From an uncultured Bacteroidales bacterium (GTDB lineage: Bacteria > Bacteroidota > Bacteroidia > Bacteroidales > F082): a DNA stretch of 64,000 bases. The stretch covers positions 59,326 through 123,325 of the forward strand of contig CAJOIS010000002.1 in the NCBI GenBank assembly GCA_905234645.1. Reading direction: 5' to 3'. The notes under the pieces were generated by a model, which was not told the origin of the DNA, ran no database searches, and saw nothing but the letters and a program-made list of their open reading frames with translations. A program made the translations under genes and the position numbers. Of this stretch, positions 1-64,000 are shown one piece after another. Positions within the stretch are counted from its first letter, which is position 1. Every line of letters starts with the position of its first letter.

Positions 1-869
1 AAAGGGAACACCCTCTTTGCTTTCAAAGCGTCCAACGCCACTGATTTCTCGCCATAAAAACACTCACTGACATATCCTATGATTGAAAGCGCGGTCTGTG
101 CAATCATTCCTTCAAACCACCGCTTATCAGTAACATTCCGCATTTGTTCTTGCAACGAATCAATAAGCAACAACTTGTCATCAAGCACCTTCTTTTTTTT
201 CTTTTCATCAATGCTTTGCGTAATAGACCCAATGCGCATCAGATAATTATATACCATCAAATCCGTCGAGGTTACTCTGCGCGCCCTACATAACAAGCGT
301 GGGGTCCAGTCCGTGTCCTCAAAATAGATGCCTTCTTTGAAACGACATCCATCAAGCAAGTCGCGTCGTATTACAAACTGCCACGCGTAGCAGCCAAAGC
401 CCAAACGCTCGGTGAGGAAGGTCGGGCCGTCACACACCTCGTCGCGGTAGTCCACGAAAGGTTTGCTCACCTTGTTGGGTTCAAACGCCTCATAATGTTC
501 GTTGACGTTTCGGTAGTTGAAACGGAGTACCTCCAAGTCTTCGGCCTCCACCTTGTCGACCAAGGCCTTCAGCACCTTGGGTTCGAGAGAGTCGTCGGAG
601 TCGACGAACATGACATAGTTGCCTCGCGCCATGTCAATGCCGCTATTGCGAGCCGCGCTGAGTCCGCCGTTGGGTTGGTGCAACACAACGACATGAGGAT
701 GGCGCGAGGCATACGCATCGCAGATGGCTCCACACTGATCTGTGGAACCGTCATCCACCAAAACTATCTCATATTCGTCCTCCGTCAGGTCCTGGTCGAG
801 CAGGCTGTCGACGCATTTACGCAGATAAGGCTCGACGTTGTAGACGGGAACGACGACACTCAGTCTCAT
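1..869 (-). CDS. Glycosyltransferase family 2 (3' end runs off the window start)
   Basis: Absent from the ORF track because there is no stop codon in the window. My translation from the ATG at 869 reads MRLSVVVPVYNVEPYLRKCVDSLLDQDL..VLVDDGSTD..MFVDSDD, which are typical GT-A/GT2 motifs. The ATG directly follows the TAA of the upstream ORF (870-872). Confidence 0.8.
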   Translation of the reverse strand, partial: MRLSVVVPVYNVEPYLRKCVDSLLDQDLTEDEYEIVLVDDGSTDQCGAICDAYASRHPHVVVLHQPNGGLSAARNSGIDMARGNYVMFVDSDDSLEPKVLKALVDKVEAEDLEVLRFNYRNVNEHYEAFEPNKVSKPFVDYRDEVCDGPTFLTERLGFGCYAWQFVIRRDLLDGCRFKEGIYFEDTDWTPRLLCRARRVTSTDLMVYNYLMRIGSITQSIDEKKKKKVLDDKLLLIDSLQEQMRNVTDKRWFEGMIAQTALSIIGYVSECFYGEKSVALDALKAKRVFP

Positions 870-1301
870 TTATTCCATGCGGGCGATGCGGAGCATAGCC
901 ATCTCGATCATTCCGTCTTCAACCTCCTTAAGTTCTTCCCAAGGACCGACCTTCTCGCCCATCACTTCGCCTTCCAGACCTGTGTCGGCCATGTTCTTTC
1001 CGCCTTCGACTTTCCAATGGTTCTCGCCCATGAGCATCATGCCGTCTTTCAACGTGATTTGGCCCGACTTCACTGCGGCATCCACCTCTTCCTGGGTAGC
1101 CTCCTCAGGGATTGGGGTCAACAGGGTGATAGTTCCGTCTTCGGCGAAAACTATCTGCATCCTCCCCATCAGGCGCGTGTCCTTATCGGCATCGTCTCGG
1201 GAAAGAAGAACCTCGACATTTGTCCATTCAAAGCGTTCCGTTTCGTTGTTGAAGTCCGGCATTTGGGCGACTCTCCATTTTCCGACTAGATTTGTCATCA
1301 T
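870..1301 (-). CDS. Hypothetical acidic cytoplasmic protein (143 aa)
   Basis: Same strand as the locus and tightly packed (its TAA abuts the next ATG). Composition is balanced compared with the overlapping plus-strand ORFs. I recognise no family. Confidence 0.55.
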   Translation of the reverse strand: MMTNLVGKWRVAQMPDFNNETERFEWTNVEVLLSRDDADKDTRLMGRMQIVFAEDGTITLLTPIPEEATQEEVDAAVKSGQITLKDGMMLMGENHWKVEGGKNMADTGLEGEVMGEKVGPWEELKEVEDGMIEMAMLRIARME

Positions 1302-1337
1302 TGTACCCTTTCTTTTTTAATGGTTAATAGTTTAGTT

Positions 1338-2177
1338 TTATTTTAAAATATTGGTTTTCCTGTCTTTTCGCTGTTCCATCTTGAACAGAACGCGTTCGAT
1401 GAAGCCTGTCAGTTTCAATGCCCAGGGATGTCTTTCGAGCCTTTGGTAGCGTTCGATCGGGTCGGCATAGCGCTCATAATCGGCCAGCAGCGCAGCGGGA
1501 TAGGCCTGGCGCAGCACTGCCTCCCTTTCTTCCTTCACCAAAGCAGCATTGCTCTCGCTCACCCCGGTCATGTCGAACAAGGTAACGTTGATGTTGACAT
1601 ATTGGGGTTCCTCTCCTCCCTCAATGATGGCTTGCATGAACCATTTCCAGTCAGAAACGATCTTCAGGCTTTCGTCATAGTAGCCGTATTTGTTGAACAA
1701 GGTCCTACGGATATAGGTCGGATCATGGTTGAGCGTGCCCAGATAGAAAAGCAGGAAGGTGACCTCCTGGCCCCCAATGCCATTGTCGACATAACGCCGT
1801 CCATCGGGGAAGCACTTTATCATGTTGCCGTATAAGATAGAAGGCTCGCCCATCTTATCCAGAGCCTCAAGCATGCGTTCCGTCACATCGTCGGCAGCAA
1901 GGCTGTCGCCTGAGTTGAGAATCTGGATGTAGTCGCCCGAGGCCCTGCGGATGCCCTTGTTCATGGCGTTGTAGATGCCTGCGTCGGGCTCCGACACCCA
2001 TTTCAGGTGGGCGAATTGCGACTCATATTTCTTGACAATCTCAACGCTGTCATCGGTCGAGGCACCATCAATGACGATGTATTCAAACTCCTTGAAAGAC
2101 TGGCTGGCGACGCTTTGCAGGGTCTTCTCAAGACCTGTAGCGTTGTTTCGATTGATGGTGATGATGGAGAGTTTCAT
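1338..2177 (-). CDS. Glycosyltransferase family 2
   Basis: MKLSIITINRNNATGLEKTL..VIDGASTDDS..NSGD motifs. Paralogue of 13578-14393. Confidence 0.85.
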   Translation of the reverse strand: MKLSIITINRNNATGLEKTLQSVASQSFKEFEYIVIDGASTDDSVEIVKKYESQFAHLKWVSEPDAGIYNAMNKGIRRASGDYIQILNSGDSLAADDVTERMLEALDKMGEPSILYGNMIKCFPDGRRYVDNGIGGQEVTFLLFYLGTLNHDPTYIRRTLFNKYGYYDESLKIVSDWKWFMQAIIEGGEEPQYVNINVTLFDMTGVSESNAALVKEEREAVLRQAYPAALLADYERYADPIERYQRLERHPWALKLTGFIERVLFKMEQRKDRKTNILK

Positions 2178-2198
2178 GACGCAAATTCAGATCATCAT

Positions 2199-3341
2199 TC
2201 AAACATGTTGAAGCAACCATAAATGGAAAAACTTGTCATACACTTGATAGACACCTTTATCCATGGTCAATAAACCTTTATCAATCAATGCCGGCACCGC
2301 AGATTTCACAGAATTTGGAGAGACTAGCCCATACTTATACGCAAATCTTCCTGAAGTCAGATTCTCAGCCTTGCCCTCCTTCCCGATAGCCACAAGAACC
2401 TGGCTTTGCTTTTCAGGCAACTGATACAACAAATCCTCATAGATCAACGAAGAATCGTCTATAATACCCTGAATGGCAACGTTCACCATGTCAAGCCTGC
2501 AAATACCACCTTCGGGTGTACGTGAATAAAGCTCATTCATCACACGCTGCAGGTAATAAGTAACGCCATCAAATTGAGAATACAAAGTTTCCACAACAGA
2601 GGGGTCAAGGTCTTTTTCCCTATTCCTGAAATGCCACAGGCAAAAAGCTTTGTATTTTTCCAGCGGTATGAGTCTCAACCCATAAATAGTAACACTTTGG
2701 TAGAAAGGCCTAGCCGGAGACGTAAACATCGTCCCCATCAAATGCTGGCGCGAACCTGAAAAAACGAAGTTCGCATTACTACAATATTGCACATGCGTTC
2801 GCAAGGCCGCCTCAATGTTTTTGTCTTCGTACTTTGTGATTTGCTGGAATTCGTCTATGGCGACAAGGCAAGGTCTGTCAGCTTGTTGAAGATAAGCAAA
2901 TATTTCGTCCAGCGTTGTTGTTGGCGACTTGATCTCACCCACGCCCATAGTCCATGAAGGTAATCCATTAATGTCGAAACTAATGCCTGGCTTAACCGAG
3001 ACTAAGGCCGAAAGGAATTTCTCCCAAACCTTGCGCCCTTTGGGTTTCAATGTCTCAAGAATCACGCTTCCAAGTTTGCCAACCATCTCTGCCGCAGACT
3101 TGGTTGAGTAAATGTCAATGATAAAAGTATAATAATGATCGGCGAGGACAGGTTGTGCGAAGCAATGTCTCAGCAAATCGGTCTTCCCGTATCTGCGAGG
3201 CGAAATTAAGGCCACGTTGTTCCCATTCGTCAACAATCTGACAAGGTCTTCCGTCTCCTTTTCCCTATCACAAAAAAACGCTGGACCTATATATCCAGTT
3301 GTCACAAATGGATTATCCACAATAGTAGGGTTTGTTTTCAT
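2199..3341 (-). CDS. Stand-alone AAA/Arch_ATPase-type NTPase with C-terminal winged-helix (DUF234-like)
   Basis: Walker A is SPRRYGKT and Walker B is LVAIDEFQ. The MKTNPTIVDNPF start at 3341 is preferred over the track start at 3395. The gene is more AT-rich than its right-hand neighbour and is flanked by GT2 5' stubs. Confidence 0.7.
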   Translation of the reverse strand: MKTNPTIVDNPFVTTGYIGPAFFCDREKETEDLVRLLTNGNNVALISPRRYGKTDLLRHCFAQPVLADHYYTFIIDIYSTKSAAEMVGKLGSVILETLKPKGRKVWEKFLSALVSVKPGISFDINGLPSWTMGVGEIKSPTTTLDEIFAYLQQADRPCLVAIDEFQQITKYEDKNIEAALRTHVQYCSNANFVFSGSRQHLMGTMFTSPARPFYQSVTIYGLRLIPLEKYKAFCLWHFRNREKDLDPSVVETLYSQFDGVTYYLQRVMNELYSRTPEGGICRLDMVNVAIQGIIDDSSLIYEDLLYQLPEKQSQVLVAIGKEGKAENLTSGRFAYKYGLVSPNSVKSAVPALIDKGLLTMDKGVYQVYDKFFHLWLLQHV

Positions 3342-3425
3342 CTTAACTAATTCATCCTGCAAAAATACAATTTTTTTCCATAAAACGGAAATCATAAAAT
3401 GGAAAAAACACCTATTTTCCTCTCA

Positions 3426-3497
3426 AGCCACGCTCTGCAGGGTCTTTTCGAGGCCAGCGGCGTTGTTTCAGTTGATAGTAATGATAGAAAGGCGCAT
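3426..3497 (-). pseudogene. Orphan 5' stub of a GT2 gene (MRLSIITIN*NNAAGLEKTLQSVA*)
   Basis: The reverse complement reads ATGCGCCTTTCTATCATTACTATCAACTGAAACAACGCC... It is homologous to the first ~72 nt of gene 1338-2177 but is interrupted by TGA at codon 10. Confidence 0.7.
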
Positions 3498-3530
3498 ACA
3501 ACTCGACAAAACTACACTATTTCTTTCAAA

Positions 3531-4460
3531 TTATCTTGTAGGTTTATGAAAAGTCTCATACAAATAATCATCAAAACCTTTCTCATTCCTATCCAACAAC
3601 ACAAAAGAAGAAAACTCTGACAACAAAATTCTCTCACCTTTATACCTCATAACACGAAGAGGGACATGGCCGTAATAGGAAGACCATTGCGAAAAGGTAC
3701 TGGGAGGACCTATAATATAATCGCACCTACTCAACGCATATAAATCAGTCATACAATCAGAAGGAGACAATGGTTTTATTTGAAACATCTCCACCATTTC
3801 ATCCTTTATAGCAAACGGCTCGTTAGAACAAACCAAAAAACGATGTTTCGCTTCACCCAGGTTCATTAACTGAATATGTATTTGTTGAATAGCATCCCAA
3901 TAGGTCTCATCATCAAAATACCATTTCCCTCCAAAATAAGTCTTATAATCACCTCTTCTTACATGTACTCCTACAGTTAACCCATCATAGGAATCGAATT
4001 CCTTTTCAACATTGGCCACATAACTCTCATCAGGCATAAACATATCCAAGACAGCGGCCCTCTCTTCTTCAATATACGATATGTCATTTCTATGTTCCCA
4101 GCCATCTATACAACAAATCCCTCTCTTATCATCAATTTCAGCCAAATCACCATTCACAACATATTTTGGATTATTCGCCAATCTAACCATTGCTCTCTCA
4201 AACTTATTTCCAAGGTTTTTCTTTGAACTTTTTGTAAAACACATCATAAGCCTCTCCAAACTTTGTCGGCCATCATTGTCTTTTGACAGCAAAAACTTCA
4301 CATATGGATTATGCAAAATATTGGGGAAGTAATCCAAATACTCTTTTCGCTCAAACAAAACATACACTCTCTTTTTGTTATGTATTGCATATGAGATTGT
4401 TGGAAGCAACGAAAACAATCTATTGCACAATTGACCACTATGTTTTATTTGAAGAATCAT
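3531..4460 (-). CDS. GT11-like (alpha-1,2-fucosyltransferase-type) glycosyltransferase
   Basis: Has an HVRRGDY motif (HxRRxD) and an N-terminal GQLCNRLF motif resembling GGLGNQLF. Very AT-rich. Confidence 0.6.
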   Translation of the reverse strand: MILQIKHSGQLCNRLFSLLPTISYAIHNKKRVYVLFERKEYLDYFPNILHNPYVKFLLSKDNDGRQSLERLMMCFTKSSKKNLGNKFERAMVRLANNPKYVVNGDLAEIDDKRGICCIDGWEHRNDISYIEEERAAVLDMFMPDESYVANVEKEFDSYDGLTVGVHVRRGDYKTYFGGKWYFDDETYWDAIQQIHIQLMNLGEAKHRFLVCSNEPFAIKDEMVEMFQIKPLSPSDCMTDLYALSRCDYIIGPPSTFSQWSSYYGHVPLRVMRYKGERILLSEFSSFVLLDRNEKGFDDYLYETFHKPTR

Positions 4461-4493
4461 TTTTTTGTAATCAATAAAAATATGCCTATTTAT

Positions 4494-4568
4494 CTAATTC
4501 CACGTTTTCAATGTCTTCTCAAGACCTGCAGCGTTGTTTCGGTTGATGGTGATGATGGAGAGACGCAT
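4494..4568 (-). pseudogene. Orphan 5' stub of a GT2 gene (MRLSIITINRNNAAGLEKTLKTWN*)
   Basis: A 24-codon ORF. Its first ~57 nt are about 90 percent identical to the 5' end of gene 1338-2177. Homology ends at the hairpin GGTCTTGAGAAGAC. It starts 3 nt after the stop of the upstream gene. Confidence 0.7.
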
Positions 4569-4571
4569 AAA

Positions 4572-5387
4572 TCATTCTTTGATATAATCCTTCCAAAAAG
4601 TATCATATTGGTACTTGGCCCAAGCATGGCAACCGAATGGCAGCGCGCCCCTTATGGCAAAGACCTCAGAAGGGAATCTCTCGAATGCAAACGACAAAGC
4701 CTCTTCAACACTTGGCTTTGTCAATTCATAATTGGATCCCTCCAGCAGTCCCGACCAAAAATCATCCTCGTTATATTGCCAACGCTTGGCAACAGAATAA
4801 GGTTTGTTCCTCCATCCCATCGCCATCAGCAGCCAAACGAGCCACCTTGAATAGGGCTTCTCTTTGAGTCCTATCCGTTCGGTGAGGTCTCCCGTTTTGT
4901 ACACATACTTCTTCCCGTTGAAGAAATCCATAAAGGCCTTGACACGACGGAGCGAAAAACCGCCATTGCCTACACGTGCCTGGTCGCGGTGAAACTCTAC
5001 ATCTGAAAACCTTCCGAAAATCGGAGCACCCACATAGTCATAACCTTTGCCGCACCATTCCATCAACTCGTCACGGAACACGTATGCATCGGTTTGGCAA
5101 ATTAGGACATACTCATAGTCGGCAAAGCGAGTATAAAAGTCCTTCGACAGCATTAGTCGGTTGTAGCCCTTTATCCCGTCAAAGAAGTATGGTTCAAACC
5201 TTTCATAATGCAAAACCACGCCCTCCGAACTGGCGAGATTGTCATATTGAGATGCATCCATTCCTTTGGGGCATACCAAGACCAAAGGATATTGGCCCAA
5301 CACACGCATCGTTTGACGCAGGGAAATCTCTTCCCACTTGTCAAAACTTGGCTTATAGACGGGTATGACTATGACGACTTTTTGCAT
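4572..5387 (-). CDS. Putative glycosyltransferase, DUF5672-like
   Basis: VIVIPVYKPS..., YDYVGAPI and GNGGFSLRR motifs that I recall from DUF5672-type proteins in glycan loci. Confidence 0.55.
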   Translation of the reverse strand: MQKVVIVIPVYKPSFDKWEEISLRQTMRVLGQYPLVLVCPKGMDASQYDNLASSEGVVLHYERFEPYFFDGIKGYNRLMLSKDFYTRFADYEYVLICQTDAYVFRDELMEWCGKGYDYVGAPIFGRFSDVEFHRDQARVGNGGFSLRRVKAFMDFFNGKKYVYKTGDLTERIGLKEKPYSRWLVWLLMAMGWRNKPYSVAKRWQYNEDDFWSGLLEGSNYELTKPSVEEALSFAFERFPSEVFAIRGALPFGCHAWAKYQYDTFWKDYIKE

Positions 5388-6325
5388 CAGTGACGGAACA
5401 AAGCATCAATCAACTTGAGCACAACCCGCATAAGGATCGACTTCTTCTTCGGGTTGTAGTATCTTTGGAACACCGCCCAATCAAACAAAGCATCCCGACA
5501 CACGGGAACCGTTTTCATCGGCATCGGAATCGAATAAAGCGGAAAATTGGCAAGGCGCGACGCTCCCAAGGTATGGGTGCCTTCCTCGTCAAATCCAATA
5601 TTGGAGACTTGGTTCCGTGACGCTACAATTGTAAGCGTATTGTTCAAGGTCTTGGCAAAGAACCACTGGTAATCCCACATGTGGGTCTGCTTCTCGTCGC
5701 ACTTGTCGAAAATCTTCTTATAATACTCACGATATACCTTCTTACCCAAAGCCTCCTCAACGGTTTTCCTCCCCTCTTCGGTATGCCATGCCTTTATGTA
5801 GTAATCAAACGATTTCCACGCCCGCGCCCATGAAGCCCAGCAGCCTAATGTGCCCGCACCGACTGTGGCAAAAAGATAAGGCGCACGATGGCTACGCCAT
5901 TTCAAATGCAAGTTGGTGGCCGTAATAGCCGACACCCGACTATCATCTTTGTATCGATCCAAGAGACATTCATAATAGGCAAAAGCCGACGGCGAAAGCA
6001 CACAATCGTCTTCAACAATGATTCCCTGCTCCACTTGGCCAAAGAACCATGTGATGCCTGATGTCGGGCCTGGCCCACAGCCCAAATTCTTTTCAGAACT
6101 ATTGAGATGCAACCGAGTTTGCGTCCCTGCCGTCAATTCTTCAACCACTTGGCGTACCTCGGCACATTTCCTTATATCTTCTTCATTCCAATCGCGTGCA
6201 CCGTCCTGAAACACATACAAATCCTGAGGTCGGGCTATCATGATAGCCTCCAACGCTCGACGCGTATGCTCGGGGCGGTTGAAGGCAACCAAAAGAACAG
6301 GGGTATGGAAGGGGATCATTCCCAT
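5387..6325 (-). CDS. Nucleotide-diphospho-sugar transferase (GNT-I/GT-A-like)
   Basis: [20 protein letters not shown] plus an EDDC acidic motif. Overlaps its neighbours by a few nt, so it is packed as part of the operon. Confidence 0.55.
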
Positions 6326-6981
6326 TTCTCAATCGTTTTGATGGGCTTGGCGGGATTGCCCGCCACCACCGTATTGCTTGGCACGTCTTTGGTCACCACC
6401 GAACCGGCGCCAATGATGGCACCGCTCCCTATGGTAACGCCTTTCAGCACCGTGACGTTCTTGCCAATCCAGACATGGTCGCCAATGACAATCGGCGCCA
6501 TCACCTTATCTTTTTTTCCGTCAATGCAATGCGTATCGGAATCAGCAATGCACACATTGTCTGAGATGGCGCAACCTTTGCCTATCTCGATATAATGGAA
6601 ACAATTCAAAGTGGCATTGGTATTGAGAAACGTACCTCCGTGCACCACCAGTTTGGCGCCTGGCGCCACGTAGATGGACGCGCCTTGGTAGAGTTTGAAG
6701 TCTCCCTCGCACACAAAAGTGCTGTCCCGGTCAAGTCTGAACTCAGAGACATAGCGACGCTTCCGCGTGGCAAACCAAGAATCGTTGACAACCAGTTCGC
6801 CAGATGCAAAACTCACCTTGGCAGTCTTGTCGATGTCGACAATCGACTTCGGACAAATATGGAACGAAGCCGCTCTGCCCAGATGCAGTTTCCTGCGCCA
6901 ACGGACAGACTTGTAGACATCAAATCTCTTGACAAACGCAATTGCCTTTACTATTTTCCTTTTCAAGCCCATAAGCATCAA
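6316..6981 (-). CDS. Left-handed beta-helix (hexapeptide) O-acetyltransferase
   Basis: C-terminal hexapeptide repeats: [38 protein letters not shown]. Confidence 0.8.
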
Positions 6982-7889
6982 GACAACCAGTTCCTACCTG
7001 ACAAAACATTAACTCTCCTGCTGTATTTAATAGCCTTGGCGTTCTTGCGCAAAAAGCAACAATCTTGCCAATGACTCTTCGCTTGTGACGTATTCAAAAG
7101 CAGGAGTTTGGACAACGCTTTTCTGAAATGATAGAAACACAATCTCCCAACGCTGACTTGTGAATTGATATCCGTGACTTCGGCCAACAATACGCTGTCT
7201 TTTGTTTGGACCTTTTTGTCTGTAGATGAAATACGACGCACCGTGTCGTGAACCGCGACACACATAGGGCATATTCCCGTTTTCATCTTATGGTATTTCA
7301 CTCTATGCAAATAATTGTCATCCTCGCCATAATGCGAAAAAATCGGATCAAAGCCGCCCACGGTCTCAAGTGTCTTTCTTGGCAACAGCCATGCCGCGGC
7401 ATTGACGTATCTCGTGTCATAGACCTCCTTTAGCCTGCCGAAATAAAGATCCTCAAACAATGCTTTATCGGTCACCCTACTGTCATCGAGGCATTTCACC
7501 AATCCCTTCTCCATCCCTGTCTTTTCCGCATTAAGATGTATCGGACTCAAAATACCGTATTCGGAGTGTTTCAGGTGAATATCAACCAATTTCTCAAGCG
7601 TATCCGCCTCCACCCATGCATCCTGATTGAGCAAGAACACATAGTCGCAACCATTTTCCAATGCATAGCGCATCCCAATATTGTTGGCCCTCCCGAACCC
7701 CAAGTTCTCCTTTGATTCAATCAGATGAATCTCCGGATAGTGTTCTTTGATGTATTCCGCCGTCCCGTCATTGGATGCATTGTCAACGACGACAGTCTGC
7801 ACTGGGATGGTGGACTCGCGCAACGAGGTGAAGCAACGATCGTACCATTGCTGGCCTTTATAGGTTACTATGATTACAAATAATTTCAC
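6978..7889 (-). CDS. Glycosyltransferase family 2 (rhamnosyltransferase-like)
   Basis: [23 protein letters not shown] motifs. Confidence 0.85.
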
Positions 7890-7899
7890 AACAATAGAG

Positions 7900-8853
7900 T
7901 TATCTCATACCAGCAAGAAGGCCGACCGAATCCAAATCATGGCACAGTTCCTTGGTAAACAATTCCGAGCCTTTCTTGTTCAGATGGTTGTAGTTATAAT
8001 AGTTGGAGCGGTCTTTGGTAATATCCGCATGGTAATAATCCAACACAGACACATTGTACCTCTTCGCTATTGCATCAAATATCGAATCAGTCACCCTGAG
8101 ATTACTTACCCTATCCACTATTGGATAACAAACAGGATACTTCACAAACACCAAAGGAATTCCTTCATTACAGCAATCCTCGGCAAAGTTCTCCAATTCA
8201 CGTACTTGTTTTTCGTCGATATCACTCTTCAAACTATCCTTCAGCATCTCTGTGGTTTCCCAACTATAGTCATTGCCTCTATAGCCCTTGTAAAGGCCAT
8301 CATCAGTAAATTCAGTTTTCCCGAAAAAAGATGCCAGCCCTGTCTCAACTTCCTCACGATAGCCAAAATACCTGTACAATGGGACATGCCGATCCATCCA
8401 AGTCAAGTGTTTCGTTTCGGCCACCAACCCCATCAATTCAGTATCATTTACATATGGAAAGAACTGTTCTCTCTCATATTGCACATCAGACATGATGTTA
8501 TAAGTACCAAAGAAACAAATATTGAGCAGTATGGTATGGGGTTTAGGATTAAAGCGCCTATAGATCTTGTAACGAATCAATTGAAACTGCAAAGAATGGC
8601 CGTCTATTCCAAGATTATACGAGTTAAGATTCAACATTGAATCCATCACATAAGTATTATAGCTACACCAAGCTTGCGAATTTCCCAACACAACCAAATC
8701 GGCATTGATTTCGTCCCCATAAATATCATTCCACGCAGCATATTTTCTCGTATTCACTTTTTTCAACCCCATGGTTATCATCACATCGACGGCCACTGCC
8801 AACAGCAGAAGTATCAACAACCACAAACAAAATCTACCAACGAACTGCTTCAT
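7900..8853 (-). CDS. Membrane-anchored SGNH-like protein, candidate DltD/AlgX-type acyl-transfer partner
   Basis: Has an N-terminal TM helix, block I-like VVLGNSQAW, GIDGHS and a C-terminal NHLNKKGSELF (block V-like). Sits directly downstream of the MBOAT gene. Confidence 0.5.
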   Translation of the reverse strand: MKQFVGRFCLWLLILLLLAVAVDVMITMGLKKVNTRKYAAWNDIYGDEINADLVVLGNSQAWCSYNTYVMDSMLNLNSYNLGIDGHSLQFQLIRYKIYRRFNPKPHTILLNICFFGTYNIMSDVQYEREQFFPYVNDTELMGLVAETKHLTWMDRHVPLYRYFGYREEVETGLASFFGKTEFTDDGLYKGYRGNDYSWETTEMLKDSLKSDIDEKQVRELENFAEDCCNEGIPLVFVKYPVCYPIVDRVSNLRVTDSIFDAIAKRYNVSVLDYYHADITKDRSNYYNYNHLNKKGSELFTKELCHDLDSVGLLAGMR

Positions 8854-8859
8854 TGTTCC

Positions 8860-10299
8860 TCAGAATTGGAAATAGATGAAACTCTCTGCATGACCGCCAA
8901 ACCAAAAGAGAGCGGCGACCAGCAAATAGTAGATGCCGAACTTCACGACATGGCTCTTCACGCCTCGCAAATCAAGCGCATGCTCTTTGTTGCGCTGCAG
9001 CCATTCGACAACAAAAAGAACCGTGATGCTTGCTAAAACAGGAATGTAATAGTGCCTTGTGTCAAGCCAAGGGATAGAGAAAAGACCATTTCCCAAAATA
9101 CCACTAAAATAACCCCAGGCTTGCGAAAGGCTTTCGGCTCTAAAAAGAATCAATCCGATACATATTATCATGAACGTTACCAGTCTCGAAACCCATTCGT
9201 AAGCCTTGTTATTCTTGAAGCCATGCTTCTTCTCAAAACGTTTCCTACCCTTGGCCGAATTCATCGAAATCACTATGAATATGCCCTGATAAAGGCCCCA
9301 CAACACAAAGGTCCAACCCGCGCCATGCCATAAGCCGCTGAGCAGGAACGTCACTATCATGCAGAGATTCCAGTATGCCAGTTTGTCGCTGGTGCCAATC
9401 ATCGGATAATACACATAATCCATAAACCATGTGGTCAACGAGATATGGTTGCGTTTCCAATAATCGGCAAAAGACGTGGCGAAATAGGGGTTGTTGAAGT
9501 TTCGCATCAGCCTAATGCCAAACAGTTTTGCCGTACCGATAGCAATGTCCGAATAACCAGAAAAATCACAATACAACTGGATGGCAAACAGGACTATGCC
9601 CAACACCAATGTGCTTCCACTTTGCGAGGCGAAATCAGGAAACACCCTATTCACATACACAGCGCAGTTGTCGGCCACCACCATTTTCTTGAACAGGCCC
9701 CAAAGCATCTGTCTCAAGCCATCGACCGCCAAATCGTAATCAAACTTTCTAGGCTTCTCAAATTGGGGCAACAGGTTGGTCGCCCGCTCAATGGGACCCG
9801 CCACCAACTGGGGGAAGAAACTCACGAAAGCAAAAAATTGCACAACATCCTTTGTCGGCTTCATTTTCCTTCTATACACGTCAATGCTATAACTTAACGC
9901 TTGAAAAGTATAGAAACTGATTCCCACGGGAAGGATGATATTGAGCAACAGCCCCTCTCTTTTTCCTCCGAGAAACACGTCGGCAAACGATCCAACAAAA
10001 AAGTCGTAATACTTGAAAATGCCGAGGATCAGCAGATTGAACACAATGTTCAAAACGCTCACCGCTTTCGCCTTTCTGGGCGTCTCCTTATACCTGTCAA
10101 TCAACAAACCGCTACCCCAACTGCAAAACGAGGTGAAGGCGATAAGGATGAGAAAACGCCAATCCCACCAGCCATAGAACACATAGGAAGCAATGACGAC
10201 AAACAGGTTTTGCAACTTCAGGTTCTTTGCAAACGCGAACCAATAAAGCAAAAACACTATCGGCAGAAAAATGGCGAATTCTATGGAATTGAACAGCAT
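8860..10299 (-). CDS. MBOAT family O-acyltransferase (AlgI/DltB-like)
   Basis: MLFNSIEFAIFLPIVFLLYW start, multi-TM, and the conserved His region LSGLWHGAGW. Confidence 0.85.
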   Translation of the reverse strand: MLFNSIEFAIFLPIVFLLYWFAFAKNLKLQNLFVVIASYVFYGWWDWRFLILIAFTSFCSWGSGLLIDRYKETPRKAKAVSVLNIVFNLLILGIFKYYDFFVGSFADVFLGGKREGLLLNIILPVGISFYTFQALSYSIDVYRRKMKPTKDVVQFFAFVSFFPQLVAGPIERATNLLPQFEKPRKFDYDLAVDGLRQMLWGLFKKMVVADNCAVYVNRVFPDFASQSGSTLVLGIVLFAIQLYCDFSGYSDIAIGTAKLFGIRLMRNFNNPYFATSFADYWKRNHISLTTWFMDYVYYPMIGTSDKLAYWNLCMIVTFLLSGLWHGAGWTFVLWGLYQGIFIVISMNSAKGRKRFEKKHGFKNNKAYEWVSRLVTFMIICIGLILFRAESLSQAWGYFSGILGNGLFSIPWLDTRHYYIPVLASITVLFVVEWLQRNKEHALDLRGVKSHVVKFGIYYLLVAALFWFGGHAESFIYFQF

Positions 10300-11298
10300 C
10301 TATCTACATTTTAGGAGGCAACCTCCCCATGAATAGCCTACACCGAACCCAGCAACAACCACATTCCCCAGCAATCTACCCTCTTTTCGTGCTTCCGATA
10401 AAGCGATCGGAATTGTTGACGACACCGTGTTGCCAACCTCGGACATATAGAAATAGGCCTTGTGCTCGTCAATCTCCATCAAATCGAACAAGCAATCCAG
10501 CATGTATTTGTTGGCTTGATGGAACACATAAAGGTCGACATCATCTTGACTGACATTATTTTTGGCAATTACTTTGTCGACGGCATCCGGAACCGTATCC
10601 AATGTGAAATTGAATATCTCCGAACCATTCATATACAAATGGTCCGAAGAGACCGGATTCCCCGATTTGTCGTAAGCCATGTCGCCGATCCGACCAGGAT
10701 GGCGCATCGCTCCCGACTTTACTATTAGGTCTTCTGCCCCTTTGCCATCCGTGCCCAATTCACAACTGCCTATCTCGGCAAATCCATCCGACGACACCAA
10801 AGTAGCCGTCGCTGCATCTCCGAAAATCGTTCGGTTGCCCTTATCGCGCTCATGTATGTATTTCGAATAGGTCTCCGCTGTCAAAAGCAAAACATTGCTG
10901 GCCGTATGGCTTTCGACCAGTCCCTTTGCCAACGCCAGACCGTAAACGAAACCCGAACACCCCAAATTGAAGTCCAAAGCGCCGCATGACGTCTTCAGCC
11001 CCAGACGACGCTGAAGCAAACAGGCTGTTGTCGGAAGGAAATAGTCAGGACTTTGTGTGCACAACAAGACAAAATCTATGCAATTCTTGTCGACATTCCA
11101 CTCGTCAAACAAGGATAAGGCCGCCTTTTCCGCTAAGTCAGAAGCGCACTCATCGCTCTTAACGACATGCCTATTGACCACTCCCACCTTTTTGGCAATC
11201 TTTTCCACCGACCATTCGGGGAAGTCCTCGACCAAGGCCTGGTTAGACAAGATTGTTTCGGGCAAATAGTAGGATATTGCCTTGATGAAAGTCGCCAT
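10300..11298 (-). CDS. FabH-like 3-oxoacyl-ACP synthase III family protein
   Basis: Cys-His-Asn triad motifs GCSGFVYGL, FHQANKYM and GNTVSSTIP. Its stop abuts the MBOAT ATG. Confidence 0.85.
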   Translation of the reverse strand: MATFIKAISYYLPETILSNQALVEDFPEWSVEKIAKKVGVVNRHVVKSDECASDLAEKAALSLFDEWNVDKNCIDFVLLCTQSPDYFLPTTACLLQRRLGLKTSCGALDFNLGCSGFVYGLALAKGLVESHTASNVLLLTAETYSKYIHERDKGNRTIFGDAATATLVSSDGFAEIGSCELGTDGKGAEDLIVKSGAMRHPGRIGDMAYDKSGNPVSSDHLYMNGSEIFNFTLDTVPDAVDKVIAKNNVSQDDVDLYVFHQANKYMLDCLFDLMEIDEHKAYFYMSEVGNTVSSTIPIALSEARKEGRLLGNVVVAGFGVGYSWGGCLLKCR

Positions 11299-11531
11299 TA
11301 TCCTAGTTTGTTCGTGACCAGTTCATACACATCCTGAATCGTATCGGCCTCTTGTATTTCGGCCCCACTGATTCTGATGCCATAGTTTTTTCTGCACATG
11401 GCAATAATTGTCAATCCTTGTAGAGAGCTCCATTCCTCCAACTCTTTGAACTTCAGCATTGGAGAAAACGCTTCTGCTTCAGTATCGTCAAAACACTCAG
11501 CAAAATTTGATACAAATTGATTGATATCCAT
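11298..11531 (-). CDS. Dedicated acyl carrier protein (77 aa)
   Basis: Small and acidic. EWSSLQGL matches the W-D/S-S-L phosphopantetheine-site pattern of glycan-locus carrier proteins. TAATG 1-nt overlap with the KASIII gene. Confidence 0.7.
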   Translation of the reverse strand: MDINQFVSNFAECFDDTEAEAFSPMLKFKELEEWSSLQGLTIIAMCRKNYGIRISGAEIQEADTIQDVYELVTNKLG

Positions 11532-11562
11532 TTCTAATTTTTTTAAAATGAAAACTTCATAC

Positions 11563-12549
11563 TCACTCGAACAAGCCTTTCAATTGTTCCATGAAATTCT
11601 CTTCAAGCCTCTCGACTTTGATTTTGAACGATTTAAAATCCACATTCTGCAAATCATAATTTACAAGCATTTCTGCTATTTTGCTCTCAATTTGCTCGGC
11701 ACACATCCCGTCTTCCATCTTATATTTCTGCGGTATGGCCACATCAAAATCGTTGGAGGCAGCATTATGATTGGCCACCAATATATTGCAGCCATAAAAA
11801 ACGGCCTCCTTCGGCATGCGTTCCGGTCCACCGAAATGGCCAAAATCTACATAGAGTTTCGATTTTTTGTATCTCTCAGCCAAACCTTCTGGAGTATACC
11901 CTTTCAACGGGACATAATTGAAGCGGCCTCTTTCCAACAGTTCCGTCATGATGGCCGACGGCTTGCTCGGGTTATACAGCACCACGTCCTCCCGTTCGGT
12001 GGGAAGATCCACATTGCCCATCCTCAGGAAGTCCAAACTGATGGGCTCGACCAAATAATCCACCTTTGATTGCTTATACGACTGACTGACATACAAATAA
12101 GTGTATTTCGATGCACACAAATGCCAGCAATTGTCGGGATTGAAATCGATATGGCGATAATGGCTCAGATCCTCATGCAAAAGTCTTCGTTTCATTAGAG
12201 TGGCACGCTCTTTCAATGTACCTTTCTTCACCTCGTTTGCATGAAGGCTCAGCCACCAAATGCATTTCTGTGCTTTCTTGAAACCATTAAGACACCATGG
12301 TGCATTTTCCGGAGCAATAATATAATTACCGACCTCATCCTCAATCTCTCCATACCTAACCACAGAAACCTCATATTGCTTATAGCGATCTATCGATTGC
12401 ACGTCTGGGAAACCCGAATAAGTATAATAAACTGTATAGACAGCCATTCCCAACTTACGCATGTAATACGCCAGTTGGTGCAATGCTTCGGGACCTCCCG
12501 AGCAGAAATGAGCTGGGGTGAATATATAATATCTTGCCTTATTACCCAT
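11563..12549 (-). CDS. Hypothetical, possibly GT-B fold glycosyltransferase
   Basis: C-terminal FGGPERMPKEAVFYGCNILV resembles the GT-B E..EA..G motif. The ATG at 12549 (MGNKARYYIF) overlaps the upstream stop as ATGGGTAA. Confidence 0.4.
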   Translation of the reverse strand: MGNKARYYIFTPAHFCSGGPEALHQLAYYMRKLGMAVYTVYYTYSGFPDVQSIDRYKQYEVSVVRYGEIEDEVGNYIIAPENAPWCLNGFKKAQKCIWWLSLHANEVKKGTLKERATLMKRRLLHEDLSHYRHIDFNPDNCWHLCASKYTYLYVSQSYKQSKVDYLVEPISLDFLRMGNVDLPTEREDVVLYNPSKPSAIMTELLERGRFNYVPLKGYTPEGLAERYKKSKLYVDFGHFGGPERMPKEAVFYGCNILVANHNAASNDFDVAIPQKYKMEDGMCAEQIESKIAEMLVNYDLQNVDFKSFKIKVERLEENFMEQLKGLFE

Positions 12550-13597
12550 TGTGATATAAACGCTTGGTACAAACCGTAAGCCACACATTCGTTAACCGCC
12601 TGGCAAAGCTTGGCAATTCATTGGCATAATAACGTGCCATCCAAATCGGGTTCTGTTTTACTAATAGCCACAAACCATACTCCCGTCTGTTTGACACCCC
12701 TTTTCGCATGATGCGCGCATCCTCTTTGTCCCAATACTTACGGTACTGCTTAATAAAACCAGTTTTATTTGCTTCATAAAACATATACACAATTTCCTCA
12801 AACAACATGTGGTAATAGGCGATGTCTTCAATTCCATTATCTTCCCACACGCTATCCGCGGTTTTCCTTATTCGCTGTTTGTCTGTAAAATTCTTCAAGG
12901 TTATCTTTGTGGTAGTCGACCCTTCCCGACCCACCCTATAGACATAGAAAGGCTCCTCAACATGAACAGTTTTAATCGTTCCGTCTTCTCTGACGAAAAG
13001 TTGGTAATTGAACAGGGCGTCCTCATATTTCAACCCTCCCTCATAATGCAACCCAATCTTCCTCCAATACGAACTTGAGTAAACATAGGAATATGGATTC
13101 GCCAGGATTCCCATGCCACAATTATAAGCATAACCGAAAAAAGACCTGAGATTCATCGTTAGAATAGATTTTTTTCCATGTGTCCACAGTCTCTTCCCTT
13201 GGTTGGTAACAACGCAATCGAGATAAACAACATCCACTTTATCAGCGACTTCAATGGCTTGTTTTATTGTTGCTATAGCATGAGATTTCAAATAATCGTC
13301 ACTATCCATAAAATAGAAGAAGTCTCCTTGGGCATGCTCTGCACCTAGATTTCTTGCCAACCCTTGTCCCCCATTAGCCTGATCAAAAACCGTAATAATA
13401 CTAGGATATTTCTCATTGTATTCTTGAAGTATGGCGCGACTTCCGTCAGTTGAACCGTCGTTGACGGCTATCACTTCACAGTTGTCCAAATCTTGGGCAA
13501 AAAGCGAATCAAGGCATTCCCTCAGGCATGACTCAACATTATAGACAGGTATGATGATGGAAAGAAGCATGGTTTGTTCATCTAAAGTATTTGTCAA
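12542..13597 (-). CDS. Glycosyltransferase family 2
   Basis: LLSIIIPVYNVESCLRECLDSL..VNDGSTDGS..MDSDD. The alternative start at 13570 is equally plausible. Confidence 0.85.
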   Translation of the reverse strand: MTNTLDEQTMLLSIIIPVYNVESCLRECLDSLFAQDLDNCEVIAVNDGSTDGSRAILQEYNEKYPSIITVFDQANGGQGLARNLGAEHAQGDFFYFMDSDDYLKSHAIATIKQAIEVADKVDVVYLDCVVTNQGKRLWTHGKKSILTMNLRSFFGYAYNCGMGILANPYSYVYSSSYWRKIGLHYEGGLKYEDALFNYQLFVREDGTIKTVHVEEPFYVYRVGREGSTTTKITLKNFTDKQRIRKTADSVWEDNGIEDIAYYHMLFEEIVYMFYEANKTGFIKQYRKYWDKEDARIMRKGVSNRREYGLWLLVKQNPIWMARYYANELPSFARRLTNVWLTVCTKRLYHNG

Positions 13598-14393
13598 AAA
13601 AGCGACACAATACCAGCGAAGCGGTTATCAGCTTATGGTACAGCTTTTTTTTATGACCATATTGCAACACACCCTCTACCTGATTATCGGACAACCGTGT
13701 TTGCATATTTTTTAATCTAGCATAGTCAGCCTGCACCATTTGAGGTATGTATTTTGCCTGAAGTCTCGCTCGCTCATCTTTGAGAAGTCCTTGATTAGTA
13801 GAACTAATTCCCGATGTGTCATAGACAGAAACAAGCTCATCAAGATGACAGAAACTACCGTTACTAAATGCCAACTTCAGCCAAAACTCATAGTCAGAAG
13901 CAATGCGCATATTCTCATCATAACCTTCTTTAACAAGCACCTCCCGCTTAATGAAAGAAGAACTGTGCGACAAGCAACTTTGATAAAGAAACTCAAAGGT
14001 CATGGGTGAAGGATTGTGCCATTCAGCATCATAATCTGTATAATGAAACAAACAATCTCCATACATCACGTCGGCATTAAACTCATGGGCAAAACACTTC
14101 TCCAAAGAATTCTCATTGTAAAGCCAATCACCACTATTCATAAACAAGAGATAATCACCTTTTGCCTGAGCCATGCCCTTATTCATGGCATTATAAACGC
14201 CCTTATCCGGCTCGCTCACCCAATAAGCAAAATTATCCGCATTCTGTTCAATCAGCTCACGGCTACCATCTGTGGAACCACCATCGATGACAACCCACTC
14301 AAAATCACGGAAGGTTTGGGACACAATACTATCGATGGTCTTTTGAAGACCGTCTCGATTGTTGAAGTTGATAGTTATTATTGAGAGTTTCAT
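13578..14393 (-). CDS. Glycosyltransferase family 2
   Basis: MKLSIITINFNNRDGLQKTI..VIDGGSTDGS..NSGD. The start at 14393 is preferred over the track start at 14411. Confidence 0.85.
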   Translation of the reverse strand: MKLSIITINFNNRDGLQKTIDSIVSQTFRDFEWVVIDGGSTDGSRELIEQNADNFAYWVSEPDKGVYNAMNKGMAQAKGDYLLFMNSGDWLYNENSLEKCFAHEFNADVMYGDCLFHYTDYDAEWHNPSPMTFEFLYQSCLSHSSSFIKREVLVKEGYDENMRIASDYEFWLKLAFSNGSFCHLDELVSVYDTSGISSTNQGLLKDERARLQAKYIPQMVQADYARLKNMQTRLSDNQVEGVLQYGHKKKLYHKLITASLVLCRFFDKYFR

Positions 14394-14411
14394 TGTTTCA
14401 AAAAAAAACAA

Positions 14412-15572
14412 CTACAGTAGTGAGTCATATATTCTTTTCAACATCTTCGCAGACTTTCCCCAAGAATATTGCTCCGCCTGTGCTCTCCCTTTTTGGATCA
14501 TTCTTTCCCTCAAGTCTGTTCCCGACAAATAAAAAGCAGCAAATCTTTCATACAAATCGCCAGGCTCATTGATATCAAAATAAAGAGCCGCATCTCCTGC
14601 CACTTCCGGAAAGCAACTCGCGTTATTTAGCATCACAGGACAATCATTGACAAATGCCTCAATAATCGGGAAGCCAAAGCCCTCGTACGCCGATGGGAAA
14701 ACAAAGGCTACTGCATAGTGATAAAGATTTCTCAAAGCCGCTTCATCAACAAAACGATGTACCACATTTGCGCCCATATCCAAATCGGCAAGCCTTCTCC
14801 TCTCGTTGTTGTTGAAATCCTTTCCCGTACATACAATGTGCATTTCTGGGAAACGTTGGATTATTTTTGAGCATTCTTCGATGAAAGAAGAATAATTTTT
14901 ATAACCATTCCGTTCCCCTACATACAAAATGTAAGGAAAATCAAACAAAGGATGCTTCAAGCAATCGTCATCTGCATACTCTGGTCTGCCATGCGGAATC
15001 ACCGTGATTCTCTCTGGAAGAATGTTGAGTATATTCACCAAATCCTCTTTAGTTCTTGTTGATGGCACATGAATGTGAGCAGCCAACGGACACAGTCTCC
15101 TTTTTTGGACAATCTGACAATCTGCCCCATACTGCGACGGCATTAACTCTGGAATCATATCATGAACCGTCGTTACGAAAGGCTTTTCTTTCAAATAAGG
15201 CAGAAAATAAGAATCAAAAAACGTTGGCTCAAACACATCAAAACGCTGCCTTTTTAACAATTTAACACAATAATCCTTATTAAAATGGAGACAATCATCT
15301 GTAATGTTCCACAACCCTAATGCTTTTCTAGTCAATACCCTTTGACCCTTAAACAAACGACGGCCTTCAAACAATTTTTCATGTCTATAATATAGCGGTT
15401 TGACCCCCTGCGCAATTCTTTTTTCTCGCAAATACACATTATCACTTTCCTTTATGCCGACAATACAGTCGGCACCCTCATTACAAAGATGAGAAACCAA
15501 CTCAGCATACGAGCGGGAGACACCTCCTATACGTTGCATTTCAAATGCCTGATAGTCAAAAAAAACACGCAT
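14412..15572 (-). CDS. Glycosyltransferase family 4 (GT-B)
   Basis: C-terminal FVFPSAYEGFGFPIIEAFVNDCPV (E-x7-E region). Confidence 0.85.
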   Translation of the reverse strand: MRVFFDYQAFEMQRIGGVSRSYAELVSHLCNEGADCIVGIKESDNVYLREKRIAQGVKPLYYRHEKLFEGRRLFKGQRVLTRKALGLWNITDDCLHFNKDYCVKLLKRQRFDVFEPTFFDSYFLPYLKEKPFVTTVHDMIPELMPSQYGADCQIVQKRRLCPLAAHIHVPSTRTKEDLVNILNILPERITVIPHGRPEYADDDCLKHPLFDFPYILYVGERNGYKNYSSFIEECSKIIQRFPEMHIVCTGKDFNNNERRRLADLDMGANVVHRFVDEAALRNLYHYAVAFVFPSAYEGFGFPIIEAFVNDCPVMLNNASCFPEVAGDAALYFDINEPGDLYERFAAFYLSGTDLRERMIQKGRAQAEQYSWGKSAKMLKRIYDSLL

Positions 15573-15579
15573 ATGAGAA

Positions 15580-16359
15580 TCAAATCCGTTTGCCTGTTAA
15601 TCTATAATAATCCTCTCCAAGAAGTGACTCCCTATCATTCAAGCCCAACACCAATCGTGCTATTATCGGATGATTGAACGCAAGGTTGATTTTCTTCTCC
15701 GGTATCGTTTTATCTGAAAAAATGATGATGCCATGTTTAGCATACAAGCATTTGTCAAACTTCTCAGCTATCACACTCAGACTCTTCCGGGAATAAAACG
15801 CTACATGTTGCCCAGTTTCAGTAGCATAATACCACCAATCCATTACACGAGGAGCTGGTTGTGGAATAATCTCAGAGGTACATATCAGAGTGTCAGACAA
15901 TGCGAACAACTTTTCAAAAACTTCCAACGGATTAGGCAAATGCTCAAGCAATTCAAAAGAAGTCACAACTTCATAATGATCCCGCTGCATTTCATGTCCC
16001 TTAGCAAACAGATTCTCACAATACTCATCATACCATTCAAAGTCCCATCCTTTATCACGCATCATTCTAACAAACATCCCATAACCTCCGCCAAAATCAA
16101 GCAGTTGTCCTGTCGGATTAATAATCTTCAGAACAGTATCAACCACATTTGAAAGATGGATATTCCTTGCAACCAAACCAATATCACTATCCGTGATTGC
16201 CGAGGAGTAAGCTTCCTTAAGCCAATAGGGTTCTTCTGTTTGTACGAATCCGCAATATTGACATGCGCAATAATGTACGGAATACTTACCGAGCACTGTC
16301 GCGTGGTCAAAACACTCTGTTTTTCCCCCACATATTTTGCATTTCAAATCCTTATTCAT
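15580..16359 (-). CDS. Class I SAM methyltransferase with N-terminal 4-Cys zinc ribbon
   Basis: CKICGG..CACQYCG followed by LLDFGGGYGMF (motif I). The ATG at 16359 overlaps the upstream TAA as ATGAATAA, which suggests translational coupling. Confidence 0.75.
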   Translation of the reverse strand: MNKDLKCKICGGKTECFDHATVLGKYSVHYCACQYCGFVQTEEPYWLKEAYSSAITDSDIGLVARNIHLSNVVDTVLKIINPTGQLLDFGGGYGMFVRMMRDKGWDFEWYDEYCENLFAKGHEMQRDHYEVVTSFELLEHLPNPLEVFEKLFALSDTLICTSEIIPQPAPRVMDWWYYATETGQHVAFYSRKSLSVIAEKFDKCLYAKHGIIIFSDKTIPEKKINLAFNHPIIARLVLGLNDRESLLGEDYYRLTGKRI

Positions 16360-17770
16360 GCATTTCTTTTCTTTTTTCACCGATATAAACAATCCTATTG
16401 GTTTCCAGCTCTTCACGATGAATTAAAACAAAAAACTCCTCGAAAGCACGCTTAAACGATCCCTCTGTATACCATTCCGGCATCGGAGACATCTTTTGAC
16501 CATCATGTACCCCCAGAGCTTCATATTCAACAACAATATATTTATTTGTGTATAATGAAAACCTTTCAAAAGCCGCATATAGAGGAACTCCTTGTTGTAA
16601 TACGAGGCGATTTGGCATAGTACAAGCTATTGCAATATCAGATTGAACTCGTGAACAGAGCGATGCCAGATCAAATGGAAAAACAATGTTAGAGTAAAGA
16701 ACATCTATGGGCAGTTCGTTCTCCTTGAAGTATAAATAAGTCCTGTCAACGGCAGTCCCATCATAATTAATGACGAAAACATGATCAAACTGTCCTGATT
16801 GATGCAACAAGACCGAAAGACTCCCAATATTTCCAGACAAATCAACGGCGCTTCTAGCATCAGAGCAGTGTGCTTTTATTAAATCGACAATTTTCACAAA
16901 TTGTGAAATTTGTTTCCCTTGTCCTACTGGACACCGATCATTTTTCCTGACATCACGATTCTTTTTACTCAGCTTTACGACATCCTCTATTGTAGGATTA
17001 ACGAACCCATAACTACAAGTAATATGGAAGACATCTTTCTTTAGTACACAATTCGAGACTCTGTTGACCAATTGGAACAACCATACCGGCGAACTTCCGT
17101 TGAAAGAAAACCTGAACTGTCTAATATGTATCTGGTATGAAGATGAAAGCAATACTTTTTGTCTGAAGAAGGGAGTATCAAGGAATGATTGTCTAGGAAG
17201 AAGGCGATTCTCGGAAAACATATCGTTTGCGTCAAGAATATTTCTAAGGATGCTGTATTCTTCATCAACCCACAATAAAAGCAAGAGATAACACTTTTGA
17301 AGGAATTCTTCTTTCGCGACCCATTCTTTTCCCTTCCTTTTAATAATACTACCAATATCAAAAAAAACCGGCCTGCCTTTATGGAAGGTTACATTAAATG
17401 GATGGGCATCTTTTAACTCATACCCATATTGATTGCACAATTCATTAACTTTTAAGATATGAATTGCTGCATCCTTGAACATTTCAAATGACCACTCATT
17501 TGGTTTACTAATGTAGCACGTTTCATGTTTCAAAACAAGAGGATTTCCCTCAATCTGAATCTCGTCCGTAATATAAGTATTGGGAATAAACCTCAATTGG
17601 ATTAGTTTCTGAAACAACTCCGATTCCAACAATTCCCTACAAAGAACTTCCGATGATTTATAAATCATACGGTAATACCCTCCCCCATATTCAAAAACCC
17701 GGCCAAAAGTATCCACAACAGAAGGGCCACAAAAATGAAGGTCTTTTATCTTAATCATCGAAAAGTCCAT
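16352..17770 (-). CDS. Two-domain protein: N-terminal kinase-like module plus C-terminal Rossmann methyltransferase-like module
   Basis: LKDAHPFNVTF..FFDIGS resembles the HGDLHPGN / IDxG catalytic motifs of APH/choline-kinase-type kinases. The C-terminal VDLSGNIG..VFVINYD resembles SAM-MTase motifs I/II. The alternative start at 17758 forms an ATGA overlap with wzt. Confidence 0.6.
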   Translation of the reverse strand: MDFSMIKIKDLHFCGPSVVDTFGRVFEYGGGYYRMIYKSSEVLCRELLESELFQKLIQLRFIPNTYITDEIQIEGNPLVLKHETCYISKPNEWSFEMFKDAAIHILKVNELCNQYGYELKDAHPFNVTFHKGRPVFFDIGSIIKRKGKEWVAKEEFLQKCYLLLLLWVDEEYSILRNILDANDMFSENRLLPRQSFLDTPFFRQKVLLSSSYQIHIRQFRFSFNGSSPVWLFQLVNRVSNCVLKKDVFHITCSYGFVNPTIEDVVKLSKKNRDVRKNDRCPVGQGKQISQFVKIVDLIKAHCSDARSAVDLSGNIGSLSVLLHQSGQFDHVFVINYDGTAVDRTYLYFKENELPIDVLYSNIVFPFDLASLCSRVQSDIAIACTMPNRLVLQQGVPLYAAFERFSLYTNKYIVVEYEALGVHDGQKMSPMPEWYTEGSFKRAFEEFFVLIHREELETNRIVYIGEKRKEMHE

Positions 17771-19026
17771 TTTTGATCAACAAGACACATACTTCTTCCG
17801 AGCGGATAAAATCCCGTCTTACAGAAAGTGCTTTGTATTACTTTAAACTCGATTGCGTGCTGCACATAATCGATCATATTGCCACTGGTGTCAAAACATA
17901 CCAAATTGACAAAATACTCACCTGCTCTTAATGCAAAATCCGGACTAATGTCGATTCTTACCGTTGTGTCCCTAGTCAATGTTACCGAGGTCCCCAATAC
18001 GGATTTCGAGTCCATCCAAAGAGCACATTCATTTTGCATTGTATAAATGCTAACCCCAATTCTCGGATTTATGATTTTCTCTTTAGGTGATAATACAATT
18101 TCAATAGAGAGAGGGGTATCATCATTGATTGTGCTAGCGCCAGATAATCCATCAATCCGTATAGCAGTAACTCGGCATATACCACTTCCCTCTCGGTCAG
18201 TCCTATCATTTATAGCAACAGCATTATTTGTCGTCTCGCACCTCAGATAATAATCCACACATTCATCGGCTTTCCCCGTAAAATCAACAATACCGTTTTT
18301 CAATACGACGCCATTGATACACAAATTCCTTACCGCCGCCATATTGTGGCTTACAAACAGAACGGTCCTTCCCTCTCCCTTACTTACATCCTGCATCTTT
18401 CCAATAGCTTTTTTCTGGAACTCAGCATCACCCACGGCGAGAACTTCGTCTACAACAAGAATTTCAGGTTCAAGGTGAGCAGCTACAGCAAAACCAAGAC
18501 GCACCATCATACCACTAGAATAGCGCTTTACTGGCGTATCAATATAGCGTTCGCAGCCCGAGAAACCAACAATTTCATCCAGTTTACTCTTTATCTCCTG
18601 TTTGGTCATTCCCAAAATAGCACCATTCATATAAATATTTTCTCGTCCTGTCAGTTCCCCATGAAAGCCCGTACCTACTTCCAAAAGGCTAGCGATGCGG
18701 CCCTTTGCCCGAATCGTACCCGTGGTTGGAGCCGTTACTTTTGAAAGGAGTTTCAGCAATGTCGATTTTCCGGCTCCGTTCTTTCCGATAATGCCCACCA
18801 CATCGCCCTGTTCCACCTTGAAATCGATGTCCTTCAAGGCCCAAACATAGTCGCTATCAGCGGCTTTGGATCGATCGTTCACCGAACCCACCTTAAGAAA
18901 CGGGTCTTCCTTCCCCAAGATATTCATTTGCCACCATCTTTGCAGATCACTACTCAGTGTGCCACTGGAGACCAAGCCCAGACGGTACAACTTACTAACA
19001 TTATTGAATTCTATTGCTGTTGACAT
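17755..19026 (-). CDS. wzt: Polysaccharide ABC exporter ATP-binding protein Wzt with ~170-aa C-terminal extension
   Basis: Walker A GKNGAGKST, signature YSSGMMVRL, Walker B ILVVDE. Residues ~250-423 form an extra beta-rich domain (coordinates ~17758-18279). Confidence 0.9.
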   Translation of the reverse strand: MSTAIEFNNVSKLYRLGLVSSGTLSSDLQRWWQMNILGKEDPFLKVGSVNDRSKAADSDYVWALKDIDFKVEQGDVVGIIGKNGAGKSTLLKLLSKVTAPTTGTIRAKGRIASLLEVGTGFHGELTGRENIYMNGAILGMTKQEIKSKLDEIVGFSGCERYIDTPVKRYSSGMMVRLGFAVAAHLEPEILVVDEVLAVGDAEFQKKAIGKMQDVSKGEGRTVLFVSHNMAAVRNLCINGVVLKNGIVDFTGKADECVDYYLRCETTNNAVAINDRTDREGSGICRVTAIRIDGLSGASTINDDTPLSIEIVLSPKEKIINPRIGVSIYTMQNECALWMDSKSVLGTSVTLTRDTTVRIDISPDFALRAGEYFVNLVCFDTSGNMIDYVQHAIEFKVIQSTFCKTGFYPLGRSMCLVDQKWTFR

Positions 19027-19041
19027 AACAACACCTCTTTA

Positions 19042-20031
19042 TCAAACAAATAGTTTTAATAGTTTATCTATGCATCGGACCCATATACTTGTAGCACGAG
19101 GCATGGTTTTCTTCAAATACAAATGAAGCATCTTTTGGATTCTGGTTCTTGGATCATTCAAGCCATTCCTTTTCATCCAATCCTCATCCCATATATCCAA
19201 AAGCGCATACTTCTTTAATCCATCTCTTTTGAAATAACCCAACACTTCTTTGGTATAATACTCTCCATCATCATCCAAATACACATATTTCCATATATCC
19301 AATCCATGGTTTTCATAGAAGCGATAGGCATTTTCTGGAACATCGAAATATTCCAGCTTCTCCTCTTCATGATAGTGTCGATATAAAGATATCTTGCTCT
19401 TTTTCGGGTCTTGTTCAACAGTAGACACCTGATAGAAACGCTCTTTATTACGTTGCCGTAATTGATTCACTCGAGCCAAATGAATGGAACAAAAATCATT
19501 AATCAAAAACTCATGGGATTTATCAGCTTGGGGGGACCAAGGGAGCCTCCATTCATGGATAAAGTTATCAGGAAACTCTCCCTCCCACAACGCCTCCGAC
19601 TCATGCACGCACCAATAATAATGTTGAAACGTGCTATACTTTGTAACATCGCCCTGTTTCAGATTCATCCACCGCCAGCAGAACGAATCGTCGGGTCTGG
19701 AATTGATGATTTTCTGCCAATCACTTGTGTTCACAAAGTCACCTGAAAGGAACTCGTCCGCATCCAAGGTGAATAGTAGTTTCTCTCCCTCAATCTTCTT
19801 TGCTTCTTCGAAGAGAAGTCGCCTGGTAGCCGCCTGGTGCATCTCCTTGCGTTCATTGTCAACCAGAATGACCTTGGGGTATTCCTTGGCAATCTCACGG
19901 CTGCCATCGGTCGACATTTGGTCGGCAATGATGATATAGTCTGCCCATAAAGATGTGGCTTCCAAGAAAGCACGCAGCACCCATGCCTCGTTGCGAACAG
20001 GGGTAAGAACAACGTATAACGGCTTACCCAT
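19042..20031 (-). CDS. Glycosyltransferase family 2-like
   Basis: LYVVLTPVRNEAWVL..IIIADQMSTDGS..LDADE motifs. Confidence 0.6.
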   Translation of the reverse strand: MGKPLYVVLTPVRNEAWVLRAFLEATSLWADYIIIADQMSTDGSREIAKEYPKVILVDNERKEMHQAATRRLLFEEAKKIEGEKLLFTLDADEFLSGDFVNTSDWQKIINSRPDDSFCWRWMNLKQGDVTKYSTFQHYYWCVHESEALWEGEFPDNFIHEWRLPWSPQADKSHEFLINDFCSIHLARVNQLRQRNKERFYQVSTVEQDPKKSKISLYRHYHEEEKLEYFDVPENAYRFYENHGLDIWKYVYLDDDGEYYTKEVLGYFKRDGLKKYALLDIWDEDWMKRNGLNDPRTRIQKMLHLYLKKTMPRATSIWVRCIDKLLKLFV

Positions 20032-20968
20032 AGTTTTTTAATAAAAGCGACAAAAAATAACAACTCATCGGGCCAATCAAATATCTAGCGTACTTTTTCT
20101 TGCGATACTGAATGGTACGTAAACTTTTCTTTATGCCCAGCGCTTCTTTCCATTTTTTTTCATGGATAGCGTATTGCAGTCTAATATAATCAGCTCTATC
20201 CAAAAAGACTTCTTCATCATAGCCGCAATACTTTGGAAACAGTTTGTGCTTCAGGCATTGGTTTTCAGCAACATAATCATTATACCTTAGTTCTTTTTCC
20301 AGTCCCGCATGTCCATTGGAAATACCACCAATCCTATACACCGCCATGGGCAACGTCCATCTGGCGAACATTGAGTGTTTGGCCAAAATAGCTTGTAGAA
20401 CATTATCATTGCCCGCTCCAATATAGGACAAATATGGCTTGATAATGGCATTACGAAAACAAATTGTAGGTGTTCTTGTCACAGGACCTATCGCCGCATA
20501 CTCAAACACATTGCCATCAAGCACCCACCGACCTTGTTGATACGCATCATCCTTTTCTCCGTTTATGATCATTCTTCCATCTGGATTCAGTTCATTACAC
20601 GCAGCACCAACAAAACCATAATCATCGTTAGCCCTTAGAAAATCAACTTGCCGCTGCAACTTATTCTCATCAATCCAATAATCATCTCCCTCACACATCG
20701 CCACAAACTCACCTTTGCAATGCGACAGAACCTTTATATTATTCTTTGACACACCTTCGTTCATTTCGTTCAGCAGCAGAACAAACTTTGAAGGATACTG
20801 ATTATCATAATCTGATAGAATTCTCCTTGTAGAATCCGTACTACAATCATCTCCAACAACAATTTCAAAATCAAAATCGGTCTTTTGCAACAGAATCGAA
20901 TCAATGCACTGTCGAACAGTCGCTTCGCTGTTGTAAGTTAATACAGCTACCGAAACTAATGGCTTCAT
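20024..20968 (-). CDS. Glycosyltransferase family 2
   Basis: VSVAVLTYNSE..VGDDCSTD..CEGDD. The start at 20968 lies 1 nt after the glf stop. Confidence 0.85.
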   Translation of the reverse strand: MKPLVSVAVLTYNSEATVRQCIDSILLQKTDFDFEIVVGDDCSTDSTRRILSDYDNQYPSKFVLLLNEMNEGVSKNNIKVLSHCKGEFVAMCEGDDYWIDENKLQRQVDFLRANDDYGFVGAACNELNPDGRMIINGEKDDAYQQGRWVLDGNVFEYAAIGPVTRTPTICFRNAIIKPYLSYIGAGNDNVLQAILAKHSMFARWTLPMAVYRIGGISNGHAGLEKELRYNDYVAENQCLKHKLFPKYCGYDEEVFLDRADYIRLQYAIHEKKWKEALGIKKSLRTIQYRKKKYARYLIGPMSCYFLSLLLKNYG

Positions 20969-20969
20969 C

Positions 20970-22100
20970 TCAAAAATCAAATAATTCCCAGATCTCCATC
21001 ACTCGCTCAATAATCGGAGCCATGTCATAGTATTTGTACTCGGCCAAACGACCACCAAAGACAACATTCTTTTCTTCATCAGCCATAGCTTTGTATCGCT
21101 GGTACAGCTGATCGTTTTTGGCATTATTCACAGGATAGTACGGCTCCATACCAGGCTTCCATTCCGTGCTATACTCGCGAGAGACAACTGTCTTCGGACA
21201 ATCATACACCGTTTGTCCAAACATCTCAAAATGCTTGTGTTCGATGACTCTTGTATAAGGCGCTTCGCGTTCAGTATAGTTCACCACAGCGTTGCCTTGA
21301 TAGTTGGGCATATCCAACGTCTCCTGCTCAAACGATACCGTACGAAAATCCAAATGCCCAAAACGGAAGTCATAAAACTCATCAATCTGTCCTGTATAGA
21401 CTATCTTCTCAGCCAAAGCCGACAGTTCAGCACGATGAGCAAAAAAATCACAATTGATCCGAGTTTCGACACCCTCAAGCAAACCATCTATCAGCTTATT
21501 GTATCCGCCAATGGGGATACCTTGATACGAATCGTTGAAATAGTTGTTGTCGAACACAAAACGCAAAGGCAACCTGCGGATGATGAAAGCAGGCAATTCG
21601 GTGCAACTCCTGCCCCACTGTTTCTCGGTATAGCCTTTGATAAGCGCTTCATAGATATCACGTCCTACCAAACTCAACGCCTGTTCCTCTAAATTGGCTG
21701 GCTCATGACCTTGCAATGCCTTCACAGCCTCGGCGCGTTGTTCCTCAATCTTGGCCTTAGCAGCATCAGGCGTGGTCACACCCCACATCTGATAGAACGT
21801 GTTCATATTGAAAGGCAAGTTATAGAGTTTGCCTTTGTAATTCGCCACGGGGCTATTGGTATAGCGATTGAACGGAACAATGCCATTCACGAAGTCCCAG
21901 ACCTTCTTATTCGAAGTATGGAAGATGTGCGCGCCATACTTGTGCACATTGATGCCTTCTATGCTTTCGCAATAGACATTGCCGCCCAAGTGAGGACGTT
22001 TGTCGATGACCAGACATTTTTTACCCGCCTTTTTGGCAAAGTATGCAAATGTGGCGCCAAACAAGCCTGAGCCTACAATAAGATAGTCGTATGCTTTCAT
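20970..22100 (-). CDS. glf: UDP-galactopyranose mutase
   Basis: YDYLIVGSGLFGATFA FAD motif, ..HKYGAHIFHT.., and C-terminal GRLAEYKYYDM. Confidence 0.9.
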   Translation of the reverse strand: MKAYDYLIVGSGLFGATFAYFAKKAGKKCLVIDKRPHLGGNVYCESIEGINVHKYGAHIFHTSNKKVWDFVNGIVPFNRYTNSPVANYKGKLYNLPFNMNTFYQMWGVTTPDAAKAKIEEQRAEAVKALQGHEPANLEEQALSLVGRDIYEALIKGYTEKQWGRSCTELPAFIIRRLPLRFVFDNNYFNDSYQGIPIGGYNKLIDGLLEGVETRINCDFFAHRAELSALAEKIVYTGQIDEFYDFRFGHLDFRTVSFEQETLDMPNYQGNAVVNYTEREAPYTRVIEHKHFEMFGQTVYDCPKTVVSREYSTEWKPGMEPYYPVNNAKNDQLYQRYKAMADEEKNVVFGGRLAEYKYYDMAPIIERVMEIWELFDF

Positions 22101-22107
22101 TTCAAAA

Positions 22108-23073
22108 TCAATTGGAGACCTTGCTAGTGTTTCTTAGTTTCTCCAACAACCAGAACAGTCTGTAAGGAAGTGTCTTGTATCGATGATACTTCTTTGTATG
22201 GATATGATCCAAACTGCCCAACAAAACAAGCTCTCTCATATAAGTCTTACTCAAACGATAGTCGGCCACAAAAGGGATCACATTAAACATTGTCCAACGG
22301 TTATGAGCCAACACTTCATCAACATAACTATCTATTTCACCTGCAGCATGCTTTTGAACGAAACCCCTCAAATGTTCATAGTTCCTAAACATATCCGGAA
22401 TCTTTTTTGTTTGAACCGCAACATTCATCGATTGGCCATCCCTGCCCACCAAATAATTGTACACCACAAAGTCAAACGCGATATAAGTATCGGCACACAG
22501 ATGTGGGACTATATAGAGGATGGAATCGTCATAGCTCACCCCTTCCAGAAACAATGGATGCAAGGGCTTCAACAATGACGTTTTATACGTTGCGCACCAA
22601 AAATTCGACATATTACCACCAAATTCTTCTGACTTTACTGGCATCTCCACCCCTATTGTCTTTGCCAACGACACGGCAACAGTTTCTCCACTGTGTTCAT
22701 CACAAGTATTCATCGCAGTTACCACCACATCGGCATCTGTCGCACTTAGCTTTTCCAATAACAGATCCAGATTTGTCAGCCAGTCATCCGAATCCAAAAA
22801 ACGCAAATACTTTCCTGTTGCTTCCTTCAAGCCTACATTCCATGCCGACCCGTGTCCACCATTTTCCTTGTCAATCTGGCGGAAAGTTTGCGGATAGCGC
22901 TTCGCGTACTCACGGCTCATCTCAGCTGAATTATCGGGAGTGCCATCATTCACGATGATGACTTCCAATTGGTTCATCAGGTTTTCGTTCTGCAAAATCA
23001 AAGAACCTAGACATTTGTCGATGTATGGCTCGACTTTGTAGACGGGGACGACTATGGTTAGGAGTTTGTTCAT
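22108..23073 (-). CDS. Glycosyltransferase family 2 (paralogue pair A, copy 1)
   Basis: LLTIVVPVYKVEPYIDKCL..VNDGTPDNS..LDSDD. The first ~103 aa are nearly identical to 23078-24094. Confidence 0.85.
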   Translation of the reverse strand: MNKLLTIVVPVYKVEPYIDKCLGSLILQNENLMNQLEVIIVNDGTPDNSAEMSREYAKRYPQTFRQIDKENGGHGSAWNVGLKEATGKYLRFLDSDDWLTNLDLLLEKLSATDADVVVTAMNTCDEHSGETVAVSLAKTIGVEMPVKSEEFGGNMSNFWCATYKTSLLKPLHPLFLEGVSYDDSILYIVPHLCADTYIAFDFVVYNYLVGRDGQSMNVAVQTKKIPDMFRNYEHLRGFVQKHAAGEIDSYVDEVLAHNRWTMFNVIPFVADYRLSKTYMRELVLLGSLDHIHTKKYHRYKTLPYRLFWLLEKLRNTSKVSN

Positions 23074-23077
23074 TCGT

Positions 23078-24094
23078 TTATTCGCTTATCCGCTTGTTTT
23101 TTAAGTACCTCAAGTGTTCAACCCAATAAAAAAGGAAGAATGGTAGTTTCGAATACCTTTTTAGCACTGGCCTACCCATATCTCCTTTGATATAATTCTC
23201 ATACAAATGCTTTAGATTCACCTTAGCCTTATTGTATGGTAAAAAGACCTCGTACCAAAACACGAACACGGCATAATCCGCAATCAACTCATCAATGCAT
23301 TTCAACAATTCTCGAGGAACGCCTCTTTCGTCTATCTTTTGCCTTTTTGCTTCATAGTGTCTGAAACACACATCGTATGAAGAAGCCCTTCTTTGCATTT
23401 GCGAAACCGACATTGAATTGCCCGGCCTTCCCACCAAATAATTATACAACACATAATCGAATGCAACACAGGTTCTTCCTTTTACCAATGAAGCCCAGGT
23501 CAAAATATAATCATCATACATCACCTTTTCTGCAAACAAGGGCCACAAGGGTTTCAAAATCTCCGTTTTGTAAGTCACACTCCAGAAATTGACATTACTG
23601 TACTTGTTTCCCTCTTTCATCCAAATCTCCCTCGTAATCGAATATGTTTGGCAGCCATCGGAAGAATCCGACTTCCCAAAAAGGACTGGGCATGGTATGA
23701 TTAAATTATCATCAGACAAACGAACAACCTCAAAAGGATTGAACACCACATCGGCATCACAATTCCTCAAATCGAGCATCAGCCTGTCCAAATTCGACAG
23801 CCAATCATCTGAATCCAAAAAACGCAGATACTTCCCTGTTGCTTCCTTCAAACCCACATTCCAAGCAGAGCCATGGCCTCCATTCTCCTTGTCAATCTGG
23901 CGAAAAGTTTGGGGATGACGTTTCACATACTCGCGGCTCATCTCAGCCGAATTGTCGGGCGTACCATCATTAACAATGACGACCTCCAATTGATTCATCA
24001 AAGCCTCGTCCTCCAGAATTAGCGAGTCTAGACATTTATTGATGTAGGGCTCTACTTTGTATACGGGGACTACTATGGTCAGAAGTTTATCCAT
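23078..24094 (-). CDS. Glycosyltransferase family 2 (paralogue pair A, copy 2)
   Basis: Same N-terminal domain as 22108-23073, but the C-terminal half has diverged. Confidence 0.85.
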   Translation of the reverse strand: MDKLLTIVVPVYKVEPYINKCLDSLILEDEALMNQLEVVIVNDGTPDNSAEMSREYVKRHPQTFRQIDKENGGHGSAWNVGLKEATGKYLRFLDSDDWLSNLDRLMLDLRNCDADVVFNPFEVVRLSDDNLIIPCPVLFGKSDSSDGCQTYSITREIWMKEGNKYSNVNFWSVTYKTEILKPLWPLFAEKVMYDDYILTWASLVKGRTCVAFDYVLYNYLVGRPGNSMSVSQMQRRASSYDVCFRHYEAKRQKIDERGVPRELLKCIDELIADYAVFVFWYEVFLPYNKAKVNLKHLYENYIKGDMGRPVLKRYSKLPFFLFYWVEHLRYLKNKRISE

Positions 24095-24118
24095 TTTCTT
24101 ATCATTTGCTTTTTTACT

Positions 24119-25051
24119 CTAAATTTCAAAAGCATACTTATAACGTTTTGCCATGCCAAACCCAACCAATGATTTTAGCCTATTTGGAGCTATCAACCTC
24201 ATAAGCATGCCAAAAGACGAAAAACCATATCGCCTAGCTATAAATAAACATCTTATCAAATTATTCCATTCTTTGTTTGTTACACAATCCGAGATAGGCA
24301 CTAATAAGAGTTTATCAAACAACGGAATTCTATGTTTATATAAGAATCGGTTTTTTTTTGCAAACACTGCCGTCCTTATATAATAGACTTTTTTCGTATG
24401 ATTCTTGGAAACAGTTCCTGGGGAATCAGTAACACAATAAACTATTGAATGGTTGACTCCAATGCTTTTAGCATAATACCCGACCATATAAGAAAACAAT
24501 GTATCGTTATGAATGGGAATCTCGTCAAAGCGGACCTGTCTACTACTAATCAATTCTCTCCGAATGATTTTGCACCAAGGTTCGCCAAATAAAAACCTGA
24601 ATTGGAGCGATGCCTTTTGTGGATTTGTATCGTACAAGACATGCATCTGATTAAGATGATCTACACGATGTGAATGACTTGAATCATCTATCCTAATAGA
24701 TGTCGCATTAAAAAAAGTAATATCTGGAGAATCAGCTGTTATTTCATCAAGTGCTTGTTGAAAATCAGTCGTAAAAAAATCATCTGCATCTGAAAACACA
24801 ACCCATGTTCCCTTAGCATATTGCAATCCGATGTTCCTTGCATAACCACTGCCTTTTCCTTTTTTGGTCAGATAATACTCATAATTATTGCCCTTCCAAC
24901 GAGGGAAACGCTCGAAATCCACCTTGTCAGCATCACTATTGTCGTCCACCACAATAACTTGTACATCATCGCGCACAGGTATAGAATCCAAACAACGTTG
25001 CAACAAGTCGGGAATGTTTTTATGTGGGATGATGATGGAATAGTTGATCAT
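24119..25051 (-). CDS. Glycosyltransferase family 2 (paralogue pair B, copy 1)
   Basis: MINYSIIIPHKNIPDLLQRCLDSIP..VVDDNSD..SDADD. The ATG at 25051 is preferred over the TTG at 25057. Confidence 0.8.
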   Translation of the reverse strand: MINYSIIIPHKNIPDLLQRCLDSIPVRDDVQVIVVDDNSDADKVDFERFPRWKGNNYEYYLTKKGKGSGYARNIGLQYAKGTWVVFSDADDFFTTDFQQALDEITADSPDITFFNATSIRIDDSSHSHRVDHLNQMHVLYDTNPQKASLQFRFLFGEPWCKIIRRELISSRQVRFDEIPIHNDTLFSYMVGYYAKSIGVNHSIVYCVTDSPGTVSKNHTKKVYYIRTAVFAKKNRFLYKHRIPLFDKLLLVPISDCVTNKEWNNLIRCLFIARRYGFSSFGMLMRLIAPNRLKSLVGFGMAKRYKYAFEI

Positions 25052-25053
25052 TT

Positions 25054-25980
25054 TCAAAACATCGTTTTACACAACACATAAGCTGTTCTCTTGATTCGGC
25101 TCACAGGTCTGTTACTTTTGAATAGTTCTTTCATCAACCATGATTTCTTATACCCCAGTTTTCGCATACGATCGAAATTCAACATAAAAGCATTTTTATC
25201 AGAAGAAAAAAGCAATCTTAAATACTCGAAGGCAAGCTTCTCATCCACTGGATAACCATGTTCGTGCACCACCTCCTGTGCACGAAAGAAAGCATCTGTC
25301 CTGATCTGAAGTTCTCCTGGCTTTTTCATGAAATTAGAGGTAAGCGTATTGCCAGATTCCGTAATGCAATAAAGCGGCTTTTCACGCACCTCTATCTTCC
25401 CTGCATTCACCCCAATCTTTACCGCAAACAGGTTATCATTGCTATATTGTATCTCGTCAAAGCGGATGCTCTTCTCCACAACCATTTTACGATTAATCAG
25501 CCTACCGCAAATTGAGAAATAACGGCAACGCAATTCCGTCTCATCGCCATAGGCAAAATACCTATCAATAATGGCATTATAGCAATCCGCTCTCTTTGAG
25601 TATGAAATCCTATCCGACAACATCACTGCTTTGGGACGAAAATACACCATATCCGCTTCCGTATCCTTTTCCTCATCAAAAATCTCATTTGGCAATGGCA
25701 ATAAATAATCGTCAGCCCCGACAAACAGGAGCCATTTGCCTATGGCGTACCCCATCCCTACATTTTCCGCATATCCAGTTCCGCCGCTCTTTTTCGTGAA
25801 ATAACACTCGTAGTTCTTACCTTTCCACTGCGGGAAATGCCCGAAATCCACCTTGTCTGCATTGCTATTGTCGTCAACGACTATTACTTGAACGTCATCA
25901 CGAATCGGGATAGAATCCAAACAATACTGCAACAAGTCTGGAGTATTCTTGTGCGGGATTATAATGGAATAGTTTATCAT
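25054..25980 (-). CDS. Glycosyltransferase family 2 (paralogue pair B, copy 2)
   Basis: MINYSIIIPHKNTPDLLQYCLDSIP..VVDDNSN..GADD. The N-terminal ~65 aa are nearly identical to copy 1. Confidence 0.8.
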   Translation of the reverse strand: MINYSIIIPHKNTPDLLQYCLDSIPIRDDVQVIVVDDNSNADKVDFGHFPQWKGKNYECYFTKKSGGTGYAENVGMGYAIGKWLLFVGADDYLLPLPNEIFDEEKDTEADMVYFRPKAVMLSDRISYSKRADCYNAIIDRYFAYGDETELRCRYFSICGRLINRKMVVEKSIRFDEIQYSNDNLFAVKIGVNAGKIEVREKPLYCITESGNTLTSNFMKKPGELQIRTDAFFRAQEVVHEHGYPVDEKLAFEYLRLLFSSDKNAFMLNFDRMRKLGYKKSWLMKELFKSNRPVSRIKRTAYVLCKTMF

Positions 25981-26879
25981 GATCTCAAATCAAGCCATTT
26001 TCCAAAAGTAAAGTCCCACTCAATAGGATCGAATGCGTCAAACCCACCGCCTGGATAAAATGTGTATTCTCCAAAATAGATTTTTCCTTCAATATCGTAC
26101 AAATCCACCCTAACAAACGCATTGTTCACCAATGCTGCCAGTTTAGTTGCAATTGCCAACATCTCCTCAAAGTTTGCGGGTTTCGGAACCACATAATCAG
26201 TGTTCTTTCTCGTCCCCCATACAACCGGTAGCAAATTCCAATTTATATCATAACAATTTGATCTCAATTCATTGAATCTACCTTCAAAGTAGAAAACAAC
26301 CTTACATTCACCATTAAATACAAAAAACTTATAATCCCTAAGCTGGCCATCTTGTTCTGCCATGTACTTCTCCACAAAAATAGAACGTTGAATGTTTTTA
26401 CACCCCCATGGTTTCCCATTGTAATGATAGTAATTTCTATGCAAAGCCTTTTCCAACTTTTGTTTTGCTTCTTGAAAATCAAAACTATTCTTATCCGCAC
26501 AAACTATCGTACTTTTCGAGTCATGATTACATTTCAATACAAATTGATTTGGTAATTCATCAAAAGGGATATCGTCAAAACTCGAAAAGCCTCCAGCTAA
26601 AGTAGGAATTACATACTCACCGCCAAATTCCTTTGATACGAACTCTTTAACTAGTAGTTTATCTGTAAGTTGTGTATACAAAGGATTTCTATCATGTAGT
26701 TTAATCCATTGTATCTTTTCGTTGAATGACCGTGGATTTTTCAGGTGGCACGAATAGCCCACCAATTTCTTGAAGCGATAGCGTATTTCCCATGAATCAG
26801 GAATCAGATAATAGAAAAACAAGTCATGAGCACGACTCTTCAACAACCTATAATATCTTCGTGGATGAACATGCTTCAT
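25977..26879 (-). CDS. TupA-like ATP-grasp protein
   Basis: RFKKLVGYSCHLKNPRSFNEKIQWIKLHDRNPLYTQLTDKLLVKEFV is the signature I associate with ATPgrasp_TupA (teichuronopeptide-type) proteins. Confidence 0.7.
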   Translation of the reverse strand: MKHVHPRRYYRLLKSRAHDLFFYYLIPDSWEIRYRFKKLVGYSCHLKNPRSFNEKIQWIKLHDRNPLYTQLTDKLLVKEFVSKEFGGEYVIPTLAGGFSSFDDIPFDELPNQFVLKCNHDSKSTIVCADKNSFDFQEAKQKLEKALHRNYYHYNGKPWGCKNIQRSIFVEKYMAEQDGQLRDYKFFVFNGECKVVFYFEGRFNELRSNCYDINWNLLPVVWGTRKNTDYVVPKPANFEEMLAIATKLAALVNNAFVRVDLYDIEGKIYFGEYTFYPGGGFDAFDPIEWDFTFGKWLDLRS

Positions 26880-26947
26880 AGTTCTCGGTTTAATAATTCA
26901 TTACGCATCAAAACTTTCTTGATATATAAGTTTGATTCTTTGTTCCG

Positions 26948-27976
26948 TCAGAATCCTAATTTTCTATATGTCAAATCACCTAGACGGCTTGAAAGCTTCC
27001 AAACAGGAGAAAGCAGTTGATTAATCAACAAGCAAAGCAATATTACAGCCAATGACATCAGGATTAGAGTACCAACAAACAACAAATAGTTGGATATATA
27101 TGGATATATTACAGATACAATATTTCGCTGAAAACTTGTAGCCAACGGATGATTACCATGTATAAGATACACTGCAAAAATGCCTGCCGACAAACCATTC
27201 AGGGCCGACGACGTAAACGACAGATGACCTATGATCACAAAAAGCAGTACCGCGTTGATTATCAATATAGGAGAATTATACCTGAAACTCAGCCTCCATA
27301 GCAATTCTCCACCCTGTGTTTCAATTGAGTAATAATATCCAACAACAAGCATTACATTTAGTAAAGCATAGGCGACTAACAACTTCCAGACCTTAATCTT
27401 TCTCCACTGTTCAGAGTAATACGACAACATTTGGCCAAGTTGATATAAAAACAAAAAATTAATTATGTTTGTGCCTTCAACGTACAAATAGTATCTACAA
27501 AAATTCCCCAAATAAACGGAAACAATTCCAGAAATAATCAGCATATACCACTTGGCCTTAATGGAAGAGTGATCTAGAAATACGTTGATCAAAGGAGAAA
27601 AAAGATACAGCCCAACATAAGTCCTTACATACCAATATTCGGTGCGTGAAATAAACATGAGCGAGTGCATAACATCATGCCAACCACTTGCATTCCTCAC
27701 CCCAATAATTATCTCTGGCAAACTATAAATCAGCACCATCACAATCAGTTTAATAAAACCTTTTGAAGATGGTTTAATCCTAAAATACCCAGAAATGAGG
27801 ACGAAACAGACCACCCCTACATGTAGAGGCAGCCAAAGAGCCTGCAAACCATTATGCGATGGATTGTCTTGTACAAACCAACGCAGAAAATGGTATAAGA
27901 CAATGAAAAACATGGAAATCAATCGAAGCAATTCGAAGCAACTTTGACGCTCCTTATGGCTATTGACTTCATTCAT
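26948..27976 (-). CDS. Acyltransferase-3 family integral membrane O-acyltransferase
   Basis: About 10 TM segments and an N-terminal FELLRLISMFFIVLYHF motif. Confidence 0.75.
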   Translation of the reverse strand: MNEVNSHKERQSCFELLRLISMFFIVLYHFLRWFVQDNPSHNGLQALWLPLHVGVVCFVLISGYFRIKPSSKGFIKLIVMVLIYSLPEIIIGVRNASGWHDVMHSLMFISRTEYWYVRTYVGLYLFSPLINVFLDHSSIKAKWYMLIISGIVSVYLGNFCRYYLYVEGTNIINFLFLYQLGQMLSYYSEQWRKIKVWKLLVAYALLNVMLVVGYYYSIETQGGELLWRLSFRYNSPILIINAVLLFVIIGHLSFTSSALNGLSAGIFAVYLIHGNHPLATSFQRNIVSVIYPYISNYLLFVGTLILMSLAVILLCLLINQLLSPVWKLSSRLGDLTYRKLGF

Positions 27977-28040
27977 AAACTTTCGTTTGGTCTTGTACTA
28001 AAAAACAGCCGTGTATTGGTTTCGTTTTTCCATTTTCCCC

Positions 28041-28082
28041 CGCCTACGCTTCGCCTATACTTCGCCTATGGATCGCCTATGG
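28041..28082. repeat. Four phased direct repeats of TCGCCTAT (10-11 nt spacing)
   Basis: CGCCTACGCT-TCGCCTATACT-TCGCCTATGGA-TCGCCTATGG, between the hipA stop and the acyltransferase gene start. Confidence 0.6.
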
Positions 28083-28108
28083 AATGCAACCGGATTTTCG
28101 GTTTTTTG

Positions 28109-28137
28109 TCACACAGATTTCACAGATGACACGGATT
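28109..28137. repeat. Three 9-nt direct repeats (CACAGAT-type)
   Basis: TCACACAGATT-TCACAGATG-ACACGGATT. Confidence 0.5.
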
Positions 28138-28169
28138 ATTGCTGCTGCGCAGCGGGGCGGCTTACGCCG

Positions 28170-29417
28170 CTAATTGTTCTTATTAACTATAACTTGAGCT
28201 ATCCTCTCCCTCCACAAGTCGGGCACTTGTGCCTCGGCAGCAAAAGTCTTCCAGTTGCTTATCGCATGACTCACCTCCCGAACCACGCCCTCAGCCTGTG
28301 ATATATCGTTCTCCTCGGCAAAACGCAACAGGTCAGCCTCGGTGATGCCGTCCGTCTTAATACCCAACGAAAGAGAATGCCTGTTAAAATATTTCGGTCC
28401 GTCCAAATCTATCGTAAACAGCATATCATACGCGGGAGCCAAGCTCCATGTGCCTTGCTTGTCCATCAAGAAGGAAAAATTCTTGCTGTGGTCATCCACA
28501 TTGCCACCCAACACGTTAAAGACCATACGACGGTACAGCTCCCTCTGCTGTGACTCAGGGAGGCGCAAACGACGACATACCGAAAACAACTCATCGTATG
28601 AGGTGGCATCAGGATCCATCGCCGCCAAAGTTAGCACATGCACTTTTTCCCCTTTTTGACGGTCGAACCGTTCTGTGAGAAAATGCCGCTTCCCCTCAAT
28701 CGTCATCAGTCGGCTGGGCATCATTGCGATACCGGCAGCACACGCCATCTTGTAGTAGGCATATTCAACCTCTGAGAAAGGAAATTCCTTGTCATCATTG
28801 AATTTCAAGATATAGTGGACATAATCACTTGACAAATCAGCCTGTCCCGACCTGATGTCACCTTCCTCATTGATGGCAATGACCGCCTTGGCCCGCTTGC
28901 CGCCAGCCGAGGTCCCCACCCGATACAAATCCTCCAGCAATATGTCGTCACCCTCCTTAAGCAGAATCTCTTGTCTTTCTTCCTGAATGGCAAGGGCAAG
29001 GTGATACAACTCCTCCACAGGAATAGGCATATTGCCCCCTGTCAACAGTTGCGCCGGCTGGAACTCCAATGCTCCCATGCCTCGTTTCCCTATGAATGAG
29101 AGGCGGTCGAGCGGGTTGAGTTGCTGCGAATTGATATTGTTTTGTTTAGCCCAAGCCTCAAACACGCGGTTACCCCAACGGTCGGGCAATGAATCCGCCA
29201 CAAAAGGAGGTAGGCCAGCATATAGTTTATCGCCATTACCATGCCGTGGCAACAAGGCAGACGGCGATTGTATCGAGCACCACAAAGGAGCCACTTCCCA
29301 CCCCGTCTCGAGAAATTCCTTCTCAAAGACGAACGTAGAGCAGCGTTTGTGGCTATCCCACGAAAGATAACCCAACACTTTTCCCCAAAGCCATATTGCT
29401 ATTGAGTTATTTCCCAT
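28170..29417 (-). CDS. hipA: HipA-family serine/threonine kinase toxin
   Basis: N-terminal coupling domain (WLWGKVLGYLSWD) and the catalytic GNVDDHSKNFSF motif. Confidence 0.85.
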   Translation of the reverse strand: MGNNSIAIWLWGKVLGYLSWDSHKRCSTFVFEKEFLETGWEVAPLWCSIQSPSALLPRHGNGDKLYAGLPPFVADSLPDRWGNRVFEAWAKQNNINSQQLNPLDRLSFIGKRGMGALEFQPAQLLTGGNMPIPVEELYHLALAIQEERQEILLKEGDDILLEDLYRVGTSAGGKRAKAVIAINEEGDIRSGQADLSSDYVHYILKFNDDKEFPFSEVEYAYYKMACAAGIAMMPSRLMTIEGKRHFLTERFDRQKGEKVHVLTLAAMDPDATSYDELFSVCRRLRLPESQQRELYRRMVFNVLGGNVDDHSKNFSFLMDKQGTWSLAPAYDMLFTIDLDGPKYFNRHSLSLGIKTDGITEADLLRFAEENDISQAEGVVREVSHAISNWKTFAAEAQVPDLWRERIAQVIVNKNN

Positions 29418-29715
29418 GCCTTACTCGTTTGGGCGTCGCTTTTTTGAAAAAAACATCTTTCGGGTTTTCTGGCAACTCGGGAAGCAATTGCTCAATTTGC
29501 TCTAATTGCCCTACGGCCCGCATCAGGGACAACAACACTTGCAACGACACATTGGCCGTCTTCCCATTCTCAAAACCCCTAATGGTAGGCACACTGACCC
29601 CCGTCTGTTCGGCCACCTCACTTTGAGTCAAGCGGCACTGTATACGATACGTCTTGAAACGCAAGCCCAAGCCTCTAATCAATTCCGTATTTGACAACGC
29701 ATAAATATCTTTCAT
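29407..29715 (-). CDS. hipB: XRE-type HTH antitoxin (HipB-like)
   Basis: LTQSEVAEQTGVSVPTIRGFENGK helix-turn-helix. 11-nt overlap with hipA. Confidence 0.75.
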   Translation of the reverse strand: MKDIYALSNTELIRGLGLRFKTYRIQCRLTQSEVAEQTGVSVPTIRGFENGKTANVSLQVLLSLMRAVGQLEQIEQLLPELPENPKDVFFKKATPKRVRHGK

Positions 29716-29795
29716 AACAAATAAATGAAAATATATTATCGTTTATATCAAATATCATACCATAACAAAAGAAATATTATAGGTATGGAAAGCGT

Positions 29796-30674
29796 TTACA
29801 CCGTATCCATAAAGCTCTTCTGCACCCTGTTGAAGATCAGGACACCGAGGGCGAGGACGACCAGCATGACGCCGAAGCTGTAGGCCAACCAGCCCCAGCC
29901 GACGAACTGGCCCGCACCCAAAGCACCGTGCTTGAAGGTCTCGATGATGGGCGTCACGGGGTTGAGGCACATGATGGTGGCCAAGTCGAGGCCGAACTTC
30001 TGCTTGCCCGCCACCTGGCTCAAAGGATAGACGATAGGCGTGGCATACATCCACAACGAGACCACAAAGGAGAACAGGATCTGCAAGTCGCGGTACTTGG
30101 TCGTCATCGACGAGATGATGATGCCGAAACCCAAAGCCAAACCCGCCATCATGACCACCAACAAGGGGAACAAGGCAAGATACCAATTGGGACAAGGCGC
30201 CTGCCCTATGATGACGTAGTAAAGGTAGACCGCCACAAACAAACCCAGCTGTATGCCAAAGCGCACCAAGTTGCTGATGACACTCGACAGCGGCATGATC
30301 AGCCTGGGGAAATACACCTTGCCGAAGATGCCCGCGTTGGACACAAAGGTGTTCGACGCCTTGCCGAGACAGTCGGAGAAGTAATGCCACATGGCCACAC
30401 CGCCCAGATAGAACAAAGGCTGCGGGATGCCGTCGGTGGGGATGCCCGCAATGCCGCCAAACACCACCATGTACATGATGACCGTGAAGGCCGGCTGGAT
30501 GATCCACCACAACGGGCCCAAGATGGTCTGCTTGTATTGCACCGTGATGGTACGCTTGACGAACAAGGTCAACAGGTCTCGATAATCCCAAATCTCCTTC
30601 AGATTCAACTCAAAGAGTTTGTTCCTTGGCTTGATGACGGTTGTCCAGTTTTCGTTCTCAATTGTCTGACTCAT
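29796..30674 (-). CDS. wzm: ABC-2 type polysaccharide export permease
   Basis: Six TM segments and the RTITVQYKQTILGPLWWIIQP motif typical of Wzm/TagG/KpsM. GC-rich. Confidence 0.85.
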   Translation of the reverse strand: MSQTIENENWTTVIKPRNKLFELNLKEIWDYRDLLTLFVKRTITVQYKQTILGPLWWIIQPAFTVIMYMVVFGGIAGIPTDGIPQPLFYLGGVAMWHYFSDCLGKASNTFVSNAGIFGKVYFPRLIMPLSSVISNLVRFGIQLGLFVAVYLYYVIIGQAPCPNWYLALFPLLVVMMAGLALGFGIIISSMTTKYRDLQILFSFVVSLWMYATPIVYPLSQVAGKQKFGLDLATIMCLNPVTPIIETFKHGALGAGQFVGWGWLAYSFGVMLVVLALGVLIFNRVQKSFMDTV

Positions 30675-30813
30675 TTCAAAGAAGTGTAAAGCTTCGCCAC
30701 TTGACTCACATCAAGACGGCATAACTATTTGCAACTAAACCACTTGCACCACACATAGAGAAGCGGTCGTTTGGTTTCCATTCAGGCTATAGCACACCTA
30801 AATTTACAATCTG

Positions 30814-30821
30814 CAAATGTA
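30814..30821 (-). promoter_or_regulatory. Possible -7 box (TACATTTG on the minus strand) upstream of wzm
   Basis: This is the only TAnnTTTG match in the 199-bp gap. It would give a long (~140 nt) leader. Confidence 0.3.
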
Positions 30822-30842
30822 AGAATTATTTTCCAAATAAAA

Positions 30843-30868
30843 CAAGAAAAAAAAGCGCTCGCTTTTCC
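30843..30868 (-). terminator. Weak intrinsic terminator after the sugar-transferase gene
   Basis: The minus strand reads AAAAGC-gagc-GCTTTT merging into a T8 run. The stem is short and AU-rich. Confidence 0.35.
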
Positions 30869-30873
30869 CCTTT

Positions 30874-32004
30874 TTATTTGGACCGCTTGCCTTTGAAAAG
30901 GATGTTGCCCACGATACGCCAAAAATACTTCCAATCGGTGCGGAAAGGATGCTCCTGATAGGCCTCAAGATAACGGCGTTCGCTTTCTTGGATCTCGTCA
31001 AGGCTATCCGGCATGTCGACATAGAACGGGGGCAGAAGACCGGGTTTGGTCTTGGTCCTAAGCTGCTGCATCTCTTTGGTATAGAGATTGAAATACTGCT
31101 GGCTCAAGGGCCTCACCCCCACCAACTTCATCTGCCCTTTGAGGAGGTTGATGAACATCGGCAACTCGTCGAGCCACGTCTTGCGCAGGAAGCGACCCCA
31201 CTCGGTGATGCGGTAGTCGTCGCTGAACTTGCCACCGACGTCAAGGTCGTTGTTCTCGTAGATATAGGTCTGGAGATACTCGGAATAGGCATACATCGTC
31301 CTGAACTTGAACACGTTGAACTTCTTTCCGTCCTTCCCCACCCTCCTCAATCGGATGAGCAGGCCGTAGGTGTGCTGCTCACGACTGGGCTGACGCTTTT
31401 TCTGGGCGATGACGCAATAGCGGTCGTGGATGTATTGCTCGCTGACCACGTCGAAGCCGCAATAATAGAGTCGTCCCAGCACCTCGGGACGGGGGAATAC
31501 CTTACGCACCTTGCGGGTGCAGAGGTAATAGAACCTTCGTGTCAAGCCCATCTTCGGGCATACCCTATGCCACAGGAAATCAAAGAAATAGGCAATATAG
31601 GCGAAAAATTTGGGGTACCTGCTGAAGAACTGCACGCGGCGTTTTTGGGACGTATCGAACCCGCAGACGAAATAGCCGTCCTGCTTCAGTTTGGCATTGG
31701 CACTGCGCAAGTAGCGGTTGAGGTAACGGATGGCGTTGAGATGGTCCTTAGCCAACAGCAACTCCGCCTCGCCGTCGGGTACGGCCCACGACTTCTCAGC
31801 GTAGTCGTTGAGCCATTTGGAACGCTCGGGGCCTCGAGGCGTCTCGGCCACCTCGATCAGTTCGCGCAGCTGTCCGGGGGCGTCGTCAAACTCGAACCTT
31901 GGAGCATGTTGGGTCTCGGTCACGGCAAGGTATTCCATCACCTCGTCGTAGTTGTCGCGAGCAATCATGTCGTTGAAAAAGGTCCTAACGCCCATACCAA
32001 TCAA
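30874..32004 (-). CDS. Bacterial sugar transferase (polyprenyl-phosphate phosphoglycosyltransferase) with atypical N-terminal region
   Basis: The C-terminal catalytic core is RRVGKDGKKFNVFKFRTM..LDELPMFINLLKGQMKLVGVRP (DE dyad). The first ~230 aa do not resemble the PglC re-entrant helix. Confidence 0.75.
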   Translation of the reverse strand: MIGMGVRTFFNDMIARDNYDEVMEYLAVTETQHAPRFEFDDAPGQLRELIEVAETPRGPERSKWLNDYAEKSWAVPDGEAELLLAKDHLNAIRYLNRYLRSANAKLKQDGYFVCGFDTSQKRRVQFFSRYPKFFAYIAYFFDFLWHRVCPKMGLTRRFYYLCTRKVRKVFPRPEVLGRLYYCGFDVVSEQYIHDRYCVIAQKKRQPSREQHTYGLLIRLRRVGKDGKKFNVFKFRTMYAYSEYLQTYIYENNDLDVGGKFSDDYRITEWGRFLRKTWLDELPMFINLLKGQMKLVGVRPLSQQYFNLYTKEMQQLRTKTKPGLLPPFYVDMPDSLDEIQESERRYLEAYQEHPFRTDWKYFWRIVGNILFKGKRSK

Positions 32005-32009
32005 TGGTT

Positions 32010-33143
32010 TTACTTCTTGTTCAGGAACTCACAAATAGCACCACAAATTCTATCCTGGTCCTCGTTGGTGAGGTAAGGATGGATGGGCAACGAAATCACC
32101 GTGTCGGCCAGCTGGTCGGCAACGGGGCAACGGTTGTCCTCAAGGTTCAGGTAGCTGAACGCCGTCTGACGGTGCATCGGGATGGGATAATAGATGGCCG
32201 TAGGGATGTCCAAAGCCTTCAAGGCAGCTTGCAATCCGGCACGCACTTCCTTGTTCTCCACCTGCAGCGTATATTGCGCCCAGCTGGAATAGAAGACTTC
32301 GGGGACGATAGGCGTCTTCACCACATCCTTCAGTTGCTCGGTATAGCGTGCCGCCACTTTGTTGACATCGTCAAGTTCATAGTCCTTGAAGGCCTTCAAC
32401 TTGACCAACAGGATGGCAGCCTGGATGCTGTCCATGCGCGAGTTCATGCCGATGCGGATGTTGTCGTAGCGGTCGCTGCCCTTGCCGTGGATATGGTAGG
32501 AGTCGACGAGTGCCGCCCATTCGTCGTTATTAGTGAACACTGCACCACCGTCGCCATAGCAGCCCACGGGCTTGGCGGGGAAGAACGAAGTGGTGGAGAT
32601 GTCGCCGAAAGTACATGCCTTTTGGTCACCGATGCGACCACCAAAACCCTGGGCACCGTCTTCGAGAACATAGAGGCCGTATTGGTCGGCCACCTTGCGG
32701 ATCGCCTTGAAGTCGGCAGGCAGACCGAACAGGTCGACGGCGATGACGACGCGAGGCGTGAGTTGTCCCTTCTTCAGGGTCTGCTCCACCTTGCGCTCCA
32801 GGTCGGCGACATCCATGTTGAACGTGTCCTTGTCGACATCGACGAAGACGGGCGTCGCGCCTTGCATGGCGATGACCTCCGCCGAGGCGAAGAAAGTGAA
32901 ACTGGGCACAAAGACAGCGTCGCCTGGTTTCACATCCCAGGCCTTGAGAGCCAACAACAAGGCATCGGTGCCACTGTTGCAGGCGATGCAATGCTTCACG
33001 CCGACATAGTCGGCAAAAGCCGTTTCCATCTCCTTGATTTTCGGGCCCATGACGTAAGCCGATGAGGCCACCACGTCGAGGATGGCCTTGTCCATGTCGT
33101 CCTTCAGGACGTTATATTGGGTTTTTAAATCTCTGAATTGCAT
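32010..33143 (-). CDS. DegT/DnrJ/EryC1/StrS family sugar aminotransferase (WbpE/PglE-like)
   Basis: CNSGTDALLLAL, FVPSFTFFASAE and the PLP-lysine region SFFPAKPVGCYGDGG. Confidence 0.9.
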   Translation of the reverse strand: MQFRDLKTQYNVLKDDMDKAILDVVASSAYVMGPKIKEMETAFADYVGVKHCIACNSGTDALLLALKAWDVKPGDAVFVPSFTFFASAEVIAMQGATPVFVDVDKDTFNMDVADLERKVEQTLKKGQLTPRVVIAVDLFGLPADFKAIRKVADQYGLYVLEDGAQGFGGRIGDQKACTFGDISTTSFFPAKPVGCYGDGGAVFTNNDEWAALVDSYHIHGKGSDRYDNIRIGMNSRMDSIQAAILLVKLKAFKDYELDDVNKVAARYTEQLKDVVKTPIVPEVFYSSWAQYTLQVENKEVRAGLQAALKALDIPTAIYYPIPMHRQTAFSYLNLEDNRCPVADQLADTVISLPIHPYLTNEDQDRICGAICEFLNKK

Positions 33144-33168
33144 CGTTTTATATCAATTGTATGGTCTG

Positions 33169-33196
33169 GTAGAGACGCAATGCATTGCGTCTCTAC
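33169..33196. repeat. GTAGAGACG..CGTCTCTAC hairpin, copy 1 (perfect 28-nt palindrome)
   Basis: GTAGAGACGCAATGCATTGCGTCTCTAC. It overlaps the TAG stop of the N-acetyltransferase gene, between two co-oriented genes. Confidence 0.8.
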
Positions 33197-33750
33197 AATG
33201 ATTCCAAATTTCCGTTGATTTCCTTATATTTTCTGCCACAATCGCATTGCAAGGTATGGTCGAGGCGTTTGCCGCATTCGCAAACCCATCCGATTTGACG
33301 GGCAGGCACGCCGGCCATCAGTGCATACGGCTTCACGTCTTTGGTCACCACAGCGCCGGCGGCGATTAGAGCGCTCTTGCCCACCGTATGGCCACACACC
33401 ACGGTGCAGTTGGCACCCAACGAAGCGCCTTCACAAATCCTGGTCTTGGCATACACGCCATGTACGGGGAAATGGGCGCGCGGCGTGGTCACATTAGTGA
33501 AGACGCAGCTGGGACCGCAGAACACATTGTCCTCGATTTCAACGCCTTCGTAGATGGAAACGTTGTTTTGGACGCGGACATTGTTGCCGATATGGACATT
33601 GTTGCCAACGTTCACATTCTGTCCGAACGAGCAGTTCTCGCCAATGACGGCGCCTTTTTGGATATGACAGAAATGCCATATCTTCGTCCCCTTGCCGATG
33701 CTCACGTTATCATCGACGTAACTGCTTTCGTGTATGTAATAGTCGTTCAT
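33193..33750 (-). CDS. Hexapeptide-repeat amino-sugar N-acetyltransferase (WbpD/WlbB-like) with C-terminal Cys cluster
   Basis: Hexapeptide repeats NVNVGNNVHIGNNVRVQNNVSI and a C-terminal CECGKRL..CDCG. Confidence 0.85.
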   Translation of the reverse strand: MNDYYIHESSYVDDNVSIGKGTKIWHFCHIQKGAVIGENCSFGQNVNVGNNVHIGNNVRVQNNVSIYEGVEIEDNVFCGPSCVFTNVTTPRAHFPVHGVYAKTRICEGASLGANCTVVCGHTVGKSALIAAGAVVTKDVKPYALMAGVPARQIGWVCECGKRLDHTLQCDCGRKYKEINGNLESL

Positions 33751-33773
33751 TTGATAGTCAATTTTACAGGCCT

Positions 33774-33811
33774 GCCCTTCGACCCTTCGACAAGCTCAGG
33801 GCTCAGGGACC
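33774..33811 (+). repeat. CCCTTCGACA..GCTCAGGGACC repeat family, copy 1
   Basis: GCCCTTCGACCCTTCGACAAGCTCAGGGCTCAGGGACC. It abuts the stop of the CCG-domain gene. Confidence 0.7.
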
Positions 33812-34534
33812 TTAATCCCAGCCCGAGGCTAGCACATCTGCGATGTGGATCACCTTAATGGGCAAACCTTCCTTTTCGATATAGGCCTTTTGATGCATCA
33901 GGCAAGTCATGTCAGTTGAAACGATATACTCAGCCCCTGTGTTCATTGCATTCTTCACCTTGTGACCTGCCATGCCCGACGCCAAAGTCTCGTGGTTCAC
34001 CTCCAAGGAAAAATCGGCGCCACAGCACATGTCGTTCTGTTTCATCTCCACCAGTTCAAGGCCTCTCACTTTGGAGAGCAGTTGACGTGCTTCCTTGCCT
34101 AGACCCAAGCCTCTCAGGGCACTGCAGCTATCGTGAAACGTCACCTTATACGGGAACTCAGCTCCAAAATCGTCAAAATGGACCTTGTTGACCAAGAAGT
34201 CGGTCAACTCGTAGACATTAGCCACCATCCGCTTGAAATTCAAGTGATTGGCAGTATTGAAGAAAAGTTCAGGATAACGTTTCTTGATATAATGCACACA
34301 TGCCGCCGAGGGAGCAACCACTGGGCCATCGTATGAGAAATCGTTGAGGAACTTGTCGCCCAGCTCCTTAGCTTCTTCAAGGAAACCGGCATTGAAGGCA
34401 AAGCGACCGCAGCAGGTCTGCTCCGGGTTATACTCCACTTCAACGCCAGTACGTTCCAACACTTTCATCGTATTGGAAGCCACCCTTGGAAAGAATTGGT
34501 CAATAAGGCAGGGTACGAAAAGTTCAACTTTCAT
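33812..34534 (-). CDS. (Fe-S)-binding CCG-domain oxidoreductase subunit (LutA/GlpC family)
   Basis: Two CCG motifs (EQTCCGRF and NDMCCGADF). Confidence 0.65.
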   Translation of the reverse strand: MKVELFVPCLIDQFFPRVASNTMKVLERTGVEVEYNPEQTCCGRFAFNAGFLEEAKELGDKFLNDFSYDGPVVAPSAACVHYIKKRYPELFFNTANHLNFKRMVANVYELTDFLVNKVHFDDFGAEFPYKVTFHDSCSALRGLGLGKEARQLLSKVRGLELVEMKQNDMCCGADFSLEVNHETLASGMAGHKVKNAMNTGAEYIVSTDMTCLMHQKAYIEKEGLPIKVIHIADVLASGWD

Positions 34535-34558
34535 CGCATTTTAAACATAAAAAACGGG

Positions 34559-34566
34559 CAAAAGTA
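34559..34566 (-). promoter_or_regulatory. -7 box (TACTTTTG on the minus strand) for the CCG-domain gene
   Basis: CAAAAGTA on the plus strand, 24 nt upstream of ATG 34534. Confidence 0.45.
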
Positions 34567-34613
34567 CGACTTTTATTTAAAATATATAAATAATATTCAA
34601 AAAACACGACATT

Positions 34614-35846
34614 TTACTGCCGAACAGGCAAAAATTCAGCATCATCCCAGAAGGTGGGATAGGACTTCCCCACTACTTCGGGATGGTCGAAACTGACAGG
34701 GCCGGCGAGCATAGAGAGCGGAGCCAAAGCCATGACGATACGATGGTCATTATGAGCGCAAAAACGAATCGGACGGCTATCCAATTTCGCTAACTCGGTT
34801 TGCATAGCCCGCACCCGATCCGACTCTTTGAACAGAAGGTTGTCAAGCCCCGTGAAAGTGGCTGTAACACCCAATCCGGCACAAGTGGCTGCCATGGTCG
34901 GATAGAGGTCAGGATGCTGGGAGAAATCGAAACGTAAAGGGCGTTTCTCAAAGGGAATCCTTCTCAAAACGAGGGCATCGTTTTCAACAAACGTCCCCAC
35001 ACCCAGTTGGGTCATCCACTCAGCGATAATGGCGTCGCCTTGTAAGTTCGCGGTCCCTGAGCCTGTCGAAGGAGTCGAAGGGCCGCCTAATCCTTGCAAA
35101 CAGACCTCACATTCCTCACTAAACGCCGCCATCTCGTACCAATAAGAGGCTGCGCTCCAATCGGATTCTATTGTAAAATATTGTTTCTCATATGGTTTTG
35201 GCCTGACGACAACCAGTTTGTCTTGTCTTTTAACCTGTGCCGAAAAATGGCACAACATTTTGATGGTCATGTCGAGATAAGGAAGGGAACTGGGACTGCC
35301 AACAAGCTCCATTTCAAGGCCTTGAGGAAACAACGGCGCCGCCAAAAGCAGGGATGAGGCGAACTGGCTGCTTTGGGTCATATCCACTTTCACTTTACCA
35401 CCTTGAAGGGCTTTGCCATGGATCCGCAAAGGAAGGCATCCTTCTTTTTCAACATACTGAATGTCAGCGCCTAAAGCCAACAAAGCATCAACTAAAGGCT
35501 GGATAGGTCGCTGTTTCATGCGCTCGGCGCCAGTGAGGAGCCAGTCGCCTTCGTGACATGCCAGATAGGTGGCCATGAAACGAGCTGCGGTGCCGCAGTC
35601 GGCAATGTTGATGATTGATGTACCTTGTTGAGTTTTATGAATGGCTTTAGAAAGCATAGATTCCTTGCCACGCGCTGCCCTATGCTGGAATGACATGCAT
35701 TCTAAAGCCTCTGCCAAAACCATGGTATCACCCGAATCCGAAAGGTTCCGGAAATCAGGCGCAAAGCCACCATACGCCGCAATCATCAAGGCACGGTTGC
35801 TCTCGCTCTTGCTGGCGGGTAGGGTGATGTCGCAATGAAGTTTCAT
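34614..35846 (-). CDS. aroA: 3-phosphoshikimate 1-carboxyvinyltransferase (EPSP synthase) carrying two in-frame repeat-element insertions
   Basis: LPASKSESNRALMIAA, DCGTAARF, RMKQRPI, SSQFASSLLLAAP, KESDR and NDHRIVMA motifs. See the repeats at 35052-35084 and 35643-35709. Confidence 0.9.
   Translation of the reverse strand: MKLHCDITLPASKSESNRALMIAAYGGFAPDFRNLSDSGDTMVLAEALECMSFQHRAARGKESMLSKAIHKTQQGTSIINIADCGTAARFMATYLACHEGDWLLTGAERMKQRPIQPLVDALLALGADIQYVEKEGCLPLRIHGKALQGGKVKVDMTQSSQFASSLLLAAPLFPQGLEMELVGSPSSLPYLDMTIKMLCHFSAQVKRQDKLVVVRPKPYEKQYFTIESDWSAASYWYEMAAFSEECEVCLQGLGGPSTPSTGSGTANLQGDAIIAEWMTQLGVGTFVENDALVLRRIPFEKRPLRFDFSQHPDLYPTMAATCAGLGVTATFTGLDNLLFKESDRVRAMQTELAKLDSRPIRFCAHNDHRIVMALAPLSMLAGPVSFDHPEVVGKSYPTFWDDAEFLPVRQ
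35052..35084 (-). repeat. CCCTTCGACA..GCTCAGGGACC repeat family, copy 2 (inside the aroA CDS)
   Basis: The minus strand reads GGCCCTTCGACTCCTTCGACAGGCTCAGGGACC, translated as GPSTPSTGSGT. Confidence 0.7.
35643..35709 (+). repeat. ATAGAT/ATGACAT palindromic element, copy E1 (inside the aroA CDS)
   Basis: GGCTTTAGAAAGC-ATAGAT-TCC-22nt-GGA-ATGACAT-GCATTCTAAAGCC. Confidence 0.85.
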
Positions 35847-36847
35847 GGATTCAGCGTCTTGGTCATAACATATTCCAATGCCGACCTCACCAGATCAGGT
35901 TCCACTTCGACATCCCAAACGGGTTTTTCAACTGCCTCAAGCAAAACGAATTGCGATTGCTCTCCTTTGTTCTTCTTGTCAAAAGCAAGGTATGAAAGGA
36001 TGGCGTCCGCATCGGATTCAGTCAACTTCATTTCCGATTCCGAAAGCAGCACGGGCAACTGTTTTTCATAGTCGATCAAAACCTTCTTATTCAGGCCACA
36101 TTGCTTCACGGAGAGCCACAACGCCGCAGCCATACCCATAGCCACCGCCTCGCCATGCAGCAAATGGCTTTCCTTCGTCAGGCTATGGCTTTCAATGGCG
36201 TGGCCGATGGTGTGGCCGAAGTTCAACACTTTGCGCAAACCTTTTTCGGTCGGATCTTGTGCTACAATCTCGCGTTTTATCTCACCGCAACGGAGAATGT
36301 AATCCTGATAATTCTCCAAATTGACATTCAGTAAATTCGCATCAGCGATGAAACCATATTTCAGCATCTCGGCGAGACCCGACAGGATTTCCCGTCTAGG
36401 CAACGTCGACAAAAACACTGGGTCGGCCAGCACTTCCTCCGCCTCGGCAAAAGTGCCGATTTGGTTTTTGGCGGCGCCAAAATCAATGCCGGTCTTCCCT
36501 CCTATCGCTGCGTCGACCATGGCGAGCAGCGTCGTAGGGATGTTGATAAACTTGATGCCGCGCTTGTAGGTCGAAGCTGCAAAGCCGCCCAGGTCGGTGA
36601 TAGTTCCTCCGCCAAGATTGATAATCAAGGCGTTACGGTCAGCATAGTGCTTCAGCAGGGTCTTCCAAATACGCTGCACAGTTTGCAGGTTTTTGTGTTG
36701 TTCGCCAGGCTTAATGATGATATCGACGGCATTTTCACAACCGAGCCAAAACTTTACTTCAGGCAGCCAAAACGGGGCTACATTCTCATCGGTCAGAATG
36801 AATACTTGAGAGGCTTCGGCTATGGTTCGTTTCAGTTTATCGTTCAT
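35843..36847 (-). CDS. aroB: 3-dehydroquinate synthase
   Basis: GGGTITDLGGFAASTYKRGIKFINIPTTLLAMVDAAIGGKTGIDF and LNFGHTIGHAIE motifs. 4-nt overlaps on both sides. Confidence 0.9.
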   Translation of the reverse strand: MNDKLKRTIAEASQVFILTDENVAPFWLPEVKFWLGCENAVDIIIKPGEQHKNLQTVQRIWKTLLKHYADRNALIINLGGGTITDLGGFAASTYKRGIKFINIPTTLLAMVDAAIGGKTGIDFGAAKNQIGTFAEAEEVLADPVFLSTLPRREILSGLAEMLKYGFIADANLLNVNLENYQDYILRCGEIKREIVAQDPTEKGLRKVLNFGHTIGHAIESHSLTKESHLLHGEAVAMGMAAALWLSVKQCGLNKKVLIDYEKQLPVLLSESEMKLTESDADAILSYLAFDKKNKGEQSQFVLLEAVEKPVWDVEVEPDLVRSALEYVMTKTLNP

Positions 36848-37347
36848 TTCAAACCCATTAAAAACGGATAAATGCTTCCGTATATCCTACTTGATTCCTC
36901 GTCGGTGTTCCAATTCAGGATTTCTCCTTTGCGATTGCACACCAACTTAACAGGAGTATAATTCACTCGTTTATAACCAGATAACAACTCTGCGCATTCC
37001 TTGTTGATGAACCTTTTGTCAAGAAGCGGATTGCGCGAAGACATGTTGCAAATCACCACATTCTTGTCAAGGCTTTCCAAACTTGAAACCTGCTCCATTT
37101 CACCCAGACCAACCAACACAATCGCCTTAGTATCTGAGGCTTTACTAAGATATGGTTTTAGATTATTTTCAAAATCGCTCTGACTCGCCTGGCACCAAGA
37201 TGTCATGAAATAAAGGATGGTCGTGTCATGGTTGTCAATCGTTTCCACAACTTTCTGACGGTCATAACCCGAATAGTTCTGATTACAGGAAACAACCATA
37301 ATCGCCATAACCGCACAAAGAGAAGCCATCAATTTTTTCATAATCAA
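36844..37347 (-). CDS. Thioredoxin-fold (TlpA/redoxin-like) exported protein with CxxS motif
   Basis: Signal/lipobox-like N-terminus (MVVSC) and YFMTSWCQAS, i.e. CxxS rather than CxxC. Confidence 0.55.
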   Translation of the reverse strand: MIMKKLMASLCAVMAIMVVSCNQNYSGYDRQKVVETIDNHDTTILYFMTSWCQASQSDFENNLKPYLSKASDTKAIVLVGLGEMEQVSSLESLDKNVVICNMSSRNPLLDKRFINKECAELLSGYKRVNYTPVKLVCNRKGEILNWNTDEESSRIYGSIYPFLMGLK

Positions 37348-37781
37348 TCCGTTATGATTTCACATTTTATAATTCTTTCATCATCCGTTTCGCCATGCCG
37401 AATCTCCACACGGATATATTTTTCAGGCATCAGCGGCTCTATCATCTCAGGCCACTCGATAAGGCAAAGGTTGCCGCTATCGAAATAGTTCTCGAAGCCG
37501 ATGTCGTAGGCTTCTTCCAGCTTTTTAATACGGTAGAAATCAAAATGATAGACCGAATCGCCTTCCTCAGTTATGTACTCGTTGACGATGGCAAATGTTG
37601 GGCTGTTCACCTCGTCGGTGACGCCCATGCGGTGGCACAGATTTTTGATTAAAGTCGTCTTGCCCGCGCCCATCGAGCCGTAAAAGGCGATGACGTCGGC
37701 CTCATCGCGCATAGAGAGCAAATAATCGGAGACCTCCGAGAGCTGCTCCACGCCACTTATATTGAATAGTTTATCCTTCAT
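37344..37781 (-). CDS. tsaE: tRNA t6A37 biosynthesis ATPase TsaE
   Basis: FYGSMGAGKTTLIK, NSPTFAIVNEY and YHFDFYR. The ATG at 37781 is chosen because the track TTG start (37802) lies inside a TAnnTTTG box. Confidence 0.85.
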   Translation of the reverse strand: MKDKLFNISGVEQLSEVSDYLLSMRDEADVIAFYGSMGAGKTTLIKNLCHRMGVTDEVNSPTFAIVNEYITEEGDSVYHFDFYRIKKLEEAYDIGFENYFDSGNLCLIEWPEMIEPLMPEKYIRVEIRHGETDDERIIKCEIITD

Positions 37782-37799
37782 TGCAAACGTTTTACGCTG

Positions 37800-37807
37800 C
37801 AAAGATA
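37800..37807 (-). promoter_or_regulatory. -7 box (TATCTTTG on the minus strand) for tsaE-aroB-aroA
   Basis: CAAAGATA on the plus strand, 19 nt upstream of ATG 37781. Confidence 0.45.
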
Positions 37808-37819
37808 GTGTTTATTTAT

Positions 37820-37956
37820 CACAAAACCTGCAAAACCCTCAAAACCTTTCGCTTAACACGGCGGCGGCTTGCAACCGCTTGCCGCCGGAAAGCCCGCCGG
37901 TTGGCGTGGCTTTCCAACTTCTATATCAAGGTTTTGTCAGTTTTGCTAGTTTTGTG
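37820..37956. repeat. Composite palindrome: CAAAACC-repeat arms enclosing two GC-rich hairpins, downstream of porX
   Basis: The left arm CACAAAACCTGCAAAACCCTCAAAACC and right arm GGTTTTGTCAGTTTTGCTAGTTTTGTG match at about 22 of 27 positions. The inner hairpins are CGGCGGC..GCCGCCG (37862-37887) and AAAGCCCGCC..GGCGTGGCTTT (37889-37913). Confidence 0.65.
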
Positions 37957-37968
37957 ACCAATCAATTC

Positions 37969-39522
37969 TTACTTCGCCGTGAGGTGCGTCACTGGGATAA
38001 GCATCTCATTCATCGAGATGCCGCCATGCTGGAAAGTGTTGCGGTAATAGCTGACGTAATAGTTGTAGTTGTTGGGATAGGCAAAGAAGTCGCTCTTGCC
38101 TGCGAAAACATAGGCCGTACTCAGGTTGACCTTCGGCAAAAAGATCTTCTCCGGGTCTTTCACCTCAAACACTTCTTTCGGATTGTATTTCAAGTTCTTG
38201 CCGTACTTATAACGCAAATTGGTGTTCACTTCGCGGTCGCCCAAAATGCGGACAGGGTCTTTCACATATGTGGAGCCATGGTCGGTGGTGATGATCATGT
38301 CACAGCCTTTTTCTGCGATGAAGCGCATCATGTCGAAGAGGCTGGAATGCTCGAACCACGAGTACATCAGCGAGCGGTAGGCTTCCTCGTCGTCGGCCAA
38401 TTCGCGGATGATTTCCATCTCGGTGCGGGCATGGGAAAGCATGTCAACGAAATTGTACACGATGACATTCAACTTGTTCTGCATCAGGTTCGACATCTGC
38501 TCAAAGAGTTTTTTGCCCGCCTGCAGGTTCAGCACCTTATTATAAGAGTACTTGATGTTCTTTCCGAAACGCTTCAGCTGTTCGCCTAGCAGCTCGCCCT
38601 CAAACTGGTTCTTGGTGCCTTCGTCCTCCTCGTCCACCCACCACTGACGATAGCGACGGCGGATTTCGAGCGGCATCAATCCAGCGAAGAGGGAATTACG
38701 AGCGTATTGTGTGGTGGTAGGCAGGATGCTGTAGTACACATCGTCGGCCTCCACATGGAAATAGTTTTCAACCAGTGGTTGAATGGCTTTCCATTGATCG
38801 TAGCGCAGGTTATCAATGACGATGAGGAATAACGGCTTATCGCCGCCATCAAGGCGTGGAATCACCTTGTCGCGCACCACTGTATGCGACATCACAGGCT
38901 TTTCGGAACGTCCTTGAATCCAATCCACGTAATTTCGTTCAATGTAACGCGTGAACTGCGTGTTGGCTTCTTGCTTTTGGTCGGCGAGGATGCCCTTGAT
39001 GCCTTCGTCAGTCGACTTTTGCAGTTCCAACTCCCAGCGCACGAGTTTCTTATACAGGGCGATCCATTCGTCGAAGTCGAGGTTGTCGTTCAGGTCCATG
39101 CTGATCTGTCGGAACTCCTGCTGGTATCGCATCGACGACTTCTCGTCGCGTAACGTGCGATTCTCGAGATTACGTTTCAGCGACAGCAAAATCTGGTTCG
39201 GGTTCACAGGCTTAATAAGGTAATCCGCTATGTTGGAGCCGATGGCGTCTTCCATGATGCGTTCCTCCTCGCTCTTGGTGATCATCACCACGGGGAGGTT
39301 GGGATATTCGCGCTTGATGACTTCGAGCGCCTCGATGCCCGAGATGCCCGGCATCTGCTCGTCTAAGAAAACAATGTCGAAATGACGTTGGCGCACAAGG
39401 TCGATGGCGTCGGAGCCGTTGTTGGCTGTAACTACCTCATAGCCTTTTTGTTCCAGAAACATGATATGGGGCTTCAGGAGATCAATCTCGTCGTCGGCCC
39501 AAAGTATTGTCGTTTTGTCCAT
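37969..39522 (-). CDS. porX: Response-regulator receiver plus PglZ domain protein (T9SS regulator PorX-type)
   Basis: ILWADDEIDLL..IVFLDEQMPG receiver domain and a C-terminal PglZ/alkaline-phosphatase-like region. Its size (517 aa) matches PorX. Confidence 0.8.
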   Translation of the reverse strand: MDKTTILWADDEIDLLKPHIMFLEQKGYEVVTANNGSDAIDLVRQRHFDIVFLDEQMPGISGIEALEVIKREYPNLPVVMITKSEEERIMEDAIGSNIADYLIKPVNPNQILLSLKRNLENRTLRDEKSSMRYQQEFRQISMDLNDNLDFDEWIALYKKLVRWELELQKSTDEGIKGILADQKQEANTQFTRYIERNYVDWIQGRSEKPVMSHTVVRDKVIPRLDGGDKPLFLIVIDNLRYDQWKAIQPLVENYFHVEADDVYYSILPTTTQYARNSLFAGLMPLEIRRRYRQWWVDEEDEGTKNQFEGELLGEQLKRFGKNIKYSYNKVLNLQAGKKLFEQMSNLMQNKLNVIVYNFVDMLSHARTEMEIIRELADDEEAYRSLMYSWFEHSSLFDMMRFIAEKGCDMIITTDHGSTYVKDPVRILGDREVNTNLRYKYGKNLKYNPKEVFEVKDPEKIFLPKVNLSTAYVFAGKSDFFAYPNNYNYYVSYYRNTFQHGGISMNEMLIPVTHLTAK

Positions 39523-39592
39523 AGTCTTAGTGTTTATGGATATAAAACGCGAAAATAGGCAATTTGTTTTAATAAGATGAACTTTTTTGGAC

Positions 39593-39659
39593 GGCTTTTA
39601 AAAGCATAGATTCCCTCTCTCGCACAAACCCTCGCAGGAATGACATACTTTTAAAAGCC
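39593..39659 (+). repeat. ATAGAT/ATGACAT palindromic element, copy E2
   Basis: GGCTTTTAAAAGC-ATAGAT-TCC-22nt-GGA-ATGACAT-ACTTTTAAAAGCC. Same 67-nt length as E1. Confidence 0.85.
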
Positions 39660-39682
39660 TAAATAAACAATACTATTCACTA

Positions 39683-39738
39683 AGCCTTCGATGTCATTCC
39701 AGCAGAGGAAGTGGGTAGGCTGGAATCTATCGAAGGCT
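39683..39738 (-). repeat. ATAGAT/ATGACAT palindromic element, copy E3 (inverted orientation)
   Basis: AGCCTTCG-ATGTCAT-TCC-21nt-GGA-ATCTAT-CGAAGGCT. Confidence 0.85.
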
Positions 39739-39789
39739 GGTCACGCGATGACATGCTTTCTGAAAGCTGCTTATACGGTTATAAACGCC

Positions 39790-39847
39790 CGACCTTCGAT
39801 GTCATTCCGACAGGGGAAGTGGGCTGGCTGGAATCTATTGGAGGTCG
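39790..39847 (-). repeat. ATAGAT/ATGACAT palindromic element, copy E4 (inverted orientation)
   Basis: CGACCTTCG-ATGTCAT-TCC-21nt-GGA-ATCTAT-TGGAGGTCG. It is part of a ~105-bp tandem duplication with E3. Confidence 0.85.
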
Positions 39848-39881
39848 GGCGATCATACGTATTGCTTTCTGAAAAAAACAC

Positions 39882-39889
39882 TATTTTTG
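39882..39889 (+). promoter_or_regulatory. -7 box (TATTTTTG) for the HD-domain gene
   Basis: Matches TAnnTTTG, 18 nt upstream of ATG 39908. Confidence 0.5.
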
Positions 39890-39907
39890 CAGCAAAATTC
39901 ATGGCCC

Positions 39908-41146
39908 ATGGCAAGCGCATCCAACAAAAAGAAGATCTTCAACGACCCCATCTATGGCTTCGTCAGCATCCCCGACGAGCTGCACTTCGACATCATCGAG
40001 CACCCTTATTTCCAACGCCTTAGACGCATCAAGCAGGTCAGTTTGACCAACATGGTGTATCCCGGCGCTAACCACACTCGCTTCACCCACAGCCTTGGCA
40101 CCATGCACCTCATGCGGCATGCCATACAGCTACTGCGAGGAAAGGGTTACGACATAACCGACGAAGAATTGGAAGCTGCCTCGTTGGCCATCCTGCTCCA
40201 CGACAGCGGACACGGGCCATTCTCGCACACATTGGAGAACAGCATTGTTCAGGGCGTCTCGCACGAGGAGTTGTCGTTGATGGTGATGCAGAAGTTCAAC
40301 GAGATTCACGACGGACGGCTCGATTTGGCCATCCAACTATTCAAGGGGGAATACGAGAAGGGCTTCTTGAGCAAACTCATTTCCAGCCAGTTGGACGTGG
40401 ACCGCATCGACTACCTAAAGCGCGACAGTTTCTTCACTGGTGTGGCAGAGGGCAGCGTCAACGCAGAAAGACTGTTGGAGATGGTTGAAGTGGTCGACAA
40501 CGAGTTGGCCATCGAAGCCAAGGGTATCTATTCCGTGGAGAGCTTCATTGTGGCGCGCCGCATCATGTACTGGCAGGTGTACATGCACAAAGCGGTGTTG
40601 AGTGCAGAATACATGTTACGCAACATCCTGAAACGTGCCAAAATGCTCAGCCAAGAGCGCGACTTGTTCGCCACCCCGGCCCTGTCGTTCTTTCTGAAAA
40701 ACCAGAATCCTTTTGCGAACGGCAACGATCCCGATTACGTCCTGGACAAGTTCTGCCAGTTGGACGACTACGATGTGATGACGGCAGTGAAAGCCTGGCG
40801 CGACGACAAAGACCGCGTGCTTTCCGAGCTTTGCAGGCGCCTGACCGACAGGCATTTGTTTAAAATAGAGATGCGGGAAGGGGAATTTGAGCCCCAATAT
40901 ATTGAGGACATCCGTAAAAAGATCGCCCAATACTATGGATGGACGTTGGAGGAGGCGGACTTTGCCTTGTTACAGGGCATTTCCTCGAACCACGCCTACC
41001 ACCCCAAGAAGCCCGCCATCAACATCCTTTACAAGGACGGCACGATGAAGGACATCAGCGAGGCCTCCGATCAACTGAACATCTCGGTGCTGAAACAGCC
41101 CGTGGTGAAGCATTTTATTTGCTATCCGAAGGAGCTGCTGGTATAA
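39908..41146 (+). CDS. HD-domain dNTP triphosphohydrolase-like phosphohydrolase
   Basis: NDPIYGFVSIP, RFTHSLGTMHL and LLHDSGHGPFSH. The ATG at 39908 is chosen because the track TTG (39887) lies inside the -7 box. Confidence 0.8.
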   Translation: MASASNKKKIFNDPIYGFVSIPDELHFDIIEHPYFQRLRRIKQVSLTNMVYPGANHTRFTHSLGTMHLMRHAIQLLRGKGYDITDEELEAASLAILLHDSGHGPFSHTLENSIVQGVSHEELSLMVMQKFNEIHDGRLDLAIQLFKGEYEKGFLSKLISSQLDVDRIDYLKRDSFFTGVAEGSVNAERLLEMVEVVDNELAIEAKGIYSVESFIVARRIMYWQVYMHKAVLSAEYMLRNILKRAKMLSQERDLFATPALSFFLKNQNPFANGNDPDYVLDKFCQLDDYDVMTAVKAWRDDKDRVLSELCRRLTDRHLFKIEMREGEFEPQYIEDIRKKIAQYYGWTLEEADFALLQGISSNHAYHPKKPAINILYKDGTMKDISEASDQLNISVLKQPVVKHFICYPKELLV

Positions 41147-41151
41147 TAAAA

Positions 41152-41179
41152 GTAGAGACGCGCCATGGCACGTCTCTAC
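41152..41179. repeat. GTAGAGACG..CGTCTCTAC hairpin, copy 2 (probable terminator of the minus-strand lipoprotein gene)
   Basis: GTAGAGACGcgccatggcaCGTCTCTAC. On the minus strand it is followed by TTTTATTAT. It lies between convergent genes. Confidence 0.75.
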
Positions 41180-41197
41180 AAAAAGTATATTTCAGTA

Positions 41198-42304
41198 TTA
41201 TTTATCTTTGCCCATCAATGAGCCCGTCCTAAAGTGCAGATTATCCACTGCCTTTCGACCTACCGGCTTGGAAGGCGTATTGCTGACACGCTTCAAATAT
41301 GCCTTCTCAATGCAATTCTGATAATACTCGTTTTCGTACACAAAAACATCGTCACTTATTTCCTTGATCTGAAGCCTAAAAGCACGTCCATCATCCATAT
41401 TTAAAAACAGGGCACTACTCTCTTCATCAAGGACATATGCATAGCTTGACACCAAAACCGTATCGGGACAAACAATGTGGGTTTCATAAGATTCAGTTTC
41501 CTCGTTCCAATCCAACCATAATTCTTCAATGGAACTATCGCGCATTTCACCAGAATTGTCTTCCCTAAAATACATTTGGATGCCGTTGTCGGTGGAATAA
41601 GGTTCGAATAAGAATGTACTCATTGAGGCTGCAATAGGATTACCTGCATAGTCAGTATTGTAATATTCAAACTTTTCAACACCCCAAACGCCAATGATAA
41701 GATTCTCTGGCTGCTCAACAATAACAGTTACGACATATTCAGCTTGAGAGCCATCCTCAGCGGTCACGGTATATGTTACAGGTTGGGAAAAGTCAGTAAC
41801 ATAATCCGAACAAGGCACAACACTATCATCGTCAGAAACAATGATGGTGGGGACTAAAACTGTAACATCTGTGCCATAAGGCACCGTGGCTTCTATTTCT
41901 TTCGTGTCTTCATTAATAACCGCATCGATATTCAAAGACACAAACCGAAATGCAAGAATTCTTTTTTCGCTGTTTTTTTCATTAGTAACAACTGCTAAAT
42001 AAACCGATTGCGACCCATCTTCCGCTGTCACCGTGTAAGTCACTGGATTTGTAAAATCCATAGGCTCACCAGACAGCGGGCTAATCGTAGCCTTATCCGA
42101 AATGGTGATAATGGGCGTCAAATTGGTGAGATCAGTTCCATAAGGCATTTCCGCTTCAATCCTTCCATCGGAGCATATATCGGCCGTCACATCAGGATTA
42201 GCAAACTGAAATGAGAGGATTTCTTTTTCGCTGCTCTTTTTTTGGCAACTCGATAATACCATTAGAATTGCCAAAATGACGATTGAATTGATCGCTTTTT
42301 TCAT
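41198..42304 (-). CDS. Lipoprotein with two tandem Ig-like repeats and a C-terminal domain
   Basis: Lipobox LSSC. There are two ~85-aa repeats, each ending PVTYTVTAEDGSQ..Y. Confidence 0.6.
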   Translation of the reverse strand: MKKAINSIVILAILMVLSSCQKKSSEKEILSFQFANPDVTADICSDGRIEAEMPYGTDLTNLTPIITISDKATISPLSGEPMDFTNPVTYTVTAEDGSQSVYLAVVTNEKNSEKRILAFRFVSLNIDAVINEDTKEIEATVPYGTDVTVLVPTIIVSDDDSVVPCSDYVTDFSQPVTYTVTAEDGSQAEYVVTVIVEQPENLIIGVWGVEKFEYYNTDYAGNPIAASMSTFLFEPYSTDNGIQMYFREDNSGEMRDSSIEELWLDWNEETESYETHIVCPDTVLVSSYAYVLDEESSALFLNMDDGRAFRLQIKEISDDVFVYENEYYQNCIEKAYLKRVSNTPSKPVGRKAVDNLHFRTGSLMGKDK

Positions 42305-42348
42305 AGTGATTGGCTTTTAATTGTATTCTATAAACTTCTTAATACATC

Positions 42349-42402
42349 GCAGGTATAGATCCCAAGCCTACACACATGCCAGCGTTGGGATGACACGCCT
42401 GC
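42349..42402 (+). repeat. ATAGAT/ATGACAY palindromic element, copy E5
   Basis: GCAGGT-ATAGAT-CCCAA-19nt-TTGGG-ATGACAC-GCCTGC, followed by a partial duplicate, TGACATGCCTGC. Confidence 0.75.
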
Positions 42403-42414
42403 TGACATGCCTGC

Positions 42415-42873
42415 TTAGGACCTCTGATTCATCGCTTTAGCCCGGCGCTTCGAGTCCTCCATCACCTCCAAAGCCTGTTGTTGTAAGAATTTCTCTTCTT
42501 CCGTTTCAGGCGCAAGTGTGATGCCATGGGGCTTGGAGTGGTGATTTTCATCAAGATAGGAGAAGGTGGCGAAACCGTCAGCGGCGATTTTTTCGGGCTC
42601 GCGGCTGCGGTACATTTTCGTGTAGACAGTGAGGGTGCTTCGCCCAGCGGCAATCACCTTGCTCTCGAAAGTGACGATGTCGCCGGCGAAAATCGGGAAC
42701 TTGAAGTCGATGCCGTGGAGCACGAGCAGGACGGTGTCCTTCGTATCAACATACTGCGCCACAGCAAAATAGGAACTCTCTAAAAACCACTCCGAGCAAC
42801 GACCAGCGAAGAAGGTCTGATGGTGGTTGAGGTCAGCGAGTTTGATCAGTCTTTGGGAATAGGTTGCTTTCAT
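42415..42873 (-). CDS. Hotdog-fold acyl-CoA thioesterase
   Basis: Its length and the HHQTFFAGRCSEW..VTFESKVIAAGRSTL pattern are typical of YciA/4HBT-type thioesterases. Confidence 0.7.
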   Translation of the reverse strand: MKATYSQRLIKLADLNHHQTFFAGRCSEWFLESSYFAVAQYVDTKDTVLLVLHGIDFKFPIFAGDIVTFESKVIAAGRSTLTVYTKMYRSREPEKIAADGFATFSYLDENHHSKPHGITLAPETEEEKFLQQQALEVMEDSKRRAKAMNQRS

Positions 42874-42914
42874 ATTCAGTTGTTCAGTTATTCAGTTAAT
42901 GAGTTGTTCAGTTG
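42874..42914 (-). repeat. Tandem octamer leader (CAACTGAA-like x5) immediately upstream of the thioesterase ATG
   Basis: The plus strand reads a-TTCAGTTG-TTCAGTTA-TTCAGTTA-ATGAGTTG-TTCAGTTG. Confidence 0.75.
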
Positions 42915-42978
42915 CCTATGGCTGATGGCTCATGGCCTATGGCTTGCCACTACAATGGGGCAGCCATTGGCCATAGGC
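42914..42978. repeat. GCCTATGG/CCATAGGC-rich imperfect palindrome at the 3' end of the MBL gene
   Basis: GCCTATGGCTGATGGCTCATGGCCTATGGC..GCCATTGGCCATAGGC. The right arm reaches the MBL gene's stop codon. Confidence 0.5.
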
Positions 42979-43751
42979 TATAGACCATTGTTTATTTCGA
43001 TTTTCAGTCCATCGTAAGCGAGCATCATGCCTTTGGGGAGCTCGCGGTTGACATCGGCGGCGAGGCCCATGCTGTGGCTGCAATGCGTGAACCAAGTCTT
43101 TTTCGCTCCCACCCTTCTGGAAATCTCTATCGCTTCATCCAAGGTGAGATGTGAATAGTGTTTCTTCTTTTGCAGCGCCTCAATAATCAGGTATTCAACG
43201 CCTTGCAATTTCTCTATCGCTTCTTCTGAAATCTCGCTCAAGTCGGTTACGTAGGCAAAGTTACCGATGCGAAAGGCGTAGCAAGTCAAAGTGAAATGTT
43301 TCAGTTTAATAGGCACAAAATGCAGGTCTCCGATATCAAAAGGCGTTTCATCAAGGCGGCGGATTTCGTATGTCGGAGCACCGGGATAGGGATGTTCCTC
43401 AAAGGCGTATGAATATTCGCGCTTGATTTCGGGCAAGGCGGTGTCGGCGACATACAGCGGCATAGGTTTTTGCTGCTTGAAAATGTAGGGGCGCAAATCG
43501 TCGAGACCACCGATGTGATCTTTATGCTCGTGCGAGATAATCACCGCATCCAATTTGGTGACGTTTTCCCGAAGCATCTGCTGGCGGAAATCGGGGCCGG
43601 CGTCCACAGCCACCGTCACCTCGTCGGTTTGGATCAAAATGGAAGTACGCAGGCGCTTGTCGAGTGGATCCGAGGACTGGCACACAGGACAAGTGCAGCC
43701 GATGACGGGCACGCCTTGCGATGTTCCACTACCTAATATTGTGACAATCAT
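42978..43751 (-). CDS. MBL-fold metallo-hydrolase (PhnP-like)
   Basis: ILGSGTSQGVP and the HEHKDH (HxHxDH) motif. Confidence 0.8.
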   Translation of the reverse strand: MIVTILGSGTSQGVPVIGCTCPVCQSSDPLDKRLRTSILIQTDEVTVAVDAGPDFRQQMLRENVTKLDAVIISHEHKDHIGGLDDLRPYIFKQQKPMPLYVADTALPEIKREYSYAFEEHPYPGAPTYEIRRLDETPFDIGDLHFVPIKLKHFTLTCYAFRIGNFAYVTDLSEISEEAIEKLQGVEYLIIEALQKKKHYSHLTLDEAIEISRRVGAKKTWFTHCSHSMGLAADVNRELPKGMMLAYDGLKIEINNGL

Positions 43752-43863
43752 GTTCTTATCCTTTCATAAACCCACAAAAGGGATTTCCGAATTCCATTTG
43801 CAAAAATAGCGATTTTTCAACAAAAAGGCATCCTATCTCATAGAATTTCCCTACATTTGCGGC

Positions 43864-44409
43864 ATGAAAATTTCTTCCTATCTTCGGAATAGAGCCTTAA
43901 AGCATGCTTTTGAGCAGTTTCTCGCCGAGAAGACACCCGCCAAAATGCCCAATCTTCAGCGGATTAACTCCGTGTTGGTCATCCTTGACGAGAACGACAA
44001 GAGCATCCATAAAAACATAGAAAGCAGCGTAAAAGCCCTTTTCGGCGCCGGCCGTTGTGGCTTCATCATCCTCTGCAATCAGATGTCGGACACCATCTTG
44101 CAAAGCGACCTCTATAACGAGATTACGCCCAAGGACTTCGGCTTTATGAGTGTGCTGAAACCAGAAAAGCACGAATACCTAAGGAAATTACCTTACAGTG
44201 CGATGATCATCAACATGGCCGGAAAGAGTTCCGAAATCAGCGACTATCTCTGCACCTTGCCGAAGTCTGACTTCAGGATCAGCTTCCAGCAGAGCAAAAA
44301 CGCCGGGCTTTATGATTTGGTCATTGAAAATCCCAGAAACACCGACCCTGTTTCCAACATCCACGTCCTGCACAACTACCTGAAAGCGTTGGCGGGGCCA
44401 CAACAATAG
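43864..44409 (+). CDS. Hypothetical protein
   Basis: Long ORF with plausible composition. The start is uncertain because a TAnnTTTG box ends only 4 nt before the ATG. Confidence 0.45.
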   Translation: MKISSYLRNRALKHAFEQFLAEKTPAKMPNLQRINSVLVILDENDKSIHKNIESSVKALFGAGRCGFIILCNQMSDTILQSDLYNEITPKDFGFMSVLKPEKHEYLRKLPYSAMIINMAGKSSEISDYLCTLPKSDFRISFQQSKNAGLYDLVIENPRNTDPVSNIHVLHNYLKALAGPQQ

Positions 44410-44422
44410 CAATGAATATACT

Positions 44423-44461
44423 TTAAGGTCCGGGCCCTTCGACAGGCTCTGGGACCCTTAA
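44423..44461 (+). repeat. CCCTTCGACA..GCTCAGGGACC repeat family, copy 3
   Basis: TTAAGGTCCGGGCCCTTCGACAGGCTCTGGGACCCTTAA. It is itself an imperfect palindrome, upstream of dapA. Confidence 0.7.
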
Positions 44462-44477
44462 GTCGAGAATAAAAACA

Positions 44478-45365
44478 ATGAAAAACAACATATTTAAAGG
44501 AACGGGCATTGCCCTAATTACTCCGTTCAAGCAAGACCAATCCGTTGACGTTGAGGCTTTAACCAATATTGTCAACCATGTTATTGATAATGGCGCGGAT
44601 TTCTTGGTCGTCCTTGGCACTACCTCCGAAGCCCCTACCCTTTCCTCCGAGGAAAAGAAACTGGTCATCAGCACGGTTTTGAAGGCCAACAATGGCCGTC
44701 TGCCTATCATGCTCGGTATGGGCGGCAACAACACGCAAGCTGTCATCGATGCCATCAAAGCACAAGACTTCACCGGCATCCAAGGCATCTTAAGCGTCGT
44801 ACCTTTCTACAACAAGCCCAACCAGCGCGGCATGAGAGCCCACTTCGAGGCCATCGCTGACGCCTGTCCCGTACCCGTTGTGCTCTATAACGTGCCCGGT
44901 CGTGTAGGCGTCAACCTGCAAGCTGCCACCTGTGTGGAACTGGCCAAGCATCCTAACATCATTGCCGTCAAGGAAGCCTCTGGTAACTTACAGCAAATCA
45001 TGGAGATATTGCGCGACAAGCCCGCCGACTTTGACGTGCTTTCGGGCGACGACGGCATCACCCAACCGTTGATGGCTTTGGGCGCAACAGGTGTTATCTC
45101 GGTGGCTGCCAATGCCTATACCCAGCCTTTCAGCCGCATGATGCATGCCTTGAAGGAAGGTCGTAATGACGAGGCTCTGCGTCTGCATTACGCCATGCTG
45201 AAGATGAACCAACTCATTTTCGCCGACGGCAACCCTGCGGGTATCAAATGTTTGCTGAGCAAGATGGGGTTGTGTCAGAATGTGTTGAGGCTGCCTTTGG
45301 TCTGCGTCAATGAAAAAGTGGAAGCGGACATTGTTGAAGAATGGAATTCATTAAAGAACAAGTGA
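44478..45365 (+). CDS. dapA: 4-hydroxy-tetrahydrodipicolinate synthase
   Basis: GTGIALITPF, LGTTSE, YNVPGR and AVKEASG (catalytic Lys). Confidence 0.9.
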   Translation: MKNNIFKGTGIALITPFKQDQSVDVEALTNIVNHVIDNGADFLVVLGTTSEAPTLSSEEKKLVISTVLKANNGRLPIMLGMGGNNTQAVIDAIKAQDFTGIQGILSVVPFYNKPNQRGMRAHFEAIADACPVPVVLYNVPGRVGVNLQAATCVELAKHPNIIAVKEASGNLQQIMEILRDKPADFDVLSGDDGITQPLMALGATGVISVAANAYTQPFSRMMHALKEGRNDEALRLHYAMLKMNQLIFADGNPAGIKCLLSKMGLCQNVLRLPLVCVNEKVEADIVEEWNSLKNK

Positions 45366-45384
45366 TAGACTGGATTGCTTCGCT

Positions 45385-45410
45385 TCGCTCGCAATGACGC
45401 GAAGCGACAG
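45385..45410 (+). terminator. Hairpin downstream of dapA (no T-run)
   Basis: CGCTTCGC-tcgcaatgac-GCGAAGCG, an 8-bp perfect stem. It may be a terminator or repeat-family member (the CGCTTCGCTCGCAATGAC type). Confidence 0.4.
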
Positions 45411-45440
45411 AATGATTGAAAATATTAAAACATACATACA

Positions 45441-47735
45441 ATGAAAGTATTACGCTATTTCATTATCCTTGTGGCCACGGTGGTTTGTGGCAACATCTAT
45501 GCTCAGAGGAGCCAGCAGGAGTTGAATGAACTCATGCAGCAACGCAACGAATACTACTTTACCTTTTCGCTGAACGGCAGCGACGACCTCAAGGCCATTG
45601 CACACACCATTTCCGTTGACCGTGTGGATGGCAATGTGGTCACGGCATACGCCAACAACGACAACTTTGCCAAGTTCCAGCAAATGGGATACGAGGTGAC
45701 ACTGCAAACGCCGCCATCGATGCTGGAGGAGCATGCGATGTGGGACGGCAGCAACCGCGCTGAATACGATTGGGACAGCTACCCGACCTATACGGCCTAC
45801 GAGAACATGATGTTCCAATTCGCCACCGACCATCCCGACAAATGTGAAATCATCACCCTTGGCACACTGCCCAGCGGCCGTAAGATTTTGATTGCTCACC
45901 TCAACAACGGCGTTGCCGATGGCAAACCCAAGTTCCTCTACACCAGCACTATCCATGGTGACGAGACCACGGGTTGGATTATGATGCTGCGTCTCATTGA
46001 CTACCTGTTGGAGAACCCAGACGAGCCTGAGGTGCAAACCGTGATGAACAACATCGACCTCTACATCGGTCCCAACACCAACCCTGACGGCACCTATCAT
46101 GGAGGCAACAACACGGTGGGCGACGCAAAACGCGAAAACGCCAACGGCGTCGATATGAACCGCAACTACCCCGACCCGCATAGCGGGCCGCACCCAGACA
46201 ACTACGATTATCAACTCGAGACCCAGTGGCTTATGCAATTTGCCGAAGACATCCCCTTTGTGATGGCTGCCAATTACCACGGTGGTTCAGAGGTGATGAA
46301 CTATCCTTGGGACAACTCCTATACGCTCCATGCCGACGATGCATGGTGGAAACTGGTTTGTCACGAATATGCAGACCTTTGCCATGCCCACAATCAGAAT
46401 TACATGGTTCTGTACGACGAAGATGCCGAGGACGGGATTATCAACGGAGCTTTATGGTACATGATTGGCGGCGGCCGTCAAGACTACATGAACGGCTATG
46501 CCCAATGCCGCGAGGTGACCATTGAGTGTTCCAACTCGAAGCTGCCCAACGGCAACCAACTTCCAACCTTTTGGACCTACAACAAAGAAGGTATTTTCGC
46601 CTATATGATCCAATGCCTTTATGGCATCCACGGCACTGTGACCGATGCCGCCAACGGGCAACCGCTTAATGCCACCATCACTATTGAGAACCACGACGAT
46701 GCTTATTCCGTTATTGAGAGCCATTTGCCCGTAGGCGACTATCACCGTCCCATCAAGGCTGGCACCTACAATGTGACCTACACCTGCAACGGCTATTATT
46801 CCCAGACCCATACCATCACCGTGGCCGATGGCGAGACCGTCATCAAAGATGTGCAACTTGTAGCTGGCGAAGGCCTCATCCCTGACTTTCATGCCAACAC
46901 GACCAATGTCGCCCCTGGCGAAAGCGTCAACTTCACTGACAACACTTGGGGTGTCAACCTCGTCAGCTGGGTTTGGACCTTCGAAGGCGGCACACCTGCC
47001 ACTTCCAACGTCCAGAATCCGTCGGGCATCACATACGACGCTGTCGGCACCTACGATGTCACTCTCACCGTCACCAAAGAAGGCGGCCAAACCGAGACCA
47101 TCACCAAGCACGACTACATCAACGTTAGCGAATCTTACAACATGCACAACGGCACCGTCACCACCTGTAACGCCATGTTCTACGACAACGGTGGCCCGAA
47201 CGGCAACTACAGCAATCGCAAAGACTACACGATGACCTTCCTTCCCGAAGACTCCAACCACAGGATCAACGTCACCTTCCTCAGCTTCGCTACCGAAGAA
47301 GACTACGACTATCTTTACATCTATGACGGCACCTCAACATCGGCATCCCTAATCGGCACTTACGACGGCAGTAACAATCCCGGATCGGTGACCGCCACCA
47401 ATGCTTCAGGAGCGCTCACCTTCCATTTTACCTCCGACGTGGCCGTGAACGCTGCAGGCTGGACAGCACAGGTCAAATGCGTCGACATCGAAAATGTTGA
47501 CGAACTGGAATGTCAAGCCAAGGTATACCCCAACCCGAGCCAAGGCACCATCAACATTGTGACTTCGGGCGAGACGGAATACCAGCTCTGCAACAGCCTT
47601 GGGCAGCTCATTCTCTCTGGCCGATTCTACGACGAGACGCAGATCCATGCCGAAAATCTGAGCGAAGGGGTCTATTTCCTGCGCATCATTGGCGAGCAAG
47701 GCATCCAAGTCGAAAAAATTCTCATCGAAAAATAA
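45441..47735 (+). CDS. Secreted M14 zinc carboxypeptidase with PKD, CUB-like and T9SS C-terminal sorting domains
   Basis: Signal peptide; HGDETTG and NRNYP M14 motifs; PKD-like segment (VNFTDNT..YDVTLTV); CUB-like segment (YDNGGPNGNYSN..YLYIYDG); CTD reads KVYPNPSQGTINI..GVYFLRI. Confidence 0.85.
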   Translation: MKVLRYFIILVATVVCGNIYAQRSQQELNELMQQRNEYYFTFSLNGSDDLKAIAHTISVDRVDGNVVTAYANNDNFAKFQQMGYEVTLQTPPSMLEEHAMWDGSNRAEYDWDSYPTYTAYENMMFQFATDHPDKCEIITLGTLPSGRKILIAHLNNGVADGKPKFLYTSTIHGDETTGWIMMLRLIDYLLENPDEPEVQTVMNNIDLYIGPNTNPDGTYHGGNNTVGDAKRENANGVDMNRNYPDPHSGPHPDNYDYQLETQWLMQFAEDIPFVMAANYHGGSEVMNYPWDNSYTLHADDAWWKLVCHEYADLCHAHNQNYMVLYDEDAEDGIINGALWYMIGGGRQDYMNGYAQCREVTIECSNSKLPNGNQLPTFWTYNKEGIFAYMIQCLYGIHGTVTDAANGQPLNATITIENHDDAYSVIESHLPVGDYHRPIKAGTYNVTYTCNGYYSQTHTITVADGETVIKDVQLVAGEGLIPDFHANTTNVAPGESVNFTDNTWGVNLVSWVWTFEGGTPATSNVQNPSGITYDAVGTYDVTLTVTKEGGQTETITKHDYINVSESYNMHNGTVTTCNAMFYDNGGPNGNYSNRKDYTMTFLPEDSNHRINVTFLSFATEEDYDYLYIYDGTSTSASLIGTYDGSNNPGSVTATNASGALTFHFTSDVAVNAAGWTAQVKCVDIENVDELECQAKVYPNPSQGTINIVTSGETEYQLCNSLGQLILSGRFYDETQIHAENLSEGVYFLRIIGEQGIQVEKILIEK

Positions 47736-47771
47736 TCAAGGAGAAGCTATCGTTAGTAAAGCAAAAATGAG

Positions 47772-47779
47772 TAATTTTG
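47772..47779 (+). promoter_or_regulatory. -7 box (TAATTTTG) for bamD
   Basis: TAATTTTGCAGCCCGATG. The ATG follows 7 nt after the box. Confidence 0.5.
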
Positions 47780-47786
47780 CAGCCCG

Positions 47787-48584
47787 ATGAAAAAGAGACT
47801 TTTGATACTGGCAGTTTTGGGTCTTATCGCCTTTGCCTCGTGCAACGACTTCAACCGCATGGTGAAAAGCACCGACAACGAGATGAAATACGAGGTGGCG
47901 ATGGATTTCTATGAGCGTGGCGACTACAACCACGCCCTACAGCTATTCGACCTGCTGCAAGCCTCATTCCGCAACACCCCAAAAGGAGAAGCCATCACCT
48001 ATCGGACTGCGCAATGCTACTATTGGCAAGGTGAATATGAAATTGCCAGTTATTACTACAACCGTTTCGTCCAGATGTATCCCTTCTCAAAAGACGCTGA
48101 GAAGGCGGCATTCATGAGCGCCTACTGCAGTTACATGCTTTCGCCTGAGTCGGGGCTGGACCAAACCAACACCCACGACGCAATCAAGCAACTGAGGAGC
48201 TTCATGGATCGCTATCCTGAAAGCGACAGTTTGAGCCGCGCCGAGTACCTTTTGACCGACCTTAACAACAAACTTGAAGAGAAGGACTACAACATGTGCC
48301 GTCTCTTCTACCGCATGGAGAACTACAGCGCTGCCATCACCTCGTTCGAGAACATGCTGAAGAAATATCCCAACACGACACACCGCGAGGAGATTCTCTA
48401 CCAAATGGCCAAGACCTATTACGACTTTGCCGAGAACAGCATCACCGAAAAGCAACGTGAGCGTTTCGAGTCGTGCGTCGAGCATTGCAACACCTTGTCG
48501 TACCTCTATCCCAACAGCAAATACCTGCAAGATGTGAACGGCATTGCCGCCAAAGCAAGAAAGAGATTAGAAAAACTACAATAA
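47787..48584 (+). CDS. bamD: Outer membrane protein assembly factor BamD
   Basis: Lipobox FASC and a TPR-like repeat body. The conserved neighbourhood has rpoZ downstream. Confidence 0.8.
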   Translation: MKKRLLILAVLGLIAFASCNDFNRMVKSTDNEMKYEVAMDFYERGDYNHALQLFDLLQASFRNTPKGEAITYRTAQCYYWQGEYEIASYYYNRFVQMYPFSKDAEKAAFMSAYCSYMLSPESGLDQTNTHDAIKQLRSFMDRYPESDSLSRAEYLLTDLNNKLEEKDYNMCRLFYRMENYSAAITSFENMLKKYPNTTHREEILYQMAKTYYDFAENSITEKQRERFESCVEHCNTLSYLYPNSKYLQDVNGIAAKARKRLEKLQ

Positions 48585-48586
48585 CC

Positions 48587-48925
48587 ATGGATTTCAAGAA
48601 AATTAAGACCGAAACGACGGTTGTCACCCGTCAGAAAGATCAGTTCTACAAAGGCACTGGCAACATTTACGAAACCGTTGCCATCCTTTCCATCAGGGCC
48701 AACCAGATTGCCTCCGAAATGAAAGCCGAGCTCAACGAGAAGATTGAATCGTTCGCCGCTGCCACCAACGACAGTTTGGAAGAAGTCTTCGAGAACAAGG
48801 AGCAAATCGAAATCGCCAAGTTCTACGAGCGCCTTCCCAAGCCCACACTGATTGCCATCCACGAGTTCCTGAACGACCAGATCTATTTCCGTAATCCGGC
48901 CAAGGAACAACAGGACGCTTTCTGA
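48587..48925 (+). CDS. rpoZ: RNA polymerase omega subunit-like protein (Bacteroidota type)
   Basis: Called from its position right after bamD, the IYETVAILSIRANQIA motif, and the terminator that follows. The ATG at 48587 is chosen over the track start, which overlaps bamD. Confidence 0.6.
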   Translation: MDFKKIKTETTVVTRQKDQFYKGTGNIYETVAILSIRANQIASEMKAELNEKIESFAAATNDSLEEVFENKEQIEIAKFYERLPKPTLIAIHEFLNDQIYFRNPAKEQQDAF

Positions 48926-48942
48926 GTCCTCCATGAAACAAG

Positions 48943-48973
48943 CGCCAAAGCCTTAGGCCTTGGCGTTTTTTTT
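48943..48973 (+). terminator. Intrinsic terminator after rpoZ
   Basis: CGCCAAAGCC-tta-GGCCTTGGCG followed by T8. Confidence 0.7.
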
Positions 48974-49006
48974 GACCGCTAAACAACCCAAAGAAGAAAC
49001 AACGCC

Positions 49007-49924
49007 ATGAAAAGAGCATTATCCGTCATACTCATACTTTTCGGCATCTTGATGACCGCTAACGGCTTGAAGGCGCAAGAACTGCAGTGCAATGTACGCG
49101 TCACCTCCAACAAGGTGGAAGGCAGCGACAAGACCATATACCAAAACCTGCAAACCGCCATCAACGAATTCATCAACAACACGAAATTCACGGACATCAA
49201 TATCAAGACGGCGGAAAGGATTGAATGTTCAATGCTTGTGGACGTGAAAAGCAGGGAAGGCGACTACTTCTCTGCCGAAATCAATCTGGCTTTGCGCCGA
49301 CCCGTCTACAAGTCGAACTACAACACGCCCTTATTCAACTACATCGACCGCAAGTTCTTCTTTGAATACACCGACGGACAGGCTCTCGACTTCAACCCCA
49401 ACACCTATATCACAAACATCACCAGCACCTTGGGGTTTTATGTTTACCTCTTCCTCGGCATGGAATTTGACTCTTTCTCCCCCAACGGTGGAGACCCCTT
49501 CTTTGCCATTGCAGAGACCATTGCCAATGCCGCACCGCAGGAAGCCGGAACCGAAAACGGATGGAATTCAACGGGACGTCAGAACCGTTATGCCATCATC
49601 AGCGAGATCAACAACCAAACTTACCAACCGCTGCGTCAGTTCATGTACGATTACCATCGCAGAGGACTCGATGTCATGGCAGAACATCCCGAGCAAGGCC
49701 GCGAAGCCATATTGGAGGCGTTGGCACAGCTTCAAGGTGTTTATGAACGCAATTCCATGTGCTACTTCCTTCAACTGCTTATCGAAAGCAAACGCGACGA
49801 GATCATTCAGATCTTCTCACAAGGAGAGCAAAAAATCAGGGTCGAGGCTTCCAACATAATGAAGCGAATCGACCCGTCGCAGTCGTCACGCTACGACGCC
49901 ATGCTTCAGAATCCAGGCTACTAA
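49007..49924 (+). CDS. DUF4835-like exported protein
   Basis: Signal peptide. The conserved bamD-rpoZ-X-recN position matches what I recall for Bacteroidales. Confidence 0.6.
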   Translation: MKRALSVILILFGILMTANGLKAQELQCNVRVTSNKVEGSDKTIYQNLQTAINEFINNTKFTDINIKTAERIECSMLVDVKSREGDYFSAEINLALRRPVYKSNYNTPLFNYIDRKFFFEYTDGQALDFNPNTYITNITSTLGFYVYLFLGMEFDSFSPNGGDPFFAIAETIANAAPQEAGTENGWNSTGRQNRYAIISEINNQTYQPLRQFMYDYHRRGLDVMAEHPEQGREAILEALAQLQGVYERNSMCYFLQLLIESKRDEIIQIFSQGEQKIRVEASNIMKRIDPSQSSRYDAMLQNPGY

Positions 49925-49939
49925 CCAGCCCCTAGTTTT

Positions 49940-51595
49940 ATGCTTAAGCAATTGCATATCAGCAATTACGCATTGATTGACGAGCTGGATGTCAGCTTCG
50001 AAAGGGGATTTAATGTCATCACTGGAGAGACCGGTGCCGGCAAGTCCATCTTGCTCGGCGCTTTGAGTTTTGCTTTGGGCGAACGCGCCGACACAGGCGT
50101 ACTTTACGACAAGGAGAAGAAATGCGTGGTAGAGGCTCTGTTTGCGTTGGATGACGATAACCTCAAGCCGTTATTTGCCGAAAACGACATCGATTTCGAG
50201 AAGGAATGTCTCTTCCGCCGCGAGCTCAACCCACAAAAGAAAAGCCGCGCTTTCATCAACGACACACCTGTATCACTTCAGACGATGAAAGGGATTGGAG
50301 ACCTGCTGGTCGACATCCACTCGCAACATGACTCCCTCCTACTCACCGATGCCGACTTCCAACTAAGGCTTTTGGACGAAATAGCACAAAACGAAGCAGT
50401 GTTGTCGGATTACCAAGCGGAATTTGGCCATTACAACGTTTACAAACGGAAGCTGAGCGAGCTGAAGGATGTCGCCACAAAAAACACAGCCGAAAACGAC
50501 TATCTGAAATTCCAGCTGGAGGAACTTGATAAGGCGGAACTGAAAGAAGGCGAATACACCGACATTGAGCAAACACTCAGTGTAATGGAAAACGCCGAAG
50601 AGATCAAGACGTTGCTCGTCACTGCCAACGGCTTGCTGGATGGTTCCGAGGACGCCATGCTGGGGCAATGCAACGAACTCGCTTCCTCTCTCCATAAATT
50701 AGGGCTGCTGTTGCCCGACACGGCAGAGTTGGCAGAGCGTATTGAGAACTTGAAAGTCGAGCTGAAAGACATCGCTTACGACCTGCGCCGCAAGGAAGAT
50801 GAGACTCAATTTGACGAAGGACAGCTGCAAAGCTTACAAGAACGCTACGATCTGCTCAGCCGTCTGATGATGAAACACCATGCCGCCGACTTCGAAGCGC
50901 TGATTGCGTTACGAGATAGCATAAAAGAAAAAGTGAGCGCTTTCGAGAACATCGACGAGGCGATTGCCAAGGCGCAGCAGCAGTTGGATGAAAGCATGAG
51001 GCTGCTCTCGCAAAAAGCGAAAGTCCTTCACGATAGGCGTTGCATGGCGGCAACGGCTTTCGGAGAAAAAGTCAGCGCATTGGTAAAACAACTGGCCATG
51101 CCATTTGCCGTGTTTCAGGTAGAGGTGCAGCACCAAGAGGGCTTCGGCAGCAAAGGCAACGATGAAGTCAGGTTCCTCTTTTCCGCCAACAAAGGCATCG
51201 CTGCCGATGACATCCGTCGAGTGGCATCGGGCGGTGAACTGTCGCGCCTGATGCTTGCCATCAAGAGTGCCGTTTCGGACTACAACTACATCCCCACCCT
51301 TATCTTCGACGAAATCGACACAGGCGTCTCGGGCGAGGTGGCGGCCAAGATTGGTGGCATCATGCGACAGATGGGACAAGCATTGCAACTCATCTCCATC
51401 ACTCACCTGCCCCAAGTGGCGAGCCAAGCCGAGCACCATTACTTCATTTACAAAGACAACGAAGGCGAACGCACGCAATCGCACATTCGCCTGTTGGATT
51501 CCGCTGAGCGCATCGGCGAAATCGCCAAGATGCTCAGCAACGACAAGGTCACTCCCGAAGCTTTGAAAGCAGCGGAAGTGCTGTTGAAGAACTAA
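49940..51595 (+). CDS. recN: DNA repair protein RecN
   Basis: N-terminal GETGAGKSIL, long coiled coil, and C-terminal SGGELSRLMLA..FDEIDTGVSG. Confidence 0.9.
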   Translation: MLKQLHISNYALIDELDVSFERGFNVITGETGAGKSILLGALSFALGERADTGVLYDKEKKCVVEALFALDDDNLKPLFAENDIDFEKECLFRRELNPQKKSRAFINDTPVSLQTMKGIGDLLVDIHSQHDSLLLTDADFQLRLLDEIAQNEAVLSDYQAEFGHYNVYKRKLSELKDVATKNTAENDYLKFQLEELDKAELKEGEYTDIEQTLSVMENAEEIKTLLVTANGLLDGSEDAMLGQCNELASSLHKLGLLLPDTAELAERIENLKVELKDIAYDLRRKEDETQFDEGQLQSLQERYDLLSRLMMKHHAADFEALIALRDSIKEKVSAFENIDEAIAKAQQQLDESMRLLSQKAKVLHDRRCMAATAFGEKVSALVKQLAMPFAVFQVEVQHQEGFGSKGNDEVRFLFSANKGIAADDIRRVASGGELSRLMLAIKSAVSDYNYIPTLIFDEIDTGVSGEVAAKIGGIMRQMGQALQLISITHLPQVASQAEHHYFIYKDNEGERTQSHIRLLDSAERIGEIAKMLSNDKVTPEALKAAEVLLKN

Positions 51596-53578
51596 TCAAT
51601 TCCGTTTCAAGAACTTCACCGTCAAGACTGCGTCGTTTTCATCCACAATGCGGACGAAATAAACGCCTACGGGCCATGCGCTCACCTCAACAGTATTTTC
51701 TGCTCCTTGATGCATCATCTGTCCAAGGGCATTGAACACCTTGACTTCCTTTACATTGCCTTCGATAGTGAAGCGGTCAGCGGCAGGATTGGGATAAATT
51801 GCTTGCGTTAGCTCTTGTTCAGCAACGCTATTGGGATCGCAATTCATCTCATATTCAGTGATTTCACCTACTGTCGGATAGCCATTGGAAGCCGCAATCA
51901 AGATGTCATTCCAGTCATAAATTTCGTATGAGACCTCTTGGAGGCTGCCATGCGAATAGCAGGTGTTGTCGTAAGTCCAGAAGAACGTCACCGTCTGGTC
52001 GCTAGGCAATTGGGCAGTGATAGTGGCGGAGCCACCATCCCACAAGCCCACACGTTGTGAAACCTTACCATCCTCATCCAGCACGGCGATGGACGACAAA
52101 TCCCAGCCATTATTGCCACTGTCGGCAAGTTCGAAGCGGACATCGCAGGTGTTGCCTACCATAACGGTGTCGCGGGCCACCTTACTCATGCCCTCCTGGT
52201 TTCCGGCATACACCGTATAATAATAGGTGCCGTTTTTCTCCACCTCATCCTTATAAATTACCTGAGGCTCTGTCACATCCATCAAGACATCGATCAACAC
52301 GCCGTCACGCATGATACAGATGGATTCAATCATAGTAGATTCGCCTCCACGGGTTTCAAAGACGGGATTGAAGGTCAATGTTACAATCATCGAATCCGCT
52401 GTAGCTTCCAGGTTTTCCACCGCCTTCGGTGCATCGTAATATTCATCCACGGGATGCAGGTTAAAGACGGCATTATGCCACCAAGGGAAAGAATAGAATG
52501 TCAGATAGAAGCCGTCGATGGCAAAATAGCCATTATCGAAACCTCCCCAACCCCAATTGACATGGAAGAAATACCAATCGTCATAACCGTCCACCACATA
52601 GGCGTGACCACCATCAGAACCGGAAGAGGCATAATACAGCGGCATCCCGCCGTCAAGATTATTCATCAGGTCTTCTTCCCAACTATAGGAATACTCTTGA
52701 TAAGTATGCCAATAATCGGAGCTGTATCTGAAATGGCTTTCCATGGCGGGTCCGACATTCTCCGAATAGGCACCACTGCCATTGGGGCCGTACATCATGT
52801 CGACGCTCACGCCTGCATGATATTCTAGTAATGCCGTGGCATCCACCTCGGCTTGAGGGCTGGCGAAATCGAGAAAGTCAGGCATTAACTCGAAACGGTA
52901 GGTAGCCGCGCCAAAGTCGGCCTCCTGCCAACCATAACTGCCATAATCGGTGTCGGCATAGTAGCCATACGTGCCTTCACCCGAGCGGGGCCATTCCCAA
53001 TAACGCATGATTTGGCTCATCGTGTTGGCGACACATCCTGACTTGCAATGGCCGCTGTAGACCGAGTTGGGGTCTTCAGGCGCCATGTTGTTATAGAGGT
53101 CGGTCTGGTTCCAAATGGAAGCCAGTAAAGGCTCAACGCTGCGGTTCGCTTTTCGGGAACTCAACATACCTGTTTTTGCCAAACTTGTCCAATCGGCAAC
53201 AGCTTCTGCGGTACGCTCGTCGTTATTAGCAAACATCTGGGTAAAGCCTGCTTGGTAGTTGTCGAAGAAGGTCATCAGGCCATCGGGCAACTGGGCAGAG
53301 AAGTTGCTCTCTGTGGAATAGCCCAAGATAGGTTTGGCGCGGTCGTCGGCCGACACAATAACAAAGCCCTTGGGTCGCACGGCAAATACATAGAACGCCG
53401 GTTGTCCATTCTCGGCATAAGCCGTATAGGTCAGTTCAGCGGCATTCGCCTTGACAGCCGTATTGGCTTTCATAAACTTGACACCCAACGACTTGGCCAT
53501 TGTGACATCTACAGGGCTGGCTTGCATGGCACCCGACAACAGGGCAACACACAATAGCGTTAAGATAGTTCTTTTCAT
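51596..53578 (-). CDS. Secreted C10 (streptopain/interpain-type) cysteine protease with T9SS C-terminal domain
   Basis: Signal peptide, catalytic Cys region SGCVANTMSQIMRYW, His region GGHAYVVDGY, and CTD IYPNPAADRF..GVYFVRI. Confidence 0.85.
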   Translation of the reverse strand: MKRTILTLLCVALLSGAMQASPVDVTMAKSLGVKFMKANTAVKANAAELTYTAYAENGQPAFYVFAVRPKGFVIVSADDRAKPILGYSTESNFSAQLPDGLMTFFDNYQAGFTQMFANNDERTAEAVADWTSLAKTGMLSSRKANRSVEPLLASIWNQTDLYNNMAPEDPNSVYSGHCKSGCVANTMSQIMRYWEWPRSGEGTYGYYADTDYGSYGWQEADFGAATYRFELMPDFLDFASPQAEVDATALLEYHAGVSVDMMYGPNGSGAYSENVGPAMESHFRYSSDYWHTYQEYSYSWEEDLMNNLDGGMPLYYASSGSDGGHAYVVDGYDDWYFFHVNWGWGGFDNGYFAIDGFYLTFYSFPWWHNAVFNLHPVDEYYDAPKAVENLEATADSMIVTLTFNPVFETRGGESTMIESICIMRDGVLIDVLMDVTEPQVIYKDEVEKNGTYYYTVYAGNQEGMSKVARDTVMVGNTCDVRFELADSGNNGWDLSSIAVLDEDGKVSQRVGLWDGGSATITAQLPSDQTVTFFWTYDNTCYSHGSLQEVSYEIYDWNDILIAASNGYPTVGEITEYEMNCDPNSVAEQELTQAIYPNPAADRFTIEGNVKEVKVFNALGQMMHQGAENTVEVSAWPVGVYFVRIVDENDAVLTVKFLKRN

Positions 53579-53600
53579 AGTATTGTTTTTTTTATAATTA

Positions 53601-53966
53601 TCAGTCCGTATTCTTCACCAACAAAAACGCATCTTTATCATTCTCTTTCGGCACATAGCCTTGGTCGTAGACGAAATGGTAGACGGCACCCGCCTTGGTG
53701 GTGTACGTGCTGGTAAAATACTTGAAGTCAAAGCCTTTCTCGGTGAGTTGCTGTCTGCTGGCGAAGCCTTTCCCATTGGGATTCAGTTCTTGCAGGATAG
53801 TATGGTTTCTGGCCAAGATGCCGTTAATCTTCCTGACCACGTTGATTTGCTTGTGGGTCTTTTCGTAGTTATAGCTGTTGCGGCACGAGTCGCAGCAGAA
53901 CTTCTTGTCCATGCGGCCGATGATGGGTTCACCGCAATAGAGGCATTTTCTTTTCTCTTCTTCCAT
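53601..53966 (-). CDS. Zinc-ribbon (DUF2116-like) protein
   Basis: CLYCGEPI..CCDSCRN N-terminal ribbon. Confidence 0.5.
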   Translation of the reverse strand: MEEEKRKCLYCGEPIIGRMDKKFCCDSCRNSYNYEKTHKQINVVRKINGILARNHTILQELNPNGKGFASRQQLTEKGFDFKYFTSTYTTKAGAVYHFVYDQGYVPKENDKDAFLLVKNTD

Positions 53967-54009
53967 ATTAGTCAGTTGTTCAGTTAGCAGTTGTTCAGTT
54001 GTCCAGTTT
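53967..54009 (-). repeat. Tandem octamer leader (CAACTGAA-like x5) filling the whole gap upstream of the Zn-ribbon gene
   Basis: The plus strand reads atta-GTCAGTTG-TTCAGTTA-GCAGTTG-TTCAGTTG-TCCAGTTT. Confidence 0.75.
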
Positions 54010-54655
54010 ATTTGGTAAAGACATAACGCAAGATGTTCGCACCCATCTTCAAGGCTTTTTCACGCGTCTCTTGCGAGTCGTGGTGAACGCGTTGATCTTC
54101 CCAGCCGTCACCGAGGTCGCATTCGTAGGTGAAGATGCAAACGATACGCCCTTCATAAATTAAGGCAAAGAGTTGGGGCGGCTTGTTGTCGTGTTCATGG
54201 ATCTTCGGCAAACCATTTGGAAACGAGTATGGCTTTTGGAAAATCTCATGCGTATAGGGCAGCTCCACGAAGTCCAGCTCAGGAAACACCTTCTTCATTT
54301 GAGGCTCTATGTATTGCCGGATACCGTAGTTGTCGTCGATATGGAGGAAACCGCCTGCCAGCATATAGTTGCGGAGATTCTGTGCCTCGGCAGCATCGAA
54401 GACCACGTTGCCGTGACCCGTCATATAGACGTAGGGATAGTTGAACAGATCCGGACTCGAAGGCTCCACGGTAGGCACGTTCGGGTTGATGTCCGTGCCA
54501 ATCTCCTGGTTGCAGAACCGCACCAAATTGGGCAACGAAGTCGGGTTGCCGTACCAGTCTCCTCCCCCACGGTATTTCAGCAAGGCAATGTTGAGTTGCT
54601 GGGCCGAGGCAACAAAGGAAAACGACAGTAATATGACGATCAACAACTTCTTCAT
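54008..54655 (-). CDS. DUF4159-like exported protein
   Basis: The signal peptide starts at MKKLLIVILL (ATG 54655, ATGA overlap with the rsmE stop). Has the LKYRGGGDWYGNPTSLPNL motif. Confidence 0.65.
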   Translation of the reverse strand: MKKLLIVILLSFSFVASAQQLNIALLKYRGGGDWYGNPTSLPNLVRFCNQEIGTDINPNVPTVEPSSPDLFNYPYVYMTGHGNVVFDAAEAQNLRNYMLAGGFLHIDDNYGIRQYIEPQMKKVFPELDFVELPYTHEIFQKPYSFPNGLPKIHEHDNKPPQLFALIYEGRIVCIFTYECDLGDGWEDQRVHHDSQETREKALKMGANILRYVFTK

Positions 54656-55359
54656 TTCATTTGGTTGATAAGTTGAATGGTATGGCAAGCCACCATGGCT
54701 GCTGTTTCGGTACGTAGTCTCGCCTCGCCTAAACTGCACGGCACGAAGCCGTTTTCTTTGGCTAGGGTCACTTCCTCGGGACTAAAATCGCCCTCAGGAC
54801 CGATGAGCACCATGACGTTCTCGCCTTTCTTATATAGGTCGCAGAGACAGTCTTTCACTTCGTCGTCAATCCAAGCGATGAACTTCTGTCCCTCAAAAGG
54901 TTGTTTTACCAGTTTATCGAATGGCACCAGATCCTCGACCTTGGGCAATCTCGACTTGATGCTCTGCTTCATCGCTGCAACCATCACTTTCTGAAAACGA
55001 TCCACGTTGGCGGCACGGCGTTCGGAATGATAGGAGGTGAAGAGACGCACCTTGTCGATGCCTATCTCCGTGGCCTTCTCGAGAAACCACTCCGTTCGCT
55101 CGTTGAGCTTGGTGGGCGCGATGGCAATTTCGAGGGTGAAGCCCCAGTGATCATACCCTTTGCGCTGGTTCGTCAGGTTGACGGTGGCCCGCTTCGGCAA
55201 GGCCTCTACCAGCTCGGCGTCGAAGATATAGCCTTCGCCGTTGGTGACACAGAAACGCTCGCCTTCGGTCATGCGCAGCACCTTGACGCAGTGCTTCGAC
55301 TCGTCCTCGGGGAGGGTCGTCAGGCCTTCGGTGGCTCCAGGTATGTAGAAAACGTTCAT
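54652..55359 (-). CDS. rsmE: 16S rRNA (uracil1498-N3)-methyltransferase
   Basis: HCVKVLRM.. PUA-like N-terminus and the C-terminal IGPEGDFSPEE..LG.RLRTETAA motif. Confidence 0.85.
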   Translation of the reverse strand: MNVFYIPGATEGLTTLPEDESKHCVKVLRMTEGERFCVTNGEGYIFDAELVEALPKRATVNLTNQRKGYDHWGFTLEIAIAPTKLNERTEWFLEKATEIGIDKVRLFTSYHSERRAANVDRFQKVMVAAMKQSIKSRLPKVEDLVPFDKLVKQPFEGQKFIAWIDDEVKDCLCDLYKKGENVMVLIGPEGDFSPEEVTLAKENGFVPCSLGEARLRTETAAMVACHTIQLINQMK

Positions 55360-55402
55360 CTATTCTGTCTTTCGGCTGCCACGATGTGACAGCCCTACAA
55401 CA

Positions 55403-57214
55403 TTACATTCGTTCGGGCATTCCAATGCCTAACAGTTCTGACGCGTTACGCAACAAGGCAGCCACCATGTCGCAGACCTGCAAACGGAACATGCGGCGGT
55501 CGGCATCGGCCTCCTTCAGGATGCTGCATTCCTGATAAAACTGGTTGAATTCCTTGGCGAGGTCGTAGATGAAGTTGGCGACCATGGCAGGGCTGCGGTT
55601 CTCGGCGGCCAGATTCAACACCATCGGCCAGCCGTACATCATCACGATGATTTCCTTCTCCTTGGGTTGCAGGTCGCTGACCTTCACCTCGCTTTCGAGC
55701 TTGATACCTTGCTCCTCGGCCTTGCGCAACACCGAGCAGATACGAGCATGGGTGTATTGCACAAACGGGCCTGTGTTGCCGTTGAAGTCGATGGACTCCT
55801 CGGGGTTGAACAGCATGGTCTTTTTCGGGTCGACCTTGAGGATGAAATACTTCAAAGCGCCCAGACCAATGGTGTGATACAGCTTGTCGGCCTCCGCGGG
55901 CGAGAGATCCTTGGCCTTGCCGAGCTCCTCAGAGACACCCTTGGCGGTAGCCACCATCTCGTCCATGAGGTCGTCGGCGTCGACCACAGTGCCTTCACGG
56001 GATTTCATCTTGCCGTTAGGCAACTCCACCATGCCGTAGGACAGGTGTTCTATATCATTGCCCCACTCGCGACCGAGGCGCACCAACACGCGCTTCAACA
56101 CGTCGAAGTGGTATATTTGCTCGTTGCCCACAACATAAATCAGTTTCTCAGGGTCGTATTCCTTCACACGCAGCTGGGCGGTGCCGAGGTCTTGGGTCAT
56201 ATAGACCGAGGTGCCATCGCGACGCAGCAGGAGCTTTTCATCGAGACCCTCATCGCGAAGGTCGCACCACACGGAGTTGTCCTCACGGCGATAGAGCACA
56301 CCTTTGTCAAGGCCTTCCTGAACGAGTTCTTTTCCCAAAAGGTAGGTCTGGGATTCATAATATATCTTCTCAAAGGCCACGCCGAGACGCTTGTAGGTCA
56401 CATCGAAGCCGTCGTACACCCATTGGTTCATCGTCTCCCACAGGTGACGCACCTCGGGGTCGTTGGCTTCCCATTTACGCAGCATCTCACGGGCTTCCTG
56501 CATCAGTGGGGATTCGGCCTCGGCCTTGGCTTTGGCTTCTTCCTTGGCTTTGTCGTCCAGAGTATCGAAATCAGCCGGCAGCAACGCTTTCACCTCTTCC
56601 TTGAACTTCTTGTCGAACAACACGTAGAAATCGCCGATGAGGTGGTCGCCCTTCTTGCCTGTCGACTTCGGTGTGCAGCCGTTGCCCCACTTCTGCCAAG
56701 CCAACATGCTCTTGCAGATGTGAATGCCGCGGTCGTTGACCAGGTTGACGCGCACCACGTTCTTGCCGTTGGCCTTCATGATCTCCGACACGCTCCATCC
56801 AAGGAGGTTGTTGCGGATATGGCCTAAGTGCAGAGGCTTGTTCGTGTTGGGCGAGGAATACTCGATGACCACGTTCTTGCCTGAGACGGGTTTACGACCG
56901 AACTCACGGTTCTCGTGGTTAGCCTTAAAGAAATCCATCCAGAACTTATCGGAAATCAGCAGGTTAAGGAAGCCTTTCACCACGTTAAACTTGGCGATCA
57001 TGTCGGATTCATTAATCATCTCGGCGCCCATTTCGTTGGCCAACTGCTCAGGGTTGCGGCCTGCCAGCTTCACGAAGGGAAACACCACGATGGTCATGTC
57101 GCCCTCAAACTCGGGGCGCGTCTTCTGGAAATTCACCTGCTGCACAGGCGGTTCCTGTCCGTATAAATTCTTGAACGACTTTATGAAAAGTTGTCTTAAT
57201 ACTTCTTCTAACAT
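55403..57214 (-). CDS. argS: Arginine--tRNA ligase
   Basis: SSPNTNKPLHLGHIRN (HIGH region), class I fold, and C-terminal anticodon-binding DALR region. The ATG at 57214 is 20 nt downstream of a -7 box. Confidence 0.9.
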   Translation of the reverse strand: MLEEVLRQLFIKSFKNLYGQEPPVQQVNFQKTRPEFEGDMTIVVFPFVKLAGRNPEQLANEMGAEMINESDMIAKFNVVKGFLNLLISDKFWMDFFKANHENREFGRKPVSGKNVVIEYSSPNTNKPLHLGHIRNNLLGWSVSEIMKANGKNVVRVNLVNDRGIHICKSMLAWQKWGNGCTPKSTGKKGDHLIGDFYVLFDKKFKEEVKALLPADFDTLDDKAKEEAKAKAEAESPLMQEAREMLRKWEANDPEVRHLWETMNQWVYDGFDVTYKRLGVAFEKIYYESQTYLLGKELVQEGLDKGVLYRREDNSVWCDLRDEGLDEKLLLRRDGTSVYMTQDLGTAQLRVKEYDPEKLIYVVGNEQIYHFDVLKRVLVRLGREWGNDIEHLSYGMVELPNGKMKSREGTVVDADDLMDEMVATAKGVSEELGKAKDLSPAEADKLYHTIGLGALKYFILKVDPKKTMLFNPEESIDFNGNTGPFVQYTHARICSVLRKAEEQGIKLESEVKVSDLQPKEKEIIVMMYGWPMVLNLAAENRSPAMVANFIYDLAKEFNQFYQECSILKEADADRRMFRLQVCDMVAALLRNASELLGIGMPERM

Positions 57215-57233
57215 AGGGATGAAATTAATTGCA

Positions 57234-57241
57234 CAAAAATA
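57234..57241 (-). promoter_or_regulatory. -7 box (TATTTTTG on the minus strand) for argS
   Basis: CAAAAATA on the plus strand, 20 nt upstream of the argS ATG. Confidence 0.5.
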
Positions 57242-57274
57242 GTAAAAAAGCTGGTCATGGAATAAAAAAAACCT

Positions 57275-57282
57275 TATTTTTG
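57275..57282 (+). promoter_or_regulatory. Bacteroidota -7 box (TATTTTTG) for the pyrBI leader
   Basis: Matches TAnnTTTG. The context TTTGCAGTCCGATG is almost identical to the bamD promoter-start context. Confidence 0.55.
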
Positions 57283-57289
57283 CAGTCCG

Positions 57290-57433
57290 ATGAGATACCA
57301 AAACAAGCCATCGGAAAAGATTTTCTCCACGGAATCAATTGGTTCCATCAAAACGAATTTCCCTTTATCCCATATTGACGGTCACATTGTTGGCCGTCTT
57401 TTTTTTGCCAAATTCAACAAATCAAACAGATAA
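57290..57433 (+). promoter_or_regulatory. Candidate 47-codon pyrBI leader ORF ([47 protein letters not shown])
   Basis: The ATG lies 7 nt after the -7 box. The ORF reads through the terminator hairpin and T-run and stops 4 nt before the pyrB ATG. Confidence 0.45.
57377..57406 (+). terminator. Intrinsic terminator/attenuator in the pyrB leader
   Basis: GACGGTCA-cattgt-TGGCCGTC (8-bp stem with one G.T) followed by T8. It sits 31 nt upstream of the pyrB ATG and its orientation only fits the plus strand. Confidence 0.7.
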
Positions 57434-57437
57434 GCCT

Positions 57438-58358
57438 ATGTCAATCTCACTGAAAAACCGCAGCCTGATTTCCATCAGCGACTACACGCCGGAAGAAATC
57501 TGCCATGTCCTCGACATCGCTGAAGACTTCGAGAAAAACCCGCACCAGAACCTGCTGAACGGGCGCATCATCGCCTCGCTGTTCTTCGAGCCTTCCACCC
57601 GTACGCGTCTGAGCTTCGAAACCGCCATTCAGCTCCTGGGTGGCAATGTCATCGGCTTCAGCAGCACCGCCGGAACGAGCATCCAGAAGGGCGAATCCTT
57701 GGCCGACACTATTACCATGGTGGCCAGCTACGCCGACCTCATCGTCATGCGCAACCCCATCGAAGGCTCGGCCCGCTTTGCCTCCGAGGTTTCGAAGGTG
57801 CCGGTCATCAACGCGGGTGATGGTGCCAACCAGCACCCCACGCAGTGTATGCTCGACCTTTACAGCATCCGCAAGACGCAGGGCACACTTGAAAATCTGG
57901 AGATTACCCTCGTCGGCGACCTGAAATACGGCCGCACCGTCCACAGCCTCGTCGAGGCCATGTGCAACTTCAATGCGAAGTTCAACCTCGTCTCGCCCGT
58001 CGAGCTGAAGCTGCCGAGCGTCGTCAAACAGCACATCAAGGACCGCAACCTCGAATATCATCAATACACTGAGTTGGAGGATGCCATTCCCCACTCCGAC
58101 ATCATCTACATGACTCGCATCCAGCGCGAGCGCTTCCCCGACCCCGAGGAATACGAGAAGGTGAAGAACTCATACGTACTTCGCAACTACATGCTCGACG
58201 CCTCCAAACCCAACTGCCGCGTACTGCACCCGCTACCGCGCGTCAACGAGATCCACGTGGACGTCGACGCCAACCCGAAAGCCTACTACTTCCAGCAAGC
58301 CCAAAACGGCGTCTATGCCCGCCAGGCCTTAATCGCATCAATCTTAGGACTTAAATAA
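57438..58358 (+). CDS. pyrB: Aspartate carbamoyltransferase catalytic subunit
   Basis: [17 protein letters not shown] and HPLPR motifs. The ATG at 57438 is chosen over the track TTG at 57339. Confidence 0.9.
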
Positions 58359-58366
58359 TCACAACC

Positions 58367-58834
58367 ATGGAAAAGAAAAAAGAACTGACCGTCAGCGCCA
58401 TTGAGAATGGCACCGTCATCGACCATATTCCCGCCGACAAAGTCTTCCAAGTCGTCAAAATCTTGGGCTTGGAGAAAGTCAGCACCCCCGTGTATTTCGG
58501 CACCAATGTCGAAAGCAAGAAATACGGCACCAAGGGCTTCATCAAAGTCTCCGACAAATACTTCGAACCCGAAGATGTAAATAAAATCGCCCTCGTCGCC
58601 CCTACCGCTTCCATCATCGAAATCAAGGACTTTGAGGTCATCAAGAAGCAAACCGTCACTATCCCTGAGCGCATCGAGCACATCGTGAAATGCTTCAACC
58701 CGAACTGCGTCACCAACAAAGAACATGATGTGCCGACCAAATTTACCGTCATCAAGGATGCACAGGGCAACATCAAGCTTCACTGCCATTATTGCGAGAA
58801 GAACACCACGCAAGACAAGTTGGAATTCATCTAA
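58367..58834 (+). CDS. pyrI: Aspartate carbamoyltransferase regulatory subunit
   Basis: VSAIENGTVIDHIP and C-terminal Zn site CFNPNC..CHYCEK. Confidence 0.9.
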   Translation: MEKKKELTVSAIENGTVIDHIPADKVFQVVKILGLEKVSTPVYFGTNVESKKYGTKGFIKVSDKYFEPEDVNKIALVAPTASIIEIKDFEVIKKQTVTIPERIEHIVKCFNPNCVTNKEHDVPTKFTVIKDAQGNIKLHCHYCEKNTTQDKLEFI

Positions 58835-58841
58835 TTAAGAC

Positions 58842-58872
58842 GCGGGACTACGGGACTGCGAGACGCGAGACT
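58842..58872. repeat. Short tandem GGGACT/GAGAC repeats downstream of pyrI
   Basis: GCGGGACT-ACGGGACT-GCGAGAC-GCGAGACT. Confidence 0.5.
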
Positions 58873-58909
58873 GTCTGCTGCCCTGAAATCCATCATAAAA
58901 ACGTGACTT

Positions 58910-59491
58910 ATGAAGAAAACAGGTATCATTATCGCCATTATTGTGGGTGCCATCCTCATCTGGGGTGTTGGTACCTACAACGGCCTCGTGAAGAAGCAGG
59001 AGAACATGACCAAGGCTTGGGGACAGGTGGAGAACGTCTATCAGCGTCGTGCCGATCTGGTGCCGAACCTCGTCGCTTTGGTGAAGAACTATGCCGAATA
59101 CGAGCAAAGCACGCTCATCTCCATCACGGAAGCGCGTGCCCAAAAAGCGGCCAACACCAGCGTCAACATAGAGAGCTACACGGAGAGCGACCTGCAGAAC
59201 TACCAAGCTGCACAAGACGAACTAGGCGAGTCGCTGAATCGTCTCATCGTCTCGATCGAAAACTACCCCGACTTAAAGGCAAGCGAGAACTACCTCACCT
59301 TGCAGGCACAGTTGGCAGGCTGCGAGAACCGCATCATGACGGAGCGTGAACGCTTCAACGAGGCGGCCAAGGTCTACAACCAAAGCGTCCGCAAATTCCC
59401 GAGCAGCATCATTGCCAACATGTTTGGTTTCGAGAAGCGGCCTTATTTTGAGGCTCAAGCTGGGGCCGATACAGCGCCGGAGACGTTTTAA
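58910..59491 (+). CDS. lemA: LemA family protein
   Basis: N-terminal TM segment plus YNGLVKKQENMTKAWGQVENVYQRRADLVPNLV. Confidence 0.85.
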   Translation: MKKTGIIIAIIVGAILIWGVGTYNGLVKKQENMTKAWGQVENVYQRRADLVPNLVALVKNYAEYEQSTLISITEARAQKAANTSVNIESYTESDLQNYQAAQDELGESLNRLIVSIENYPDLKASENYLTLQAQLAGCENRIMTERERFNEAAKVYNQSVRKFPSSIIANMFGFEKRPYFEAQAGADTAPETF

Positions 59492-59511
59492 CGGTGCATT
59501 CATTAAAAACA

Positions 59512-59558
59512 GAATCGACCGCCTATAGATCCCCAAGGGGATGACATAGGCGGTCGAT
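59512..59558 (+). repeat. ATAGAT/ATGACAT palindromic element, copy E6 (minimal form)
   Basis: AATCGACCGCCT-ATAGAT-CCCC-aa-GGGG-ATGACAT-AGGCGGTCGATT, between the convergent lemA and DUF3467 genes. Confidence 0.85.
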
Positions 59559-59580
59559 TTCGGTAATGTCTATAATAGTT

Positions 59581-59886
59581 TTATGCCTGAGCTGTTGGGG
59601 CGCCCATCGAAAACGGAGCGATGCCGCCGCCGTCGGTAATGGTGCCGAACTGCTGCTCGTATTTGGCGATGTTGTCGGCCAAAGCCTTATAGAGACGCTT
59701 GGCGTTCAAGGGGTTCATAATCACTCTCGAACGGACCTTGGCCTTAGGCGTGCCAGGCATCATCTGCGCAAAGTCAACGATGAACTCATTCGGTGAGTGG
59801 GTGATAATGGCGAGATTGGAGTAAGTGCCCTCAGCCACCTCGTCGCTGATCTCGATATTCAACTGATTTTTTTGGTTGTTTTCCAT
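59581..59886 (-). CDS. DUF3467-like protein
   Basis: YSNLAIITHSPNEFIVDF motif. Its position immediately downstream of rpoC matches other Bacteroidota. Confidence 0.65.
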   Translation of the reverse strand: MENNQKNQLNIEISDEVAEGTYSNLAIITHSPNEFIVDFAQMMPGTPKAKVRSRVIMNPLNAKRLYKALADNIAKYEQQFGTITDGGGIAPFSMGAPTAQA

Positions 59887-59952
59887 AATGTTGTCCTTTC
59901 TATCAAAAAAAGCGGGGACAACCTTTCGGCCGTCCCCGCAATGGTTAACGAA

Positions 59953-64000
<4,048 letters not shown>

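Follow-up and report, generated by a model that had tools for sequence, protein, structure and literature searches.

In the DltABCD(X) system, which acts on the teichoic acids of Firmicutes, an acyl group travels from a phosphopantetheine carrier to an MBOAT, on to an acyl-Tyr shuttle and a membrane-anchored SGNH protein, and finally to the envelope polymer. The Gram-negative O-acetyltransferases PatA/PatB, AlgI/AlgJ/AlgX and WssH/WssI combine an MBOAT, bearing a catalytic His and a C-terminal FxYxxF motif, with a separate periplasmic SGNH partner. They are stated to take acetyl from acetyl-CoA without a carrier protein, and the characterised non-Dlt MBOAT/SGNH systems take acyl-CoA; the FxYxxF motif and its role have been described for PatA and DltX (PMC12148441). 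Here we describe a locus with likenesses to both groups on a 64,000-nucleotide stretch of DNA (hereafter the window) from an uncultured Bacteroidales bacterium. On its minus strand, between positions 7900 and 11531, four genes lie back to back and encode an acyl carrier protein (ACP), a FabH-type KASIII, an MBOAT and a 317-aa SGNH-like protein. All four ORFs of the original prediction are present, and the tight coupling it reported can be read directly: the KASIII start codon overlaps the stop codon of the ACP gene (TAATG), the MBOAT ATG follows immediately on the KASIII stop TAG, and 6 nt separate the MBOAT stop from the ATG of the 317-aa protein. The ACP-KASIII-MBOAT-SGNH module is confirmed as an observation, and our literature search found no published account of it, in keeping with the earlier statement that no characterised example was known.

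The comparative evidence supports a Dlt-like reading of the module. We think it reasonably probable, on the basis of sequence comparison, that the four genes work as a single module, in which a private ACP carries a non-acetyl group destined for O-acylation of the ABC-transporter-exported glycan of the locus. The logic of carrier, MBOAT, acyl-Tyr shuttle and anchored SGNH protein would be that of DltABCD(X), but the parts differ. The window lacks the adenylating DltA and has the KASIII instead; it lacks the DltX microprotein, its MBOAT bearing a C-terminal FxYxxF fusion like that of PatA and AlgI; and its carrier is not a DltC orthologue (site WSSL, closest solved relative 2LML). Moreover, the system sits in a Gram-negative host, a Bacteroidales; a glycan exported by Wzm/Wzt is the presumed acceptor, and D-alanine cannot be the acyl group. 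From the PatA/AlgI/WssH systems the locus differs in possessing a private ACP and an acyl-forming enzyme translationally coupled to the MBOAT, whose donor-side segment represents a distinct subtype.

The dedicated ACP (77 aa, 11298..11531, minus strand) scores just above the Pfam PP-binding cutoff (20.9 against 20.8 bits). A profile of 13 orthologues matches many solved ACPs, among them 2LML (E 2.8e-5), and aligns WSSL with their WDSL/DSL. Residues E33-W34-S35-S36-L37, within the motif EEWSSL, are invariant in the 13 sequences. Ser36 (codon 11424-11426) falls on the phosphopantetheine serine of the solved ACPs and is the predicted attachment site, so the carrier does have the conserved serine at WSSL that had been proposed as modifiable. 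Immediately downstream lies the KASIII (332 aa, 10300..11298, minus strand), the proposed maker of the acyl-ACP, with Pfam matches to the N (E 8.5e-21) and C (E 8.9e-25) domains of ACP_syn_III, 254 bits against NCBIfam PRK09352 (cutoff 249) and 3GWA as best PDB match (E 1.6e-100). Its Cys114 (10957-10959), His260 (10519-10521) and Asn290 (10429-10431) are invariant in 24 homologues and align with C112, H244 and N274 of E. coli FabH, in agreement with the intact triad noted previously. In E. coli FabH, R249, K256 and K257, which dock AcpP, correspond to Tyr265, Asp272 and Leu273 of the KASIII; these replacements fit an enzyme that would work with a private ACP.

A sister clade of ACP-KASIII pairs bears on what this enzyme does. 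In three loci (L034, L036 and L041), all inside glycan loci, the ACP is 39-48% identical to that of the window and keeps the D/EEWSSL motif, and the KASIII is about 66% identical and keeps the triad. These pairs have their own SDR/KR, PglD-like LbH transferase and DegT aminotransferase and lack an MBOAT-SGNH pair, whereas the window clade lacks a ketoreductase (none beside the KASIII in 11/11 loci) and is joined to transmembrane O-acyltransferases. The make-up of the sister cassette is consistent with a 3-hydroxyacyl group being N-linked to an amino sugar in the cytoplasm, and its apparent use for this indicates that ACP-KASIII pairs do not intrinsically feed MBOATs. The intact triad, together with the ketoreductase pairing of the sister clade, suggests condensation on the ACP over simple loading; the KASIII is thus more likely to construct a 3-oxoacyl group than just to load an acyl group. 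The original prediction had cast the KASIII as the loading enzyme in DltA's place; its place upstream of the MBOAT stands, whilst mere loading is disfavoured. A coupled module whose KASIII acts solely as an acyl-CoA:ACP transacylase (for acetyl, propionyl or butyryl) appears to us quite improbable. FabH enzymes do show such a transacylase side activity, several KASIII-like enzymes of natural-product pathways are dedicated acyltransferases, and there is no ketoreductase, dehydratase or FabD gene nearby. Yet the residues behind malonyl decarboxylation, His260 and Asn290, do not vary within the clade, and the ketoreductase of the sister clade implies a 3-oxoacyl product. Nor is there an obvious gain in moving a CoA-available acyl group onto an ACP, given that relatives of this MBOAT function carrier-free.

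We found 11 distinct loci, the window included, with a KASIII at least 73% identical to that of the window. The co-occurrence raised by the original prediction recurs: ACP-KASIII adjoins an MBOAT in ten of the 11 and an AT3 acyltransferase in the other. It lies directly upstream of the MBOAT in nine (the window, L004, L014, L030, L035, L037, L038, L040 and a contig of GCA_016648615.1), is placed after the MBOAT-partner pair in L039 and precedes the AT3 membrane acyltransferase in L032. The trio of ACP, KASIII and MBOAT is constant and the periplasmic partner differs, being of the 317 family, an AlgX-type SGNH protein (PF16822, L030), or of a 335-aa (L037) or 302-aa (L040) family; L030 is thereby a further likeness to AlgX. 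The recurrence of the same four-gene order in independent metagenomic and genomic loci shows that the arrangement is not due to chance. A lipid role can be considered instead, with ACP-KASIII priming an anchor, a lipid A-like acyl chain or another lipid and taking no part in glycan esterification. KASIII enzymes normally start fatty-acid synthesis, and 2LML, although deposited merely as a 'putative acyl carrier protein', presumably lies in an LPS-related gene cluster. Nonetheless, genes for an elongating KAS, ketoreductase, dehydratase or enoyl reductase are absent near ACP-KASIII in 11/11 loci, and the pair consistently sits beside membrane O-acyltransferases. As lipid priming also leaves the MBOAT co-variation described below unexplained, we regard it as very improbable.

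The 317-aa protein (7900..8853, minus strand) carries an N-terminal membrane anchor. Its matches to SGNH/GDSL sequence profiles are all sub-threshold; its AlphaFold model is confident (pLDDT 92.3, pTM 0.90) and places it in the SGNH fold that had been proposed. In a Foldseek search of the PDB the best structural matches are DltD (3BMA, 6O93, 7DXM and 6PFX; E 2.5e-6 to 1e-4), at modest TM-scores of about 0.41, followed by generic GDSL/SGNH enzymes. Both blocks previously assigned, GNS (block I) and NHLNKKG (block V), are borne out by 50 homologues, in which Gly57, Ser59 (8677-8679), Gly85 and His290 (7984-7986) are invariant and Asn111 is more than 90% conserved; three residues ahead of His290 the protein has Asn, not Asp. 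Family members adjoin an MBOAT in 24/27 genome loci. Assuming a periplasmic orientation, we propose from the model that this protein may be the final acyltransferase onto the glycan.

The MBOAT (479 aa, 8860..10299, minus strand; Pfam PF03062, E 1.3e-22) has its catalytic His323 in a WHG motif (9331-9333). Residues 124-387 match the DltB structures 6BUG and 8JEM (E about 1e-24). The protein ends in FIYFQF (8863..8880), an FxYxxF motif that closes 34/34 of the related MBOATs examined, and by analogy its Tyr is predicted to hold the acyl group covalently as an intermediate. This fusion marks the PatA/AlgI type rather than the DltB-like architecture first suggested, and means that DltX is not needed. 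Within residues 270-364 (9208..9492), the donor-side segment, 26 positions are diagnostic of linkage to ACP-KASIII: 25-26 of the 26 are present in 11/11 MBOATs near ACP-KASIII and none in 24 others, including the second MBOAT of one locus (L040b). The window MBOAT is a mosaic, 79-86% identical to the carrier-less MBOATs of L003, L005 and L006 over residues 1-250 and just 48-49% over 250-390. Similarly, ACP-KASIII-linked MBOATs (n = 6) are monophyletic in 200/200 bootstraps for residues 250-390, compared with 2/200 for 50-250 and 0/200 for 390-479. The linkage signal thus skips the region physically nearest the KASIII gene, which argues for selection over hitch-hiking, though the signature could partly stem from common ancestry of a co-inherited block. 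The signature positions surround the predicted donor entrance, and residues 293-314 align with DltB helix HC/TMH8, the DltC docking site, where Met302, Val305, Ile306, Met309, Lys312 and Arg317 of DltB touch DltC (PMC11035591). Thus the part of the MBOAT that changes with the carrier corresponds to the docking helix of DltB.

Sibling loci in Bacteroidota extend this pattern. Here the ACP gene lies directly upstream of genes for an MBOAT homologue and a member of the 317 family, and the acyl-making enzyme varies: FkbH (L008, L022 and L028, the last with its SGNH gene upstream), an AMP-binding enzyme with a GNAT (L024 and L007, the latter cassette divergently transcribed) or a split transketolase (GCA_016648615.1). 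The proposed replacement of DltA by KASIII is mirrored where an AMP-binding enzyme or FkbH, with an ACP, holds the same place. Their MBOATs share 14 columns (293-365) that split all carrier-linked MBOATs from carrier-less ones. These cassettes differ from the window in that the ACP is of the standard PP-binding type, about 27% identical to the window ACP, and the acyl-forming chemistry is unlike that of the KASIII. From FkbH one would expect glyceryl-ACP, from transketolase glycolyl-ACP, and from the AMP-ligase an acid or amino acid activated as its adenylate. FkbH and transketolase generate carrier-bound acyl groups without a CoA equivalent, a further point against a KASIII that only transfers acyl groups from CoA. 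We found no description in the literature consulted of FkbH-ACP, transketolase-ACP or AMP-ligase-ACP cassettes upstream of Bacteroidota MBOAT-SGNH pairs.

The surrounding genes raise a different explanation, that two independent functions are merely neighbours. The MBOAT-SGNH pair would be a standard O-acetyltransferase like AlgI/AlgJ or PatA/PatB, fed by acetyl-CoA, and ACP-KASIII would supply a short (3-oxo/3-hydroxy)acyl-ACP to a cytoplasmic acyltransferase, such as a hexapeptide (LbH) enzyme N- or O-acylating a nucleotide sugar. The module is followed on the minus strand by a GT2 glycosyltransferase (6978-7889, Pfam GT2) and, two genes downstream, a hexapeptide acyltransferase (6316-6981, Pfam Hexapep); a second hexapeptide acyltransferase is paired with DegT at 32-34 kb. 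The block of MBOAT, 317-family protein, GT2 and hexapeptide transferase is intact without ACP-KASIII in L005; L003, also without the pair, has the same genes, its hexapeptide gene being about 1 kb more distant. Same-family MBOAT-SGNH pairs are mostly carrier-less (16 of the roughly 23 genome loci that could be assessed), so the pair can run on another donor, presumably acetyl-CoA, and acyl-CoA is the donor of known non-Dlt MBOATs (PMC12148441). The sister clade, with its LbH transferase, ketoreductase and DegT aminotransferase, points the same way. Against this, the four genes of L030 stand on their own outside any glycan locus, with no LbH or other acyltransferase close by, and L035 and L038 have no hexapeptide gene in the sequence covered. 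Independent neighbours would also leave unexplained why the MBOAT subtype tracks ACP-KASIII perfectly (11/11 against 0/24) near the predicted donor entrance, and the ketoreductase is missing from all 11 loci of the MBOAT-linked clade. On balance we consider this explanation unlikely.

Upstream of the ACP lies a GT-B-fold glycosyltransferase (11563..12549, minus strand; likely true start Met14 of a 341-aa ORF). It has no sequence match in Pfam, NCBIfam or the PDB; its model (pLDDT 91.2) retrieves GT-B glycosyltransferases as top Foldseek matches (8XSH, TMq 0.67). In L032 and L035 the ACP has a homologue of this enzyme (62-75% identity) directly upstream, and an unscanned 331-aa ORF takes this place in L038. 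The enzyme is a frequent neighbour outside the acyl chemistry; it may add the sugar to be acylated.

Returning to the coupled module with condensation, which we favour, the route might run as follows. The ACP would be phosphopantetheinylated at Ser36 and most likely malonylated by housekeeping FabD. Genes for a ketoreductase, FabD or phosphopantetheinyl transferase are absent from 1-45 kb of the window, and hence charging of the ACP and condensation by the KASIII would rely on housekeeping enzymes. From the chemistry of its family, the KASIII would load a short acyl-CoA primer on Cys114 and condense it with malonyl-ACP, yielding acetoacetyl-ACP or another short 3-oxoacyl-ACP; alternatively, it would at this step simply transfer an acyl group from CoA to the ACP. 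By homology to DltB, the acyl-ACP would dock on the cytoplasmic face of the specialised MBOAT, as DltC does on DltB, and, as in DltB and PatA, the acyl group would cross to the Tyr of FIYFQF on the periplasmic side. The DltD-like SGNH protein would then accept it on Ser59 and esterify a sugar hydroxyl of the polymer. In this surface-sugar locus of a gut or rumen Bacteroidales, a small acyl group is most likely made on a private carrier and passed across the membrane onto the polymer. Until now, the D-alanylation of Gram-positive teichoic acids has been the sole characterised acyl route of this carrier-protein-fed, trans-membrane kind.

The four minus-strand genes of the module are arranged as in the original prediction of a Dlt-like acylation module. 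The ACP gene (11298-11531, 77 aa) shares a TAATG overlap with the KASIII gene (10300-11298, 332 aa), whose stop codon TAG abuts the ATG of the MBOAT gene (8860-10299, 479 aa), and 6 nt separate the MBOAT stop from the ATG of the gene for the 317-aa SGNH-like protein (7900-8853). Profile searches upheld three of the four proposed identities. The ACP matched Pfam PP-binding at 20.9 bits against a cutoff of 20.8, the KASIII contained ACP_syn_III N and C domains and scored 254 bits with NCBIfam PRK09352 (cutoff 249), and the MBOAT matched PF03062 (E 1.3e-22), whilst by sequence alone the 317-aa protein gave SGNH/GDSL matches below threshold only.

The module lies in the ABC-transporter-dependent glycan locus of the window (1300-29500), where GC is 0.37-0.45 and skew strongly negative, compared with a GC of 0.47-0.56 at 30000-64000. 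Low GC with such skew is typical for horizontally exchanged surface-glycan loci. The locus encodes a Bac_transf initiating transferase, DegT and a hexapeptide transferase, Wzm and a Wzt that bears a Wzt_C domain, and also Glf, a methyltransferase, an AT3 acyltransferase and numerous glycosyltransferases of the GT2 and GT4 families. In window 1-45 kb we found no gene for a ketoreductase, FabD, a phosphopantetheinyl transferase or an adenylating enzyme. The 341-aa ORF directly upstream of the ACP gene has no Pfam match; its structure model has a GT-B glycosyltransferase fold, and therefore we rejected a role for it in acyl chemistry, be it as phosphopantetheinyl transferase, ketoreductase or acyltransferase. 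Elsewhere in this part of the window, Wzt with its C-terminal carbohydrate-binding Wzt_C is followed by a 472-aa protein without known function and a Methyltransf_23 protein (15580-19026, minus strand), a set that we take to resemble the chain-terminating methyl capping of E. coli O8/O9a-type systems. A HipA-family toxin kinase gene (28170-29417, minus strand; HipA_C E 2e-45, Couple_hipA) lies between the Wzm and AT3 genes, and an AAA-type ATPase gene with weak ATPase_2/AAA_14 matches (2199-3395, minus strand) lies amid glycosyltransferase genes. Long antisense ORFs run along the plus strand across 1-32 kb, for example at 7870-8640 (256 aa) opposite the SGNH gene; they have low-complexity translations, overlap well-supported minus-strand genes and are almost certainly not genes. 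An Rfam scan of the window gave zero matches and terminator-like sites were at chance level. Promoter-like sites were in modest excess (22 versus 14.2, sd 2.9), a scan that is uninformative because Bacteroidetes promoters fall outside its models.

The KASIII retains an intact catalytic triad. Across 24 homologues, Cys114, His260 and Asn290 do not vary, and they align with C112, H244 and N274 of E. coli FabH, the expected residues at canonical positions; together with its two ACP_syn_III domains this triad places the enzyme in the KASIII/FabH family. Its closest solved relative is the Burkholderia FabH paralogue 3GWA (E 1.6e-100). In E. coli FabH, R249, K256 and K257 are AcpP-docking residues. 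The equivalent residues here are Tyr265, Asp272 and Leu273, a change that would be consistent with a private carrier protein. A profile of 13 ACP orthologues matches approximately 20 solved ACPs, with 2LML the best (E 2.8e-5). Its EEWSSL motif is invariant and aligns with the WDSL/DSL of these structures; therefore Ser36, which aligns with their modified Ser, is the predicted phosphopantetheine site, and the predicted ACP does have a modifiable serine. Its position, where helix II begins, is that expected of PP-binding proteins; the Pfam match to PP-binding is borderline.

The MBOAT aligns with DltB (6BUG and 8JEM, E ~1e-24), with His323 of its WHG motif falling on DltB His336. However, it scores only 171 bits against NCBIfam LTA_dltB, for which the cutoff is 375, and its C-terminus is FIYFQF, an FxYxxF motif. 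This acyl-shuttle motif is C-terminal in PatA/AlgI-type MBOATs and sits on a separate microprotein, DltX, in Dlt (PMC12148441). Since the module MBOAT carries the motif on its own C-terminus, in addition to the catalytic His323, its architecture is PatA/AlgI-like and not DltB-like. Moreover, the gene junctions (a 1-nt overlap, an abutment and a 6-nt gap) leave no space for a separate microprotein gene. MBOAT-SGNH polymer acylation has been divided into two classes, namely Dlt, which uses a carrier protein and D-alanine, and the rest, which use acyl-CoA, are said to be carrier-less and essentially perform acetylation (PMC12148441). The module would fit neither as described. For PatA/AlgI-type systems the absence of a carrier protein is stated (PMC12148441), whereas the module has an ACP whose fold and conserved Ser36 are supported. 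Conversely, it differs from Dlt in having a KASIII in the position of the adenylating enzyme DltA, AMP-binding proteins being absent from the module and from window 1-45 kb, and in lacking the pairing of a DltB-type MBOAT with DltX. By analogy, it would nevertheless work like Dlt.

The remaining Dlt component, an N-terminally anchored SGNH-fold transferase (DltD), has its counterpart in the 317-aa protein. Structure prediction was needed here because PDB and Pfam sequence searches returned AlgX, OatA and SGNH matches below threshold only. An AlphaFold model based on 50 homologues (pLDDT 92.3, pTM 0.90) shows an SGNH fold preceded by a helix that spans residues 2-30. The best 11 Foldseek matches in the PDB are all DltD (E 2.5e-6 to 8e-5; 3BMA, 6O93, 7DXM, 6PFX), with generic GDSL/SGNH enzymes ranking after them. 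TM-scores to DltD are modest (TMq ~0.41) and there is no detectable sequence similarity between the two. The model thus bears out the DltD-like assignment that sequence searches had left below threshold. All 50 homologues keep Ser59, Gly85 and His290, and at least 90% keep Asn111; these residues are the Ser of SGNH block I, the Gly of II, the Asn of III and the His of V. What is missing is the triad Asp, which in the DxxH pattern stands three positions ahead of the block V His; the window protein has N287-Y-N-H290 and the family consensus is N-P-S-H. A Ser-His dyad, or an alternative acid such as Asp281 (at least 90% conserved), may substitute for it.

We surveyed the recurrence of this arrangement by 12 look-ups of contigs encoding homologues and one genome-contig scan. 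Seeding the scan with homologues of the 317-aa protein (the 317 family) gave 27 Bacteroidota loci. An MBOAT adjoins the 317-family protein in 24 of these, and only two (L004 and L014) contain a window-type ACP-KASIII. ACP-KASIII is therefore an addition to an MBOAT-SGNH cassette that is widespread in its own right. Seeding with the KASIII, we examined 11 distinct loci (KASIII at least 73% identical). Nine of them (the window, L004, L014, L030, L035, L037, L038, L040 and the GCA_016648615.1 contig) have ACP-KASIII directly ahead of the MBOAT, one (L039) has it after the MBOAT-partner pair, and in the last (L032/L033) it is followed by an AT3 membrane acyltransferase, so that the co-occurrence with an MBOAT holds in 10 of 11. 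While the trio of ACP, KASIII and MBOAT is kept, the protein after the MBOAT varies between the 317 family, an AlgX-type SGNH protein (PF16822; L030), a 335-aa family (L037) and a 302-aa family (L040).

Several of these loci have peculiarities. In L032 (5768-8253) and L033 a stand-alone AT3 (PF01757) takes the MBOAT's place after ACP-KASIII, and in L004 (4278-5309) the gene just upstream of the ACP encodes an AT3 with 70% identity, hinting that AT3 proteins too may take acyl-ACP; they have been described as acyl-CoA users (PMC9558356). L014 has a 55-codon MBOAT N-terminal fragment upstream of the ACP gene (5078-5269), and its full downstream MBOAT (6552-8001) is frameshifted near codon 45. This looks like the recombination footprint of an inserted ACP-KASIII-MBOAT cassette, or is a MAG sequencing error. 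On the GCA_016648615.1 contig (15,911 bp) and in L040 (1-8981), MBOAT-partner cassettes are repeated three or four times in tandem, the end cassettes of L040 being identical (302-aa partners 100%) through duplication or an assembly repeat. One tandem array has two different feeders side by side: MaoC, a split transketolase and an ACP lead into the first MBOAT, and ACP-KASIII leads into the second.

Proximity could also arise if the two gene pairs were independent neighbours, with the MBOAT-SGNH pair acting as an acetyl-CoA O-acetyltransferase and ACP-KASIII feeding a cytoplasmic LbH transferase. The window locus has two hexapeptide genes, which would suit such an arrangement, as would a sister ACP/KASIII clade (KASIII ~66% identical; ACP 39-48% identical and likewise with EWSSL). 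The conserved sister operon (L034:4059-8569, L036 and L041/L042) comprises EamA, ATP-grasp, GT2, a PglD-like transferase, the ACP, an SDR/KR, the KASIII and a 491-aa protein without a Pfam match, with a DegT aminotransferase further downstream. This gene set fits a route in which condensation yields a 3-oxoacyl-ACP, which is reduced and then used to N-acylate an amino sugar, and the operon is probably an N-(3-hydroxyacyl) amino sugar pathway. Against independence of the two pairs, in L030 the four genes stand amid housekeeping genes, far from glycan genes or further acyltransferases.

The MBOAT sequences themselves argue further against it. In a first analysis, the ACP-KASIII-linked MBOATs (n = 6) formed a single clade in 200/200 bootstraps computed with a distance method. 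The signal came only from residues 250-390 (200/200), as opposed to 2/200 for residues 50-250 and 0/200 for 390-479. Compared with MBOATs from carrier-less loci (L003, L005 and L006), the window MBOAT is 79-86% identical over residues 1-250, 48-49% over 250-390 and 63-68% over 390-479; the C-terminal part follows the type of SGNH partner and not the linkage to ACP-KASIII. Every ACP-KASIII-linked MBOAT has 26 positions in common, all inside residues 270-364. When new loci were included in a second round, MBOATs adjoining ACP-KASIII scored 25-26 of 26 (11/11) and all others scored 0 of 26 (24/24). The L039 MBOAT is high-scoring despite its different gene order, whereas one MBOAT of L040 (L040b) scores 0/26 despite an ACP-KASIII in its own locus. 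Simple hitch-hiking is unlikely, since the part of the MBOAT gene nearest the KASIII gene carries no signal. Consequently, we regard the explanation by independent neighbours as unlikely, the MBOAT signature being the strongest evidence suggesting a functional tie between ACP-KASIII and MBOAT.

The position of the signature suggests what that tie may be. MBOAT residues 293-314 align (HMMER) with helix HC and the start of TMH8 of DltB. At the cytoplasmic tunnel entrance DltB contacts DltC through Met302, Val305, Ile306, Met309, Lys312 and Arg317 (PMC11035591), and MBOAT positions 298 and 301 align to Met302 and Val305. From this co-variation of the HC-equivalent segment and from the gene linkage we infer docking of the ACP on the MBOAT. 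Non-Dlt MBOAT systems are reported as acyl-CoA users (PMC12148441); here, a translationally coupled ACP and an MBOAT subtype that tracks its presence would argue against acyl-CoA as the donor. The loss of basic residues from the segment was also considered as proof of lost CoA binding, and we rejected this as an over-interpretation because DltB retains some of them.

A carrier-protein search of the compared loci and a scan of neighbouring genes identified other enzymes proposed to form an acyl group on a carrier protein (makers) next to homologous pairs of MBOAT and 317-family protein. FkbH (PF21211, E 1e-68 to 3e-87) and an ACP are followed by an MBOAT, with a 317-family SGNH protein present, in L008 (4562-8954), L022 (1385-5828) and L028 (6545-12306). 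FkbH-ACP-MBOAT would be a second type of carrier-fed MBOAT system. The L022 locus belongs to a strain in culture, Mucilaginibacter gynuensis JCM 17705; in L028 a glyoxalase-fold gene lies between FkbH and ACP and the SGNH gene is upstream. An AMP-binding enzyme, a GNAT and an ACP adjoin an MBOAT and 317-family protein in L024 (143-5002) and L007 (3565-6638, minus strand). The sources are Flavipsychrobacter and a yak Bacteroidales MAG, and the arrangement is Dlt-like with an added GNAT; the L007 cassette sits between two MBOAT-SGNH pairs and has an extra glyoxalase-fold gene. With an adenylating enzyme filling the same slot in these natural variants, the proposal that a KASIII replaces DltA is mirrored in nature. 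Lastly, a split transketolase with an ACP was found on the GCA_016648615.1 contig. All carrier-linked MBOATs can be told apart from 17 carrier-less ones at fourteen alignment columns, which fall within 293-365; among these columns, Gly301, Arg312 and Asn313 are found in carrier-less MBOATs and Lys/Arg354 in carrier-linked ones only.

The acyl groups that FkbH and transketolase build on the carrier lack a counterpart among CoA thioesters. Together with the intact triad and the 3-oxoacyl product implied for the sister clade, this leads us to favour a condensation by the KASIII of a short acyl-CoA with malonyl-ACP, for example to acetoacetyl-ACP. The product would be transferred unchanged, or after reduction by housekeeping FabG. 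The acyl-ACP would dock on the MBOAT at its specialised cytoplasmic side, from which the acyl group would pass to the Tyr of the C-terminal FIYFQF and then to Ser59 of the DltD-like SGNH protein. The latter, in a presumed periplasmic orientation, would esterify a hydroxyl of the exported glycan. We consider this coupling of carrier to MBOAT reasonably probable. A variant in which the KASIII purely loads the carrier, by acyl-CoA:ACP transacylation without condensation, appears improbable, and priming of lipid synthesis by ACP-KASIII is highly improbable given that elongation genes are absent.

In the literature searched, the coverage of which is incomplete such that an earlier report is possible, MBOAT-SGNH systems linked to ACP/KASIII, FkbH or transketolase are nowhere described. 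Taken together, these data may point to a modular, undescribed family in Bacteroidota, in which carrier-fed MBOAT-SGNH pairs with an interchangeable maker place non-acetyl esters on surface glycans. Donor specificity would reside in a cytoplasm-facing MBOAT cassette of ~100 residues (window residues 270-364) swapped by recombination, whilst the last 90 MBOAT residues co-vary with the SGNH partner. We give this joint reading an even chance of being correct. Likely products are acetoacetyl or 3-hydroxybutyryl for KASIII, glyceryl for FkbH, glycolyl for the split transketolase, and an amino acid or organic acid for the adenylating enzyme. If true, a carrier-fed PatA/AlgI-type MBOAT bridges both acylation classes, and its 270-364 segment, partly aligned to the DltC-docking helix of DltB, is a concrete candidate determinant of donor choice. 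An ACP and a maker enzyme directly beside an MBOAT would then offer a rule by which non-acetyl esters of glycans could be predicted from genome sequence. Gut and rumen Bacteroidales would carry unusual esters on O-antigen-like glycans, and such esters would affect phage receptors, antibody epitopes and glycan degradation.

Follow-up and report, generated by a model that had tools for sequence, protein, structure and literature searches.

The window, a 64-kb stretch of DNA analysed here as a whole, derives from an uncultured rumen Bacteroidales bacterium (F082 or 'Ca. Limimorpha'-like), and not from the Prevotella/Bacteroides relatives implied by an earlier note on the same sequence. One of its genes was identified as aroA by PDB matches (to E = 1.6e-52) and by TIGR01356, against which it scored 261.7 bits, slightly below the equivalog cut-off of 287. 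As the earlier note had described, a palindrome with the structure GGCTTTAGAAAGC-ATAGAT-TCC-[22 nt]-GGA-ATGACAT-GCATTCTAAAGCC lies wholly within this reading frame and is read through without a stop, giving ALECMSFQHRAARGKESMLSKA (residues 47-68). The palindrome is 67 nt long, its 13-nt arms pair fully apart from a single A.A mismatch, and its plus orientation is antisense to aroA. The encoded peptide, which had been placed directly before the DCGTAAR loop, ends 14 residues earlier. The features of the locus are listed in Table 1.

Table 1. aroA, its hairpin repeat and the further repeat copies in the window
Feature	Position	Strand	Remarks
aroA (EPSP synthase, 410 aa), host gene	34614..35846	-	intact, under purifying selection
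Hairpin repeat in aroA	35643..35709	+	76.4 bits, E = 5e-20; fold z about -4
Left arm GGCTTTAGAAAGC	35643..35655	+	outer 7 nt overlap conserved E-A-L codons of aroA; arm pairing covaries across copies
41-nt core, inverted in related genomes	35656..35696	+	ATAGAT + TCC + 22-nt C-rich loop + GGA + ATGACAT
Right arm GCATTCTAAAGCC	35697..35709	+	
Intergenic copy, same 67-nt architecture	39593..39659	+	77.3 bits; first in a three-copy cluster between a PglZ response-regulator gene and an HD-domain gene
Intergenic copy, opposite orientation	39683..39738	-	
Intergenic copy	39790..39847	-	orthologous copy with the same arms in L011 and L030
Intergenic copy between DUF5018 gene and 4HBT thioesterase gene	42349..42402	+	
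Short-loop copy, ATAGAT-CCCC-AA-GGGG-ATGACAT, between convergent LemA and rpoC genes	59512..59560	+	

A search of the window for the pattern ATAGAT-N8-35-ATGACAY, as suggested in the earlier note, returned seven matches against 0.09 expected. The match at 4081-4109 has no arms and was rejected as a chance match. A covariance model built from relatives identified exactly the six copies listed in the earlier note (E from 5e-20 to 1e-9; spans 35642-35710, 39592-39660, 39677-39744 on the minus strand, 39785-39852 on the minus strand, 42342-42410 and 59511-59561), and all five copies apart from that in aroA are intergenic. The end of the last copy, previously set at 59558, lies at about 59560.

Across the family, the 41-nt core consists of ATAGAT, YCC, a 22-nt C-rich loop with invariant Cs, GGR and ATGACAT. 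It is flanked by arms of 7-15 bp (most frequently 13), the sequence of which varies among copies with arm-to-arm complementarity retained: 91% of the cells were paired, and 13 of 15 arm pairs had changed on both sides. None of 500 shuffles matched the observed score, and slid controls were 36-46% paired. Both strands of the copies fold as predicted, whether as DNA or as RNA (z -3.7 to -7.8), with a 2x3 internal loop (AG/GAC) between A-U pairs and a 3-bp stem in the core. Identification of this internal loop as a K-turn or loop-E motif was dropped, its bulge and strand arrangement being unlike that of a canonical K-turn when inspected by hand.

The length of the aroA site was defined as the number of residues between the SNRALMIAA and DCGTAAR motifs of AroA. 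Of the 40 clade species compared, 17 have empty sites of 43-44 residues, and 30 of 33 more distant Bacteroidota species have 41-50 residues, consistent with the earlier note's statement that Bacteroides-type enzymes are short at this position. Element-bearing species have sites of 54-106 residues, with 65 in the window protein. Alignment with the nearest empty relatives showed the anticipated gap, the window AroA being longer by 21 aa (63 nt), with EAL[ECMSFQHRAARGKESMLSKAIH]KTQ.. in place of EAL[R]KTQ... Every longer aroA site carries an ATAGAT/ATGACAT palindrome in its DNA, either intact or decayed (decayed boxes were seen in some aroA copies, namely those of L007, L027, L031 and L038). A homologous peptide without a palindrome, which the earlier note had named as a finding that would speak against insertion, was present in no orthologue examined. 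Such comparisons of filled and empty alleles support the interpretation of the aroA segment as an insertion of the repeat element. The comparison yields no clean reconstruction of the insertion event, since the net gain can be smaller than the element (only +39 nt in the 57-aa form and +63 nt in the window form, versus 67 nt) and since the left arm covers pre-existing E-A-L codons. Filled and empty alleles are intermixed on a rough NJ tree, so that several gains or several precise losses are needed, and the site also has nested, tandem and duplicated forms.

It is extremely improbable that the peptide is ancestral in the AroA lineage, or a relic of the E. coli-type hairpin, with a coincidental palindrome. 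HMMER does place the segment, with no large gap, opposite a similarly long part of the Vibrio and E. coli EPSP synthases, but with nearly no identities inside the segment; because these enzymes have an unrelated segment of similar length at the insertion site, the gap is visible only against Bacteroidota-type enzymes. The segment is missing from all Bacteroidota-type outgroups and from 17 clade members, the family boxes occur at the site in either orientation and encode unrelated peptides, and the covariance model recognizes the aroA copy at the E-value given in Table 1. The related suggestion that the gene is a decaying pseudogene, also raised in the earlier note, is countered by a dN/dS of 0.12-0.22 and by the intact catalytic residues: K13, S14, N17, R18, G85, R89, R113, S159, S160, Q161, K340, E341, R344, H368, R369 and K394 are invariant in 31 AroA orthologues. 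Judged by dN/dS and the intact catalytic motifs, aroA is a functional gene, and both forms of this alternative are refuted for practical purposes.

The open frame, together with purifying selection on the gene, suggests that the insert is translated. In an AlphaFold2 model of AroA, pLDDT was below 50 solely at residues 1-3, 53-66 (within the element peptide) and 254-268; with most of the peptide predicted at low confidence, the insert is predicted to form a floppy 21-residue loop. When the window is compared with L205, no other 24-codon segment of aroA is as conserved as the element, which shows 97% nucleotide identity (100% at third positions), compared with 78% for the whole gene. This conservation lies in the better-conserved 5' third of aroA and may in part represent a recombination tract rather than constraint. 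At the loop positions, conservation in the aroA copies tracks that in other copies (rho 0.79).

Outside the window, related loci totalling 1.38 Mb gave 86 further matches. They come from 24 clade species, every one of which has a filled aroA site, plus a single match in an outgroup locus (L042). The covariance model found no copies in the 21-kb loci of those species whose aroA site is empty. A metagenome scan revealed copies on at least 120 contigs. A link to phages was considered and dropped, with only three matches in 2.9 million viral contigs. The family consists of dispersed DNA hairpin repeats specific to a lineage of uncultured rumen Bacteroidales (F082/'Ca. Limimorpha' clade); a full-text literature search returned no description of it. 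Among the matches listed in the metagenomes, an independent sample, 25 of 190 copies (~13%) lie within long ORFs and in frame, which bears out, as a description of behaviour, the analogy to Rickettsia palindromic elements drawn in the earlier note. Among the other genes hit are those encoding GH20 and GH3 proteins, topoisomerase III, Mfd, PrmC, RluD, a radical-SAM protein and a polyprenyl synthase; on alignment to solved structures, the GH20 protein proved longer by 15 residues and the GH3 protein by 13. In L022 and others, a dimer is present in aroB. In a syntenic comparison of filled and empty intergenic sites, the copy pair labelled '1 kb upstream' falls inside the aroB reading frame.

Copies are found singly, in inverted dimers and in arrays, and most of them lie downstream of genes. 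For 61% of copies a neighbour is present within 150 nt, 72 of 73 neighbouring pairs are oppositely oriented, and -+ pairs show a sharp spacing of 46-51 nt. The number of copies between the PglZ and HD-domain genes is three, zero or one among close relatives. Direct repeats of 2-6 nt flanking the arms were no commoner than in permuted controls, giving no indication of a target-site duplication; of the REP/MITE-like origin proposed earlier, the REP/BIME-like part is therefore retained and the MITE-like part is not. Copying of the arms from the target site was considered, as the left arm overlaps the E-A-L codons, and was rejected: a few arm subfamilies (GAARGC, CCTCCY and GCAGSC) are common to unrelated sites, so that target-derived arms are not the general rule.

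The strong stem covariation around strictly conserved internal-loop and loop nucleotides, the stable predicted RNA fold (-25 to -33 kcal/mol, z -3.9 to -7.8) and the enrichment of copies 3' of genes (68 tandem, 34 convergent and 10 divergent intergenic copies) would also be expected of a structured RNA motif, such as a protein-binding hairpin with a role in stabilizing, terminating or regulating mRNA, with the aroA copy acting in the mRNA. Such a role is nevertheless considered quite unlikely. Orientation relative to transcription is unbiased (35 same, 33 opposite), and both orientations are present and conserved at the one aroA site, which would place either a C-rich or a G-rich loop in the mRNA. 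Furthermore, G.T (G.U in RNA) mismatches are no commoner than A.C mismatches, and Rfam 15 yielded no family at gathering thresholds across the window and chance-level matches alone at E <= 10 around the copies. The unbiased orientation, the lack of a G.T excess and the two orientations at the same aroA site suggest instead that the family acts as DNA rather than as a strand-specific RNA.

A point beyond the earlier note is the in-place inversion of the core. Two aroA genes, those for P0033 and P0100, share 91% nucleotide identity, and their cores are reverse complements of one another at 40 of 41 positions, with flanks that are identical at 60/60 and 57/60 positions. Three arm types were each observed in both core orientations with the arms unchanged, showing that the 41-nt core is inverted between its arms. 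Inversion exchanges the encoded peptide IDS...ND[MI] for MSF...ES[MI] and vice versa. None of the 127 standard cores is open in frame +1 or +2, and frames -1 and -2, open in 57% and 36% of cores, are never used in genes; genic copies are read in frame +0 in 18 cases and -0 in eight. Frame 0 alone is thus open both ways, and no other frame was found among the standard-length genic copies.

The exclusive use of the inversion-proof frame in genes points to recurrent flipping. Exact in-place inversion between 11-13-bp inverted repeats, a used frame that is open both ways (with frames closed after a flip never used) and conserved boxes just within the arms, as candidate recombinase-binding sites, are consistent with a programmed intragenic inverton, in which a dedicated invertase would often flip the 41-bp core within the population and thereby give aroA and other genes two protein variants each. 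Intragenic invertons of similar size are known in Bacteroides (PMC10028968), with an inversion of 57 bp and inverted repeats of 11 nt. Against this stands the distribution of orientations: among 51 readable aroA sequences, each of ten 90%-identity protein clusters showed a single fixed orientation and none was mixed, as read from consensus assemblies, which report the majority orientation and could miss flipping at a low level. The 65-aa clade to which the window AroA belongs is in the minus orientation throughout, to about 71% identity. Flips would accordingly represent rare, fixed differences between lineages, and no invertase was identified; frequent programmed switching is consequently regarded as unlikely.

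The exact inversions, the confinement of genic copies to the inversion-proof frame and the conservation of loop nucleotides in aroA whichever peptide is encoded are compatible with one further reading, albeit a doubtful one. The repeats could be invertible DNA modules under nucleotide constraint, as opposed to passive selfish DNA, and be recognized by a putative structure-specific recombinase or HUH enzyme, with low-frequency flips in populations recoding the surface loops of dozens of housekeeping genes (among them aroA, aroB, mfd, topB and glycoside hydrolases). A crude regular-expression scan for the HUH (Y1) motif in ~2.4 Mb of related loci and the window returned a radical-SAM false positive alone.

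The explanation favoured here with good confidence is that the aroA palindrome is one copy of the hairpin family, inserted in frame, translated and with a core that inverts in place. The ancestral Bacteroidota-type aroA had only about nine residues at this site. The element entered in the one stop-free frame and has been carried since then in a working enzyme as an apparently translated segment of 21-22 residues. Inversion of the core may arise from recombination between the two arms or from template switching from one to the other. Spread of the family, or exchange from site to site, may involve a putative trans-acting, structure-specific enzyme, gene conversion between copies, or both.

In-frame colonization of essential genes by palindromes, previously recorded chiefly in Rickettsia and in a small number of REP-rich species, thereby extends to abundant uncultured rumen Bacteroidales, and a single element joins dispersed hairpin repeats and protein-recoding intragenic inversions, which have hitherto been treated apart. 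The frame rule, by which only the inversion-surviving frame is found in genes, provides a testable signature. In annotation, the repeats give many proteins low-confidence loops of variable length, can drop true orthologues below curated cut-offs, as illustrated by the TIGR01356 score of aroA (261.7 versus 287 bits), and can mislead start-codon calls, as in aroB.

Among known systems, REPs are short (20-40 nt) imperfect palindromes of high copy number, associated with RAYT (Y1 HUH transposase) genes that the repeats flank, mostly intergenic with a unidirectional/convergent preference, arranged in inverted dimers and clusters and free of target-site duplications; a GTAG/CGTC tetranucleotide at one palindrome end defines two large superfamilies, and occasional genic copies lengthen the product by 20-30 residues, DNA-repair and replication genes being among those affected (Di Nocera et al. 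2013, PMC3733652). The hairpin family resembles REPs and BIMEs as a dispersed, high-copy, short imperfect palindrome (at the copy numbers given above) with inverted dimers and clusters, a tandem and convergent intergenic bias, no target-site duplication and some genic copies. It differs in its length (55-70 nt), in having no terminal GTAG/CGTC (outside the arms there is only a weak C...T preference, ATAGAT and ATGACAT being internal) and in its pattern of conservation, which covers an internal core (asymmetric 2x3 loop, C-rich apical loop) but not the stem sequence, variable from copy to copy; in addition, no RAYT gene was seen with it in the crude HUH motif scan of related loci and the window. 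To our knowledge, in-place inversion of the centre has not been reported for REPs. MITEs are characterized by terminal inverted repeats combined with a direct target-site duplication, a combination that the hairpin family does not show. In chloroplast non-coding DNA, loops between short inverted repeats flip recurrently through stem recombination or template switching with no dedicated enzyme; these inversions differ from the present case in affecting non-coding organelle DNA and in involving no dispersed family with a conserved core.

Rickettsia palindromic elements, of about 100-150 bp, encode a conserved peptide in one orientation and are found in frame in many unrelated housekeeping genes, at places tolerated by the fold and with the host proteins remaining functional (PMC10969869). 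The hairpin family likewise occurs in frame in unrelated housekeeping genes, with a host protein that appears functional and an insert located where the fold would tolerate it. It belongs to a different phylum, is 67 nt long with ~13% of its copies genic, encodes two peptides by way of inversion and is conserved at the nucleotide level; no motif resemblance was noticed, and the analogy is one of behaviour only. The intragenic invertons of Bacteroides comprise a short coding segment bounded by ~11-nt inverted repeats that is found in both orientations, the protein being recoded without a stop (Chanin, West et al., PMC10028968). The aroA core similarly lies within a gene, is bounded by inverted repeats and is found in both orientations, but it has no invertase implicated in its inversion, its orientation differs between lineages, and it forms part of a dispersed repeat family.

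The 67-nt palindrome that the earlier note had placed in frame within aroA was shown to be real: it is read without a stop as ALECMSFQHRAARGKESMLSKA (AroA residues 47-68), and its arms of 13 nt each are complementary except for a single A.A mismatch. The host ORF was identified as an EPSP synthase (PDB matches up to E=1.6e-52); its product scored 261.7 bits with TIGR01356, slightly under the equivalog cut-off of 287.25, a shortfall to which two repeat-encoded loops may contribute. A pattern search of the window for ATAGAT-N8-35-ATGACAY yielded 7 occurrences compared with 0.09 expected, one of which (4081-4109) is without arms and was rejected as a chance match. A covariance model trained on related copies returned exactly six window copies (E-values of 5e-20 to 1e-9), the same six previously listed from the sequence alone, and the five outside aroA are all intergenic, in agreement with their earlier description as non-coding. 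Folding predicted the expected hairpin on both strands, as DNA or RNA (z-scores of -3.7 to -7.8).

Element copies, host gene and neighbouring features in the window
Feature	Position	Strand	Description
Hairpin element	35643-35709		GGCTTTAGAAAGC-ATAGAT-TCC-(22 nt)-GGA-ATGACAT-GCATTCTAAAGCC; inside aroA
aroA ORF, host of element	34614-35846	-	410 aa; EPSP synthase
Three intergenic copies			Between divergent PglZ response-regulator gene and HD-domain gene
One intergenic copy	42349-42402		Between DUF5018 gene and 4HBT thioesterase gene
One intergenic copy			Between convergent LemA and rpoC genes
DUF5018-family gene	41198-42304	-	368 aa; between HD-domain and 4HBT thioesterase genes, adjoining an element copy
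Repeat CCTTCGACAGGCTCAGGGAC	35053-35072	-	In aroA, with partial tandem duplicate
Repeat CCTTCGACAGGCTCAGGGAC	33784-33803	+	Further copy
Repeat CCTTCGACAGGCTCAGGGAC	44436-44455	+	Further copy

In L204, a locus from a close relative, the HD-domain and 4HBT thioesterase genes lie ~100 nt apart, separated only by an element copy (4814-4865); beside the repeat, a gene was therefore gained or lost.

Species-representative genomes were scanned with an AroA alignment. The matches were uncultured rumen and gut Bacteroidales ('Ca. Limimorpha', 'bacterium F082' and RUG/RGIG MAGs), the best at 74% identity, and the host is therefore not Prevotella. Site length, measured as the residues separating the conserved motifs SNRALMIAA and DCGTAAR, was 65 in the window AroA compared with 43-44 in 17 of 40 clade species, in line with the expectation that relatives would be short here, and 41-50 in 30 of 33 more distant Bacteroidota; the remaining clade members exhibited 54, 57, 60, 67, 72, 76, 84 or 106 residues. 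A homologous peptide without a palindrome, which the earlier note had named as evidence against insertion, was not encountered; the ATAGAT/ATGACAT palindrome is present, intact or partly decayed, in the DNA of every long aroA form. Compared with its nearest empty relatives (i.e. those without the element), the window AroA carries 22 residues in place of one, EAL[R]KTQ.. becoming EAL[ECMSFQHRAARGKESMLSKAIH]KTQ.. (+63 nt). HMMER aligned a stretch of similar length in the Vibrio and E. coli enzymes to this segment; homology was rejected and the length regarded as coincidental, since almost no identities were observed and the stretch is absent from Bacteroidota-type EPSP synthases. The supported reading is thus that a dispersed palindromic repeat was inserted in frame into a working gene.

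The aroA gene was shown not to be a decaying pseudogene: dN/dS values were 0.22 and 0.12 relative to two relatives with the same insert (AroA identities of 88 and 78%, respectively), and the catalytic residues showed no variation in 31 AroA orthologues. Its position directly 3' of aroB is also kept. In an AlphaFold2 model (mean pLDDT of 78.7), pLDDT dropped under 50 in only three stretches (residues 1-3, 53-66 and 254-268), of which 53-66 lies within the element peptide, and the insert is accordingly predicted by this model to form a floppy loop.

The unrelated repeat CCTTCGACAGGCTCAGGGAC, whose two further window copies compare with 0 expected, is translated in frame within GGPSTPSTGSGTA of AroA. 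AroA orthologues vary in length at this second site too, the nearest relative (P0001) having 8 aa fewer, and the repeat coincides with the low-confidence residues 254-268. The reversed motif reads VPEPVEGP and is present in ORFs of two further loci (L139 and L150).

The anatomy of the family was derived from two sets of copies: 70 distinct ones taken from the window and the aroA loci, and 190 on metagenome contigs (among the matches listed). The standard 41-nt core consists of ATAGAT, YCC, 22 nt, GGR and ATGACAT, with a C-rich 22-nt loop (consensus ..C.CGCAC...CC.ACG..) in which C is fixed or almost fixed at inner positions 10, 12, 14 and 19; some short copies, such as those at window 59525 and in the aroA of L017, carry a tetraloop instead. 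Arms are mostly 7-15 bp, with a peak at 13, and vary in sequence from copy to copy while complementarity within each copy is retained. Arm cells were paired in 91% of cases, compared with 36-46% in slid controls, a figure raised, unlike the covariation, by the requirement of 7 or more of 10 arm pairs used in choosing these copies. Both-sided changes were observed at 13 of 15 arm pairs, and the observed score was reached by none of 500 shuffles. Arm subfamilies were distinguished by the 6 nt adjoining the core (GAARGC, CCTCCY, GCAGSC and others). The element matched no Rfam family, and no target-site duplication was found at its copies.

Across 80 aroA loci (1.38 Mb), 86 covariance-model matches were obtained, all but one (in outgroup locus L042) in 24 clade species, all of them with the aroA site filled; where a species has an empty site, its 21-kb locus contained no element. 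The element was observed on at least 120 contigs in a metagenome scan and on only 3 in a viral scan. Among the metagenomic matches listed, 61% of the 190 copies lie no more than 150 nt from another, the two members of such a pair point in opposite directions in 72 of 73 cases, and -+ pairs show a sharp spacing of 46-51 nt. Some metagenome contigs carry arrays of 8-10 copies; those of L105 (1-1505) and L115 (540-1800) alternate strictly in orientation and comprise composite units of ~221-262 nt, including 40-nt tandem half-elements (GGATGACATGGCTTCAAAGGCC...). Intergenic copies lie between co-directional (68), convergent (34) and divergent (10) gene pairs, their orientation is unbiased with respect to transcription (35:33), and arm G.T mismatches are no more frequent than A.C mismatches. 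We infer a DNA-level mode of action for the element. A crude motif scan of ~2.4 Mb of related DNA turned up no HUH transposase.

Insertion in frame proved to be a general habit of the family: 25 of the 190 metagenomic copies (13%, among the matches listed) lie within long open frames. Host genes include those encoding a GT39-like membrane protein, GH20 hexosaminidase, GH3 glycosidase, topoisomerase III (one or two copies), Mfd, PrmC, RluD, polyprenyl synthase (two copies) and a TIGR01212-type radical-SAM protein. When the GH20 and GH3 proteins were aligned to solved homologues, the element peptide stood out as 15 and 13 additional residues, respectively. Furthermore, many clade members carry an inverted element dimer in frame in the adjacent aroB (3-dehydroquinate synthase); it lies at ~codons 12-57 in L022 (8908-9039), where aroB reads ..QASES[IDS..NDM]HPEALES[MSS..GSM]LSKASQVF..., and is also present in L004, L006, L007, L012, L020, L023, L028-L031 and L040; translation could alternatively start at an ATG within the second element. 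No insert is present in the window aroB.

The aroA site was shown to be subject to extensive turnover, with at least three arm types, tandem copies in L022, L023 and L038, and filled and empty alleles intermixed on a rough tree. At the first aroA site of L009 (10145-10260), the loop of one element contains a second, nested element; downstream in the same gene, near the second variable site, lies a variant-core copy (10807-10871; ATAGAT-GCTCTCCCTCC..GGC-ATGACAT). In L037 (10146-10352), a 114-nt tandem duplication covers the element and flanking codons, and the second duplicate has an extra 24-nt insertion inside its core, giving a site of 106 residues with the frame open. The PglZ/HD intergenic site holds 3 copies in the window, 0 in the 88%-AroA relative and 1 in the 78%-AroA relative. 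At this site, L013 (6325-6455) and L005 (5858-6007) carry no element copy and a different palindromic sequence (GGGATTCCC..GGGAATGG / ..CCCGAAGGGAATC), possibly another repeat family.

The core was also found to invert in place. The aroA genes of orthologues P0033 and P0100 share 91% nucleotide identity, with element flanks identical at 60/60 and 57/60 positions, and one 41-nt core is the reverse complement of the other (40/41), converting LPF[IDSRQRTNPCRND]IKG to LPF[MSFLHGFVRWRES]IKG. All three arm types occur with both core orientations, their arms unchanged, which implies at least three or four inversions at the aroA site; an asymmetric arm mismatch is likewise unchanged between L006 and L040, which have opposite core orientations. 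Each of ten 90%-identity clusters has a single fixed orientation state; as far as assemblies can show, the core does not switch rapidly.

Genic copies occupy two reading frames only, +0 (18 copies) and -0 (8 copies), open in 92 and 87% of standard 41-nt cores, respectively. Frames +1 and +2 are open in 0/127 standard cores (TAG in ATAGAT and TGA in ATGACAT, respectively), and -1 and -2 in 57 and 36%, all four with 0 genic copies. An in-place flip converts +0 to -0, +1 to -1 and +2 to -2, and therefore frame 0 alone survives inversion. We infer that genic copies are filtered by recurrent flipping, the statistical weight of the frame counts being moderate because orthologous copies are not independent. 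The loop positions conserved in aroA copies coincide with those conserved outside genes (rho 0.79), irrespective of the encoded peptide. When the window aroA is compared with that of L205, conservation over 24 codons peaks at the element (97% nucleotide identity, 100% at third positions; gene overall 78%, dS 1.09). The first 240 nt of aroA (codons 1-80) are ~90% identical to L205, and the remainder 62-80%; this pattern suggests a recombination tract in which the element is included. As the element lies in the better-conserved 5' third of the gene, recombination may contribute to its conservation.

With regard to known systems, the REP/MITE-like designation in the earlier note held in part: the organisation of the element is like that of REP/BIME (PMC3733652), whereas the REP GTAG/CGTC tag is missing from the family and the target duplication of MITEs is absent. 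The analogy to Rickettsia palindromic elements (RPEs) was borne out for behaviour inside genes. REPs and RPEs inside genes are already known from other phyla (PMC3733652, PMC10969869), and a literature search found no account of them in Bacteroidota, as the note had supposed, nor of this element family. Intragenic invertons have been described for Bacteroides (PMC10028968), and the element is linked to them by in-place core inversion that recodes a host protein, the documented feature that the family adds to REP/BIME-like and RPE-like behaviour.

Follow-up and report, generated by a model that had tools for sequence, protein, structure and literature searches.

A dispersed hairpin repeat in frame in aroA of a rumen Bacteroidales genome, and its probable pairing with a small GIY-YIG nuclease gene

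Rickettsia palindromic elements (RPE), reportedly described by Ogata and colleagues in 2000, are said to lie in frame inside functional genes. Intragenic REPs comprise short dispersed palindromes, mostly intergenic, some of which stand in frame in functional genes, including housekeeping genes (PMC3733652). In recB of Xanthomonas, different REPs occupy about the same site in related species, and the GTAG- and CGTC-tagged REP superfamilies are so called after the tetranucleotide that ends the palindrome (Di Nocera et al. 2013, PMC3733652). In addition, two accounts of the REPIN/RAYT and BIME systems (Nunvar 2010, PMC2817692; Bertels & Rainey 2011, PMC3116915) describe an enzyme gene, in one or a few copies and set between inverted repeats, with many further repeat copies elsewhere, solo or as inverted dimers. 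Ssn enzymes are nucleases with a single GIY-YIG domain; their substrates are the hairpin repeats that flank their genes, so-called NTS or SRM, which they cut as single-stranded DNA (Chenal et al. 2025, PMC11893778).

The repeat considered here belongs to a rumen Bacteroidales draft genome of 2.59 Mb in 77 contigs (50.6% G+C, 84% complete, 4.8% estimated contamination; G000), of which the window, the whole 64,000-nucleotide stretch analysed, covers C2:59326-123325. The host gene, aroA (34614..35846, minus strand), encodes an EPSP synthase of 410 aa identified by PF00275, a domain found in all AroA homologues scanned, and by similarity to PDB 3NVS (E = 1.6e-52). As the original prediction stated, positions 35084..35052 (minus strand) carry 33 nt in frame, GGCCCTTCGACTCCTTCGACAGGCTCAGGGACC, the 11 codons of which read GPSTPSTGSGT in the context ...EVCLQGLG-GPSTPSTGSGT-ANLQGDAIIA.... 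The same prediction took these 33 nt as the repeat unit; the family consensus built from 66 copies, (C)GGCCCTTCGACAGGCTCAGGGACC(TT), sets the boundaries otherwise, and the insert at 35052..35084 is better described as a 24-nt unit (GGCCCTTCGACAGGCTCAGGGACC; in this copy GGCCCTTCGAC joined to AGGCTCAGGGACC) extended by a 9-nt duplication of its left arm (CCTTCGACT). This copy matches the 20-nt family core, CCTTCGACAGGCTCAGGGAC, with 0 mismatches at 35053-35072 (minus strand). An error of assembly or binning, which the fragmented draft and its estimated contamination might invite, is hardly conceivable as the source of the aroA copy: the insert is shorter than a sequencing read, the frame is intact, and the element stands at this very codon in dozens of assemblies made independently from other samples.

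The proposed membership in an intergenic repeat family is borne out by the genome, where identical DNA occurs at about 80 places. Allowing up to 3 mismatches, the 20-nt core has 3 matches in the window, against 0.03 expected and with none of 100 shuffles reaching 3, and 80 matches genome-wide, mostly intergenic, where chance would give about none; the exact 15-mer CTTCGACRRGCTCAG has 65 genomic copies, its reversed-sequence control 0. The two non-coding copies of the window are located as predicted. The first, at 33774..33811 (plus strand; GCCCTTCGACCCTTCGACAAGCTCAGGGCTCAGGGACC), fills the gap separating two genes of the same strand; the left arm of its unit is duplicated over 8 nt and the right arm over 7 nt. 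It measures 38 nt as read, against 39 nt for the complete long form, which in frame gives GPST-LRQAQ-GSGT. In the alignment at this site (L142), the orthologue of the congener G035 has the simple 24-nt form. The second, at 44424..44461 (plus strand), is a simple copy with the unit GGGCCCTTCGACAGGCTCTGGGACCC at 44432-44457 between complementary flanks TTAAGGTCC and GGACCCTTAA, and the ATG of the next gene follows 16 nt downstream. The aroA copy duplicates the left arm only, by 9 nt, as do the coding copies at C3:102648 and C3:106179, whereas the left-duplicated non-coding copies at C15:4554, C37:740 and C44:2617 carry an 8-nt duplication. The difference fits selection for the reading frame, in a small sample of three copies against three, and the 9-nt duplication in aroA would then be the frame-preserving version of the 8-nt one. 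No Rfam covariance model matches the segment 33000-46000 of the window at E <= 1.

The unit can be drawn as a hairpin comprising a stem of 3-4 bp, a 13-nt loop, TTCGACRRGCTCA, and a 3' (G)AC tail. Of 301 Bacteroidota genomes sampled, 79 contain its 15-nt core, spread over 63 of 144 genera; a reversed control stays near zero. In other lineages the arms differ and yet stay complementary (ATGC...GCAT, AGTC...GACT, TGCC...GGCA). Among 146 distinct units, the three base pairs adjoining the loop can form in 95-97% of cases, compared to 49-78% once the partners are shuffled, and at least 10 stem types are found (CCC/GGG, CGT/ACG, TGC/GCA, GGT/ACC, CCT/AGG, GAC/GTC, GCC/GGC, GGC/GCC, GTC/GAC and TCC/GGA). 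Since the stem pairs are kept through compensatory changes, the element is a hairpin whose loop is conserved and whose stem covaries. The structure is thus supported by covariation and not by folding energy, as single units folded as single-stranded DNA are weak (-2 to -9.5 kcal/mol, z = +0.5 to -2.3) and no better than shuffles; only the inverted dimers fold strongly (-20.4 kcal/mol, z = -5.5).

The enzyme itself appears to be intact, since every residue invariant across 21 orthologues is preserved, known catalytic positions included (K13, S14, N17, R18, R89, R113, Q158-Q161, D313, K340, E341, R344, H368, R369 and K394 are among them). In an AlphaFold2 model built from 21 sequences, residues 251-270 form a coil with pLDDT < 50, placed between the strand 247-251 and the helix 269-279. 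The insert-bearing segment is therefore predicted to be a disordered surface loop, a call based in part on low confidence in a model of only moderate quality (mean pLDDT 66.8). At the corresponding point, the Vibrio cholerae enzyme (3NVS) reads TGIGKNSIQGD, in keeping with the short loop that the original prediction ascribed to AroA of the enterobacterial type, and in outgroup Bacteroidota 4 residues separate GL from xQGD. A hairpin-repeat copy would have landed in the coil between the β-strand and the helix, where 4 residues stand without it. As the 24-nt unit is open in five of its six frames (the sixth contains TGA), such an insertion would merely lengthen a disordered surface loop and leave the enzyme working; judged from the gene sequence, the insert is probably translated and harmless.

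The aroA copy is one of many that lie in genes, in agreement with the predicted recurrent in-frame colonisation of this genome. A total of 31 family copies stand inside long ORFs, 30 of which were scanned against Pfam; at least 23 copies, and possibly about 32, are inside real genes, the lower figure comprising those with Pfam domains on either side or with a domain envelope spanning the element. The hosts include (i) nine genes in which the copy forms a linker just before a T9SS C-terminal sorting domain, namely a C25 peptidase and eight others; (ii) Exo_endo_phos_3, HemN, OppC, an ABC ATPase, DcuC and a tricorn-like protease; and (iii) an alpha-2-macroglobulin with two units, a Mur ligase, KdtA, APH/RapZ_C, SBP_bac_5, PHP and SdhA/FrdA. 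The frame rich in PST/SG is preferred, as had been suggested, the firmly coding copies reading GPSTGSGT in 16 cases, VPEPVEGP in 4, ALRQAQG in 3 and PFDRLRD or SLSLSKG in 0 (chi-square p = 1e-7); the preference holds as 7:4:3:0:0 (p = 0.014) when the possibly paralogous T9SS genes are left aside.

The AroA segment might also be read as a native, lineage-specific Gly/Ser/Thr/Pro linker under protein-level selection, with a secondary or coincidental likeness to intergenic DNA. The peptide GPSTGSGT is strikingly constant, being present in at least 62 of the 120 nearest AroA homologues (68-80% identity), and the same peptide precedes the nine T9SS domains, where a flexible linker makes sense. However, the same 20-24 nt recur at about 80 mostly intergenic places, and the relatives of the genome point away from this explanation. 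Among 30 congeners, 21 have the 4-residue AroA loop, including every genome with 0-6 core copies, and inserts are found only in congeners with 36-110 copies (Fisher p = 8e-4). Conservation of the segment in genomes free of the family, which had been named beforehand as contrary evidence, is not seen, since AroA inserts are confined to the repeat-rich congeners. Moreover, orthologues carry the unit reversed or in another frame: at the DNA level, the loop comprises the forward unit read as GPSTGSGT, its long form, the forward unit read as PFDRLRD, and the reverse unit read as SLSLSKG or VPE(L/P)VEGP. Protein-level selection cannot explain a loop in which orthologues encode unrelated peptides from the same DNA, and the native linker is very improbable.

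By far the most probable reading, held with high confidence, is that a solo copy of a dispersed hairpin repeat was inserted in the coil of AroA, was tolerated there and was later rewritten, the repeat being cognate to a GIY-YIG gene. The loop is occupied in nearly all of the 120 nearest homologues, and its states overall comprise both orientations, three forward frames, two reverse frames, long forms and, in some relatives, a different element of about 100 nt in place of the unit. A tree of 114 close AroA sequences, built without the loop, requires at least 29 changes of loop state, and its well-supported branches alone force at least 17 for the commonest state. Part of the 29 changes may be exchange of alleles by recombination and not separate events, given that L143, a strain-level relative, differs from the window at 32 positions within the 67 columns corresponding to 35043..35109 (minus strand) and by only 3 substitutions in the rest of aroA; its loop allele, GGCCTTTCGACAGGCTCAAGGACC, is read GLSTGSRT. 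The difference has the appearance of a short patch of recombination, or of rewriting.

Sister alleles illustrate a switch of orientation. Two of them, with 83-87% nucleotide identity, carry, respectively, a forward unit beside a degenerate reverse unit (L205) and a reverse unit alone (L206), and decayed copies persist in L006, which reads APSIGSGI, and in G073, CSPSTVRRAPSP; the site is empty in two repeat-rich congeners, G085 and G092, and empty sites read CTTTCGTCGCTTCA or CTTTCGATTCGCTTCA. A clean target-site duplication and a simple inversion in place were both considered and rejected; neither fits, because filled and empty alleles, as well as forward and reverse ones, differ by unequal numbers of codons, and dimer intermediates fit better. 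At an occupied site, new units would join beside or inside old ones, giving inverted dimers or nested copies of +15 or +24 nt between GAC and AGG, while old units degenerate or are lost and recombination over short patches carries alleles between strains. Rewriting of this kind would leave orthologous AroA loops that read GPSTGSGT, GPSTLRQAQGSGT, PFDRLRD, SLSLSKG or VPEPVEGP.

The many loop states could instead stem from separate de novo insertions at a favoured target sequence in aroA, with no single old insertion behind them, a view suggested by the presence of both orientations and of different elements at one codon, and by a loose resemblance of the empty sites to the unit core, where nested copies insert. 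That resemblance is weak. The near-universal occupation among the nearest homologues, the intermediates in sister alleles and the exchange of a whole patch at strain level speak against separate insertions, which we regard as rather unlikely. Rewriting of an old insertion accords better with these observations, and the AroA loop is a long-lived hotspot, rewritten repeatedly across the genus.

A comparable behaviour is observed at 20 element sites of G035, a congener with flanks about 76-80% identical in nucleotide sequence to those of G000, with 10 of the 20 sites sharing an element between the two genomes. The orientation of the element has switched in the Exo_endo_phos gene, a single unit has turned into an inverted dimer in the PHP gene, and a dimer is present in G035 only in a rmlB-like gene; nested copies of +15 and +24 nt are inserted precisely at the unit centre, between GAC and AGG, and some shared intergenic spots are occupied by other repeat families. 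At seven sites of the same orientation, the units agree at 134 of 143 positions and the flanks at 1245 of 1633 (p = 1e-7), a contrast inflated by the choice of consensus-like sites.

This comparison bears on another possibility, that the aroA element is kept for a role as DNA or RNA at that place, for example as a nuclease target modulating recombination or DNA uptake (as with NTS in Neisseria) or as mRNA structure, and is not a tolerated passenger. Units that are 94% identical at orthologous sites, against 76% for largely coding flanks, a loop sequence conserved across the phylum, and a short patch in L143 centred on the element, which recalls the raised diversity beside dRS3/NTS repeats (PMC11893778), would agree with such a role. 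Nevertheless, the identity figures carry the bias of site choice, clearly decayed copies persist in aroA (L006, G073), the repeat-rich congeners with an empty site (G085, G092) do well, and unrelated elements occupy the same loop; a retained function at this site is therefore judged unlikely, and the copy is better regarded as a tolerated passenger.

The association with a nuclease gene was first noticed in one genome, where units cluster about a small GIY-YIG ORF. Among loci from 16 repeat-rich genomes, 10 of 26 small GIY-YIG genes have units within about 100 nt, against 0 of 4 uvrC loci. Seven close congener homologues of the G094 gene (47-100% identity) share a layout comprising (i) a unit on the minus strand about 40 nt upstream, (ii) a single-domain GIY-YIG gene of about 90 aa, and (iii) a unit on the plus strand about 20 nt downstream; six have a unit on either side, the seventh on one side only, and the loci of G090, G094 and G096 have perfect inverted termini of 22-26 nt. 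The distant GIY-YIG paralogues are bracketed by the unit in 0-1 of 17 cases. Seven of 17 repeat-rich congeners carry the close gene, and none of 24 repeat-poor ones does (p = 9e-4). In the Pfam search the protein matches PF01541 only, and in NCBIfam only, weakly, a group I intron endonuclease; the nearest solved structures are those of UPF0213 proteins, 1ZG2 (E = 1.8e-13) and 1YWL. By tblastn the cognate gene is not found in G000, a draft that is 84% complete, the only hits being a 39%-identical paralogue, itself flanked by a different hairpin repeat, and a 19-residue fragment; two near-complete repeat-rich congeners, G092 and G077, are also devoid of it. On the genomic layout, the repeat appears to be cognate to the small GIY-YIG nuclease gene that it flanks in the congeners, and the nuclease may mobilise it: cutting of the hairpin in single-stranded DNA would drive both spread and rewriting.

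A broader proposal, put forward tentatively, is that Bacteroidota possess a REPIN/RAYT-like system built on a UPF0213-like GIY-YIG nuclease of about 90 aa, which might recognise the hairpin by TTCGACRRGCTCA, copy or rewrite it, and so re-draft permissive loops of housekeeping enzymes, with new units homing to old ones and keeping occupied sites as hotspots. Given a 24-nt unit with five open frames, such a system would act as a peptide writer. In this rumen Bacteroidales genome, between about a quarter and a third of one family's copies are predicted to be translated. The settling of selfish hairpin repeats in frame within essential genes is not a matter of Rickettsia and a few Proteobacteria alone, and is common in free-living rumen Bacteroidales. 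The aroA loop amounts to a natural experiment, with the same 24 nt in five frames at one structural position, and points to the tolerance of this loop of EPSP synthase. There are also practical consequences, as the repeats yield spurious hypothetical proteins (ALRQAQG, PFDRLRD, SLSLSKG and VPEPVEG peptides), cause wrong gene starts in metagenome annotation, and, through local mosaicism, can lead strain typing and marker-gene phylogenies astray.

The gene contains another in-frame hairpin repeat, the first aroA element (67 nt, 35643-35709), which likewise falls in a low-confidence loop (residues 53-66, pLDDT also < 50) and is rewritten in relatives. It is longer, and the two are unrelated in sequence, as the original prediction stated. 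The ends of this first element, CATGTCAT...ATCTATG, recur in element X, which occupies the second AroA loop of some relatives.

Compared to the RPE and the intragenic REPs, the present repeat shows the same in-frame presence in functional genes, adding 8-30 residues as singles, dimers or clusters; in aroA the insert is 33 nt, a multiple of 3, inside an intact conserved ORF, and 21 congeners have insert-free orthologues. It differs in phylum and sequence, in a stem of 3-4 bp with a large conserved loop in place of a long stem, and in that a single loop takes five frames and orientations within a genus. The unit carries no GTAG or CGTC end tag, its reverse strand starting with GGTCCC and CGTC being found only internally, in the minority ACGGGC variant. 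The units of other lineages have TGTCATGC..., a (C/T)GTC-like tag. In contrast to REPs, the putative cognate is a GIY-YIG nuclease gene and not a Y1 transposase; a RAYT origin was considered and rejected, as both Y1_Tnp (PF01797) genes of this genome (C16, C38) are flanked by another repeat. The likeness to REPIN/RAYT comprises an enzyme gene within inverted repeats, dispersed copies, vertical inheritance and a copy number varying among close relatives, and the class of the enzyme differs.

The closest counterpart in layout is Ssn/SRM, where a single-domain GIY-YIG gene of about 90 aa is also bracketed by a hairpin repeat with tens to hundreds of dispersed copies, repeat number tracks the presence of the gene, and each nuclease subfamily has its own repeat (PMC11893778). 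The NTS of that system has a 9-bp stem and a 3-nt loop, against the 3-4-bp stem and 13-nt loop here. The SRM search pattern, HGTCWYN(0-2)YYVSBRHN(0-5)WNVSBRGN(0-2)RNCYNB (Chenal 2025, PMC11893778), has no match on either strand of the unit, the aroA copy or the form of other lineages, and the NTS control matches it. Separately, the pattern has 8 unrelated matches in this genome. Chenal et al. (2025, PMC11893778) mention neither Bacteroidota nor intragenic or in-frame copies. In the literature search, no link was found between small GIY-YIG genes and in-frame repeats or Bacteroidota, and the repeat-derived peptides (LRQAQ, FDKLR, SLSLSK and others) returned unrelated matches only. Since the SRM pattern fails, UPF0213 proteins are nearest and the paper is silent on Bacteroidota and intragenic copies, the repeat and its gene are described as working like Ssn/SRM, a candidate Ssn-like system only. 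The link nevertheless extends the recent Ssn idea to another hairpin architecture and another phylum, and gives a candidate enzyme-substrate pair. The aroA insert is thus of a known kind, that of RPEs and intragenic REPs, and what is new is the phylum, the loop-dominated hairpin, the apparent GIY-YIG partner and the five-frame rewriting of a loop in an essential enzyme.

The loop of AroA that carries the 24-nt hairpin unit in the genome under study is occupied in several relatives (loci L007, L013-L015, L069 of genome G094 and L070 of genome G068) by a different element of ~100 nt, encoding the peptide ...HRYxPSAAHVMPTDEGGRAS... and sharing the ends CATGTCAT...ATCTATG with the 67-nt in-frame hairpin of the window's own aroA (35643-35709). 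Some database AroA proteins (P0002, P0011, and P0030) display an N-terminal extension of ~40 residues (...SSRALTRDL...PPCLGDGGCSSAM...), which looks like upstream repeat DNA translated through a wrong start call. Comparison of the neighboring aroB with the strain-level contig L143 discloses a second short patch at 36149-36205, with 15 differences in 57 nt, and the region upstream of aroB (36592-37027) is replaced by unrelated, repeat-rich sequence; the patch and the replacement together indicate mosaic recombination between strains.

Elsewhere in the genome, the unit lies at the C-terminal sorting domain of nine T9SS cargo proteins, including eight copies in the linker immediately preceding this domain (...EDGPSTGSGTFVVYPNP...; C1:16196, C3:102648, C3:106179, C10:65903, C11:16322, C17:9297, C41:3545, and C41:6472) and one at its C-terminal end (C20:1880). 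This clustering reflects either the linker being the most permissive site or the spread of the unit with duplicated tails. A distant Bacteroidota genome contains the same hairpin as a tandem array with a 66-nt period (L144; G370:C11:627200-627900); three or more units are separated by spacers that are almost identical, and the array is, by inspection, neither coding nor CRISPR-like.

The only small GIY-YIG gene of the draft genome is located outside the window (C25:23379-23621, minus strand), bracketed by inverted copies of a different repeat, GGATTGCTTCGTCGCTGGCGCTCCTCGCAATGACG, whose ends, GAT(T)GCTTCG...GCA(A)TGAC, are also those of the aroA unit as it occurs in other lineages; the published search pattern for SRM hairpin repeats of Ssn GIY-YIG nucleases (PMC11893778), which does not match the aroA unit, does not match this flanking repeat either. 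Two RAYT-like Y1_Tnp genes (PF01797), also outside the window and on the minus strand (C16:2648-2872 and C38:2638-2862), are both flanked by hairpin repeats of their own (...CATTGTCGCCGACTGCGTCCCGCAGTCGG... / TTCATTTGCGAGACGCAAATGACGACAATGA), and constitute a second enzyme-plus-repeat pair in this genome.

Follow-up and report, generated by a model that had tools for sequence, protein, structure and literature searches.

The pyrBI operon of an uncultured Bacteroidales bacterium is preceded by a 5' leader that probably works as a ribosome-mediated transcription attenuator, analogous to that of E. coli pyrBI. It is very likely that a conditional terminator in this leader controls pyrBI, and likely that leader translation suppresses it; as the input we favour UTP-dependent pausing as in E. 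coli. We infer leader translation, polymerase pausing at a pyrimidine-rich tract and the role of UTP as the signal. Ribosome-coupled attenuation of pyrBI is a textbook case known from enterobacteria. In E. coli the operon is controlled by UTP-sensitive coupling of transcription and translation, with a 44-codon leader ORF that spans the attenuator. The searchable literature yielded no described pyrB attenuator of Bacteroidota. The first-pass annotation of this DNA had proposed that the E. coli logic operates here. This reading is supported and passes every sequence-level test: the hairpin, the promoter box, the 7-nt spacing and the open frame are conserved, the distances resemble those of pyrL, and the searches turned up neither an antiterminator fold nor a promoter box specific to pyrB.

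The window, i.e., the whole stretch of 64,000 nucleotides analysed, carries the leader between the divergent gene argS and pyrB. The features of this region are:

55403-57214, minus strand: argS, divergent neighbour (NCBIfam TIGR00456, 429.9 bits)
57275-57282, plus strand: -7 promoter box TATTTTTG, read directly; Bacteroidota sigma-A consensus TAnnTTTG
57286-57315, plus strand: P1, predicted 5'-terminal hairpin UCCGAUG / CAUCGGA with the leader AUG inside
57287-57289, plus strand: predicted transcription start, from the box-to-start distance and the B. thetaiotaomicron pyrB start
57290-57433, plus strand: leader ORF of 47 codons, ATG at 57290, TAA at 57431-57433
57331-57346, plus strand: P2, predicted hairpin GGAAUC-AAUU-GGUUCC, candidate pause hairpin
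57347-57376, plus strand: pyrimidine- and U-rich tract abutting the terminator, by base composition a candidate NTP-sensitive pause region
57377-57398, plus strand: terminator hairpin (attenuator stem) of 8 pairs, GACGGTCA/TGGCCGTC, from sequence and predicted fold
57399-57406, plus strand: T8 tract of the terminator, read directly
57407-57437, plus strand: A/C-rich spacer with the leader stop codon and, by box scan, no promoter box
57438-58358, plus strand: pyrB, aspartate carbamoyltransferase catalytic chain, the regulated gene (NCBIfam TIGR00670, 368 bits)
58367-58834, plus strand: pyrI, aspartate carbamoyltransferase regulatory chain, second gene of the operon (NCBIfam TIGR00240, 151.9 bits)

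Along the leader ORF, P1, P2, the pyrimidine tract, the terminator and the T8 tract follow each other in this order. The elements named in the first-pass annotation were all located at the positions it gave, namely the -7 box, the 47-codon ORF, its course through the 8-bp hairpin and the T8 tract, its stop 4 nt before the pyrB ATG at 57438 and the U-rich stretches ahead of the hairpin (GATTTTCTCC at 57319-57328 and AATTTCCCTTTAT at 57357-57369); the identities of pyrB and pyrI were confirmed by the NCBIfam matches. It had also compared the promoter-to-ATG context of the leader with that of a bamD-like gene (TAATTTTGCAGCCCGATG, ATG at 47787). The geometry indeed matches, and this real lipoprotein gene of the window begins with the same box, 7 nt and ATG.

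The terminator stem contains 5 G-C pairs and 1 G-U pair among its 8 pairs and is closed by a loop of 6 nt. Its T8 tract ends 31 nt 5' of the pyrB ATG. Under a strict definition, only 4 strong hairpin-plus-T6 sites are present on both strands of the 64-kb window, and the leader terminator is one of them. The pattern GACGG..CCGTC.T5 occurs once in the window, with 0 occurrences expected from shuffles. Since argS is divergent, the terminator belongs to the 5' leader of pyrB and cannot be that of argS.

For comparison with relatives, a PyrB scan with one genome per GTDB species provided 80 loci, all from uncultured Bacteroidales. They are mostly of rumen or hindgut origin, and several are labelled Candidatus Limimorpha or Lentimicrobiaceae. 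PyrB of the loci L001-L052 and L064 is 86-100% identical to that of the window, and PyrB of the remaining loci is 71-76% identical. Among the 53 leaders with PyrB at least 86% identical (the window and 52 species genomes), 50 carry the box, 7 nt, the ATG and a frame that enters the terminator. More precisely, the window and 49 of the 52 loci L001-L052 show TAnnTTTG, exactly 7 nt, ATG and a frame leading into or through the GACGG..CCGTC hairpin and a T7-T8 tract. The same arrangement of box, 7 nt, ATG and terminator was found in L064, which was examined separately. The GACGG/CCGTC core of the terminator is conserved, with 96% of cells paired over 30 sequences, and all attenuator-bearing relatives have a T tract of T7-T8. 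The first-pass annotation had named missing conservation of the hairpin or of the ORF in relatives as grounds against its proposal; about 50 species genomes and 36 metagenome contigs retain both.

A single open frame of this kind is unremarkable. By dinucleotide shuffling the frame of the window alone is not significant (P about 0.48), and shuffled single leaders stay open in 10-60% of the trials (P 0.1-0.6), so that significance rests only on conservation in relatives. Over 18 lineage representatives the product of the shuffle probabilities is about 1e-11 under the assumption of independence, which these lineages violate, so that the value is overstated. In the stretch from the ATG through the T tract, the 49 distinct leaders contain 5 stops in the used frame, all of them within the hairpin, versus 134 and 88 in the other two frames. 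PMC4824070 reports near-complete suppression of a terminator located only a few base pairs past a translated gene; by this finding, variants with a frame that stops inside the hairpin are compatible with the attenuator model. The distance from the AUG to the hairpin varies among relatives (77, 83, 86-90 or 46-47 nt), which brings each of the three registers into use across the terminator. The peptides crossing it accordingly read ..DG..GRLFF, ..DG..KPSFFL, ..TV..SRLFF or ..AVFFL. The frame stays open even where indels shift the register across the terminator, and the position of the leader stop relative to the pyrB ATG ranges from 45 nt upstream to 31 nt downstream.

The sequence of the leader peptide is not conserved among relatives. 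Over its C-terminal half the terminator sets the amino acids, in one of three registers, and searches of the leader peptides against Pfam and NCBIfam gave no family match. In the closest cluster the variable sites are distributed over the codon positions as 15/16/13, i.e., without codon periodicity, which makes a functional small protein or selection at the peptide level unlikely. The only coding-like signal is the lack of stops, as expected if the act of translation and not its product is selected. Judged from this pattern, translation itself, rather than the leader peptide, appears to be under selection.

A scan of metagenomes served as a replicate with its own control. The pattern specified only CCGATGA, the two hairpin arms and T6. 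It gave 123 matches, of which 36 have a correctly placed -7 box and 87 have no box. The 36 box-bearing matches represent 28 distinct leaders; every one of the 36 precedes pyrB and has a frame that crosses the T tract. Their used frame contains 0 stops versus 71 and 29 in the other frames. Among the matches without a box, a crossing frame is present in 17 of 87 and pyrB adjoins none of the 87; the examples inspected are ordinary gene-end terminators and represent a negative control. The scan found no copy of the leader upstream of genes other than pyrB, all promoter-bearing matches preceding this gene.

In the 50 leaders, the stretch from the leader ATG to the pyrB ATG contains no TAnnTTTG box. 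As pyrB has no promoter box of its own, all transcription of pyrBI must pass the terminator. A search for an antiterminator by folding the leader up to the terminator loop gave only P1 and P2 (z = 0.30) and left the 5' arm of the terminator without a partner, and RNAalifold retained P1 and the terminator as the sole consensus structures. The lack of an antiterminator fold together with the lack of a separate pyrB promoter box is consistent with a ribosome that blocks the terminator directly. In the proposed attenuator, transcription would start 4-7 nt after the -7 box, placing the leader AUG 2-4 nt from the 5' end. RNA polymerase would then produce P1 with the AUG, P2, the pyrimidine-rich tract and, about 87 nt after the AUG, the terminator. 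If UTP is scarce (perhaps also CTP), the polymerase would dwell at P2 and the pyrimidine tract, the leader ribosome would catch up and cover the emerging 5' arm of the terminator, the hairpin would be blocked and the polymerase would enter pyrBI. If UTP is plentiful, the polymerase would outrun the ribosome, the hairpin would form and transcription would end at the T8 tract. For E. coli, tight coupling of leader translation and transcription is required to stop this terminator from forming, as stated in PMC5021804, which cites Roland et al. 1988.

The region before the terminator has the composition of a candidate pause site. In the 30 nt preceding the hairpin, the mean T fraction is 0.44 compared with 0.22 earlier in the leader, and the mean pyrimidine fraction is 0.68 compared with 0.40. 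Runs of T6-T8 occur in the tract of several lineages. A hairpin at the position of P2 is predicted in all 43 long-type leaders, with stems that differ among leaders (GGAAUU/AAUUCC, GGUUUAC/GUAAAUC, AGAAG/UUCUU). The short-type leaders L028 and L031-L035 have neither P2 nor the U-rich tract (T fraction 0.07-0.23) and keep the ORF and the terminator. The latter is one of the points that speak for a ribosome-mediated attenuator responding to another signal, such as translation capacity or growth rate, a CTP/GTP-dependent choice of the start site that sets the stability of P1, or an amino acid. The evidence from the crossing ORF is silent on the signal, and the conserved CCG directly 5' of the AUG forms the base of P1. 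We nevertheless consider a different signal unlikely, as pyrBI are the genes under control, T is twice as frequent in the tract before the terminator as elsewhere in the leader, with T6-T8 runs in several lineages, and runs of particular codons do not precede the hairpin; the Phe-Phe pair is encoded by the T8 tract itself.

P1 is conserved as a structure. It is predicted at the same position and with the same shape in 27 of 30 lineage representatives, 89% of its cells are paired compared with 19-62% in slid-partner controls, and RNAalifold reports compensatory CG-to-UA pairs. Its base is formed by the conserved CCG just 5' of the leader AUG. L027, in which the attenuator is deleted, still has P1, and so does a second group of loci (group 2, described below) that has no AUG at +3 and uses an AUG further downstream. 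Its persistence in both cases indicates that P1 has a role of its own. Rfam searches gave only chance-level matches for the leader of the window at E up to 10, with no PyrR binding site, and only chance-level matches or tRNAs for 10 related loci at the gathering score; a known RNA family was thus rejected.

These properties of P1 would also suit a trans-acting factor or a ligand, such as a PyrR-like protein or a riboswitch, that binds P1 or P2, with the open frame being incidental. P1 and P2 are conserved structures with covarying stems, P1 outlasts the attenuator in L027 and the AUG at +3 in group 2, and the substitutions show no codon periodicity. Such a factor would, however, leave unexplained why stops are depleted in the promoter-proximal ATG frame (5 vs 134 and 88 in the species genomes, 0 vs 71 and 29 in the metagenomes) despite the register shifts. 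In addition, neither the PyrR binding site nor any other Rfam family gave a match, even with E values of up to 10 allowed, there is no alternative antiterminator structure that a factor could stabilise or disrupt, and P1 and P2 are small with variable loops, unlike a ligand-pocket fold. Binding of a factor or ligand is therefore quite improbable. That the leader is a constitutively leaky terminator or a stand-alone gene for a small RNA or small protein, with no conditional role for pyrBI, is very unlikely: termination would yield a structured RNA some 118 nt long that comprises P1, P2 and P3, and leader transcripts can act in trans, but all pyrBI transcription passes the terminator in the 50 leaders without a pyrB promoter box, the peptide is unconserved with a C-terminal half set by the terminator in three registers, and selection for an open frame has no role at a constitutive terminator.

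The ribosome-mediated attenuator proposed here resembles its E. coli counterpart in layout and in distances, the E. coli values having been determined directly from its sequence. The AUG-to-hairpin distance is 88 nt in E. coli pyrL and 87 nt in the window, and from the AUG to the end of the T8 tract, present in both, 115 and 117 nt. The leader ORFs comprise 44 and 47 codons and stop 3 and 4 nt before the pyrB ATG, respectively, and the T8 terminator lies 23-31 nt upstream of the pyrB ATG over the two sequences. In both, a hairpin precedes the pyrimidine tract (GCGUCU..AGACGC at +33 to +50 in E. coli, P2 in the window), and the pyrimidine fraction of the tract is 0.80 in E. coli compared with a mean of 0.68 over the leaders studied here. 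The operon is the same, pyrB-pyrI, with PyrB 50% identical to that of the window, and an antiterminator RNA is predicted in neither. The sequence-level features of the pyrBI class are found in these leaders, i.e., a leader terminator, no intervening promoter, a conserved ORF that reaches or crosses the terminator, no antiterminator and a hairpin with a pyrimidine tract, the last being present in the long leaders and absent in the six short-type leaders (L028, L031-L035).

There are also differences. The promoter here is of the Bacteroidota -7 type, the AUG lies 2-4 nt from the predicted 5' end in a conserved 5' hairpin and has no Shine-Dalgarno sequence, and an AATTTG-type initially transcribed region for reiterative transcription is missing. 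Pfam PF08052 scores 117 bits on E. coli PyrL, but three Bacteroidales leader peptides searched with it at E up to 10 gave no match, and the alignment of the leader DNA with E. coli pyrL reached only z = 0.64 against shuffles. Homology with pyrL was rejected on these two results. As far as sequence comparison can tell, the resemblance to the enterobacterial attenuator is one of analogy, not homology, and the initiation of the leader ORF differs.

Several other types of leader control were compared. Amino-acid attenuators (trp, his and the Bacteroid-trp motif of Bacteroidota) rely on strings of regulatory codons and on antiterminator and terminator hairpins that exclude each other. They have in common with the present leader a short leader ORF governing an intrinsic terminator before a biosynthetic operon, but this type was ruled out, with no conserved codon runs, no predicted antiterminator and no Rfam match. 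The PyrR-dependent pyr attenuators of Firmicutes likewise place pyrimidine genes under conditional termination in the 5' leader. A PyrR-binding attenuator was ruled out as well, since a covariance-model match and an anti-antiterminator architecture are lacking and a conserved crossing ORF is found instead. In pyrG-type attenuators, the initially transcribed region is a G run, and added Gs pair with a pyrimidine-rich 5' arm of the terminator. Here, the initial transcript is (U)CCGAUG and the 5' arm reads GACGGUCA, which does not correspond to a reiterative attenuator of this type. In E. coli pyrC, a CTP/GTP-dependent choice of the start site determines control by a 5'-terminal hairpin that occludes the translation start. 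P1 would occlude a start in a similar way, and its base (CCG..CGG) arises from the first transcribed C residues, so that the choice of the start site could decide whether P1 forms. In contrast to pyrC, the occluded start is that of a leader ORF upstream of a terminator and not that of the enzyme gene.

To our knowledge, translation initiation in Bacteroidota is not led by Shine-Dalgarno sequences, and the leader ORF has none. The -7 box consensus TAnnTTTG is taken from PMC6847099; in F. johnsoniae it covers positions -12 to -5, at a distance of 4-5 nt from the transcription start (PMC6847099). The mapped pyrB start of B. thetaiotaomicron is the G of ...TACCTTTACACTCCG (PMC7366714, supplementary file 3), and its context, ...CACTCCG, is very similar to the sequence found here. 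Together, the box-to-start distance and the B. thetaiotaomicron start would place the leader AUG at +2 to +4, making the ORF nearly leaderless. The AUG is thus predicted to lie 2-4 nt from the 5' end and to be paired in P1. Leaders this short are uncommon in the Bacteroidota studied: 3.7% of the 5' UTRs in B. thetaiotaomicron have less than 10 nt, and 5.5% of the mRNAs in F. psychrophilum are leaderless. The near-leaderless AUG within a 5' hairpin is a difference from E. coli that the first-pass annotation had missed.

An AUG near the 5' end and paired in P1 should hinder initiation, and this is the weakest link of the attenuator model and also its most interesting part. Tentatively, it may point to an attenuator with two inputs on a nearly leaderless ORF, in which P1 gates the loading of ribosomes and P2 with the pyrimidine tract sets the UTP-dependent coupling, although we regard this extension as doubtful. 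Gating by P1 might occur via a CTP/GTP-dependent choice of the start site, or P1 might act as a pause hairpin that is melted by initiation. If true, the two-input reading would make this the first coupling-dependent attenuator shown on leaderless-type initiation and would be direct evidence of physical transcription-translation coupling in Bacteroidota.

Beyond the close relatives, related arrangements were found in two further groups. Group 2 (L053, L054, L055 and L071; PyrB 71-76% identical) has the same GACGG..CCGTC terminator as the window. Its ATG follows the box after 22-26 nt and the frame crosses the T tract in all four loci; in L055 the end of the leader frame overlaps the pyrB start as ATGA. 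The leader of group 3 (L056, L062, L063, L065, L075-L078 and L080) differs. The frame of the promoter-proximal ATG crosses the terminator in L056, L077 and L080, and by eye in L078. In L076 crossing is seen only from an ATG 66 nt after the box, in L063 and L065 the frame enters the hairpin, and in L062 and L075 it ends 6-15 nt before it. Other loci, with PyrB about 73% identical, have a co-directional upstream gene and no terminator. A PyrB protein search toward cultured Bacteroides returned only relatives at 80-99% identity, and the breadth beyond the three groups was judged only by the published start-site table of B. thetaiotaomicron. There, pyrB has a 5' UTR of 36 nt (PMC7366714, supplementary file 3), which indicates that the attenuator is restricted to certain lineages and not general to Bacteroidota.

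An E. coli-like layout with E. coli-like distances but without detectable sequence homology suggests convergent evolution onto a tightly constrained design. The layout suggests that ribosome-coupled control of transcription also operates in Bacteroidota. By implication, a translating ribosome can keep so close to RNA polymerase that it blocks a terminator, and this in a phylum without Shine-Dalgarno-led initiation; we know of no study of transcription-translation coupling in Bacteroidota. The leader would be a natural example of a regulatory ORF whose start nearly coincides with the 5' end of the transcript, and it draws attention to a class of short ORFs that gene prediction in these genomes will overlook or annotate wrongly. 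The attenuator would offer a compact and testable reporter of both coupling and pyrimidine sensing in Bacteroidota.

The distance from the leader AUG to the terminator is nearly equal in unrelated leaders, with 87 nt in the window (57290-57406) and 88 nt in pyrL of E. coli (L082). Among Bacteroidales, 43 leaders of the long type keep it within 83-90 nt. Such near-identity and conservation hint that a kinetic or steric constraint acts on attenuators of the pyrBI/pyrL kind. The short-type pyrB leaders (L016, L028 and L031-L035) have only 46-47 nt between the AUG and the hairpin, compared to the usual 83-90 nt. Both the second hairpin (P2) and the U-rich tract are missing in L028 and L031-L035, where the T fraction is 0.07-0.23, while L016 retains a T-rich stretch. 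In L031, L034 and L035 the stop codon of the frame is located in the terminator loop.

A natural deletion variant occurs at ~2440-2500 of locus L027, some 60 nt ahead of pyrB. Its ATG is still preceded by the promoter box with the 7-nt spacer, and P1, the 5'-terminal hairpin which contains the leader AUG (CCGATGA..TCACCGG), is also retained, but the terminator is missing together with P2 and the pyrimidine tract; the 20-codon frame of this variant overlaps the pyrB start. For pyrB of B. thetaiotaomicron (BT_0742), the start was mapped to the G of ...TACCTTTACACTCCG, resulting in a 5' UTR of only 36 nt (PMC7366714, supplementary file 3). The CAnTCCG context at this start is the same as that preceding the leader ATG in the window, and the pyrB leader of B. 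thetaiotaomicron may, as in L027, consist of P1 only.

A third type of pyrB leader, which is unrelated to the others, is located about 100-190 nt upstream of pyrB in L062, L063, L075, L077, L078 and L080. Its elements are, in this order, a near-palindrome that is conserved (TGACAGTCA or TGACTGTCA), a GGCAC..GTGCC hairpin and a terminator (GCGAC..GTCGC, T7-T9). In L075, L077 and L080 a tRNA gene lies directly upstream of the leader. No Rfam family matched this leader type.

Downstream of pyrB, the window contains the following features:

58910-59491, plus strand: gene for a 193-aa protein, next after pyrI
59939-59905, minus strand: very strong intrinsic terminator directly 3' of rpoC, 12-pair stem with 9 G-C pairs, T7
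59886-59581, minus strand: 101-aa ORF, 18 nt beyond the rpoC terminator

Strong terminators are otherwise rare, with four in the 64-kb window on both strands. The only NCBIfam match of the 193-aa protein is the MamQ model, whose 107 bits are far below the cutoff of 250, and therefore the match does not identify the protein. No sign was seen that its gene belongs to the pyr operon.

Further candidates for nearly leaderless gene starts, in which the ATG of a long ORF follows a TAnnTTTG box at a distance of 4-7 nt, were found at three sites in the window:

47772-47789, plus strand: bamD-like lipoprotein, 265 aa, ATG at 47787
43849-43866, plus strand: 181-aa ORF at 43864
28635-28619, minus strand: 149-aa ORF at 28619

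Short-leader mRNAs may be more common in the lineage of the window than in B. thetaiotaomicron.
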